A stretch of DNA of 64,000 nucleotides from contig DF237066.1 in NCBI GenBank assembly GCA_000708835.1, positions 126,856 through 190,855 of the forward strand, in the 5' to 3' direction. The stretch comes from Klebsormidium nitens (Eukaryota > Plantae > Klebsormidiophyceae). A program made the position numbers and the translations under genes. Position 1 is the first letter of the stretch, and the number at the start of each line of letters is the position of its first letter. The notes under the pieces are model-generated. The model saw nothing but the letters and a program-made list of their open reading frames with translations. It was not told where the DNA came from and did not search any database. Shown here piece by piece: positions 1-64,000 of the stretch.

Positions 1-1855
1 TGCACATGAACATGCAACTTGTGTACTTGCATATATGCAAATAATAGCATATAGCTCTTGAGTCCCACCTTGCCATCACCAGCTTGATAATGGGAATTCA
101 GCCGTTCGGGTATGCGGCTACCATTGAACATGAGCAGCAAAGTGGCAACTTAGGGCAGTGTGGGCGACACTACAATATTTTGACTACTAAGCTTCTAATC
201 GTCAAAACGCCCACACAATACTGCGACACTGCTATATAACTAAACCACTAGCAGGATTCCTCGGCCACATGTTTCCTCGGCCAGTCTGCCAGTGTCCTCG
301 GCGCTTTCTTTCTTGTATACACATAACCAGCAAATGATCATCGGACGCAGTTTTGAGGCCCACGAAGTGACCATCACCACGTCGGATCCTTCTTGAAGTT
401 CGCCAACAAGAGTCACACGGTACACCGGCTGCTCCGCACTAGTAGTACCTGCTAGCTTAAATGTATCTTCGTATCTTCAAGTCCTCTTCGAGTAATAAAG
501 TTAGGTTCCACATAACACACATGATAACATAGATGCTCTGACTTATGTCTTGTGTGCCATAAACATGCCATAAAGGCAGCCAGAGGATGCAGCATGTGAC
601 TAAGAGCGATTGAATACACAAGCAGCTGGCTTACGCGCCGTCCAGGCGCCTAAGAGCCTAGCCATACAGCGACGATGGTCTCTTTTCGTACTCGCCGTAG
701 CCAAATTGGCCATAGGCTTCTCATGGCATACATGTATGAGTTGTGTGTGTCTTGATCTTAGAGCTGCTATATCTTGGGCTATGCTCGACTCTACCAGCTA
801 TGATCTAAGTACTATCGACTCGACATTGACGTGCAGGGCGTCGACCGGAATGCCGGGTGAGCGCTCCTCTTGCGGTCCTCGGACCAATGAGAACGCTTCA
901 AACAAGATTGAGAAGATAAGTATGGACCTGGTACAGGATTTCAGCTGGAGCCACAGTGTACAAAGCTGTACGCAAACAGGACGCAAACCGTAGATGAAAA
1001 GCTGGCCAGCCTGGCACTCTTGCACTCTTAGAGTCGGATCTTAGAGTAATCCGGTCACAAATTACCTACAAGGTTCAGTATCCTGATCAGGGCCCGGTGG
1101 CCCACACTAGGCCACGTCCTTCCACGTGGAAGACTCACCTTGGTCCCCAGCCCATGTCGAGTTCGCGACAGGCTCTGGATTACGGATGTGTACGAGCTGG
1201 GTCATGTCTTCATCATCATGACGTCAATACATACGTCCCCGACGTATGCGGCTGCCCGCCCGGAACTGGACTCTGTACGTGTAACTACGTACTACCTATC
1301 CTATGTTGCGTGCTGCTTGCGGAAAGTCAACGAGCCTTGCCGGAATCGTACTGAAGCGTACTTGTTTGCTGCAGAGCTACTAACTCACGGAGGCTCTTAC
1401 TGGTCCTTCCCACTCTTGTCAGAATCTAAACTCAGTAGTAGTCAGTACTAGTCAGTAGGTCGTACCGTCGCACCGGTGTGCGTTATCATACCCGGATCCA
1501 GCCGCGATTCCAGGGAGTCATAAACAAGCGCACTGTGCACTGTGCACACAGCTGCACGGGCCACTGTACATGTACACGATCCAGTGCTCACTCGGTCCAC
1601 TGGGTACATCAGTCTGAAATTAAAGTGAGGCGGAAAACCGCCGCCTTGAACACTGAAGTAATACTAGGTAGTGACTAGTACTAGGTAGTAGAGGCACTTT
1701 GCGAACAGATTAGGTAGTCGTATCCAAAAGCTGAGCGGTCGTTCAAAAGGTGCGGCACTAATTGAAGCTCCGGAGGGCTCCGCAAACTCCCCACAAGCCC
1801 CGTCGGTTTTGGGGCGCGCCCATTCGCAACTTGAATTTGAGAGCAGGCAAGAATA

Positions 1856-3295
1856 ATGGCGGCCTGGCCTTGGCAAGCTAAGCCCGGGATCCACCAAAAG
1901 CTGGCATGGTGCGCATGGCTGACCATCATGGCGTTCTTCGCCATTGCCTCGCTGGCGACGTTCTGGACCGCGGTAAGGCAGCGGGCGCGGCCGGTGAGGG
2001 TCACCTTCTTTGATCGCAAGGAGCAGCTCTACTTGCCTGACGTCCAAATCTGCCTTCTGGACGGCAATCGGGGAGAACCTGAAGGTGACCTCACTTCGCA
2101 GAATAGATTGAGTGAGGCGCTGCCGGGGGACTATGTGCTGGACGCCGTTGGCAGGGCCCGTTTATTGGCTGATAAGAAGCCACTGCCCCAAACATATAAC
2201 ATCACCATAAAGACATTGCTGGCGGGAGTAGGCGTCGACCCTGATGCTGATCCTAGCAACAAGACCGCTGAGCTTTATTATTCGAATTTTTGTGACCCAG
2301 ATGTCACCACCCGGGTTCGGAGCCGATTTGTGGAAACGGACGAAATTTGGGAAGACCATCGGGGCTTTGAGTATATGACCAAAGCAGATGAGAACCTTTG
2401 GGATCTCAGTCCGAATAAGACCATTCCCTACTTCTATAGCCTCCCCCGCGATAGCAACGACCTTCCAAGGAAATCCAAACTGGATTACACAAGCCAGGAA
2501 TTTGCAGTTGTCCTTTCACAGGCTTCACCGGACGAAAACCAGACGGGGTATTTATCTCCATTTGGAGTTCTGGAAGGAGACAACTCCAACCAAGGATCCA
2601 TTTCAGGGGTGGTCATTGGAGCATTTCCATATACTGCCTGTATGACATTCTTCGTGTCCCTATGCCCAAAACAGCGGCAAGACATTCTGTCACGGGCAGG
2701 TGCTCCTATTGTTCTCTCCTTGAACGGCACTGGCCCTAACTTCAAATATTTTGGGGTCTCCATTGGTCAGCACGACTATGGCGCTCCTCTTTATGCTGAC
2801 GGCCTTGACATTGTTTACCAGAAGGCAAATTTGAACTCAACCCTGAATTTGGTAGTCACCCCTCGTTACAACAAGCCTATCTTGAGCCTCTTCCAGTTGC
2901 TCAGAATCGAGAAGCTGCCAGTGTTCAGCTGGTATTCATACAGCCTGGGTTCGGTCCTACCGACTTCAAATCAGGGGCAGCCATCTAGGCCGGGAAACGA
3001 GACAATCAATTTCACTTTTACTCTCGAAATCTCGCTCTCAAGTAAAGGAGTCGAGCATGTAGTGGCGCAAGAACCCCTTTTCGGAGTCTTTGGCACCATT
3101 GGAGGTCTGTGGACCTATGTTCCCCTGCTCTTCGGTCTTCTCTATGCTGCCACGCCCAGTGAATTGCAGCCTACATGGGCCTGGGAGAAGGCAGCCTGTT
3201 TGGTCCCCTCCCGTTGCCGGAAGGTGCTTGGGAAAGCGAAGGAAGAAACAGACGTCGGGAAAGCGGAGGGCACACCAGGGCCGGAGAAGGTTTGA
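1856..3295 (+). CDS. Intronless 479-aa two-TM membrane protein with a large central loop; PAC(TMEM206)/DEG-ENaC-like topology (paralogue A)
   Basis: Long uninterrupted ORF. N-terminal hydrophobic helix (AWCAWLTIMAFFAIASLATFW) followed by RARPVRVTFFDRKEQLYLPDVQICL. C-terminal helix LFGVFGTIGGLWTYVPLLFGLLY. Many N-x-S/T sequons in the loop. Both ends align by eye with the ORF at 14633-15703. Confidence 0.75.
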   Translation: MAAWPWQAKPGIHQKLAWCAWLTIMAFFAIASLATFWTAVRQRARPVRVTFFDRKEQLYLPDVQICLLDGNRGEPEGDLTSQNRLSEALPGDYVLDAVGRARLLADKKPLPQTYNITIKTLLAGVGVDPDADPSNKTAELYYSNFCDPDVTTRVRSRFVETDEIWEDHRGFEYMTKADENLWDLSPNKTIPYFYSLPRDSNDLPRKSKLDYTSQEFAVVLSQASPDENQTGYLSPFGVLEGDNSNQGSISGVVIGAFPYTACMTFFVSLCPKQRQDILSRAGAPIVLSLNGTGPNFKYFGVSIGQHDYGAPLYADGLDIVYQKANLNSTLNLVVTPRYNKPILSLFQLLRIEKLPVFSWYSYSLGSVLPTSNQGQPSRPGNETINFTFTLEISLSSKGVEHVVAQEPLFGVFGTIGGLWTYVPLLFGLLYAATPSELQPTWAWEKAACLVPSRCRKVLGKAKEETDVGKAEGTPGPEKV

Positions 3296-4874
3296 AGCTT
3301 CGTTCTTGGGACCGGGTTTACATGTACTAAGGTGAGAAACCTGATTGATCTCCGGGATTTGGGAATTGTGAGATTGTGAGTCTGGAAGGTATCAAAGCTT
3401 TCCTTTGGCAGGTCCTGTGGCAGTTTGCTTGCAAAGCTCTTGGTTTTGGTAAAAGCAGGGACTTGGTGGTTGGTTCCTGCTGAAATTGCTGAGGTCAGGC
3501 ACAAGATTTCTTCTTTTGGGTTTAAAAGAGGGCTACGTATTTTAGGTCAGAAAGTGACATGTGAATGGGCAGTAGAAGTCGTAGCCGGCGCCGTCCACTT
3601 GATGATAGTAAGTCTTTAACTAAAAAGTCGTGTGCCTCGATCACATGCAAGATAAAGTGTCAAGCTTTTCTCCCTCTGTAGGGAAGACTGCGTTTCTCGT
3701 CAGCCTTATTTTCAAGAGCCTACCAGAATCTTCAAATGAAGACGTCAGGCCAAGAGTTCTGTCATCAAAAATAAGATCTGTAGATTTGACATCATTTCAA
3801 ACCCTTCTCGCTATTGATCGACGGCTTCGATGAGTCGTTTAGTTGACTCCCCACAAGCGAGTTGGTGCGTGTAAGATTTCGAGAGTGGGGACCAGAATCC
3901 AGCAGTGTGCCTTGGTTGGAAAGCTGAAACTGCAAACGAAAAGCAGGACCTATGAGTGAACGGCTTTTCTTGACGTACTAAGAATATCCCCCAGATTACC
4001 AACCACTTAACATCCTCTTTGCGGCAAAAGCTTGACTCTGAACACAGCTCAGCGACTCTCTTTGTCCTGCAGGGACCTGGATGTTTATCATGGAAGGAAA
4101 GAGCAGTCGTTGCGTCAAAAGTTGTACGATTTGGATATCGACCTAGTAGGGCCCAGACTTGATGGCACTTGCCGGGCTCCATTATGTACACCTAGTAGCT
4201 GAACAGAAGTACGTCTGGTATTTGGATTGCTATTAGCGTCAAAAATTCGTTTGGTAGGCCGAAGTGTAAGTTGCTCGGCCAGGATACAGTTCATGTAGAA
4301 AAGTCCAGACTTAATTTCTAGGTAGTATGTGTTGTATGTTCTCTTGAAAGAGGCGACAACTGTTCTTTTACCTTCTTCTGCGAGTTTCGAACAACTTTTA
4401 GAATGTCAGAATGGTTTGGCTTGTAGGACGACCTTTCTCACTAATGACCAACCGGTTGAAAAAGCACGTGGGCACACTAGCTTAATAGTCAGGGTGATAA
4501 GCTTTTAGAAAATCACAGGATTATGTAGCACGATTCGCTCTGTTTGCTAGGTGCCAGTGGCAATGCACGTGGTAGAATAGAACCGTCGTGTTAATAGATT
4601 GTACTAGTTGAAACCTACTAGTTTGATTTTACAAGGATACCTCCCTGCAAGACTTCCAATGTGATAAAACAATGTTTGCTAGCTAGCCTAATTTCACTTG
4701 CTGCCAGGCGGCACTCCACACGGCGGAGCTTCTTACGTTCTGCAACTTTCGGTCAATAATGGAGTTTCAGCTCATGTCGCATATGATCGCTGCAAAAGTT
4801 GTATATACTCAAATGACTTCACATGCTTGTTTGATTCATGCTTGCTGATGTCAGATAAGTGTCCGCTGAGACGA

Positions 4875-4935
4875 TTGAAACTCATGATTGTTCTGCTGTT
4901 AAAACTCGTGATTGTTCTGCTGTTAATAAGACCTT
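4875..4935. repeat. Short tandem repeat, 24-bp unit, about 2.5 copies
   Basis: aaactcatgattgttctgctgtt / aaaactcgtgattgttctgctgtt. Confidence 0.7.
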
Positions 4936-6142
4936 CAGATCTCCGGTCTCGTCTGCACGACCCACTTTTGTCGTTGCTGTCCATGACGTCACTGTTGGCG
5001 CCCACCAGTCTGTGTCGCCGAAAACGCCCATGCCGGCATAACCCGGACCCAGGCGTCTCGGCGACCGGCCAGCGACAGCCATGTTCGTTCTGGCTATCGT
5101 TGGCTGCCCTGAATCCATTTACGCTGTACGTCCCGTGCACTGGACTCTCCTTTGTCCTTTCCGAGGACGTCCAAGACAGTGCTGCATTGCCGAAAAATTG
5201 GAGCCCTAGTCCCACCTGATGCAAATTCGTGGGGTGGTACGAACAGAGCACGTCAAAGCTCTGACGCCCTCACATGGCTCTCGGTTTAGCGCATGAAGAT
5301 TTGCACTTCAGAAGGTTCTCTTTCCTGGAGCCAAGTTTTCCGAAACCGAGACTGGTGAGTAGGTGAAGGCCACAATGCTGTGCCGCTGACTGGACTCCCC
5401 GGACGTCATGCACACAGGAAGGTTTGGCCGCTATTCAGGTTCGATAACCAGACTTTAGTCTGGTTCTTTGACCAATAACCGCTTTATAGCCATGTTCATA
5501 ACCAAGTTACTGCTTGAGTCTGGTCATTGGACAATCAACCAGCTTCGAACCAGCCCGTAACCGACTATGGTTATTCGCCGAAAAACCCTGTGCCACTCGG
5601 TTTGCTGCTTGCATTCTTCCTTGGGCCGGTGGACAGGAGCAGGGCCGATGTATACCTGCCGCAATCATGAGGACTCAATCGAAGTCGCTGATAAGGACGA
5701 GACGCCGCACGCTCACCGCACATTGAGGTCGTCGACTGCAGGATGCAGTCACTTGGTTTGCAGAGCTGCATAAGAAGCCTGCCAGTGATCGCAGAACAGT
5801 AAGTGTTAGGCTCGCGTGAAAGCGTCACGTCCGCGCGGCCGGCTATTCAGGAACTGCGTTTTCCGGTTGCGCTTCGGGATAAAAGGTCGTTGACTTTTCG
5901 CAGCTTGCAGGGCGCAGCACTGCGGGTTACATACAGACCCGGGCCGGGACAGGATACGAGCAATCATGTGACGTATGCCTGGGCGTCGTGATGCAGTGGC
6001 TCAGTTAACCGCAATTGGCTTTACGTTTAGAGCAAAGTTCTTTCGTGTAGCTACTACTATGATAAGCTCCGCATAAGAAGAATGATGTTAACACTAAAAA
6101 CCTGAATCCAACATACACCTGCTGCTCCACACCCAGCTCGCC

Positions 6143-6336
6143 ATAACTCTCAAGAAAGATAATAATAAGCCACGATAATAATAAGCTCCGGCTAACACTG
6201 AAATCCGTAACCTTAAAAGATACCTGCTCCGCACCCGTACCCACCCTAACCACCAAGCTAACCCTACCCGTCTACCCGTCCCAGGGCTGTTACCTTATTA
6301 TTATCTCGGCTTACTATTATCTTTCTTGAGTTTCAT
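6143..6336. mobile_element. 194-bp MITE with ~40-bp TIRs and a 9-bp TSD (Mutator-like)
   Basis: Left ctcaagaaagataataataagccacgataataataag matches the reverse complement of the right end, ctcaagaaagataatagtaagccgagataataataag. Direct repeat CAGCTCGCC at 6134-6142 and 6337-6345. Confidence 0.7.
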
Positions 6337-9300
6337 CAGCTCGCCCCCTACCTATCACGAGCCGTCTCAGTAATACAATCTGAGCTGATCATAAATTGGA
6401 CATAGACCAGTCTATGGAGCGGGCAGGGACGATCCCCCCGGGTGGACCCCGCAGCAAATCAAGTTCTGCGACGGCCGGCAAAAGAGTGCCTTCGGCGCCC
6501 TCAGCCGGGTCGCCTTTACTATGGGGCACATTCGTGCGCCTGGTTTGGTGTGATCGTCGTGCTAAACACAAAGTGTTGACACAGGGCTTTTGAAAACCTG
6601 GCATTGTATTGATTGAATTAGAGCTCTTGTGCGGGAATACAAGTGACGGACAGGTGACTTTGAAGTGCAATGTCACGCGTGTTCGTGCACACTTCTTAGG
6701 TTCCGCCGTTGTAATTCGTAAGAAAATACGGTGCGAAGTCCAGACAGAGGACCATCCGACCATATTACGAAGCCGGTTCCCGCTGAGAGACGTACGAAGG
6801 CGCAGTGCCGAATACAGGCACCGTTACTCCGGGTCTACAGTGATTCATGTATTGCTCTGACTCTTTCCATACAGCGAATCCTTGTCCAGATAAGATCAGA
6901 ATTTGATCCAACCCGTCCCGAGCTGCTCGAGTCAGCGCTTTCAGTCTCTGTTCAAGGAGTACAACAAGAGGTATCCGGAGTCAAATGAGGAATTCTGCAA
7001 CGTAGCGAGTGAGGCCTCGGTCGGTGTGGATGCGACGTCCGCAAGTTCTCAAGCACTGAAACTGCCAGTGTTAAACGCCTTGCCTGAGACTTGGAATGAG
7101 CAGCGCTTCGGAAAAATGCTCACTTATGCTAATGCTCACAAGCGTCGCGCCAAATGCTTATCAAATGCGGGGATTCAGGTTAAGATTCCGTGAAGTTGAA
7201 CAACGTACGTACCCCGATGATTCCCGGCTGTTCTGAGACCGAGTGTTTGTGAATGGAGTGGGAACTGCTTCCTGGGTTCGAAGATTTCATGCTGCGCCCC
7301 GAAGCAGGATCTGGGTCGTCAAAGGTTGAGAATTCGGTTAGTAAAGAAGGTCGAGGACAAACGAAAACTGGTGGGGCGAGAAGAAACGGTGTCGAAAGCA
7401 TGTCGAGAGGTCGGAATAGAGGCTTACTTCAAAGCATGCGGTTTCGAAGAGGGAAAAAGATGGTCAGCCCCCCACGTCGACTCCCACGACGACTGAGCTC
7501 CGACTTTCATGAAAGGGTTAAAGCGCCCCCTCTTCACATCCTGTACTTTTCACGATTTTCACAATGCCGTTGTGAACCGTGATTCGTTTGGAGCAAGCGT
7601 CTCCTTGGGCGAAACTGTTTGCAAGGCCTTTCTTGGCGTCTGTATCGCCGGACTACTGCTTCCGTTCCACTTGTTCCGTTCCTTTCCGGTCGGACGCACC
7701 GACCGCAATTCCTAGGCGACAACGCACATCTCCTTAAGCAAGAGCGCCGCCGGGGCGACCTCTTCGGGCCGCCGCTTTTTGCAGAGCAAGGCGGCCTCGC
7801 TGAACGCTCATAGGAGCTTCAGCCACGTGGCAGGCTCAGGGCGCAGCCCCTGCCCTGCCCATGTGGCATTTGCTGTCGCCACTCAGACGGCCCGGTAGGC
7901 CAGGAGCGGGGTCTTTTCAATGCACCCCGTGAGAAGCCCTGCGCAGACGAGCCCCGCAGCCCTGCTGACGTCAGCATGACACTTCCTCAACGCTTCGGCC
8001 CCCCTTTTCCGTCACGACCCCACCTTTCTCGAGGCCGGGATCTCCATACATGATTTGACGCTGCATGACAACAGTTGCGGCGCAGACGGTTCAACTCCGA
8101 GCGATCCCCGGCACGCATCCTTTTTGCTTCCTGCCCAGCTCTCAGAGTTTCACGTGATTGCACTGAGTCTGCGGAATAGCTCAGTAGCCATTGTCAATTG
8201 CAGTCTGCTCTTGGGTTGACGCTGGCAAGCCATTCCGGCATCGTCTGCGGACCCTCCGGCCCTTCCGAATCGCGCTTTTCAGCTCCCCCTCTCCGGCTGG
8301 AGTTGGCGACTGTGTATCCAATCTCTACTTTAACCCTGCTGACGTCACATCCGCGCAACGAACCTCTGCGAGGCGCCCTTCTGCGGCAATTCAACTGCCA
8401 AGGCGGGCCTTTTCTCCATCAGATTGCACGCTGATTGCAACGGCGGTGCTGTTCCTGTGCGCTCCCTCGATATCTGGCCGTCCGCTGCTCTGTTGAAACG
8501 TCTGCAGCCGTCCGTTTTCTGAGAATCTCTTCTTTTGAGAATCCACAGACCGCTGACAGCATCAATTCGTAAGCACTTGGATCCGTTGAAACACTTTCAC
8601 AAGCCACTGCCGGTGCATGGGCTGCCGCTTTGACGATCGAAGGGCAGTGTGGCAGCGGCAGAGTGTATTCGGTCCGGCTGCAGAACAGAGGCGCTGTTTT
8701 AGACATGATGTACTAACCCATGGCTGCCTTGACATGGTTCAGATGGAGTTTTCAATTATTGATTGACACCGGACTTGGTGTTGTAAGTGAAAGTATGACG
8801 GTAGGGAAAGCAGCGCAGGCCTCCGCAACCGGAAAACGACATCTCTCTGGAGGAAGGATGTGTTGATGCTCAAATTTGCAGGTGCAGAGGCTCTCACGCA
8901 CGTCGGTCGTTCGACCAAAATGGTGGCAGCCAGCATTTAGTTTCTTCAAGATCAAAGCTACGGGTGATCTCGTAACTAACTTAGCCGCTTTCGTTTGATA
9001 TTTGACGGCTTCTGCCTTCGTATATCAACTCTTACACTCTCATCTGTGTCTCTGCTCAGTGTGCCTCTACCAACCGAGCTACGACTACGCCAAGTTCAAC
9101 ACAACTAAGAACTCGGGCAGGATCGAGACCCCGTCTTCCCAATGCTCAGCTTTTGAACCTACCTAGCGTCGCAAATTTTTTGCAGCACTAGTCATCCAAT
9201 TCATGATTCGGGTTCCCACTCCTTTGCTTCTCCTCCGACGCAGTCATTCTCGTCATCAACGACTTCGAGCCGGGTCTGCCGACCTGGTTTGGCGTAAGTA

Positions 9301-10999
9301 GCGTAATCTCTTATCAGCCCCTCTCTTCGATAAAATATTGCACCTGGAACTCTCATCCGAGCCCCTTTCCAACCGCCCCTTGTCCGTTGTGCAATAAAAC
9401 CAGGACTTGTGCACGGGGGCCCAACCGAGAAGGGCAGACTGATCCGCCAACTCTCTGTAACGGCTCGAACGCTCTCAAGCCGTCAAGTGGCACCACGGAC
9501 GTGGACAGCTTTAGCTTCAGCTCGACTTCCTCTCCAAGCAGACCCAGTGGACCCAGCCACGTGGCAGCGGCGGGAGTTGAACCGAGTCACCGGCTCCCGC
9601 TTGGAGGGCGACACCAACGCGCGTTGCCCTGGTAAGGGATCCCCCAGATGCCACGTGATATTCTCTTTGTGCAGGCGGAAATGTGTTGCTGAATCCGATG
9701 AGCGATCTGCGTTATTCTTCTTTTGGGCGGTCAGTGGGCATGTGTTGCTGACTCCTGAATCGAGAAGCGACCTGCTTTCGTTTTTCTTCTGGGCGGGTCT
9801 GGTACTTTGTTGCTGATTGCTGAATTCTATGAGCGGTGGGCGGTCGGCCGGTATGCCCGCTTGCACAATCGTCCCGCCAGCCGGCCAAAGAGTTGCATTG
9901 TGTTGTAACTGATAAGAACAAAGGGTTCTCGATCCGGGCATTTCTTTCGCACTTGCTTCTCACCGGCCTACGCTCTTTGCAAAGCGAATGTCAGCTCAAA
10001 AGCACTTCGAAGCTCACACGCGAAGCTGTTGAGCCCCTTGTGACGGGCTAATCTGAAAGACCTGGCTCCGAAAAACCTACCAATTGGAATTAGTGACTCG
10101 AGCAACTTGTGGCGGGCAGACAACTCACCCGCGTCGTACTGGGAGCTTTTTCTTTCTGGCACGCCCGGCACGAACTCCTCTATACCCGCTGCGCCCGCCC
10201 TCCGCGGCCGTTCCACACCCCCAAAACCCCCGATCCGCCACCGGTCTTCAAAACTCTCCCTCTTTAGCAGCACTCCCGGCGCCCTCTTCTTCGGCCCTCG
10301 CTCTAGTTTTGCGCCGGGCGACCGCGGACTGGGACGGGGCATCCTGTCGCAGCTGCTTCTCGGGCCGATTCGAGAGGTGCTGTAAACCGCCCGGTGACTT
10401 TGGCAGCGGCAAGGCCTCCCCCTAGAGCTGCTTCCCGGGCCGTGGGGAGAGGCCCTGTAACGGGGCGGGTAAAATATGGCTTCCGGCGATTACTGAGGCC
10501 TTGGAGCGGGGAGTGGTGCTTGGGGTGGGGATGCGCGAAGGGCTGTTCTCAGGTCGGGGTTGAGAGCAGGAGAACCGGGGTTTGGTGGTTCACCTGAAGA
10601 GGGATAGAACTCCGACAGACTAGGTATAGTTACAGATTAGATATGTCACGCTGGACGGGTGACGTATTTTGGGAATTTCTGGTAAGCGGGTGGGGAGCAT
10701 ATGGATTTTTAAGGGTCAGGTTTTCATACTTAGGGTAGGAGCTCACTGTCTCCAGAGCTTGCGATCTCTTAAGTGTAGGAAACATGAAACAGGAGACAGC
10801 GGTTCAACTCCAGCCTCACTGAACGGATGGAGAGATAACATGGACTTTCGGCGAGCCCTCTTGGCTAGAAGCCTAGAGAACCGACGGCTAACTCTGACGG
10901 AGAGACCGTTTAATTCAGACCGTCGTTTTGAAGGGTCAGATTTGAGGGGGGTCATCGAAATTGATCGGAAGGGTTCCACCTTCTCCTTCCAGCCCTTCT

Positions 11000-13672
11000 C
11001 ACGCCAGGTGAAACGGTGGTACGACGGAACTAGTGGGCAGGATGCAAAACGAAGGGAAGGTTTTGGTCCACCTCTTTGCGGAACAATCAGGAGACGTGAA
11101 AGCTCATTGCAAAGGATCGGGGCCTCTGCAATCTCAGAAGTGCTTGAATCGGCTATGCTGAAACGTTCGCGGGGGTTTCGTCCGTGAAATTGAAGCACGG
11201 AAAGTAAAAGAAGCTTAGTATAAATCCTCGTCCTTTGTGTCGCTCAGAACGACTTGGATCGAAGCACGCCAGCAAACCCGTACGATGGCGGATCTGATCT
11301 GCTCCACACCTGAACGAAAAAGTTTCAAAAAGTATCTGTCTGTGATACCTAATTCAAAAGGGTCGTCCGCAAATTCTAGCGACAGGATATGCTTACAACG
11401 AAAGTATCTTCCTTCTCGCACTCCTGCCCCGAAGTGGAACGCAACGGGCTGAAGAAGTGACGCAAGTACTTGCCAGTCAGGAGGGCGGGAGCCTCCACTT
11501 CTCCATGTAGGGGGCTGCTTTCAGGGCCGTTTCTTGAATTGTCGAAGTCCCTTCTAGCCGACGGCGGAGTGGGAATCTTGGACACGGACAATATTGCCTC
11601 CGGATGCGCCTGTCCAGCGTCCGAATCGTCACTCAAAAGGTCTGCTAAACCCACCTCCGGACCGGGGCTTCGGGGACTCAGCGAAGACCTTCCAGCGGGG
11701 GGCGGCTCACTCCCCCCCTGAGAATTTTTCGGTCAGAAGGTTTGCCAAACCGAGTTCGGAGCCCAAGGTCCGGGGACTTAGAGACGCTCTTTCGGGAGCA
11801 ACACCTCCGCCCAGTTTGTATTTTCCGAAAAGATTGCTCCTTCCAAGCGTCGGGCAACGAGAGGTGGCGTCCTTACGATGACGACGACAGGTTTCGACGC
11901 TTCAGGAGTGGCCGGGTTGAGGCCGCGCTCGGCACCGAAAGTGGCGAGGGGCGTCCTGCCGAGCTGCGCCGCCCGCCGGAAGGCCCCGGGGGATCCCCCT
12001 GGGGCATCAGTCACCCCATGCGGAGTCCGGTCAAAGTCCTCGGGTTCCTAAAGCGGTGAGCCCAGCCCCTTAACCGGCCACTAGTCCACCGATTGCATCA
12101 GCTTGGCGTTTCTCCCATTATCTGCCGCGGCTGCATCCCTGTAGACCCTCAGGGGGATCTTCTGGTGACGTCGCAGCTGGGGGCATCTTTCGTGACGTCA
12201 AGAGTGGACTGGCTTCATCCTCTCCCGGAAGCGCGTGAATGGGGGATCCCCTGAATGGGCTGCCACCCCTCGCCGGACGGCCACTCCGCAAACGCGAGCA
12301 CCGCCGGCGCCCGCTTCTTTGAAGTTGGACGCCCAGAGGTGCTGACGTTACCGCTGGCATCAGCTGCCACGTCACCAAGTTTCGAACGCTTCGGCGGGAG
12401 CTTTGGCAATTCTGCGCTCGGAATGGGACGGGTAGGTGCAAGCGCTCCGGTGAGGGGGTGATGCAAGAGGAGCTTGGCGAGGGGAGGGGCTTTGGAAGTC
12501 GGCCGGGGGGGTGAGCCGTCAGGCGTTTTGGGCCCCCGGAAGAGCGCTGGGAGTTCCGGATAAGAGAGCGGCCCTGAAGGCGGATTGCGTCGACAGCCTG
12601 TAGATCTTCTACATCTCAGCAAGTGACCGAAGGAAAGACATCGAAAACGGCCAGCAAAAAGCTCAAAGCCGTACGAAGGGCGGGTGCGTGCCGAGGGATC
12701 CCCCGAGAAGGAGCGCCTGTCGCTCATTAACCGCGTTCATTTCGATCGGCTGAAATCGGGCCTTTTTCTTTTTGGATGGTCTTTTAAAGAACGGACGTCC
12801 CCATCTTGCTACCCACAGCTTTTAACGATCGTACGGACAGCTTCGCTTCGTCCGCCGGTTGCACATCTTTCCTCCCTATTTTCTTGTCTCGCTCAGAAGC
12901 ACGCTTCATGTTTTTCCTTCATCTGTTTGAAGTCGCCGGCAACGAGCTCGTCAATCCTTCTTCTTTTGGATGAAGTTTCTAAGTTTGGGTCTTCTCCGCT
13001 CCTTCTTGTCGTTCTCCTAAGCTCAGAATGCAGCGGACGTCTCGAGCTCTGGAGCTGTTGATCACGAGCAAATGTCACTTTTAAGAAGAGCTGAGGAGTT
13101 TTCAAGCTGGCGCTGCTTCGCTCCAGAGTCACCCATCGTGTTAGGCCAGTCGGAGAAGGGGCTTTTACCATCTACCCTGCCTATGCTGCTTTCTGAGTTC
13201 TTTGACCTGAGTCTCTCCTTTCACTCATCCACTCTCTCTTCTTTATATCAACTCGCGGCCTCTTTCCTCTAAGCTGTACCCTCCTCTAGCCCAACGGTCT
13301 TCTTTTCCTTCTGATTCGTCAAAGATACGAGCAGTATCCCTAATTGCTCCGGGATACTAAGGCAAGCCTCAGTATCCCGACCCTCCTTGCGATACCTTCT
13401 CCTTCTCGCCCGATCACTCCTGTTTCTCGTTGGCTCACCTGACCGATGTCTTCCAGATGCTCTTTTTCGATCCGCCCCGATCCTCCACCTAAGTAATTAA
13501 CCCAAAGTCGTCTTCTGCAAGCAGCGAGAAAACTGAAGAGGCGTGGGTGCATTGACGTCGTCACAAGCAAGCGGTCTCTCAACAGCTGGCCCTTATCGAG
13601 GTGTTCCTTCGCAGCTTTCTTCCTAGACGGCTTTGACAACCAGAGCTCAAAACTTCCTCCCCCGCACATCAC
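11000..13672 (-). pseudogene. Degenerate coding-like relic with frameshifts and stops; possibly from a TE or virus; family unrecognised
   Basis: Consecutive protein-like fragments on the minus strand (KKAAKEHLDKGQLLRDRLL..., KRRRIDELVAGDFKQMKEKHEACF*, Pro-rich 12215-12727, GVEQIRSAIVRVCWRASIQVVL). No splice signals join them and I recognise no RT, integrase or transposase motif. Confidence 0.25.
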
Positions 13673-14632
13673 CAGACGAACTTGGTACGTACCCTCTTAG
13701 AGGCACGAAGGGACGTTCGGAGTCGACTTGCGGAAGTACCGACTCCGGTCTCCTTTTCAGTTACCGTTTGCACCAAGTCGTAACAGCTGCAAGTCGTCAA
13801 AACTATTGCCTGCTACGTACTAATTATTGTCCTCTGGATTGAAGAATGTATGTAGAAAGTAGTGACGTAGAGCAATCGCACGACTGGACGAAAATGATGG
13901 CGTAAGCACTCTGACAACTTCGACCAATGCAAAGTGTCCAATCATGGTGCGTGAAAGTCGCATGCATATGCACCACATCGGACATCCGATCTGGCAATCT
14001 CACCAGTTACGGTGCGACACATGCAAACTTGTGATATGCAGACCGAATCAAGCGGTCGAGCATTAGCTACCGTCAACTGGCTGGCGGCCGCGGTCGGAAC
14101 ATCTATGTTGATCTAAGTTAAGCGTGGGTTATTCACATGCACTGACAGCTGGCAAACAGCTAGCCAACAGTCCGCTGCACTGTTCAACTGCACATGCAGA
14201 CCTGGAGTATTTTCCAAGAGGTTCCAGAGCTCTATCTTGCAATGGTCGCGGCAGTGGACATTCTGAGTCGGCACATCATATAGTTTCAAACCCAGAAGTA
14301 TCCGTATAATGCGCGCGGCATGACGGCGTTGGCGCCTACCAGCTCATGCTGGCCGCCTCTTGCAAAAGAATGGCAGCCCGGCTGGTAGTACACATGACTT
14401 ATACATGATGCTTGTGCAAGGCTGAATGACAGTTGCAAACTAGCAGCTAGCAGGGCAACAATTGGCAAGTTCGAATTCAACTAGTTGCTTTGACTGCAGG
14501 TGTATACAAGCCCTATACAGGAGTAGTTGAATGCTGTGTACTAGAGGTCATTTGGAAGAACGGGTCAGCGCATTGCAATTCGAGTATAACAACCGAGTTG
14601 CTGGAGGGTTTTTTATAGCCTGAAGTATCACC

Positions 14633-15703
14633 TTAAGGTCCGGAATCAGAGATTGCCATCTCGCAATCAGACCTTCGAACTCCGTTTGTCGACCAATGCT
14701 GCCATTCCGTCTGGCCTTGTCCTAAGCAGCACAAGTTTCCTTGGACCCACTGTCCAGAGATGCGTTCCAGTCTGATATCTTCTTTGGAGGAGACATAGAC
14801 TATCGAAAACAACAAGGGGACAAAGAACCAGATACCTCCATACTTGGCTAGCAAGTCGACGAGATTGACGGGGTCACGCTGACTTATGATCTGGACGCCT
14901 GCGTTGTCTAAACTTACGCTCACATACGTTTCTGAGTCCAAAGGGCCATCCGCACTTCTTTGTCCGGTAATAGCTCTGAACGTCCTGTATGGAGCTTGCC
15001 CAAGGTTGTTGAATTGGTAAGGCGACAAGTAAAGCTGGCTCACAGCTGCGCTGACGACCGAGCTTGGCTGTAGATCCCCACCCCGAGCACCTTTGCCCAA
15101 CCCTCTCACAGCAACGTATCCGCCTACATTGCTTCTAACCGAGTCAGAGTAGGATGCATCAATAAGGACGCCATCAGAGAAATTCCCCTTGTACGTAAAG
15201 TCCCCCGTGTAAAACAGGATTTGCAAAACCCCGTCGACATAGCCGTACTCAATCCTACAAAAAGACTCCCGCTGTTGCGGACCGTCGTCAACCCTGCCGT
15301 ACTGAGTAGCATTGTAGCCGTAGAGAAGCTTGAAGGGGGGAGTGCCCCCGCCGACCCATTGTGGGACGTCTCCCCTCAAAGAAGACCATGGGGCAGAAAG
15401 GACGGGAATGGCTGTGTTGTTTGTGTAGAAAATTGTTGGCATAGCTGGGACGTTCAAGCTATTGATTCCGCAACGTGCAAACTTCTGCGAGCTTGTGCTG
15501 AACAAGTCGTTCACAAAGGCCAGGTCTGGCAAGGCCACCGGGGTTTTCCTATCGAACCGAATAGAGGTTGGAGGCTCGTCCCTGGCCCGGAATGCTTGAA
15601 CGGTCGCCACAGTGCAATAGCTGAGGTAAAGCACCATCAGCATGCTGAAAAGGAACCATGCTCCACGCCTGTTTGGCACTGTCACGTTCCAGGGGAATGC
15701 CAT
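14633..15703 (-). CDS. Intronless ~356-aa two-TM membrane protein, PAC(TMEM206)/DEG-ENaC-like (paralogue B)
   Basis: ATG at 15703 (MAFPWNV...). TM1 is followed by ATVQAFRARDEPPTSIRFDRKTPVALPDLAF. Pre-TM2/TM2 reads YVSVSLDNAGVQIISQRDPVNLVDLLAKYGGIWFFVPLLFSIVY. Homologous by eye to 1856-3295. Confidence 0.75.
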   Translation of the reverse strand: MAFPWNVTVPNRRGAWFLFSMLMVLYLSYCTVATVQAFRARDEPPTSIRFDRKTPVALPDLAFVNDLFSTSSQKFARCGINSLNVPAMPTIFYTNNTAIPVLSAPWSSLRGDVPQWVGGGTPPFKLLYGYNATQYGRVDDGPQQRESFCRIEYGYVDGVLQILFYTGDFTYKGNFSDGVLIDASYSDSVRSNVGGYVAVRGLGKGARGGDLQPSSVVSAAVSQLYLSPYQFNNLGQAPYRTFRAITGQRSADGPLDSETYVSVSLDNAGVQIISQRDPVNLVDLLAKYGGIWFFVPLLFSIVYVSSKEDIRLERISGQWVQGNLCCLGQGQTEWQHWSTNGVRRSDCEMAISDSGP

Positions 15704-16274
15704 TACACCAGGAAAGCAACGTCTTCCAGGCGTGCGCGTCTTCCCTCCCTCTCCTCGTTTGAACAAAGTCCGGAGGATGTCCCAGGGATGTCCCAGGACC
15801 TCTGATCAAAACTAGAGCACGCCTCTTCTGGTTTCTGCAGCAATGCACCGTTGTTGCTACTGGGAATGCTCTTACAGCTCCCCACATTCAAAACTTTCCT
15901 TCCCGCTGCTTCTCAGGCTGGCTCGCGCGTATACTTTTCAACCAAGCTCCGGAATGAGCTCGCATCATAAGCTCAGATGCTGATGACGCTATTCAAAGCT
16001 GCCCCATGAGGCCCTGAGGCAGTCACTGCTTTCAACCTCCCTTTCACTGTTTCAGGTTCAAGAAAGCCTCCCTCTATCTATGTGAGAGGATGAACCCCCA
16101 CGTCTAGGCGCCAGCCTGGAAAGCTGCGCATGAGGTGCGCCTGAGCGAGTCAGATAGTACCTACCTAGTGACATAGGTACTGATCACATTGAACTCTTTC
16201 AAATACCTGAAGCCCTATAGAACAATTGTATAGGTAGATCATGGCACATGCGATCTCAGATGCTCTCAGTTATT

Positions 16275-16660
16275 GCCATTGGGGGTTCCATTGGACACCC
16301 CGAGGATCGCAGTTGGGTGTCCCGGGTGCCCTACGCCCGAGGCCACGCGCCTTTGACAGCGAATAGTCGCCCCAGCTACCGGCCGATTGCACCAAGTCTA
16401 GCCCCATGAAACGTTTGAAATATGCGGTAACCGCAACACCGGTGTCCCGACCAACAAAACATCAAAACCGCCAATTATGCAGAGCCTAACGAACACTACA
16501 AGTTAGTGTGGAAATCATCTGCCGAAGGACACGGTCGAATTTTGTCTTATATTTGTGATCATTTAGCTTATTGAACCGATTTGTCCCCCCTAAAGCTATG
16601 CAAGTGTATAGATGCTCAACCATCAGTCAAGCGATTGGTGTCTCTGGGACCCCCCAATGC
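16275..16660. mobile_element. Putative MITE/foldback element with imperfect ~25-bp inverted ends and GGACACCC/GGGTGTCC hairpins
   Basis: gccattgggggttccattggacacc at 16275 matches the reverse complement of the 16637-16660 region, gcattggggggtcccagagacacc. A perfect hairpin gggtgtcc-ttt-ggacaccc lies just beyond the right end (~16669-16687). No TSD found. Confidence 0.4.
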
Positions 16661-18050
16661 TCTTCAATGGGTGTCCTTTGGACACCCCGGCAACCCCCTT
16701 TGGGGGTCAGGTTCGGTCTTTAGGTGTCTTATAAGTTATGACCACATTAGGGAACACCCAGTGTCAACGCTGCTTACACGTATGATTGAATATGTCGACA
16801 CTGTCACCTGCCTAACCAGACTCAATGATTGCCTCCCTGTTTTCAAATTGGGCCTTGGCATTCAATATCGCGGTAAGGCTCTCTACTCGCGACCCTATTG
16901 ATCCTACCGTTACCGCATACCAAGCAAGTGGCTTTGACACGCTTGTTCGTTAACACACGGATAAATTTAAGCTGTTTCCCGGGTGTAAGGGTGATTCCTA
17001 GCCATAGCCCTATACCGCGTGCCCATGCAAAGTTCAAACCTCTAGATGCAAGTCCATGCCGAAACGTACTGGCCCGAAACCATCCGCGGATTCTAATTTT
17101 CGATTGCACATCTCTATTCAAACCTCCGGCACTCCCACTGAGCAGCAGTCAAGGGCAACTTAACCCAAAAGGCTGAGCACGGTAGGAATCATGCAATTGG
17201 ACTTCCTGCCTGGCTGGCAATGACCCCATAATTGCAATATCGTCAAGTTGAGATGAGAGAATTTTAGATATATTTCCACCTTCTCGTATCTGAAAGCATG
17301 GCTCAGATCTCACGTACATACATAGAATATCAGCCAACATCTATAATTCTTGAAGCCATCATGGCATCATTGAACAAAGTCAGGCTTGCTTCAGTATTTT
17401 ATTCAATCAGGGTGAGTTCCATGTCAGATATATATTCTCTAACACAGCCTTCGTTAGTCATCTCAGTGTACACATGTTGCCAGGAGGACATATATTGGAT
17501 GCAAAATAGTTTCACGCGTCCAAGGAATACGAGTGGAATAGTAAAGTAAGCTGCGTCGGATGGCTTGTATATGTTTTCTTTCTTCTCCGGGTCAGCCGAT
17601 TCATTAGTAGCCTGTCCTGGCGTCAGACGAGCATGAGTACGAGCCTACATGAGTATACACGTACGTCTGCGAAGTTCGACTCGATGCCCTTGATGAAGCT
17701 GCAGAAAGTACCGTACCAAAACGTAACATGGCCTTGAATTATCAAGGAAGTGTCAGTTTGAATTCTGGTATTTGTCCGGTTGCTCAACCGCCCAGCTTGG
17801 CACAAACTCTATAATCCGATCGTCAAAATGCTGAACTGCGTGTGGTTGCAAGTTGAAAAATGAGCCGCCGAATCGTAGCCCAGGACTCGGGTCGATCAAA
17901 CGTGCTGTGCACGGTGGATGTGATACTGCAACCTCATTTTGACACGCGGTCAACACATTCATTCCACACTCGTTTCAGATGAGACTCTTCCGCCACCCGC
18001 CTGGTTCGACAAGTCCCGCAGCCACCAACGCGCTGTGTGCAAAAAGTCCC

Positions 18051-21000
18051 TCAACTTCCAAACGACTTCTCAGATCCTCCTAAACTTAGTTTCTCTGCTT
18101 CTTTTCGCAGATCTTCCCAGATGACCTTTCGTTTCAGCTCCAAGTCCTCTGGCCACTCGTCCCGGTAGTTGGCCGGGTAATTGTGGCGCCGATAACTAAA
18201 GTCCTTGAAAAGGTCTTCCCGCCACGACTCGAACATCGGAGTGCCGGTCCACTCGCACAACCGGGCGAGATAGTCGAACTGAGGCAAGACAGCGGGGGCA
18301 AACCAGATTAGACCGAAGTCTCTTGCGAGAAGCAAGAAACACGTTAACGACGTGGAGGAGCAACAGTCCCACTCTTCGAGGGCGAACAGCAAGCAGGTGG
18401 CGCACTTTGCAGGTCGCCAATTTACGCTTTAAACGGTAACCGAGCGCATGCTGTCTTCAAGACCCGTTGCAGGGCAGCGCACAAGACAGCCACGAGAAAC
18501 AAAGAGAAGCGAATGAGGTCACGCCTCGCAAAGCTGAAGGCATCTGGAGTTTTGGGGTTGTAGGGTTTCACGTGTACAGTTCTGCGGAGTTGGCGTTTGC
18601 GGCCCCCGAGCGCTTCCATCTGACAGAGAAACCTTTGCACTGGACCGGCAAATACGCACGCCCGAGTGATGGATTTGACGCGGAGCGTATGACCATTGTC
18701 TTTGCTCAGGGACTAAACTGCAACCGCGGTCGGAACGAGGGGTCCAATCTAAACCAGAAAGAAGAGAACATATATTGGACACAGGAACGGCATTTGAACT
18801 GTCAGCGAAAACGGAGACGGGAAAGTGGGACGATTGAAAAACTCGTCCCAGCAACCCCCGGGCTTTTCGTCCCCTCTCTTTCAATTGTCTCCTTTCCCTT
18901 CTTATTTCGTTTCTGGTTGACATTTCAGGTTAGAACTTTAGAAATGAGGATTTCGAATGCTCACCCCCGTTCTGCTCATCTCGTGCGTATACCCAGGGGT
19001 CACCCCCCCGCCTTGAGCCCGTCACCAAATCCGTGCGGCAAAAAATCAGCACAACGTATCATGAATGAAGGTTTCGTAACTTATCCTGTTCTGCTCATCT
19101 CGTGCGTGTACCAAACCGCCACCCCCGGCCATGAGCTACTCGTAGAAGCCGTCAATGTTTGGGCATATGTGAATAGGTCCAACTGATAATCACGGATAGA
19201 AAGTTTTGAAAACAACGTAAACCAACTAGAATCTGCACAACTCACCCCCGTTCTGCTCATCTCGTGCGTGTACCGCACGGGAACCCCGCCCGCCTTGAGC
19301 CCCTCGTAGAAGCCGTCGATCCATTTGTGCATTGCAGCCTCGCTCGGTAGCACCGCACGCCCCGATAGGCACTGCGCCACCCACCGGGTCGTTAACTCGA
19401 ACATAGGCAACGGGGACACCTGGTGACGTCAGAAGAAACAAGGAGTGAGTCAGGAGCTAAATGTATGACGTCAGCAGAGGTCGATTCGAAACTGTCCGCC
19501 TCGCTCGGCAGCGCCGCACGCCCCGACAGACACTGCGCCACTCCCGGGTCGTCAACTCGAACATCGGCAGCGGGGATACCTGGTGACGTCACAAAGGCAA
19601 CAAGTGGCGTCAGAAGCGAAGTGCGTATAAAGGTGTTCTGTAAACGTGAAGCGAAAAAGGAGCAGTGCGGGTCGCACCGACAAACGATGTGCCGCCTACC
19701 GGGCCACCTCGAAGATCGGCAGCGGAGAGACCTGGTGACGTCATAGACACAGGGAAGTTACGAAGTGTATGGTGTCAGCGGGAGTTGAGTTCATAAAAGG
19801 CGCAAACGAAAGAGCACTGCCGCTCGCCCGCATGGACGCTGCGCCAACCACCAGGCCGCCAACCCGAACATCGGCACCTGATTACGGCAAAAGGGACAGG
19901 AGGTCACATCAGAAGCGAGATGTATGACATCAGCAGAAATCTAGTGGTATTGCCCGCCTCGCTCGGCCGTGCCGCCCGCCAAACAGACGCTGCGCCACCC
20001 TCCGTGTCGTCCACTCGAACATTGGCGGCGGAACACCTGGTGACGGCAGAGATGACGTGTTTGACGTCAGCGTATGCAAGGTATGGTAGAAGACGTGAAG
20101 GGAAAACCAAACTGCGCCGCCCGCTGCGACAAACACTGTGCAATATCAACTCAAGTTTCGACAGCGAGAATATTTGTTGAGGTCACAGGCACAGGAAGTG
20201 GCGTCCATAACACAGCGTATAATGGTATCCAAGGTCAGTGTGTGAATGGCGCTAACGAAAGAGCTCAGCCTCCCATCTTGCGCCGCCCTGCCAGCCGACC
20301 AGCTCGATAATCTGCAGTGACGTCACGATACCTGTGACGTCACGCCCATGGAAGGTGGAAGATAAATGCACAACCTGCACTCAAAACAGGCTGTTTGTTG
20401 GCTCTCGAAGCGAACGAAACAGCGGTGCGGCCGGAAGGACGAACATTACGCCGTCCGCTGGCCACTTAGTTGAGTCGGAGTGAGGACGCTTCACGCGTCA
20501 CACAGAGAAGAAAATGACGTCAGAATGGAGCGAATGATGTCAGGCATGCGGTTGCTCGAGCAACGGCACGGCTGCCATGGCTGTATGGAGCGATGCTTTT
20601 AGAGTACTTTATGAGCGCCGATCGTTTCAAAAAGAGCCAGTGCTATATACAGCAGGACAAGCTCGAACGACGACAGCAGGGAAGCCTGATTCAGTCACAG
20701 ACCAAGAAAGTCGCGGATATACCACTCTTCTCAGCGAAAGATTTGAGACGCAATCTTCATTGAAGATAAGACAGCTGGCACTCAACATAGCCAGGGAATT
20801 AGTGAACATGCAGATGCTCGCAGTTCAGAATGTAAAGAGCGACTCTTTCTCGAGGTTTTCGAGAGTAAAAGTACAGGTCCTGAAGAGAGGAGAGGAGGTC
20901 CTGAAGTCAACCCTCGTCCCTTAGTTGCATTCACGTGCTCAGAGCACAAAGTTCACCCTTATCTCTGCAGAACGAAAACTCTGTACAAATCGAAAAGCAA

Positions 21001-24000
21001 CGGGAACATGGATGGAGTAGGCAAGATTCCTGACGCGGAAGACCGACTCACATGCAAACAGGATTTTACCGCTGTCTCGGCAGGACGGAAAGTTGGCAAG
21101 GCGACGAAAAGAGACTAAAGGAGTATGCCGTAGAAACGTGCTGCGCCAGAATGACTCACTTTGAAGGGAAGGCCGATGAAGGAGAGAGTGGGCGCAGTCC
21201 CGACGTGGAAGACTTGCTCGTACACGGGGTGCACTCGCTGGTCCTCCGTAGAAACTAGACCGGATTCCAGAAACGAGAATTCGTATACGTACCTGTGGGA
21301 ACGCACATCCTATTAGCAGAGAGCATAGCTTATGCCGAAGCATGGTTTAAAGAAGGATATATTATCGCTACAGCGTCCGGTCCCTTTCAGACAAGTTTCT
21401 GTTGTTGGAGATGTAATCAAAGGACAAGGAAGCACGCATTAGGTGCGCGCTCTCGATTGAATCAAAGGTGGGAAAGTGGCTACATGATTTAGGCCCTTTT
21501 GGAAAATGAGTATGAGTCCGGATCGACCTGAAGCATCCTTCGGGAAACAGATCCTCCCTGTTATACCCTTGAAGCCAAGCTCAAAACCCACAGCAAGTCC
21601 TCGTTGTAGCCAGCGAGCCTGATGGAAGTGATAAAAAGCAGACCAGACCGGTGCAGGTTAGTCTCCGACCATTGCGTTCGAAAGAAGGAGTCAAACGTAT
21701 CACGCAGCTTTTGGGCTCGGCAGGGACCCAAGTTGCGGCTGAGTAACGTTACAGTCGAGGTGACGTCACTGGCTCGGGATGCAGTTGCAGTTCAGATGAG
21801 GACAAAAGGGAAACTGATCAGAGGAAGGTTTCGATCCTTCGACCTGTGGATTATGAGCCCATCACGCTTCCAGCTGCGCCACTCTGATGGATTGAACAGA
21901 TCGTCGCAAGCTTTTCACTTAGACGAGCAACTTGCAGTGATCAGTGCCTGTACGTCACTTTTTCTTTCCGGACCGGTTGGGGGCACACTGCGATCCGTGT
22001 AAGATCGAAGCATGAAGACAAACAGGGCACTCTGAAGAACAAGGGGTTCTCAATTGCAACCTACCACCTCGCAGTGAGCGGATGCAAAATTTGGTAGAGG
22101 CATCTTCTAGTGGACAGAAGGGCAAAAGGGAGCCAGAATCGTGCGACGCCCTTTGTTCTAGCTTTGAAGCGCGATTGAACAGCGGACAGGGCAAATGGTG
22201 CTAAAGTAAACGGACAAAAAACTGGGGAAAGAGTGGCGCGTAAAAGTGTCGGCGGCCGGTTTTGAATCGACGAACTTGGAGAAGATGCATCGATTCTTCG
22301 CGCGTAAGCGCAGTGTTTCATTGCTACACCGACAAATGGTAATGGGACGCAGAATCTCATGTACGAGTCGCTCGACGGAGGTAACGTCACGTAACGTCAC
22401 GTGACGTCACCTCTGCACACATCGACCCGCTGATGAAACACTCCTCTGAGGAACAGCGAGAATTATCTTTTTGCCCTCCTTTTCGCCAAGGCGCCCCAGC
22501 ATCCTTCTGAAGGTTTCCTCGCGCGATAGGTTCTGAACAAAGCGATGATGCGGGCGATACAATTTGAACAGAGACATTCTTGCAGCGGTCCAGACCGAGG
22601 TTCCAAGCGCGCTCACCCGGTACAGTGGATGATGACGTCCGCAACGACTCGGCTGCCGTCAGCGAACTCGAGACTCCCATCAGGATACGCACGCGTGACC
22701 TGCCGAGGAAAGGGAAACGTCTTGTCAAGCAAACTGCGTTTCTGCCAGGATCTCAAAAGATATTGGGCTCATACAAGTAGCCGGAAGTGGGAGATCAGGG
22801 ACCAATAGCATACGTCTTCAAGGCGACAATTTTTCAGCCATGTTTGAAGCCAAAAATTGCCTATCGACCGGGTCTGCGTTTGCAGGTTTGGTAGACCGAA
22901 TTCTCGGCATGGTGCCGACAAAATCGATATAGGAAAGCGGCTCCTTAAACTCATTAAATTCACCACGGGTCTCGGATGCAGGATCGGGTTGTGTTTGCTG
23001 CGGCTCAAGCTCCCAGCTCAGTGCCGACAAGTAAACACAAGGAACGGCTCCTTCTGTTGTTCCAACGAAACAGCCTGAAAGGTATGGATGCAATTTGATT
23101 CCAGATCGTAGTAACCTAACCCACCACGAGTTTTCGGTGCAAGTTCGGCGGGATTTGTCGCGGCTCGTCTTTGCCGCTCCGCGCCAGAAGGAAGAAGGCG
23201 AAACGGTTCCTTCAATGTTTTAGCCCCATAAAACATCATTGAAAGCTAGAATTAGTTCCAATAACCCAACCCACCACAAGTTTTCGGTGCAGGGTGGGCG
23301 GGGTTTGTCGCGGCTCGTCGTTCCAGCTCCGCGCCAAAAGGACGTAGGCGAAACGGTTCCTTGAAGGAAACAGCCCCAAAAAACTGCCATCAAAACCAGA
23401 TCTTAGTAACCTAACCCACCACGAGTTTTCGGTGCAGGTTCGGCGGGGTTTGTCGCGGCTCGTCTTTCCAGCTCCGCGCCGAGAGGTACACCTCGGAGCA
23501 GTGCTCTGCGAGCTCCCGGGAAATGTCCTCTCCGCTTGCAAATGCGCCGATCAGGACCACGGTCTGGCCGGCGAACGGGCCGGGGGTCCGGTAGTTGTGG
23601 CTGTGGAGCTGGCGACCCGGCCAAGAGGCGATGCCTGCAAAATGTGTGAAACTTTCGGGTTTGGAAAGTCTGCACTCTAATTCCCGACTTGGTGTTTTCT
23701 TGACGGGGGTTGTTTGACTGTGGCTGTGGAGCTAGGCCTGTTTACTGTAGACTGCTTTACCGGTTTGAATTCTGACTTGGAGACTTTTCGAGAGTCGGGG
23801 CTGTCATAACCCAGAGTTTAAAGCCAGGTTCTGGGTTTTAGGCTAGTGCATCAGCCGTCTCCAGGTGTTAGAGATACAGCTAAGTCGGATTGCACAGAGG
23901 GAGATATGTTACATATGGCGCTTTATAAAGCATGAGCTGCTTTTATGCATACCGGCCAAGGCAAAACGGCGTGCTTTCTTTTTCAGGCAGGCTCGAGCAG

Positions 24001-26230
24001 AGACTCATGCCACCGCAAACTTTAGAGTCGCATCAAGCCAGGATTGTTTTGATACGCAAAGACAAGCTGCAAAAATACAAGTGCCCACTCTTCGGATCTT
24101 GATTTACTACGCAGCTCCTTTCTGGTCCTTTCCAAGACAAGCTGACTCCCGTGTGCCGAGAGTCAATCAAGACAACAGGACTCACCTTCGATCGTTGCTA
24201 GCTTAGGCTGCGAGTAATGCCCGTTGCAAACAACAACCGCATCAAACTCCGTTGTATCGCAAGCCCAGTTTTCCGATGAGGAAGCCGTTCGAGTGACTAC
24301 CTCCCATAGGGGTTGTTGGACGGACCCGTACTGATTGGTCTTCTCGGGCAGTCTGGAGACGCGTAGGACTTGGGTGCCGAAGCGTATGTGGCGGCTGCGA
24401 GAGGAGGAGAAGTGTCAGGCAAGTGCCAGGGGAAAGCACTACCGTCCTTTCAACAGTAGAACCTCTTTTCAAGTATTTCGATAGAAATGGGTACTGCTCT
24501 AGAGAGACTTACCGGAGCGACGAGCATGGCAAGGAAGACGCACGCAGGTGCTGAAGCCTCCGGAACTGTCAGATTGTTTCAAAGGAGCAATTGATCTAGA
24601 GACAGGGAACAATCCCGGAACATCGTCCTCCTTACATTTGACAATCAAGCGCTCTTCCAACGTTTGGACACCTTTCAATATGTGAGTCCGCCATTGACGG
24701 TAACCATATGAAAGAAAAGCAAAGCAAGGCTTATACAGGTTCCTGTCAGAATGGAAACCACAGTTGGGAAAATGAATGGCCAAAAGTTGACAGGTAGTTG
24801 CTCACTGGAGGTCAAAGTGACGTGCGTAGTCGCGCAGGTACGCTTGCACTTCCTGATGGGAGCAGAAGCGGCGATCGTCGCGCCCGGGCTCGCCACTTGG
24901 CACGAAGGGATAGGCCGCAAAGCTCATGATCTCGCGGGGGAGGTTGGTGCGCAGGGATGCGTACATGCTGCAGGAAACGTTTCAGATGTGTTATGAGCAC
25001 TTTCTCTCTCATTTCCCCCAATCTTTCCACCCCCGCAAAATCTCCTCTGCTGCTCTTTTATTCTTACATTGTACTTCTTCCAATGGCCCTTCACACTTGG
25101 ACTCATACTGACCAGCTATAGATGGTGAGTTTCTTGAAACCCTGGTTATGTCACTGTTGTTATTTTTGCAATATCTGGACTTGAAACGATTGGACTACTG
25201 CCTGGTTTGAGGCCCCTCCTGGACTTTCCAAATGTTCTCTTCACAACTACTCTATAACCTTCGTTTCTGCAAGCTTTCTCCGAATCACCAGCCATCGTCT
25301 TTTCCTGATTCCTTGGCCATATCTTTTCGGCAGAATATTCTTCTGCAGGTGACAATCCCCACTGACATGTTGAATATGGTAGGAGTGTTCTGTGGATAAC
25401 TTTTTGTGCGCCACTTCTTTCTGAAAGCCTGATCCTGCCATTTCTGTTGTCAATGCCTGATCCTGCCGTTTCTGTTGTCAAAGCCTGATCCTGCCGTTCT
25501 TTCATTGAAGCCTGATTGACACCGAAGCGTTCAGGGTCACCCACCTGCTGTGTACCTTCTTCCTGTCCTCTCGGATCCCAAGTGGATCATCGTCTGTGTC
25601 TGGATCATATTTCCACACCCCACCAATGTCCTCATTCTACATGCGAAAGAGACAGATTGGCCGTTAGGATCTTTCAAAAGGGCAGAGAACGCTGGGTGCC
25701 AATAAGAATAAGCTTTTCATGTCCCATACAGTTCCAGCAGAAAGCGTGTACGCGTGTCTGAACGGGACTTTGCCAATCGAAGATGCTAATGCTGACCCTA
25801 TAGAGGCTTTTTTTCTTCCACCAGAAGAACTTTTAAGCTGGTCTCTGAGGCCTCCTATCTAAAGTCCAAAGGAAGGTACGTACCGGGAAATCACAAAGAG
25901 GTGGTTGTGCCTGCCCCCCAAAAGCAGTCTCCTTTAGACTCTCCTTAATGCTGACGTCTGCGTTTGAAAGCTTGGCGGTGGTGATATGTCTGAAAGGGAG
26001 TCAGAAGACTTCACAAACCATCTTCTTCTTGTGTACATTTCAGAAAGTGCGCAAGAAGTTGCTGAAGGACACAGCATTCTCACCTGTTCGAATGCCGTCA
26101 CTTGATGCCCTTCCTCTCTGAGCTCTTTCAAGGCCACCAGCCCCGCCGCCCCAGCCCCAATCACACAAACTGAGCGCGACACACGCGTCTTTTGCCCTTC
26201 CTTGCCATTTGCAGCAACATCCACCGTCAT
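18051..26230 (-). CDS. Flavin-containing monooxygenase (plant FMO GS-OX-like clade), 9 exons: 26230-26084, 25636-25545, 24967-24806, 24394-24186, 23634-23420, 22699-22617, 21292-21160, 19419-19246, 18278-18051
   Basis: Spliced translation contains the FAD motif VCVIGAGAAGL, IGGVWKY, HSSMYASLRTNLPRE, DAVVVCNGHYSQP, the FMO signature WPGRQLHSHNYR, the NADPH-motif variant VLIGAFASGEDI, HCTGY and NYRDEW. All introns are GT-AG with consistent phases. Confidence 0.92.
18955..20330 (-). repeat. Degenerate tandem copies of the FMO exon-8 junctions (about 5-6 acceptor-side, 2 donor-side)
   Basis: gtgacgtcaccag|gt(g/a/c)tc(c/t)ccg(t/c)tgcc..tgttcgag recurs with exon-like starts at 19419 (real), 19579, 19731, ~19880 and ~20039. 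Exon-end copies ...tacacgcacgagatgagcagaac at ~19085-19165 and ~18960-19050. Confidence 0.85.
23030..23420 (-). repeat. Two extra tandem copies of the FMO exon-5 3' end plus donor (units 145 and 150 bp)
   Basis: SARSWKDEPRQTPPNLHRKLV|gtgggt (real, ends 23420) is repeated as LARSWNDEPRQTPPTLHRKLV|gtgggt (ends 23275) and LARSGKDEPRQIPPNLHRKLV|gtgggt (ends 23125). Confidence 0.9.
25427..25516. repeat. 28-bp tandem repeat, about 3.3 copies, in FMO intron 2
   Basis: gcctgatcctgcc(a/g)tttctgttgtcaa starts at 25427, 25455, 25483 and (partial) 25510. Confidence 0.85.
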
Positions 26231-27090
26231 TGTACAGATTCTGCTTCTCCGCTGTATGCTGTGCAACACAAAACAACCTGGCACGAAAGGATTGACGAAT
26301 GCAGGTTGCGAAAAAGTGGAAAGATGTGGCTGTAAATGCTGGAGTGCTTTTGCATGAAAGTTGCAGCTGCCTTGCAGAATGCTGGCCCTATCGATGTGTG
26401 CAAGCGCTGCTGTCCTCATGTTGCTTGCACAAACTCAAAACTGAGAGCTTTTGGCCTCCTGAGAAATTGCCCCCAAATCAAGCTAGGGAACTCCCTTGGA
26501 AAAATGCGGCCATTCCCTGCTTTGCCGCATGCGGGCTAGCCCCTTATATTACTCTGGAACGTGCATTTTGGGGAATTTTGCAGCTTCTATTCCAGATCAG
26601 ATGCTACCCCTCGACTACCTACTGTAGCTATTGTAGATTGCTAATAGAAAATCAAAAATGAAATGCAAATTGGACGTATCTGGATTCTGGACGGATCCCT
26701 TGATTTTATATGCCCAGACATTTTGGTCATGTCCGCTGCAATATATTGACATTGCACGAACACCCAACTCAGAAACTCGCATTGTCTGAAAGACTCTGAA
26801 GCTTCTCTTGTGCCAGTACTGGCAGCTTATGTGAGTTTTAGAATGGTTCATTCAACTTCAAAGTCATGGGCGCCCTGATTTCAGAATGCAGCAAGAAAAG
26901 CTCTCCAGATCATCCTTGGAACTCATTGGCATGCGGGGTGGAGTACGAGGATGCCACGTTTCTCACTCATAGATCTTTCAGTCAAAACCCACGTCTGTGC
27001 CTAGGCGGCGTTCACCTCTACCCCTACCTCTATCTCTTGAGTGAGAACCAATGAGGTCACTCTCTGCAGCGGTGCTTGGTGACTTGCAAC

Positions 27091-27453
27091 ATGAGCGATG
27101 GCGACACATGGTTTGGAACAGACAAATTCCAGCACTTTTTCGCAGTCTTCTGCATCACTAGCGCAGCCATCATGTTGGCGAGCAGGCTCCACATTATCGT
27201 TCGCTGGCGCTTTGTCATTGGTGCAAGTGTGGGCTTCCTGGTCTCTGCTGCAAAAGAGATTGGTGACGAGCTTCACCTTTGGTATGGAAGGGCGTCACTT
27301 AGGGACGGGGTCGCTGATGCTATGGGAATCGCCTCGGGGGTTGCTGCGTATGGTCTCGTTGAGCACTGGTGGTCGAGCAGGTCCGCTCGTAAGAGAATCG
27401 CTGTCATCATGGAGAAATATCAAAGGACAACGTCGTCCCTGGAGATGGTTTAG
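27091..27453 (+). CDS. Small membrane protein, YfiM/DUF2279-like (DKxxH ... KExxD ... SxxDxxAD motifs)
   Basis: 120-aa ORF MSDGDTWFGTDKFQHFFAV...AAKEIGDELHLWYGRASLRDGVADAMG with hydrophobic helices. A likely 5'UTR intron acceptor (ctctgcag) ends at 27069. Confidence 0.72.
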   Translation: MSDGDTWFGTDKFQHFFAVFCITSAAIMLASRLHIIVRWRFVIGASVGFLVSAAKEIGDELHLWYGRASLRDGVADAMGIASGVAAYGLVEHWWSSRSARKRIAVIMEKYQRTTSSLEMV

Positions 27454-30443
27454 GTGGATCAAAACCATTCCATGTGGGCTTAGGTGGTTACTAACCAGGT
27501 CTGGTTAGCTGTGCATTGAACCACTGCGATAGACTGGTGGTGGAGCTCCAGGCAGACTGACAAGTGAGTGCTTAGCATACCTCACTCCCTAGGACACTCG
27601 CTCTTATTTTGGAAGAAGCTTCTTATATTCCTCTTGTACTAAGGGCCCTACGGACAGTTCGTTTCCATTGGCTGCTTAGAAGGATCCTGCTTCCTGGTCT
27701 ATCGTCGTCTTGTGAAACGTGCTCTCTAATTGAGGATGCAGTCCTTTTGAACAGTATGCGGCCTGGGATGCTGCCTTTTACAGTCTTGACCACCTCCAAT
27801 CACTCAATATTTGAGTTGCCAAATGAAGTGCCATAAGTCAGAGCGGCCAGGTGTCCCCTCCTAACTTGTCTGCTCCCCCCTTACTCTGTTGCTCACCCCC
27901 CCAGAATCTTCTTTGTGCTTGTGATACATGATGAGACAGTTCTCTTTTCTTTGACTAGTCAGTGATGGCTCCACCATTGCGATCTGCCGTGCAAGTACTA
28001 CTTGGACTCTCTGTGGATATAAGCTCTCAAAAGACCAGGCTCCTCCCTACTGAGTCGGCTGACTGGGCCCTCAAGACTCCCCTCCTCAATTCAGAACGGT
28101 CTTCTGCGGCGCCAGTTATCCGTGTCTATAAGGTGCTCAAATTGATGAGCCTACTGTTCTGGTTTCAGGAAGACGCGGCCAATGAACCGGCCTGCCATTT
28201 AGGAAAAGGGCACGCACAATCTTCATAGGTGAGCAACTCACTGCCGTTGTTGTACCATCTGATCGATTTAGCCCGGGATCTATGGCATGTCGCTTATGTC
28301 CACTGCAGATGCGCCTTATTAGATTCGCTGCGCCGAAAAAAAGTCTTGCAGAGGAGACAAAACTAACCACTTTGGGAAGGTCAAAGGATCCTAACAGAGC
28401 TCAAACTTGCTGTCGAGGGAGTCATAGACAAGGGAGGTAGGAGTCAAGGCGGACGGCGAGTGGCATCATTGTTCGGTGAAGAAAAGTCCAATCTGTCTTT
28501 CGTTACCCCATTTGAGGATGAAACTTCACCTGAAAAGAAGTCGTGGGAGGCAAGTATCATTCAATAAGCTGCTCGAATCTTGCATTCAATCTGAGATTGT
28601 CCATCGATTGCTCACCTCTGCGTACTCCTGGTCTCTGGTGGTTGATTTTCACAGAGACCTTTGTTTTGGGATTTTCAACGTGCTCGGACATGTCGGAACC
28701 AAGTGTATCACCTGTTCATTTGGCGAATGGACGCATGGTTCCTAGCACGGCCTATTGACAGCCCTTTTGTCAGCTCACAGTATCCACCTTTGTTCGAGGA
28801 ACTTGGGTTCAGAAAACGGACTGCCTCTTTCTCACAAGCTCGCCGCAAGATCACCGCACTTTCTTTCTGTACTTCACTCCGACACTCCAGCCTGGTAGCA
28901 AGCTGGATGAGAACTCTTTCCGTTTTGCCCCAAGGCAAAATGGAGCAACATAGAGTTGCTTTTCTCTTCTCTCTTCAATCACGTCATTTAAGTCGATGCA
29001 CCCTCGCTGCTTGACTATCTTGGCGGTCTACCGCTCTGAACCTAAGATTACTTCGCTGACTTTTGTCCGATGAGTAGGCGGAGTCCGTTTACTTCGTCTC
29101 CAGATTGTCTCATATATGGACGGTGTAGCCAACTTTTGAGCTCCTGTCTCATCATTACGTACACTTAGAACAACACGTACACTTGAGTAATACTTGTGCT
29201 GATCCTGATATTATCAACACAAACTGAACTGGTTTATGTCAGCAACATCAATCCCCATCTGTTGCTACGAGTCTCCGAGTCTGCAATTGGTGCTCGCAGC
29301 TCCAGAGCTGGCTGTTTGCTCATTGGCACTTATAGTAGAAGCTGGTCTAGCAAGCCATGCTCTAGTCAGTAAGGCCCCGTTGGCACCAAAACCATCTATC
29401 GCTTTTCCGCAGACTTATGTATCAATGTGCTGGCAGAATCATCACCATTTCTGTCCGCTTCCCTGCAGATTGAAAGGCTTGGAAGTTTTGGAGCGGATTC
29501 GATTGTGTTTATTGCAGCAGTCGTCCTGACAAGAACAGCCAGCTCCACTCGCTGGTTCAACCAAGTTGCCTCGAAACAAACGTGTGCAACCCTCGACTTG
29601 TGCACATTGGCTACAGATATTTGCGTTGTGGAACGGGTGCCTGTCGACTTTCAATTAGTTTGCATGTAAAGCAAATCGAGTTGTACAATGTGATGAACGT
29701 TGTTATCTTAATCTGGAGTGTGCAGCTAGACACCGTGGCACCATGCATCAAAGTGCATCGCTGAGACGGATGCCATGTGTCTATCGAGTGGTGGCCTTGA
29801 ATCGACGCAATGGTACGTGGCTGGGTCGCTGCGGCCATGCACCTGTCATGCACGTGTATATGCAAGTGTCACTTGCAGGCATGCCAGCACTGTATATGTC
29901 TAGATTACCTATGTACGTCTAGATATGACATCATGGCATGCCAGCATGCCCTGCATGACACTGCGTTCCCATGAGCTGGCGGCTGGCATAAAGAATCGAC
30001 AGCTACGTGTTTCTGGCTGGCGCCGCACTAAGCTAGCTGGCATGTTATGTACCAGGCAGACAACCAGAAATGCAGTTGGCAGGCAATTAAGCAGCCTGAT
30101 CTTGCAATATGTGCAGACTGGAAGCAGGAAGCTTGGCCAAAGGACTACTGCCATGCAAACACAGAGAGAGTTTTTGCCAGCCAACCATAGGCTTCGAGCA
30201 GACTGAATCAGCGTAAAGTGCTTGGCCGTAACCAATGAGTATCCAGCTAGCTCCGACGCAAGGTGCCAAGAAAGACCTGCTCTTGACAACCAGCGCAACT
30301 CCACCACCCACGAAGTTCAACTCGCAAGTGTCAACTCGCCGAAAAGAATCAATGTTATCCTACCAGCACGTCGTGTGCATTACCGCAGTCCTCGCAGGAA
30401 GAGAATCTCTGCCTGCTTGCACCTAAGTTTATTGCTACTTTAT

Positions 30444-34340
<3,897 letters not shown>

Positions 34341-35173
34341 GGCTGCCTCGAACACGAAGAGATCCTTGGCGGAGAAAATTCAAAAGCCGCCCTTTTCCAA
34401 CCTTTTCCCTTGTCAAATATCTTCCAAATTGCAAAAGCTCCTGCAATTTGCAAACCTCCTGCCTTCTTTCAAAAGCAGGTGAATCTTTCCACCCCTTCTA
34501 ACCCAGCCCGAGTTAATCAAGCCGGTTTGCTGACACTCTGAATAGTGAGTGATTATCAAAGGCCTCTGGTGTCAAGGAATCTAGTCGAGGCTGTCCTCAG
34601 TCCTAACCCTATCCTCTCCTATCCATAATTTCTGGCCAGAATTGGGTATCGCAGGTTCGTTCAAACCAGGCTGCCTAACCCAAAGCTCAAAAACTGATTA
34701 AGGCCGTCAGATGATCCAGAAGTTGTCATCGGATGGTCGATGTTAGGGGAAGCGGTTTAGATAGACCTTGGGTCAGGCGGCCAGGTTTGACGAACCTTCA
34801 CTGTGTTGCAGATTCACGCCTTGCTTCGGCTTTGCAAGTCGATCAGGCTTCATGATTCATCTTGGATTTTCACAATTTCAAGTTCTCAGTTACCTCTTGC
34901 ATCTTCAGCTAGGAGTTTACTTTCTCAGTTTCTGCGTGTTTGATATTCGCCTGAACACAGATTAGATAGCCAGCATTACAACTTTTCAGCAAGTGTGTGC
35001 GTGCGCCACCTTGCAAGGTACTTCGAAGATTACGGAGATCGTGCGACTTTATTAGTGCTTTGTACCAAGGGGACCCTGCCCGGACCCTCTCGTGCCAGAT
35101 ATCGAAAGACTAAGTTCACTAAGAAGTTGAGGCAGAATCCTTGACAAGCGTGCTTATCCATTGTAAGAGCGTC

Positions 35174-40505
<5,332 letters not shown>

Positions 40506-41672
40506 GGCTTCGAATTTGAGATCAAAAACGTCAGTCTCAGTCTGTACATAGTTCTTCTGGTACCGAATCTGAATCTAGTCGTGCAGTGGGTTGCACACGT
40601 AAGGTGCGCTGGTGGACTGTTACAACTGGCCGGTGGAAGCACACGCTTATTCAGTTTATGCAACAGGTCTGCCAATCTTAGACGGTATCGTTGCTGCCTT
40701 TCTTGCATCCAAACATGAGGACTGTCCCAGCTTCACCAACAAATTGCGTGGTCTTGGTTAGTTTGTTGCAAGCCTGGAGACTCTAGCTGCAATGATATCA
40801 GCCTACCTGCATATACATGGCCGCTTTTGATCATAGATGCATGCTGGTGTGTGTGGTGGTCTGAAGTCCCGCAAGTGCATGCATGATCATGCTGGCAGAT
40901 GGGGACGCCCCATGCAGGCATGAGCGTATACATAAGCTCACATGGTTGCCTGCATGACTAACTCTGAAGAATCATTGGAGGTTTGCAAGCTTGGTAACAA
41001 ATGCATTTCAAGGCCGGGGCAGCCATATGCATACTTGCTCGTATAACTCATGGCATGTGAGTCTGAGGTGATCGAGGCACCATATCTAGATGAGCTGACG
41101 TCTGATCAGCTTGCTGGCATACGTGTGCCATATGTCCATGTATATATAAACAATTACTCAAATATTATAGGCTCACGTACATGATATGCACCTAATAGTG
41201 TTAGTATGACCTGTCGAATGCATTATACTTGCAATGGACACACACATACTACATGCAGATCGATCTTGCGTTGTCCGGCATAAACACATTTGAGCAAAGA
41301 CTTATCTTGCATGCTAAACCATACTTCTGACCACTGTAAAGGACTCTCTAAATTATGCTCCAACTTATGTACACACGACATGTTGTGTGTCGAGGGACTC
41401 CACTATCATGCCGTTGGCTCATGCCACAGGGCTCAGAGTCATGGCATGGCCGAGCACCTTGCAGCATGATGCTACGTGGCCGATTCAAGGTGCCACGGTG
41501 CTGCCAATCGACCAGAATGCAATGCAGGAAGGCACACTACGATGCAAAGCCCCTTCATTGTTGTCGACATAGACAGCGTCTAGCAGTTGATCCTTGCGAA
41601 TTCCTGAAAACGGTGCTCCCACAATATTGAATATCTGCGAAATGAGATGGCAATTGCAAACTTGCAAACTTA

Positions 41673-43118
41673 CTAGTATAAGAAACTTTGTAGTTCGTCC
41701 AACAAGGCTACGTGTTTTCCTGGTGTGTTAGCTATATCTAGAAGATGTGTAGACGAAACGAACTGAGGGGGTTCCTTGTACTGCACATCGACATGCGGAT
41801 AAGCTCTCTGGAGCTCTACAGCTCTCGTCACCAGACCCTCAATTGGCTTGTGAAGGTTGTCAAGGTTTACTATCGTCTTCTCCAAGTTTGGACAACACAA
41901 TAAGATGGTGGAAAACAACTTGAAGTCCTCCGCTTCGGTCAAGGTGAACTGAACGAGCTTGAGCCTCTTAAATTGCAGAAGGTGTTGCTGCACCTCAGAG
42001 AGTGTGACTTGGTAGAGTTGCAAGCTGGCATTGCCTAGAGATAGCCCATCTATTGTCCTGGGAATGTGGTTCATGAAATTGAAAAGAGACTTCCCTACAC
42101 TTTCTTGGTGCCAGGTTTCCACTTGGAGGTAGAACCGCTTAGAGGCTCCAAATCGTTTCAAAAGATCCATCACAGCATCCATCTGCCAATTGCGTCCACT
42201 CAGACCCAAGATTGACAGCTGAATTTTGCAGGCAGGTGTTTCCAGGACCTCGATCGGACCTTCCAAGAAGAGGTTCTCCAGATTAGGTGCATGTAAAATT
42301 AGCCGCCCAAGTCCAGGAATCCCTTTCAAAGTGGTCAAAGTGGGCGCATCAATAACCACTTCACTGTTGTCTATCTGCATTTCTTGCAAGACTAATTTCT
42401 GAAGGCTTGGAGCCTTGAAGCGCGGTTCTTCTAACCCTTGACAGTGTTCCAGGCAGAGCTTCTTGAGCTTGGGCGAGCGCTCAAGGAGGGTGTGCAGGAA
42501 CTGATCGGAAAGCATTGAGTGTGCTAATCGAACCTCTAGCAATTCACTGAACTGCTGCCTGGTTACAAGTGGCTGAGTGAAAGGAAACTCTGAGCTCATA
42601 AGCCAAAGAGTCTGAAGTGGCAACCTCGCTATAAGCCCAAACAAGTGTTGGCAAGCTTCGTCACTCTGCTTTATCTCAGAGCTGTTCAAGAAAAATGTGC
42701 GGAGCCTGGGCGCCTGCCGAAGAACAGCCGTCAGAAACTCAATCGATGCCCCCGCCGGAAACTGTTCTCTCCACTCATGCACGTAGCTTAGTGTCAGACC
42801 CTCAAGATGAACCCCAAGTTGATTCATCACTGCGGCGGCTGCCAATGGTGCCGCACTGTTCAACTCCCAAACTAGATGCTGAGGCGTCTCTTGTTTGTCC
42901 AAGTTCTGAAAACGTCGGCAGACCGTCTTCAGTTGATGCAAGGCACTCGCCGACAACCATGTCCGATTTGGACCTATCTTCGGAAGCTTTCCTCTCTCTT
43001 GCAAAGTTGAGTAGCTCCTTGCCGAATTCTCACAGGCCTTTCGCAAGATCAAGGTTACCAACTCCTGCGACAGCGTGTCAAAAGGGCACTCGATATTCTG
43101 GCGCCCATTGCCAGCCAT
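41673..43118 (-). CDS. Intronless F-box/LRR (RNI-like) protein, about 481 aa
   Basis: F-box-like start PFDTLSQELVTLILRKA followed by LxxLxL repeats (LKKLCLEHC, LQKLVLQ, LTTLKG, LENLFLE, CPNLEKTIV). Likely ATG at 43118. Confidence 0.72.
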   Translation of the reverse strand: MAGNGRQNIECPFDTLSQELVTLILRKACENSARSYSTLQERGKLPKIGPNRTWLSASALHQLKTVCRRFQNLDKQETPQHLVWELNSAAPLAAAAVMNQLGVHLEGLTLSYVHEWREQFPAGASIEFLTAVLRQAPRLRTFFLNSSEIKQSDEACQHLFGLIARLPLQTLWLMSSEFPFTQPLVTRQQFSELLEVRLAHSMLSDQFLHTLLERSPKLKKLCLEHCQGLEEPRFKAPSLQKLVLQEMQIDNSEVVIDAPTLTTLKGIPGLGRLILHAPNLENLFLEGPIEVLETPACKIQLSILGLSGRNWQMDAVMDLLKRFGASKRFYLQVETWHQESVGKSLFNFMNHIPRTIDGLSLGNASLQLYQVTLSEVQQHLLQFKRLKLVQFTLTEAEDFKLFSTILLCCPNLEKTIVNLDNLHKPIEGLVTRAVELQRAYPHVDVQYKEPPQFVSSTHLLDIANTPGKHVALLDELQSFLY

Positions 43119-43438
43119 AATGACTGCGTCAAGTGCTCTTGGCGCCTGCAATCTTTGAGTGATATCGTGATTGAAGAAGCACCACTGCCGACTGGGACAG
43201 CTCGAGGTTGGGTTCCTCCACTCTGCGGCGCCTCCACTTGGAACTTGGAAGTGCCACTGGACCAGGGTAGGTATCGTACTATCGATTTATCATTACCGTA
43301 CCTAAGCTCCTCATGCCAGTCATGCAAAATGGACAAAGCAGGCTAGCAGCCGAACTTTTCTCGGAAAAAAGTTGCGGACGCCGGTTTGCTACTGACCGGA
43401 CATGGAACCGCCAACAAGCAACCGGGCCCCCCTGTGAC

Positions 43439-43922
43439 ATTAGGGTTATGTTGCAAGCCTGTGACGGTTTGTTAGGGTCGTGCCACCTTACTGTGACTGC
43501 ACTACGATTAGGGTTATACTAACGGCTGAGGCATATTCTTCGGTTTTTAGTGTTGGTGAGGTTCCCGGTAGTCTTGAATCAGTGCCCGGTTGGTCAAATT
43601 GGACGGTGTTTTCCGAGAAAAGTTCGGCTGCTTTGTTCCTCTTGCGCCAGTCATGCTGCTGAGCTGCAGCACCGTCATTCTGAATTCATGTGGACTCGGC
43701 GCACTGAGTCAAAATTCTCGCGCCATTTTGTGGCAAGGCCGGATCATATATCGACCGTCGATATACACATCTTACTATCTGACGACTGACACGTGCGCGA
43801 CCACGTCAAGCGAACAGCTCTGATTGGTGCGAGCAATGCGGAGGACTGTATGCCGCACGATTAGCGCAAATTACTGGATCGGACGGTTTTCAAGCCTCTC
43901 CCTACAGCGCCACATTAGGGTT
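43439..43922. promoter_or_regulatory. Telo-box-like motifs (ATTAGGGTT) in the divergent F-box/TIN1 intergenic region
   Basis: attagggtt at 43439, 43507 and 43914, and gttagggtc at 43471. Confidence 0.35.
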
Positions 43923-44204
43923 CTCGAAACTTCTCATGCCACTAGCTTGCTCTGGGTTTGAGTCGAAACAGTGGCGGCTGGCAAAGTGGCCTTTCAAAAG
44001 CTCGATCCGTCAAAAGGTCTTGAATTGGAGGAGCGAGGTAGGAAGCATGAGAAGCAGGCCAAACGAAGGCGCCAGGGACGTAGAGGTACGTTAGCCTCGT
44101 TTGAACACCTGCAGCAACAAGCTTTCCTGCAGGAAGGGGGCGGTGGTAGAGAATAAACAAATAGGAGACCAGCTAGAACGTCCCGCAAGATCTTGGTGGC
44201 CGTC

Positions 44205-46228
44205 ATGAAGATTCCTCGACGAGCAAAGCCCTCTCGTCAAGGCCTAGGCATGTCCCCCTTTCTTCTTCCATTTCTTGCCTTGCCCCTCCTTGCCTGCTGG
44301 TCTCTGGGTGTCACAGCGCACGGTGACACCACTAGCGTCATTCAGCATAGAGAGGCCTTTGGGGAGTTGGCACTACACAACGCGGCAGTGAAAGCAGTTG
44401 AAGTAATCAGCAAGCTTCCGCAGTGGCGGTCAGACGCGCAGGCCACTATAGTTGGCTCGCTTGAGGATGTGAATTTTGCTAGTACCACCAAGTATGACTA
44501 CAAGGTTGGCGGATTTGAAAGATGGCCAGAAGGTCTCGAGTTCTCATTCAGTGAGGAGCCGGAGTTGTGGGAAGAGGTCGGCAGTCTGGCGCTACGTGAT
44601 GGGGAAGTTGAGCAAAATGGTGACACAGCATTAGTGGTGAGGCAACAACTAGGCATGGGACATTTGGCAACCCTGCCAGAGATAGACGTCTCTGGAACTG
44701 TGGAGCTGTGGTTTCCGGGAAGTCCAAACCTGAGACTGGCTTTGCCGGTAAGTTGGTAAAGAAATTGCATTTTCTACGATTGCTATATTCTTGACATCCT
44801 TGATGAGCAGACACTCAAAGAGACGCGGCAGTCAACGGGCTAGTGTGCTCAGTCGAAGAGCTGTCGGCCATGCGTTGCCCTAGTACTCCTGTTCTACTGA
44901 AGTGTATTCTTCTCAAGCTGACACTGTTGCCTTGAACAAGAGTATTATTTGCCGTGCATGTATCAATCTCAATGCCTTGCATAAACCTACATTGTTGCAA
45001 CCTGGAGGAGCAAAAATATTGGGTTTAAGACCTGGAGGGCACTGGAAGCTGCCACATGGCATGATATGAGGTTGGACTTATGTCAGGCAAAGGGAGAAAG
45101 TATTGCTGAGGAGCACTGTTCTCTTTTCTGCAGCATGACGTGGAGGCGGGCCCTTTGAAGAAGGTCGTCGTTGCAGAAGGGGCAACAGTGACAATAGTTG
45201 GCGCATCAAAAATCTCATTGGCCCGTCCTCTACGGATTCCCTTGCCTCCAATCGATTCTCCAGAGGAACTGGTCGCAGCAGATGTAGCTCTGCTTTTGAG
45301 GACCGCCGCAAGTCGGTCTGAGAAGCCTGTGGTCAGCCTAGTTGTGGTGGGGGCAACCGCTCTTGTGTCAAAAAGTCCTGTCAGCGAGAATGCAAACGCT
45401 ATCGCAGAAGCAGCAAGGCTCAAGGTGAAAAGATTGTCAGCCGGTGCCCTTGAGTTGTCCGCTCGTGACAATCAGAGCAAGGCCAGCTCTCGAGGAGTGG
45501 CAGCAGAAGGATTGTGGCCCTTTCCTGGTCTTTCAACGTCTGACGACAGGATCATTGCCATCGAGACAGCACTCAGGGAATATGCTGGCAACTCGACCAC
45601 GTTCAACCTTCTGAAAGCGGAAGCGTCGGTGAGCAGCGAACTCATTCTGGTCGGATCATCAGCAGTGCTTTGCTTGACCATGTTTGTTAATCTGCATAGA
45701 GGACTGAATCAGGAACAGGTCCTTTTAGGAAAGTCGTGTCTTTCTGTCGACTTTTCCATATTGCTTCAAGCAGGCTGCTCTCAGGACGCGAAAAGCTTTG
45801 TATCTTCTTGTGAAAGCCCTGTGCTTTCGATATCTGACAACCTACAGATTCCTCGTGAGGAGGACATCAGTCGGTCCACTGCAGATTTGAGACCTTGTGA
45901 CATGATGCACTTTCTCCTACAGGCTCTCAGACTTGTGCGGATGCAGCTGAACCTAGAGAAGAAGCTTCCACAATCTACAGGATCCGGACATGGAGTCCTG
46001 GTGGAAAGGTCTGACGATCTTGACGAACTAGACTCGGAACAGCAAACTTGGGAAGTCGTGGTAACAATGGGAGGGAGAAGCCAACCAGAGCTGTTCTCGG
46101 CTAGACGCATTGGGGCTTCGGTGGGGACTGTTTCGTTGTCTTGGTCAGTAGCTACTGGTAACGGCACGTTTGTCGCCCCAGAGCCCTCCACATTGAGTTC
46201 GGTTGGTCTTATGGATCTGGATGTGTAG
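44205..46228 (+). CDS. TIN1: TUNICAMYCIN INDUCED 1-like secretory-pathway protein; exons 44205-44747, 45134-45628, 45923-46228
   Basis: Signal peptide (PFLLPFLALPLLACWSLGVTA). The junction LRLALP|HDVEAGPLKKVVVAEGATVTIVGASKISLARPL resembles the plant TIN1 family core as I recall it. Second junction KAEAS|ALRLVRMQLNLEKK. Confidence 0.78.
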
Positions 46229-47615
46229 ACGAGGACTCTATCAACCTCCACATTGTGCGAGAACTGTACAGAAAGATGAGAGCTGAGATTGAGATACAGA
46301 TCGTTTGCCAAATAATTTTGTACAATCGAAAACAGGTGGCCGTCGCTTTGGATCATGGTTTGCGCTCATTTGCCCGTGTAGTTTTTTTCTGGAGTGTTTA
46401 TAAAGTGCCACGAGTGCGAGGAGTCAATCAAGCTTCTAAGCAATCCGGGCAGTCGACCTTCTAGCTCCGCATGGGCGGTCGCTGTCCAAAGTCAATGTGT
46501 AGGGCTTCTCTAGAAATCAATACGTATATCAGTACGGTCTGCACTGCGGTCCTCAAGTCCATGTTCAATGGAAACACACGTGAGACACTGAGCGAGCCCG
46601 GCCGCCAGGCGGATCCTATAGTCGTGTACCCGCTAGGCTTTTTCTGTAAGAGAAGGTTGTGTTTCTACCTATGTCAGAAAACGAATCACAGAGCTGTATA
46701 CGGTGTCGCGACCCCGTTAAGGTCCCGGCAGCCACACCGTCATTGGAGAGGGTGCTTGATCAAAAGCGGATGTGCGAGCTGCGGCAGCTTCATGCCAAGA
46801 TATGCCGCGCTGCCATGCGCGTGTACCCATCAAGATGCATATAGACTTTTAATTGGAATGCGACGGGTACTAGGTCGTTCGTTCAGGCTAGCACGTATAA
46901 TGGAACGGCGGGCTTGCCGGGCCGGGGCCGCTCGTACTATAACCTTTCTTCCACAGATCACACTATGATAAGTCAAATCTCAACTATCATGGATCGAGAG
47001 GCGCAATAGTTTTGCATCACTGCGATATTAAAACGGTGCTTTGTGCGGGTGTCCGGGCCCGGCCGCACCTCGTTTGCAATCGTCGCCAACAATCTCCGAG
47101 GCACAATCGGCATTGAACCCTATCGAAGTCAAAAGCTTTATGACTTCTCCAGAACTCTATAGCTTGAAAAATGCTGAACGGTGAAGAAAGGTGGGCCGCT
47201 GTAAGTCCGGTTCGTTTGCTCGGACAAGTTGACCATCCAGTAGTAAACTTAAACAAAGACTCTTTTGACCTCTTCTGACGTGGCCGGCGTCTATTATCAG
47301 TTGCTCTAATACGTCTACGTAGTACACACTTCGCAGTTTCCGTCCGTCTGAGGCGCGCGTGTTAGGAACCGTCTATTTTACCACATATACGCGTATCCGT
47401 CTGCTTATCAGCTACAGTTTATATTAGCTTATAGTTTGCACTTTGTCTTAATAGCCTACGCTGCACTTCCTTCAATCCGTGCGACTAAGCGCACGATCGG
47501 GTGCTTCTAAATAAGAGCTTGCAACTTATGTTATACGCTTGTTTATTACTTGCGGCGGTACCAGGACATTGTATGATCGACACGTATCCGCCAGTTGACC
47601 AGGGGTCAAATGACG

Positions 47616-50600
47616 TCACATGTCAAAGCCGTGCCCGGTTCCATGACTCAGGACACCATTGACCCCGACCTCCGACGCATACTCCGAGCTGACGTCAGGT
47701 GCTGACGCCAAGCTGACGTCAGGTGCTGACGCCAAGCTGACGTCAGATCCGGACGCTTCGTGGCAGAAGCATTCGGACGGGTTGCCGTAAAAGTTGGACG
47801 TCCTCGCACGCTTCGAGGGGCCGCCGTCCCGGAACTCGTGGTCCGTCCGGATCTGTTCCGCTATCGTTTCCCACGGAAGTGCGTTCCGCTGCGCGAGCAG
47901 CGCCGCCAGCTTGCGGTGGTGCGGCTCGATCGTCTTCTTGAAGCCGTCGTACATTCTGTGGGGGCGAACAGTGCGAAAATGTCACCAACTTGACATAGCA
48001 TAGATCCCTAGTTTCGTTTGCAGATTCTCCAGTGGGTACGTGGCAAGATCAAAGTTGCTCAGATCCACGGTAACGATTGAAAGCGTACGTCATCGCTAGC
48101 GTCAGCGTCTGTTTTCGAATCTGCCACAGAAGCACGAGATCGAGCCGTCTTGTAGCATCCAATCAAAAGTCCGTGGCATTGTCTGGCTGAAAGAAGTGAT
48201 ACAGCTTCAGCTGAATTCGACAAGCTACAACATTTTGAGGCATACATGAACGAGTCAAACGAACAGGGCTCTTTTTAGTTGCCTCCAATCAACGCTTTTC
48301 GTTTCAGGTAGTCCTATGCAGAACGGAAGTTGTAAATCGGAAGAAAGCCGCCCGTCAAGTTTGAACGACAGTAAGGTTTACGCTGGGTGTCTCTTCCCGG
48401 CTGCTTTTGATCAATCGTTTCCACTGCCTCTGAAATTACCCTCCGAGAAATCACAAGTATTTTGGCAGCTTTTGAACATCAAATCTTCAGAAAGTCTCTC
48501 ACCGATGCCCCATGATGAGGTTGGGCATGTTCCCCGTGGCCGTCGGGATGAAGACGTCAGCCGCGCGGCCCATGACGTAATCCAGCGCCGCCAGCGAGGA
48601 CGCCTTCTTCTGGAGCGCCGCCAGGTCCGCAGCGTCCAAAAGATCCGCCTTTGCGGACGTCCGCGGGAAGAGCGCCTTAAAAGGGGCCAGACTTTCCGGA
48701 CCTCCGTACAGCTGGGGAAATAGTTTTGAAGGTTCAGGGGGAGCGCTCCTTCATCTCCTAGTCTCTAACTGTGTCGAAGATAAAGTTCGATGCTTATTTG
48801 GAAAGAGGATAGCGAGGCGGCCTTTGCGGACGTCCGCGGGAAGAGCGCCTTGAAGTGGGCCAGACTGGCCGGACCGCCGTACAGATGCGGGGGTAAGGTT
48901 TCTGAGAAGATAGACAGAGCCTTCTTCCACGTTTGAGTCCGGATAAAATTGGAAGGTGGTAGGAGGGCGCCTATTGCGGACGTCCGCAGGAAGAGCACCT
49001 TGAAGGGGGCCAAGCTGACAGGGCCTCCGCACAATTTATAAGCAGTTGTCTTGTGTCAAAGCTGGTGACAGGAACCCAGCAGAAAACTGAAGGGTTGTGG
49101 TCGTTTCCAAACAATGCGGGTCCGGAAACAATTAGTAGGCTTTTGCGGACCATACCTATTTCGCAGTCCTTTCCTTTCTCTAAAGTCAGGAGACCAAGCC
49201 GGAAACCCATACTACGGTCACTCGAGCCTCCATTCCATGCTTCGTCAGCACCGAGTTGCAACAGACCGCCGTGTAATTGCCCGCATCATACATATTATGA
49301 GCAAGGTGAAGGAGTTTCTCAACGACCAACACTTCCGTAGCAAGACTAATGTGTCTTAGCCACGTTTTAACGACAACACGCGCCTCACCTGCTGGTCGTG
49401 CGTCGCCAGGTAGATGTGCGTATTCTCATCGAAGCCCAGAGCCCGCAGGAAGAGCGCGGCCTCCTCCGGTGTTAACGGGCACTGCCCCCGCTGCCGCTGG
49501 CTCTCGGGGGATCGCTTCTCGCGGCTCCGTCGCAGGGTGACGTCCCAATGCGTCATCCGGTAAGCCTGCGCGAGAGAGCCTTTGGGTTCCAAGAATCCGA
49601 CTGTTGACGCCTCATTGTCCACGTCATTTCACGCTATGTTTCAGGTTGAAGCAAGGGGCTGGTTTAAAGATTGTAAAGTAGTGAGCGCTTGAGGGCTCCA
49701 GAGTCAGGCTTCGAAGTCCCGATATTTACACCTGGTTCCATGAGTTATTTTTGGAGAAGAACGATATTGAGATAAGAATTGTGCGGGTTTGTGGTGGCTA
49801 GGTTGTTTCCAGAGCCCACAATTTCACGAAGACAGTTGCGGCGGCTTATTGTGACTTTTTCAAAGAAGATAGAAGAGGACGATACTGAAATGATCTCCAT
49901 ACTCTAAGCCTTAAGCTACGAGGACGCCTTAAGTGGCAACCTTCTCCTCGATCTTCAGTTTTCGCCGTTCTTCCTTAAACATCAAACCCAAGGAAAGTTT
50001 CTCAAAACTTTCGACCACTGAAAGATCAAACTTTCAGATCAGGAACCAAGACCACTTGCTGGGAAAGGTAGCTGCCGACTGCAAACTCACGTGCAGCACT
50101 TTTTGCTCCTCCTTGCCGCCCCCGAAGTTGCACATCGAGTACGCGACCATGTCGATCTCAAACCGCAGGTGAACCGCGATCCAGGGGCGGCCGCCCGTCG
50201 CCGCGCGCATGCGCGCGCTCATCTGGCTGCCCAGGCGCTCGATCTCGGGCGCGAAACGCAGCGCCTGCAAGCAGAGATGTAAGTTAACGCTTAAAACCAC
50301 TGAAACTCGGTTTATGGGCGGATTGTAATCATGTATGTCAGAGTATATCGTGCTTCTCGACGAGCTTTTTGGGTGGTCATATGTCTGCTGACTGACAGCA
50401 CGGTATTTGTTGATGAATGCCCAACTGAAGTTTTTCACTGATCTCCTGCTTTTCGAAAACCTTTCCAGATGACCTTCGATTCCCTTCCCCTTCTCTGATT
50501 CTCCTCCGTATTTTTGAATCGAGACCGTCGTCTGAGCAAGTTTAGCTTTCTGACAGCTGCAAGTCACCTGATTGCTGAGCATCCAGCATAAAACTTGCCT

Positions 50601-53600
50601 CGCAACAGCAACTAATTGGAGTCACGATTTGAGGGCACTGTATGTCACCGACGTTTAGCTGCGGCTGTAGCTGACATCACGTGACGTCAGCACCCCACCT
50701 CATAGTTCGCTTTGCACCGCAACTGCTGCATCCAGTGGGGCAGGTTGTTGTCCAGCCGCTTGGCGAACGGCTTCATCCACACCACGCGCGCGCTCGCGTT
50801 GCGCGGAACGAGGCCGGAACCCGTCGGCTTCGCCGGAACGCCGGAACCGTTGGCGGGCAACACGTGGTGAACGTTGGCGTCGTACCTGTGGCGGTACAGA
50901 AGATTCAAAAGTTGGAACAGAGCAGAGACAGAAAAGAACAAAAACAAGGAAAGGAGCACGTGATTGACGAATGGGGACGGAAGAGCAGAACGGAAGAACG
51001 GAACGGATCAACTCCGATAACTCTCGTGTGACCTAAGAGCCGTGTGACCTAAGATAGGCACCCGGGGGACGGGTGGGGTTGGTATGGTGGTTAGGGTGGG
51101 TTAGGGTGCGGGAGCGGGTGATTATTTGTGTTAGGTTTTTAGTTTGATGTGCCCGGGTAACTCGTATCTTAGGTCACACGCCCGTTAGGTCACACGAGCG
51201 TTACCGGTATAACGGATCATATGTGAAGACGCAAAGAGAGCGTGAAATGGGGGTCTGGAAAGCGAAGAGCAAGAACGGGGAAATGCGCATCCCAGGGTGC
51301 GTAAAATATTATCATCTTTATGGTATTATCTCCGCAGTGCTTTAGTTTAATTTCAGACACAATTTAACAAAGAAAATATTGAATCAATATCTTTGATAAA
51401 AGCAGGCGACGAGGGTTTCTTACCAATCGAGGCGCGCGTTGCGCGGGATGTTCCGCAGGGTTTCGAGGTTTCCGCCGAACGCGGTCGACGGCGCGCCGCG
51501 CTCGACGCGCACGTGGCCCTCCAGGGACTGGATGAAGTGTTCCAGGTCGAAGAGGTCTTGGAACTTGCTGCACGTGACACGTGGCGCAAAGTGAATGCTT
51601 GGGGCAGGGTGGCTATATTCTGTCAGGGTTTCGAGGTTCTTATGGCTCCAGGGTCTAGATAACGTGGGCAGTTCCGAGAGGTCCTGCCATGTCTTTCAAG
51701 AAAACAGAAAGGCGCAGCTGACAGCTGTTAAACGAGCATGGCTATTTTCTTAGCTTCACAAGGTTCTCGAGTCTCTGAGAATCGCTGATCTTGTGTTAGA
51801 ACCTTCCCTATGGTTTCACGACTGTCAAGTGATCCTGTTTTGTGGATGTTGCCTGTCATGTGTCTTAACGCCTTACTGTCCGAATCCATCAGATCCTTGT
51901 GCCTGATTCGTTCCAAAAGCCTTCGTTCCATCTCTCAAGAGGTCGGTATGATGCAAGCGCTTCTTCCGTCATGCACATCCTAACGTGGCCGCATGTTTTC
52001 CTTCGACTCTATCGGGCAGCCAGCAGGAAGGCTCTTTTTACTGTTTGGTCGCGCAGAATAGAGACGGATTCTGTATCGGTCGATGGAAGTCGGAGCACTA
52101 CGTTCGCTTTTGGGGCTTCAAAGCGCACAAGTCGCTGCTTCGACCGCCTAACTGCGGTCACGTCGATCTCAAGCAGGCAGTTCCGTCAAGCAGAATGTGG
52201 ATAGGACTTACGTGTGGTCGTTCCAAACCGCGTGGGCTTGGAGGTACGGTACCAGCAGGGTCAGGTTCAGGTACCGGGCCAAGGCCACCGCGTTGCAAAC
52301 CTGTAGTAAGACTTAGTAGGAATCGAAACAGAGCCGTAAGACTCCAAAGCTGGTTGTTGAACCACTTCTATATACAGTTGCGTAGAAGTCAGGGCGTCAG
52401 CACTCAAGAGCAGTTCTGAAGCTTCTTCGAAATAGTACGATAAGTGCGCGCCCAGAATCAATCGTTCTGACGCCGCCACATTTTGACTTTGAGACAGCTT
52501 CGAATGAGCGCCCGTTCGTCTCGACATGTACCCGCTTTACTGGATCCATTTCGATATGGGCAGAAACCGCTCACAAAAGACGTCCGTTATCTTCACTTTG
52601 CAGATGCTGACGTCGGGGCGCAAGAAATCAAGAAGCTCGCGCGAAGCAGAAGAGCACGACACGCGTCGCGGAAAGCACATTCGACTGCACGGCACAAGGG
52701 CTTACCGCTGCTCGCTGCTGGTTAAGACCTCCGTTACACTGAACCATGAGGTAACCCGTCGGAACGTACGGCGCTGCACGAGATGGGTAATGAATTTCAA
52801 TGCTCATCGATCTCCGTAACTTGAGATCTAGTTTCCTCCAAAGTACAATCCGTCAAGTGCCAGTTCATAATTGGCAACTGCCGAATTGCATGTAAGGACC
52901 CTGAGCCTCGAAGTGTCAACCTGCGCTGTTAACAAAGGCCGTTCGGTGAGGCTGACGTCACCAGAGCAGCTCGTATACGTCGGCAACCAGTGCGCCCAGA
53001 CCACAGTTGAAACCAAGATTTCCGACTTACGTTCTTCCGTTGCCATCTTCTCGAGGCAAGGCCGGAACCCCTTCCGGTCCGGAGCCTTCCAGAGGTCCAG
53101 CTGGCGAGAGCCTCCCTTTTGCTGACCCCTTCCCTCTTCCGTCAAAACCACTCCCTTTTCAGTTTCCGTTTCCGCTTCCGTTTCCTCTTCGCTATTATTA
53201 TTTGCCCTCTTGGGGGCCGTCGCTCTCGGCCGCTCTTCCCAATCCGTTTCCGTTGCCGTTTCCATATCCGTTTCCGTTGGCGCACCTGTCATTCCAGTCA
53301 CGACCAGCCCTTCAGATCCACGCGACTTGCGCTCTCTCGCCCCCGCCGCCTCAACCCTACTCTCTCCTCCTTCTCGACCTGCTTCATCAACCGTTTGCAA
53401 CCCCTCTGTTTCCTGGACCTTCCCCACCCCCACACGATTACGTTCCGGTTCCGCTACGTCAAAACTCTGCTCCTCAACGACTCGTTCCGCTGTCGTTCTC
53501 GCTCCCATCTCCGCATCCTCTTCGCTCACGCTTCTCGCACTTAGTTCAGCACGCACGTCGTCCAATCTGCTGAACCCTCGCCACCACCCCGCCGCCGCCA

Positions 53601-55108
53601 CTCTCCCCCCAACCTCGTTCTTGGGAACGCCAGCATCCGTTACTTCATTACGCCCCAGACCTATCTCCCCGCTTTCCTTTTCCCTTACTTCCGTGTCCTC
53701 TCCCGTATTCTCAGCTCCCGCATGGAGCTCGCGCTTCTCCCCCTGTAACATTTCATTCGACTCCCGTGCCAGCTGTGCTAAACCTGGGGACGACTGTCCT
53801 AATCCTGTGTCTGACAGCTGTTCATTCTGTGCCGACGGCTGTCCGAGCGCTTCTGACAGCTGTCCGAGCCCGTTTGACAGATCCCCGTCCCCCTTTGACA
53901 GGTGTTCAATCCTTACTGACAAATGCCCGTGCCCCTGTGACAGCTGTGCGTGGCTCTCCGACAGCTGTCCAACGCTGTGCCCGTCACTGTGTCCACTGTG
54001 CGCGTGCGACTTTGACTTTGACTTGTGCTTGCTGACTTTGACGATGGTAGCGGGCCTCGCAGTCAAGTTCGCGCCGCCTAGTAGCGCTCTGACACGTGGC
54101 TCGCTGAGCGCTGTGCTTTGGGACCGATCTGGGGAGAAGTCCTGCATAAAGAGAAGTTTGCTTTACAGGTCTGCAGAATTTGTCAATAAGTGCTCTTCCT
54201 TCTTTCACTGTGGACTGGCCTAGAAATCAGTCTCCCGTGGATGCGAAGTCTGGTTTACCCGCGGGTGTATGTACGTGGCTGTTGCATTCTGTTTCGTCTT
54301 GCCTGCAGTTCGTCCAGTTTCGTCTGGGCTCTCTTGCCAAGATGCATTGCAACTGATGTATTAAGCTGTCAGCAGTGAAGGAGTTTGCCCACACCTGGTA
54401 TTTGGTGGTTGTCTGGAATGTGAGATGCAGACGATTGCTGGATATATTGCTGTGACTTAAGAATCGAAGTTTCGCAACGTACAACCTGATTCCACGTACT
54501 CCCATCAATCAGCTGCTTTGGTCCTTGCCATTGACAGCCCCTTTCTGCCAACTGTCGTTTCTGTTGACCTCGTGTGTGCACGGGCTCTTTTCACTATACA
54601 AGAAAGCTGCCTCCAAAGCTCGTAACTTGCAGCACTTGCATGAAAGCTGTCAAGTGGGTCCACCGAGCAATAGATACAACACTCAAGCAGCCCCACCTTC
54701 ATCTCTTCAGCTGTCTTCTAGCCATTCCCCGTTTCATTGTAGATAACCGACGACAACAAAAGCATTTGCATGCACGGCATTGTTGCTACCAGACCTCACC
54801 TGGTTCACACGAGAAGATGACGACAGCACTGCCGTCACAAACAACGCCGTCAACGCGAGCGCCACTAGCGCGTTGCCCGCCCGCCGCACCTCCTTCATCC
54901 AACCCCCTTTCTTTGAAGCCAAAACCAAACCCCCATCGTGGCCTTTTTCGTACACCCCCTGAGTCACTGGCAAAGCGTCCACTTTCTGCTTGCATGGCGG
55001 CGCGGCAGCCCAGCTTGAGCGTTTTGCGGTGCGCGCTGGGTTAAAGGGCGGTGGTTCCAGCTTAACCAGGGTTTCCGGAAGGGTGCTGTAGCTGCGCGAT
55101 CGCCCCAT
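47616..55108 (-). CDS. Plant-type O-fucosyltransferase family protein (DUF246/GT106-like), 10 exons: 55108-54800, 54141-53031, 52773-52706, 52300-52212, 51567-51424, 50885-50699, 50264-50091, 49565-49389, 48711-48503, 47955-47616
   Basis: Type II TM anchor and a long stem, then [80 protein letters not shown]...DVFIP...GNM...GHR and NPSECFC. Confidence 0.9.
48790..49045 (-). repeat. Two degenerate intronic copies of the start of the O-fucosyltransferase exon at 48711
   Basis: Real exon: LYGGPESLAPFKALFPRTSAK. Copies: LYGGPASLAHFKALFPRTSAK (~48885) and CGGPVSLAPFKVLFLRTSAI (~49035). Confidence 0.9.
51011..51210. mobile_element. 200-bp intronic MITE with ~45-bp TIRs and a 9-bp TSD (Mutator-like)
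   Basis: Left ccgataactctcgtgtgacctaagagccgtgtgacctaagata matches the reverse complement of the right end, ccggtaacgctcgtgtgacctaacgggcgtgtgacctaagata. AACGGATCA is duplicated at 51002-51010 and 51211-51219. Confidence 0.85.
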
Positions 55109-56913
55109 GGTGCCCTCTGACCCACCTTGGCGAAACCCCATTTTCTGCTTTCAAGGAACAGAAGGACCTTCCGAGGTCACCCTTTGTGGACACTCTATTC
55201 ACCTGTCGACCTCCCTATGCTCACGTCACGACCTCTCAAGCTTGACAGGATGTCTCAAGTGGTCATGCGGTCGTAGCATTGTCGGCATTGCTGACACCTG
55301 TCTTTAAAAGCGAAGTGACTCGATCCAAAAGGAGCCTCGTAGAATGTCGAAGTGGCATTGACTTGCAACCGGGCTTGGAGCAATGCCGGCTTCAGCACGC
55401 CTCACCCCGCGCCTCTCAATTGCCCTGCAGCTTAGTAAGGAGCTGTCTAACTGTACGCCTCCACCACTACAATTTTGAGAGCTTTCGTTGGCTGGCCTGT
55501 AAGAAGCTCTCTGCATTCCGCGTATGCTAGCTAGGCTACTGGGCGGCTCAGCCCCAATACCGGTAGCAGCAGCCTAGAGCAGGAACTTGCAAAACCGCTC
55601 GAGGGGCAGTGTCTGCAATGGTACTATCAGGTCAGGTAGTCTTAGGTACCGATCTGGAGTAGCTGCTAGGTAGTCACTTCCTAGTATCTACCGGTACACT
55701 GCGGTATCTGCCCTCTATGGGCCGGACTCTTCGTGCCAGAAGTTTGCGGTACTAGGTAGTGGCGATCGGGGTGCATCTTCGGCCGATAACTGATTTATGC
55801 ATTCGAGATAAGTTATGACCGTCGATGTGATATAAAAGATCTGATCGAACCGTGAATGACTCAGCCTGCTTTAGTACGCGCGTGTTCGATCCATCCGCCG
55901 ACACAAGGTGAACCCGACACAGTCCCCGACAAAGATGACCGTTATGGCAGTGACAGGCCGACACGTGGCTTTGCCGCCAGATTTCGTTAGATTTTCCTCA
56001 GAGTCAGGCTTGCCACTGATCGTGGTAAGCCAATGCACTGGTGGCACTGACTGGTGCTTGGATCATCATAGGTAGCAGCATTGTCTTTCGACTGCATGAA
56101 CCTTATATTCTAAGAAAATATGGTTAGAGTACCCACAATAATTCTTAAGAATTAGCCTGTGAATAGTAAAAATCGCTATCATGGCCCGTATCATGATGGA
56201 CGGTTCAAGACCTTGACTGCGGCAAATTGAACGTTGACTCACGGTTATAGAAGTGCAATTAATTGTAGCAATTACATAGCCAGCGCCTCAGCAACGAACC
56301 GCACACTTTGGCCGCCTGGCTTAGTCCTTTAGTCTTTTCCAAGTCTGGCTGAACCACAGTATGCATAGGAGGATAGGAGACGGTTACTGGTGCATGCGTA
56401 CTCAGCATTTGAACCTCAATGAATGCATGATGCACGTCAGATAATATGAAGCCGGGGGCCGGCATCATCTCGCAACTTATAACGGCTTCAATTGAACTAG
56501 TACTTGCAGCAAAGAGACATTCCGCCCATGTTCTAACTCAGCCGAACGCCAGTATACTTTTCTACCGAACGCCAGTATACGTTTCTACAAATACATTAGG
56601 TTGCATTTTGCGTTTCAACCAAGCAAGTTTCAAAGGCCTATACTTCATTAATCTGCTCCAAGTGGCGACTTGATTCACTAATTCGGAACGTTCCAATAAT
56701 CAATGACTTGCTTGGAGCAGCGCTGCCGTTGCAAGATCCGTACGTATATGGAGCTCTTTTATACTTTAGTTATTCGAGATATCTTTGTGTGAATATGTAC
56801 TGTCATTTAAGCTGTGCCGAGCTTTCCTACAATGGAAGGTTCACTTTTTTGCAGAAAGCAACCAATTCGACGACTCCAGTGTGTTTTAGGGTTTCAGGGT
56901 TTAGCGTCCATTT

Positions 56914-59900
56914 CTACAAAGTGTGCCCTTTCAAGAAAGACAGGTGAGCCAAATGGCCCACGTCGCCCCAATGGAGGACGTCCCACTTGCCGGTGGTAGA
57001 GACGGATACGACGCTGAAGGAGCAATTCGCTACCTCGCCCTTACAGGGGTAACCCGTGGCATGCTCGTGTAGGGCGTGGATGACGCCTCCATGACACACC
57101 ACAACGACGCGTTCGCCTGCGTGGCACGGACGCAAGACGTAGAGTAGGAGAAAAGTAAAGTAATTCAGATTTAGATTTAAACATCATTTATCAAAAGAGA
57201 CGTACGAGAAACATCACGTTCAATGCAGAAACGGAGGGCTCTCAAGGGAGAGTGGCACAGAAATACCAAGGGGGTGACGCACTTTGTCCTCCACCACGCG
57301 CAGATCTTCGAATGATATCAAACGTCATAGACTCAACACACGATACACATCGCGGAAAGTGGAAGAAATCCCTATAGGACAGGGGTCGAATGTGACATGC
57401 CAACTGATTGTGTCTGAATGAGAGGACTGATCGAGATCGCCCTCTTAAGCTTCTGTCGTCCGGATACACACAAATTGGTCAATGATGATGCGCATCGTAT
57501 ACTCAACGAGCCATATAATACCGCGGAAAACACACCAAAGCCGACATGCAGACTGATAGTTTCTTTGGGATTCTTTCAACCGATCAAGACCGTCCTGTTA
57601 CGCTTTCAAGCCAAAAAAACGAAAAACAAAAAAACTTCCGGCTGTCCCAAACAGCAAACCGACCGGGGCGTGGTCTCAAAACACATTTACAGCCACTGCG
57701 AGAACGCCGACATTTGCTGGAGTGGGGTGGGGGCCCGGCGGCTGGCGAAAGTGCCCGGCGGCTGAGGGGCCTAGGGGTCCGGCGGCCGGCGGCTGTGCCC
57801 GGAGAAAACTGGCCCGGGGTCCAAACCAACAATTAGAAATGCAGGATTCTAGATATGCCGGCGGTTTTCGCAGCCGCTACGCGCTTATGGAAAATAGGAA
57901 ATAGTTTTTTTTGCATAGCCGGCCGTATATTGCCCAAAAAGTGTCGAATAGCCCCAGTTTTTGGAATTTTGATCCCCTTTTTTGGGGGGGCCTAGCCCGG
58001 CGGCTGGCCCCAAATCTGGCTCAAAATTCAGGGGGGTCGGGGCCCGGCGGCTGGCAAATTGTCGGCGTTCTCGTAGTGACTGCAAATCTGTTTTGAGACC
58101 ACGCCCGAAGCACGACCCATAAAAATCTTCAGAAGAAGGCAGAGGATAGACCTACCGCGGTGTGCGCGAGCGAGATCCTCGACTGCCGCCGCAGCCCTCT
58201 GTTGCAGCTGTGCTCGGCTCTCCCCTCCTCCAGCAATTGAGACGTCCTTTCTTTTGCTTTCAAGAGCCCGCAGCGCTTCCGGCTCGCTTTGCCGAGCCTC
58301 CTTGACCGTCAAACCCTGTGGCGTTTGAGCGGTTATAGTCAAGGAAGGAGAAGTTTGAGAGAGTGCTCGGTTCAGATGAGAGCCGAACAGAGAGCGTTGC
58401 CGAGCCTCTTTGACGGTCAAAGCCTGTGCAGTTGGGGAAAATCGATAGGGACTAGGAATATACCTGATGGAAAACAGTGCGACTTAGAGCCGTGTAAGGG
58501 AGCAATGGAAGAAAGCGGAGCGATTGTGAAAGAGATTTGGATACGATGGAAGTGGGAAAGAGCGTCGAGTCAAAGATGTCGAGATGGTGACAGTGCCCAA
58601 ACAGGAACAAGTCTGAGTGACAGAGAAGGATCGCTGCAAGAGTTTTGTCAGTCAGGTGGCTTTCAGTCCGTCAGATTAGCAATATTATCGCAAAGCGGAC
58701 GCGAAAAGTGGACGCGAAAGTAGAAGTCAGTCGTGCATAGCATGCTCGTTAGATACGGAGAAGTAAGGGATGTTTCTTCCTGAAGAAAGAAAGGAAGAAA
58801 GAAATGCTCGTTGGGGACGGCTAGAACAGGATCATCCGTTAAGTTCAGTCGATGTCACCTGTGATCGAAGAAAGCAAAAATGGGCTCCGGATTTGCTCGA
58901 GCCAACCGACCAGTCTGACGACGTGAGATACATTGAAGACGCTCCATCTACAGGGTATTTAAAGAGTTAGGGGACTTTTTAGGACATGATGAAGCTCCAC
59001 GATTTTTCAGTAGCAGAAAAGTAACGTACAACATTGTTACTGCAGAGCTGACCACAGCAAAATGTAGGTCATTCATATGTTCAACACTGGAAAGTCGATA
59101 TGCAATCACGAGAGACTGTACGAGACTGCACCCTCCTCAAACGCTCCTCTGTATGTCTTTCCTCAAGAGGTCCACAAAAGGCATGGAGCCACAAAGTCCT
59201 AAGGTACCAGAATAGAAACTTCCTTTCGTCTCGCAGTCGACAGTGCGACAACCGAGTTCACAACCAACGGGCGTTGCATAGAGCAACTGCAGAAGAACCA
59301 GAAAAGGAAAGTTCCTCTTATCTTGTTGTCAACAGTACAACATCAGACTTCGCTTCCAAAGGCCGTTACCTGAAGAACACCCAAATGACGTTCCCTCAGA
59401 TCTGCCCTTGTGATTACTGCCTGAGCGACGCCGCCAGCCGCTGCGATCGCTTCACCAGTTAGGCGCGCCCTCTTTAGGTCGGAAGTATACACTGTAGTGA
59501 GTGGAAGATCCCCCTGAGCCAGTCGGCGAGCGACTGCCTCTGCTTGCTGAAAACCGAGCTCGTTCAGGTCAGAGTCGTACTGTCCCTGTAAGCAGGGTTT
59601 GGTGAAACTTAAGCGGGTTATCTTAAACCAGAACGAGGAAAGATTCATCCAGGCTACCATCGCTGGAAGCCGAGCTCGTTCAGGTCTTAGTCATAATGTC
59701 CCTATAATTAAGGTTGGTGAAAGTTGAGGGCAATTGATTCGAGCCAGGAAAGGTACATCCAGGCCACAGTTGCTAGAAACTGGGCTCATTAAGGTCACAG
59801 TCGTATTGTCCCTGCAGACCAGGTTTGACTTGATCATGATTAACCAGACAAAGCAACAGGTAGTGCTTCTCAATTGCTTCGCAAGTGTGATCAAGTCTTG

Positions 59901-60429
59901 GATTTGAGCGAATTATGACTTGACATTATAAGTCAGCGCCGTTCTTGTCTTTCAAACCAAGGGTATAAATTTCTCTTCATTTTGACCCCAACGACCTTGA
60001 CTTGAACCGAGACTGTGAGCACCCAATCCATTGAGGTCAAACTTGTGCTGCCCATGGGATCGAATGACTAAAGTCAGGTGAGGTTACCAGTCCACCAGAA
60101 TAGGACAAGATTCAATGTTGCTTTGTTAGAGGTTGCTTTAGTCAATTTCAATCACAGTTAAGAAATACTTTTGAAGGTGCTTACCGTGAAGGAATGGGTC
60201 TATCCGATCAGAACTCAGCAGAATGTGGCCTGCTCTTTGCTGCTTGCTTTTTACTGCTTACACTTTTGGTCACATTTCGTCCCCACTTCAGAATGAAAGA
60301 GTTTGCTTTCCAAAAAGTCCTTGCCTGCAGACGCCCGCTCTTGTTCCATGTTGTTTCACCGTGCCTAACGATGATCACTTCGGTAAACGATGTATGCACT
60401 GGGCCGGGTATCCAACCAAGATCGCCCAT
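56914..60429 (-). CDS. Histidine phosphatase / phosphoglycerate mutase-like protein, 4 exons: 60429-60325, 59585-59370, 58315-58156, 57116-56914; intron 1 is GC-AG
   Basis: VRHGETTWN...RLQ|GQYDSDLNELG, YTSDLKRARLT, DLRERHLGVLQ|GLT, GGGES, VVVCHGG..., NCSFSV, WGDVGHL. The 3' end is uncertain. Confidence 0.88.
57666..58106. mobile_element. ~440-bp intronic MITE with ~50-bp TIRs and internal GCCCGGCGGCTG repeats
   Basis: Left gggcgtggtctcaaaacacatttacagccactgcgagaacgccgacatttgc matches the reverse complement of the right end, gggcgtggtctcaaaacagatttgcagtcactacgagaacgccgacaatttgc. No clear TSD. Confidence 0.8.
59640..59850 (-). repeat. Two degenerate copies of the acceptor plus start of PGM-like exon 2
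   Basis: Real: cag|GGACAGTACGACTCTGACCTGAACGAGCTCGG (59585). Copies: tag|GGACATTATGACTAAGACCTGAACGAGCTCGG (59701) and cag|GGACAATACGACTGTGACCTTAATGAGCCCAG (59811). Confidence 0.9.
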
Positions 60430-60899
60430 ATGTCTGCCGTGCGCTGTATAGAGCAGAAAAGCTATGAATTGACTGCTTGCGCTTGCTCGGAAAGGTGACT
60501 TTTCAACTTCATTCGATCGTTCTCGGTTTTTAGCGCTGGACTTGTTCCTTAAGAGTCCAGAATGGTCGTCAGCAGAGTCACTCGGTACCAAAAGAACAAG
60601 AAAAGTACAGAGATCTTACATGGCCAAGTGGCACCTTCAGACACCGGCCTTGTGAAGAAAGTTTGTAAATGGTGATCAGAGCCGTTATTATAAAGTGCAG
60701 CACAGAAACACAGGTACGCCAGGACAGATTTGCAAACCAGCTTCCGTTTCGCGGCTTACATTCTGCGTCCTGATAATTCTACAGGCAACGTGCGTAAAAC
60801 ATCGACTAGATGCTTCGCACAAGTCAATTCAATGGAGCTTTCCTTTTAAAGAGATTATCACAAAAAATACGGCTATGTTTAGAAAGGTGGACTACTGTC

Positions 60900-62680
60900 T
60901 GACCGGTGGCGCAGCGATAAACGACTGGAGCAAGCGTCCAGAAGCTATAGAGCTGGCTGCGAAAAAACTTGAGCACTTACTACGTCATGATATCAGCTGT
61001 CAAGCAGGCATTCAGGGACACAGCTGCAGCACCAAGCTCAAAATTATCGAGATGCAGCCCCTCCCAGAAGCAGAACAAGAGTCAGATGATGTGATCAACC
61101 CGCATGCAATCAGATAGATGACTGCGGTAAAGCGGAGCCGTACCTTTCGTTACCCAGCGACTCCAAAAGCGACGCTGTTGAAGCCGGTACTTGCAGCGCA
61201 CACGATCAGCTGGAGAAGGAAACTAGAGCAGGTCTGGCTGGCAATTGGGTGGACGCTTGGCAGACTCTGGTAGATCTGGTGTCGGAAAGATCAGCTGGGA
61301 TCAGAAGATCTGAAGAGCTGTCCCTTACTAGCGTCAGCGATATTGGCGCTGTGAGATGTGATCAAGGGTCTGGAAGAATTTTAAGGTACCTAGAATCAGA
61401 TGCGAAGCACTGAGCAGGTGCCCAAAAACAGGTTGCTTCAAGGAACTGTGCAAGGAGGACCCGCGAAAGCTAGACTGCAATTTGCTGCGCAATTCTGTTG
61501 AGTCTCGACGAGGGGGCTCCCCCTCAGTGGCGATTGCCGTTGGACATGTCTCTTATCGAACCTCCTCCCGAGGAGCCCGGAGCTTCCGCAACAGAAGTTA
61601 TGGAGACTAGTAGAGGGCTCAGGGGTCCGGTCGGACGCGAATTCTTTAGAAACTTGTGTCGAAGCCGGCAGTTTGTCGGTGTCAGATTCACGTTTTGCCG
61701 AGTCGCAACTCAATCGACGGCCTCCGTGATCCGACGTGGCATATATTTCCCGCAGATACCGGAGAAGCATCTGCAGTACTCGAGTTGGATCGCGTGCTCA
61801 AGTGCAAGGCATCGTGTCAAAACACTTGTGCAAGTGCGTCCGGACCTCCGAAAAAACTAGATTGGCAGCACACTGTGCTGCACTCGGCATGCCATTTGAT
61901 CGATTTACCATGTACATATTGCGCCGAGCGGGTTCAATGAGACCGTCGGATCTACGAATTTTGATCCCAATAGATTTTGATCCCTGATGATCAGGCTTTT
62001 CCTTTTGACACAAAATAGGCAGGAGCGTTCCGAGGCGACGGTTGTACCCCCTGGAGCGAGCTAAAATCGCAGTCGACGGCCTGCGACTTTCGACCTCATG
62101 TGCGAACGCCCATCTGAGGGCCTGCGACCGTCGGCCGATCTACATGAACCGCATAATACGACAAACACTTGCGAATATACTGTATTGTTTTCTAGCGTCA
62201 GCTACGAGAAAGTACTCACAAATCCTGCCCGATGCGTACACCGACTTTGCTATAGCACTGCGAACCTCCTGGAAAAAAGGTCGTCCAGATTCTTCTCGCA
62301 TAAGAGAATCGATGGATTTCTAGGGGTAACAAGGCGGACGAACAAGCGAGGGTCCCTGGGACGCGGTCGCCAAGAATTTTGCGACGTCGTACTGCGGCAT
62401 TGGACGACACCATTCCGGAGGCTTTCGCCATTTTCAATAACGCGTACGCTCGCGCGCATCCGGGGTGCACATGGGACAGCAAGAAAATGGCATGCCAACT
62501 AGGACGAAGCAATCCGCCTCCGGCGGATTTTGCAGCTCGCCTCAATAATGAAAGCACAATATTTCTTAAAATGGCAAGGCTGAGGGTGGGTGGGAGGGCG
62601 GCCCGGTCACACACAATGGGTGGGTGGGAGGGCGGGAAAAACTCCGTGCACTGCCCGGTACAAGAATGGAAATAATCCAA
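60900..62680 (+). pseudogene. Degenerate, partly Cys-rich coding-like relic, possibly TE-derived; unidentified
   Basis: Protein-like fragments in shifting frames (CEALSRCPKTGCFKELCKEDPRKLDC; VLELDRVLKCKASCQNTC; DDTIPEAFAIFNNAYARAHPGCTWDSKKMAC) followed by subterminal-type repeats. Confidence 0.22.
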
Positions 62681-62861
62681 CAATACCGTAGTCCTGATGA
62701 ATTGAGTCTCTTCTTAGGGGGGGCGGGAGGGCGGCCCGGTTTGAGACCTTGACTCATATTTCTTCCCGAATGACCCGGCCGAGTCCCCCTGGGCCATCTC
62801 TCATTTATCGGGCGAATTAATCCTACCGTACAACGCCGAAAACTCGGGAAAAGTGGGTTAT

Positions 62862-63201
62862 CCAGGGAGGGCGGGTGTGGAGAATAGCGTACAGAACTTG
62901 CTCTCAGGTTCCGGATCTCAGGACATTCCGGATCTGAGGAAACAACCGCCGGGGGTTCAGCTCTTCCCTGTTTTGTAACCCCTCTTACAATGTCTGCGAA
63001 TTTCACTCGGCCGCCCGGTGAAAGTCGGGATACGATCAGAACCGTTCGATGCAAGTTCAAAGCAGACCTAAGGGCCTAGATTCTTTGTCCGGGACCGGTG
63101 GAGTCGTACGGTACATCTACAGGTGTCGCCGGTCCCGAGATCGAGAAAGGTTCCTGAGATCAGGAATTTTGTACGCTTTTCTCCACACCCGCCCTCCCAG
63201 G
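62862..63201. mobile_element. 340-bp foldback/MITE with ~45-bp imperfect TIRs
   Basis: Left ccagggagggcgggtgtggagaatagcgtacagaact matches the reverse complement of the right end, cctgggagggcgggtgtggagaaaagcgtacaaaatt. The GGGAGGGCGG motif also occurs three times in 62590-62735. Confidence 0.65.
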
Positions 63202-63531
63202 ACGTTAAGCTTCTGTACGGGCAACTGAAGTGACGGTCAAGCCTTGAGGAAATATCCATGTAGGGTTTGCCCCTCGCCATTAATACACAAAAAGCCGAAT
63301 TTTGCTGTACGCCGAGGAACAAGCTGTCTCAACCATCCGGGTACTTTGTGCAAACTTTACTGTACGTATCTATCGATTACACAGCATAATTTGTTTGGCA
63401 CGAAACTTGATTGAATTTCAAAGTATAGCATTGCGGCCAAATCCAGCGATCTTTATGCGGGGACGTCGTACAGCAAACTTTTTTGCCAGAAGGACCCCAC
63501 ATCCGGATGTATAAATACGGGCGAGCTAAAA

Positions 63532-63990
63532 ACCGGCCACCAGGGGGGCACGGCCAAAAATCGACCCAGAAAATACCGGCCACCAGGGGTGGCCAAGCCC
63601 CGACCGAAAATAAGTCAAAATCAGATATATATATATAGGAGGATGGGGTCTACAGAATATGTTTAAAACATAAGCAATCCACTTGCTAGGGAACAGGCCC
63701 AATAGGGTCCAATTCGGAGCCGTATAAGCAAGAAGCCTTATAAGGCAAGAAGCCTTATAAGGCAAGAAGCCTGATGTATATAAGCGGACCCTTGTCATTT
63801 TTGACAAAACCCGTTTGACCATCTTCGAGACCGGTCGGTTGGTGTGGCCTGACTTCAGGCTTGCATGGGGCTGGCGAGGGCAGGTAGATGTATACGAAGT
63901 CCAGTATATATTTATAGGCGGAGTGTTTTGAGATACGTGACTTTTAAAATGCTGTGAAAGTGATCAACCGGGCACCGGCCACCAGCCCCC
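63532..63990. repeat. Clustered short repeats (ACCGGCCACCAG x3; 17-bp TTATAAGGCAAGAAGCC x~3), TE-subterminal-like
   Basis: accggccaccag at ~63532, ~63575 and ~63975. Tandem 17-mer at 63722-63771. Confidence 0.6.
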
Positions 63991-64000
63991 TCGACTCTTC

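Follow-up and report, generated by a model that had tools for sequence, protein, structure and literature searches.

Within the 64,000-nt stretch of the Klebsormidium nitens genome that was analysed (the window), the forward strand carries an open reading frame (ORF) at positions 1856-3295 that begins with an ATG, lies 18 nt downstream of an in-frame stop codon at 1838 and encodes a protein of 479 aa (Table 1). An earlier note on this DNA had made its proposal depend on transcript evidence, and this was found in contigs of four runs from four different studies, which are unbroken from 1725, 1735 or 1783 up to 3329 and then skip 741 nt bounded by GT and AG. The gene had been described as intronless, which is true of the coding sequence; the 741-nt intron sits in the 3'UTR, with its onset 36 nt past the stop codon. 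No ATG is found in the 5'UTR, and a metagenome ortholog aligns to the locus only over positions 1837-3298, with 70.6% nucleotide identity. The public gene model KFL_001170170 specifies a product identical to that of the ORF except for a gap of 72 residues (aa 77-148), a segment which is conserved as protein in one of the relatives (P0002) and whose 216 nt are retained in the mRNA; these 72 codons are wrongly spliced out in the public model.

Table 1. Features of the locus and of the encoded protein (positions in the window; aa, residues of the 479-aa product)
Feature	Positions	Strand	Basis
5'UTR	1725..1855	+	Transcript contigs start at 1725 (X1, X5), 1735 (X2) and 1783 (X7), nothing further upstream
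CDS, 479 codons + TGA, without intron	1856..3295	+	ORF list; joint-free and difference-free contigs from 4 runs
TM1, aa 16-40 (model helix 12-44)	1901..1975	+	Hydropathy; AF2 helix pLDDT 64-75; inside the sub-threshold Pfam ASC match
Ectodomain, aa 41-406, predicted extracellular or luminal	1976..3073	+	8 sequons, 4 invariant Cys
Post-TM1 strands β1-β2, RPVRVTFFD...LPDVQIC, aa 45-68	1988..2059	+	Model strands 48-53 and 62-68
216 nt treated as intron (GT..AG) in KFL_001170170 but kept in the mRNA	2085..2300	+	Contigs continuous across
Best-modelled β-core, aa 251-404, with β11, SSKG linker and β12	2606..3067	+	AF2 pLDDT about 55-68
TM2, aa 407-433, GG-x-W-x-x-V-P-x-x-x-G-x-x-Y conserved	3074..3154	+	Hydropathy, alignment A6, dN/dS
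C-terminal tail, aa 434-479, predicted cytosolic	3155..3292	+	Follows from topology
3'UTR intron, 741 nt, GT..AG	3332..4072	+	Joint 3329 -> 4071 (cut +2), contigs of 4/4 runs
3'UTR exon 2	4073..4400	+	Placed to 4400; from the record lengths, the end would lie near 4660-4730
Divergent paralog, 356 aa + TAA, unannotated	14633..15703	-	Family-profile hmmsearch of all window ORFs, E 7.4e-18

The protein consists of a 15-aa N-terminus, TM1, a loop of ~365 aa, TM2 and a 46-aa tail, the two helices coinciding with Kyte-Doolittle peaks at aa 16-40 and 407-433, and a weaker peak at aa 247-271 being modelled as β-strands. This layout, already given in the earlier note, is upheld by hydropathy, by the conserved cysteines (four are invariant in the ectodomain, at aa 66, 146, 262 and 270) and by eight N-x-S/T sequons in the loop (aa 115, 135, 187, 228, 290, 327, 381 and 385), because of which the loop is predicted to be glycosylated; the sequons at 115, 290 and 327 are common to at least three family members. 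The motifs quoted at the time are likewise present, RPVRVTFFD...LPDVQIC at aa 45-66 and ...GTIGGLW at aa 413-419, and in the four-sequence alignment A3 the invariant residues are P46, T50, D53, L60-P61-D62, Q64 and C66. The N-terminus, MAAWPWQAKPGIHQK, contains an FPW that is conserved across the family, and in the tail the members share only a loose T-D-V-x-K-A-E-G motif. The strands of the modelled β-core span aa 254-265, 285-304, 320-338, 356-359, 384-394 and 399-404. TM2, PLFGVFGTIGGLWTYVPLLFGLLYAAT, has neither a serine nor a charged residue and therefore no G/S-x-S motif.

The taxonomic-distribution check proposed in the earlier note was run with HMMER, exhaustively over 1.84 billion proteins, and recovered Klebsormidium-type sequences only, and no sequence relationship was detectable to the unannotated eukaryotic two-TM clusters of the ESM Atlas (Mucoromycota 'transmembrane protein' clusters, and PF27811 Y80K_N clusters from ciliates and streptophytes). 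These clusters lie closest in language-model features (0.92-0.95) and also in shape, both for the AF2 model and for the ESMFold model of the 32%-identical paralog (P0003); literature searches on PF27811/Y80K and on run SRR14092360 returned nothing relevant. Word-based homolog searches with the protein, the family profile and P0003 yielded no new relatives, and of the 143 pattern matches from a scan of metagenome contigs with the family motifs, none is related. Inside the window, the family profile recovered the paralog on the reverse strand, which has a MAFPW N-terminus, TM1, the LPD motif, a compact ectodomain and a GGIWFFVPLLF TM2, and whose exact sequence is absent from the protein collection. 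As far as these searches reach, the sequence family is tiny, multi-copy and restricted to Klebsormidium-type sequences. Among the other ORFs of the window, that at 41673-43151(-) is F-box/LRR-like, and those at 45140-46228(+) and 52828-54147(-) have no match in Pfam or to the family.

Selection along the protein is uneven. Relative to the 58% relative, dN/dS is lowest in TM2 (0.14), followed by β1-β2 (0.17), and reaches 0.70 in the outer ectodomain (aa 71-250), a region in which the paralogs also differ greatly; such a distribution would fit a working core made up of the helices and of the strands next to the membrane. That ORF 1856-3295(+) is a genuine, transcribed gene and more than a product of chance is shown by its spliced transcripts, by relatives at 58%, 32%, 31% and 22% identity (the last being the paralog of the window) and by low dN/dS in TM2 and in the strands after TM1.

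The earlier note had likened the protein to the PAC (TMEM206)/DEG-ENaC superfamily of channels. Searches of Pfam, NCBIfam and the PDB with the single protein, with profiles of four and seven rows and with sub-profiles of the N-terminal region, the ectodomain and TM2 gave nothing significant, and with the family profiles nothing was found in the PDB at E up to 10. The Pfam ASC profile (PF00858, cut-off 23.6 bits) aligned aa 11-68 of the protein with its positions 18-75 at 10.3 bits (E 0.33), and two paralogs scored 15.5 and 12.5 bits, such that three of the four TM1-bearing members match in register from TM1 to β2 (E 0.33, 0.0092 and 0.076), all of them below threshold and restricted to a stretch of ~55 residues with a TM helix in it. 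The paralog at 14633-15703(-) has no ASC match, no member matches the TMEM206 family (PF15122) at E up to 10, and P2X (PF00864) is not matched in Pfam. In language-model features, TMEM206 comes just behind Y80K_N among the named families, at 0.84-0.86. By sequence, then, the protein is not placed in any known family.

In order to examine the fold, the protein was modelled with AF2, template-free and from a six-row alignment, and the model is of low confidence (pTM 0.47, mean pLDDT 43.9, 318 of 479 residues below 50), with TM1, TM2 and 11 strands at pLDDT 55-75 and aa 70-253 unmodelled. The Foldseek comparison suggested in the earlier note, run on this model, returned PAC/TMEM206 and DEG/ENaC exclusively as best matches: against the PDB, ranks 1-21 are all PAC/ASOR/TMEM206, headed by 7ji3_A (PAC; E 8.4e-6, prob 1.0), except for the DEG/ENaC channel 9jf7 at rank 3 (E 3e-4), and ASIC1 appears from rank 22 on (E about 1e-2). 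VIA-align, which is independent of Foldseek, likewise had only PAC or DEG/ENaC in its top 11 among 48,161 chains, with Z of 9.0 for 7ji3_A (236 of 259 PAC residues, 91%, from TM1 to TM2) and for 9jf7_A, 8.0 for FaNaC, 7.9 for ASIC1 and 7.6 for ENaC, the range over ASIC, ENaC, FaNaC and PDPNaC1 being 7.6-9.0; below the top 11, matches involve helices only, at Z of 6.0 or less. Alignments limited to the ectodomain, with PAC, ENaC and ASIC chains, gave Z 8.1 for 8h8f_A (rmsd 4.2 over 167 residues), 7.6 for 9blr_A (rmsd 3.4 over 138) and 7.6 for 7cft_A (rmsd 4.0 over 156). In the Atlas shape search of the AF2 model, an ASC cluster ranked first (TM 0.42/0.50) and TMEM206 fourth. For the ESMFold model of P0003, neither an ASC nor a TMEM206 row is among the Atlas neighbours listed, which are Mucoromycota orphans, Y80K_N and ERGIC/Erv proteins.

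Best Z values of 7-8 are frequent in VIA-align for models that lack real matches, and values of 7-9 can arise in the absence of kinship; the argument for the fold therefore rests on the exclusiveness of the match list rather than on Z. Together with the low mean pLDDT this lends some weight to an orphan two-pass membrane glycoprotein whose fold is not PAC/ENaC-like, whose likeness to these channels is an artefact of modelling at low confidence and whose function is unrelated to ion conduction; all sequence tests being below significance, and the two-row model reaching a pLDDT of only 29, agree with this, and ASIC structures may have been part of the training of AF2, which could then fall back on that topology for two-TM, β-rich proteins. 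We nevertheless consider such an artefact unlikely, as the top 21 Foldseek and top 11 VIA-align matches belong to one structural class, the alignment with PAC extends over nearly the whole chain, and the Pfam ASC matches are in the correct register. The unfolded two-row model of the same sequence, taken as a control, matched no PAC or DEG/ENaC structure in Foldseek or VIA-align, and ESMFold on the 32% paralog and AF2 on the protein itself lead to the same Mucoromycota neighbours. On the strength of the model, the protein probably has a fold of the PAC/DEG-ENaC type and would represent a new, fast-evolving family. Of the proposal in the note, the architecture and fold are supported, though only by the low-confidence model and the sub-threshold ASC matches, and membership of a known family is not supported, given the ASC scores below cut-off, the lack of TMEM206 and P2X matches and the absence of DEG/ENaC hallmarks.

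PAC/TMEM206/ASOR, to which the model is structurally closest, has short cytosolic ends and a compact, mostly β ectodomain set between two TM helices, a plan that the Klebsormidium protein would share as modelled, at a structure-based identity of 6-9%. The Klebsormidium ectodomain is larger by ~100-150 aa and has the unmodelled insert at aa 70-253; a further difference is that this multi-copy algal family has no conserved basic residue at the inner end of TM2. The DEG/ENaC/ASIC channels share with the protein the two TM helices, the large extracellular loop and the short cytosolic ends, as well as, in the model, a β11-linker-β12 element running into TM2, and an IGG ahead of TM2. Their FPxxTxCN motif after TM1 has its place occupied by LPDVQIC in Klebsormidium, and their hallmarks are an HG motif before TM1, a G/S-x-S filter in TM2 and a Cys-rich thumb with many conserved disulfides. 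In contrast, the Klebsormidium protein has no His-Gly in its N-terminus, no such filter in TM2, only four conserved ectodomain cysteines in place of a Cys-rich thumb and, where the model is confident, none of the helical domains (finger, thumb, knuckle). A common 12-stranded β-domain between two TM helices, with undetectable sequence homology, has been described for PAC, ASIC and ENaC (PMC7904269), and a family which has the fold and no sequence match is therefore precedented. PAC has been described as lacking homologs outside deuterostomes, in a study that also mentions the GxS motif of DEG/ENaC (PMC6663466), and DEG/ENaC channels have been reported outside animals only from a few heterokonts and from the filasterean Tunicaraptor (PMC10507113). 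Full-text literature searches retrieved no report of PAC or DEG/ENaC from Archaeplastida, nor of either in Klebsormidium.

A protein with the same β-domain need not be a channel, and may instead serve as a receptor, an adhesion protein or a sorting protein, for instance an early-secretory cargo receptor like Erv41/Erv46-ERGIC3, in which two TM helices also flank a luminal β-sandwich. Erv41p is in the VIA-align list (3zlc_B, Z 5.6, 152 residues aligned), clusters of ERGIC_N and COPIIcoated_ERV lie near the Atlas model of P0003 (TM 0.38-0.42), the fast outer ectodomain and the strongly differing paralogs resemble what is seen in recognition proteins, and there is no recognisable selectivity motif. 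However, the score of Erv41p is far under those of PAC and ENaC, ERGIC_N (PF13850) and COPIIcoated_ERV (PF07970) are not matched in Pfam at E up to 10, and the strong constraint on TM2, with its conserved Gly, Pro and Trp, would be unusual for a mere anchor; accordingly, we regard a non-channel role as quite unlikely. P2X receptors are trimeric two-TM channels reported from some green algae, and a divergent member of that type, which would share the gross topology and whose chains turn up only low in the Foldseek ranking (E 0.09-0.11, prob at most 0.08, TM about 0.1), is rejected as highly improbable on both fold and sequence, with none in the VIA-align top 50, no Pfam P2X match and only four conserved ectodomain cysteines.

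Setting these alternatives aside, the best explanation, to which we would give about an even chance, is that the protein belongs, as a subunit, to a new family of two-pass membrane glycoproteins confined to one lineage and apparently built on a β-domain as in PAC/TMEM206 and DEG/ENaC/ASIC. Whether it forms a channel, probably a trimeric one, we see as evenly balanced by analogy with these systems; a complex prediction with ESMFold2, for two copies rather than a trimer, reached 0.14 where the mark is 0.32 and speaks neither for nor against assembly. In such a channel, three subunits would surround a central pore whose lining is mainly TM2, with its conserved GG-x-W-x-x-V-P-x-x-x-G-x-x-Y pattern, and the fast-evolving outer ectodomain would sense protons, a ligand, force or some similar stimulus. 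The resulting movement could reach the helices via β1 and β12, the strands directly continuous with TM1 and TM2, and may also be passed on by the conserved β11-β12 linker. A broader proposal, which we hold to be rather doubtful, is that the PAC/DEG-ENaC β-domain architecture is old in eukaryotes instead of an animal invention, kept in streptophyte algae, Mucoromycota and other lineages as fast-evolving families no longer recognisable by sequence, and that the Klebsormidium proteins are functional stimulus-gated trimeric channels, the first in the plant lineage.

The present findings correct the public gene model KFL_001170170 and add the paralog at 14633-15703(-). If the interpretation is true, a plant-lineage family with the PAC/ENaC fold would place the origin of this architecture far earlier, or else point to convergence, and would offer electrophysiologists a pared-down subunit, free of introns and simple to clone, with which to find out what in the fold is essential to gating. 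An alga that serves as a model of plant terrestrialisation would also gain a further type of channel.

Within the first 8 kb of the window, no open frame is longer than the one at 1856-3295(+), which encodes 479 aa; an in-frame stop lies 18 nt upstream of its ATG, and no upstream ATG was found in its 5'UTR. In four sequencing runs, each from a different study, Logan contigs cover 1725/1735/1783-3329 with neither a joint nor a difference, jump 741 nt with GT..AG borders and resume at 4071. This shows a transcribed, spliced gene with an uninterrupted coding sequence; "intronless", as the earlier note had it, is borne out for the coding sequence, and transcripts, whose absence that note would have held against its reading, are present in all four runs. 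The sole intron starts 36 nt past the stop codon and lies entirely within the 3'UTR. The public model retrieved for this gene by a word-based protein search, KFL_001170170 (P0001, hypothetical protein, Klebsormidium nitens), is identical to the 479-aa product save for aa 77-148, which it lacks. Since the corresponding segment is kept in the mRNA in the contigs of all four studies, and the protein segment that it encodes is conserved in the closest relative (P0002, 58% identity), the annotated protein of 407 aa is too short.

Coordinates of the subject gene and of the other features located in the window and on the two foreign contigs carrying family members
Feature	Coordinates	Strand	Details
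Subject gene, open frame	1856-3295	+	479 aa
Segment cut by public model KFL_001170170	2085-2300	+	216 nt, 72 codons, GT..AG borders
3'UTR intron	3332-4072	+	741 nt, GT..AG; border letters read; spliced in 4/4 runs
Divergent unannotated paralog	14633-15703	-	356 aa; E 7.4e-18; 22% identity
tRNA-Met (CAT) gene	21816-21888	-	
Tandem repeat	23101-23480		150-bp unit, 2.6 copies, 80% matches
Open frame	41673-43151	-	492 aa; plant F-box-associated LRR domain PF24758, E 2.3e-12
Long open frame	45140-46228	+	362 aa; no Pfam match, unrelated to family
Long open frame	52828-54147	-	439 aa; no Pfam match, unrelated to family
Frameshift site, L001	2894-3030		after TM1
Frameshift site, L002	1671-1730		before strands leading to TM2

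Composition is skewed at 52-54 kb of the window (GC 0.554, GC skew -0.18).

A two-sequence profile, run with HMMER exhaustively over 1.84 billion representative proteins, matched only four: P0001; P0002, which comes from a JGI metagenome contig; P0003, which is KFL_000240410, a K. nitens paralog with 32% identity; and P0004, encoded on a Logan contig of SRR14092360 (31% identity). On each of the two foreign contigs, a single-base frameshift within the coding sequence breaks the family frame, either through an assembly error or because the copy is decaying; the pieces of these contigs were used separately and unchanged. A family-profile search of all open frames in the window located a further paralog, about 11 kb from the subject gene and tail-to-tail with it, whose exact sequence was absent from the protein collection. 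Its predicted product shares the MAFPW N-terminus, TM1, the LPD motif and the GGIWFFVPLLF TM2 of the family, and its ectodomain is much smaller and different, without the four conserved cysteines. Further searches found no relatives beyond these.

The two-TM layout with a large loop proposed in the earlier note, whose quoted motifs are all present in the product, is upheld by two strong hydropathy segments (aa 16-40 and 407-433) enclosing a loop with eight N-x-S/T sequons, three of which (115, 290 and 327) are common to at least three family members. A weaker segment (aa 247-271) is built as strands in the AlphaFold2 model. The four aligned sequences all have the cysteines at 66, 146, 262 and 270, which together with the sequons, predicted to be glycosylated, fit a loop on the extracellular or luminal side and ends in the cytosol. 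Similarity to the metagenomic L001 ortholog stops at the borders of the coding sequence, and dN/dS rises from 0.14 in TM2 and 0.17 in the strands after TM1 to 0.31-0.37 across the β-core and 0.70 for the variable ectodomain (aa 71-250). Thus, constraint falls on a core of helices and membrane-proximal strands, and evolution is fast in the outer ectodomain.

The only Pfam family matched, ASC (amiloride-sensitive sodium channel), gave E-values of 0.33 for the window protein, 0.0092 for P0003 and 0.076 for P0004, every score lying below the 23.6-bit cut-off, and all three matches run from TM1 to β2 in one register (profile positions about 18-80). Because these matches are below the cut-off, include a TM helix and come from three related proteins, they are a hint and not a passed test; the in-window paralog had no ASC match in the Pfam scan. 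No match was found to TMEM206, P2X, ERGIC_N, NCBIfam or the sequences of all PDB chains, even with family profiles and sub-profiles, and the protein has no HG motif, no G/S-x-S filter and no Cys-rich thumb, the defining DEG/ENaC features. On defining sequence features the protein is thus a member of neither ASC nor TMEM206, and no profile match to the PAC, ASC or P2X families named in the earlier note appeared above threshold. Among named families, language-model features place TMEM206 (0.84-0.86) just behind Y80K_N, pointing weakly in the same direction as structure. By features and by shape, the nearest groups in the ESM Atlas are several unannotated "transmembrane protein" clusters from Mucoromycota and, in ciliates and streptophytes, clusters of PF27811 (Y80K_N); these too may belong to the fold class as dark members.

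An AlphaFold2 model built on the six-row family alignment A4 (mean pLDDT 43.9, pTM 0.47 for the model) contains TM1 (12-44), TM2 (407-431) and strands at 48-53, 62-68, 115-123, 254-265, 285-304, 320-338, 356-359, 384-394 and 399-404, all at pLDDT about 55-75, with residues 70-253 unmodelled. In Foldseek against the PDB, ranks 1-21 were PAC/ASOR/TMEM206 chains (best match 7ji3_A, E 8.4e-6, prob 1.0) with one DEG/ENaC channel, PDPNaC1 (3e-4), in third place, and ASIC1 followed from rank 22. VIA-align, which does not depend on Foldseek, placed only PAC and DEG/ENaC channels at ranks 1-11 among 48,161 representative chains, with Z of 9.0 for PAC (236/259 residues aligned, TM1 to TM2), 9.0 for PDPNaC1, 8.0 for FaNaC, 7.9 for ASIC1 and 7.6 for ENaC; ectodomain-only alignments gave Z 7.6-8.1 (rmsd 3.4-4.2 Å). 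The ESM Atlas shape search ranked an ASC cluster first and TMEM206 fourth, with two orphan clusters of Mucoromycota between them. The fold suggested in the earlier note has the top ranks of both searches in its favor; against it stand the low mean pLDDT and the fact that models lacking true matches often reach a best Z of 7-8. Also against it, the neighbors of the Atlas ESMFold model of P0003 (pLDDT 0.50) include no ASC or TMEM206 row, although the Mucoromycota clusters are neighbors of both this model and the AlphaFold2 model.

That the protein is an orphan whose likeness to PAC/ENaC is a model artefact draws on the Z values common among unmatched models. Nevertheless, the failed two-row model of the same sequence (pLDDT 29), serving as negative control, returned none of these families in Foldseek or VIA-align; the matches therefore arise from the modelled three-dimensional arrangement and not from composition, and we consider an artefact unlikely. 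The same fold could instead serve without channel function, for example in an Erv41/46-like sorting receptor, but below rank 11 VIA-align gave helix-only matches (Z <=6.0; Erv41p 5.6, versus 7.6-9.0 for PAC and DEG/ENaC) and ERGIC_N was unmatched, which leaves this reading improbable. P2X, which the earlier note had listed with PAC and ASIC for the Foldseek comparison, came up in that search no better than E about 0.1, at negligible probability and lacking any sequence match, and is very hard to sustain.

According to PMC6663466, TMEM206 has no homologs beyond vertebrates and a hemichordate; DEG/ENaC channels outside animals have been reported for heterokonts and Tunicaraptor only (PMC10507113), and our full-text literature searches found no report of either in Klebsormidium or plants. 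PAC, ASIC and ENaC, though unrelated in sequence, have in common a β-domain of 12 strands flanked by two TM helices (PMC7904269). Assignment of the Klebsormidium proteins to the PAC/DEG-ENaC fold class is, on the modelled structure, probable, and for channel function, argued by analogy, we see an even chance. By the same analogy, the subunits would form a trimer with a pore lined by TM2, and the ectodomain would be coupled to the helices via β1, β12 and the conserved S-x-K/Q-G-V linker between β11 and β12. Judged by its predicted structure, the Klebsormidium family appears to add one more family to the PAC/ASIC/ENaC structural class.
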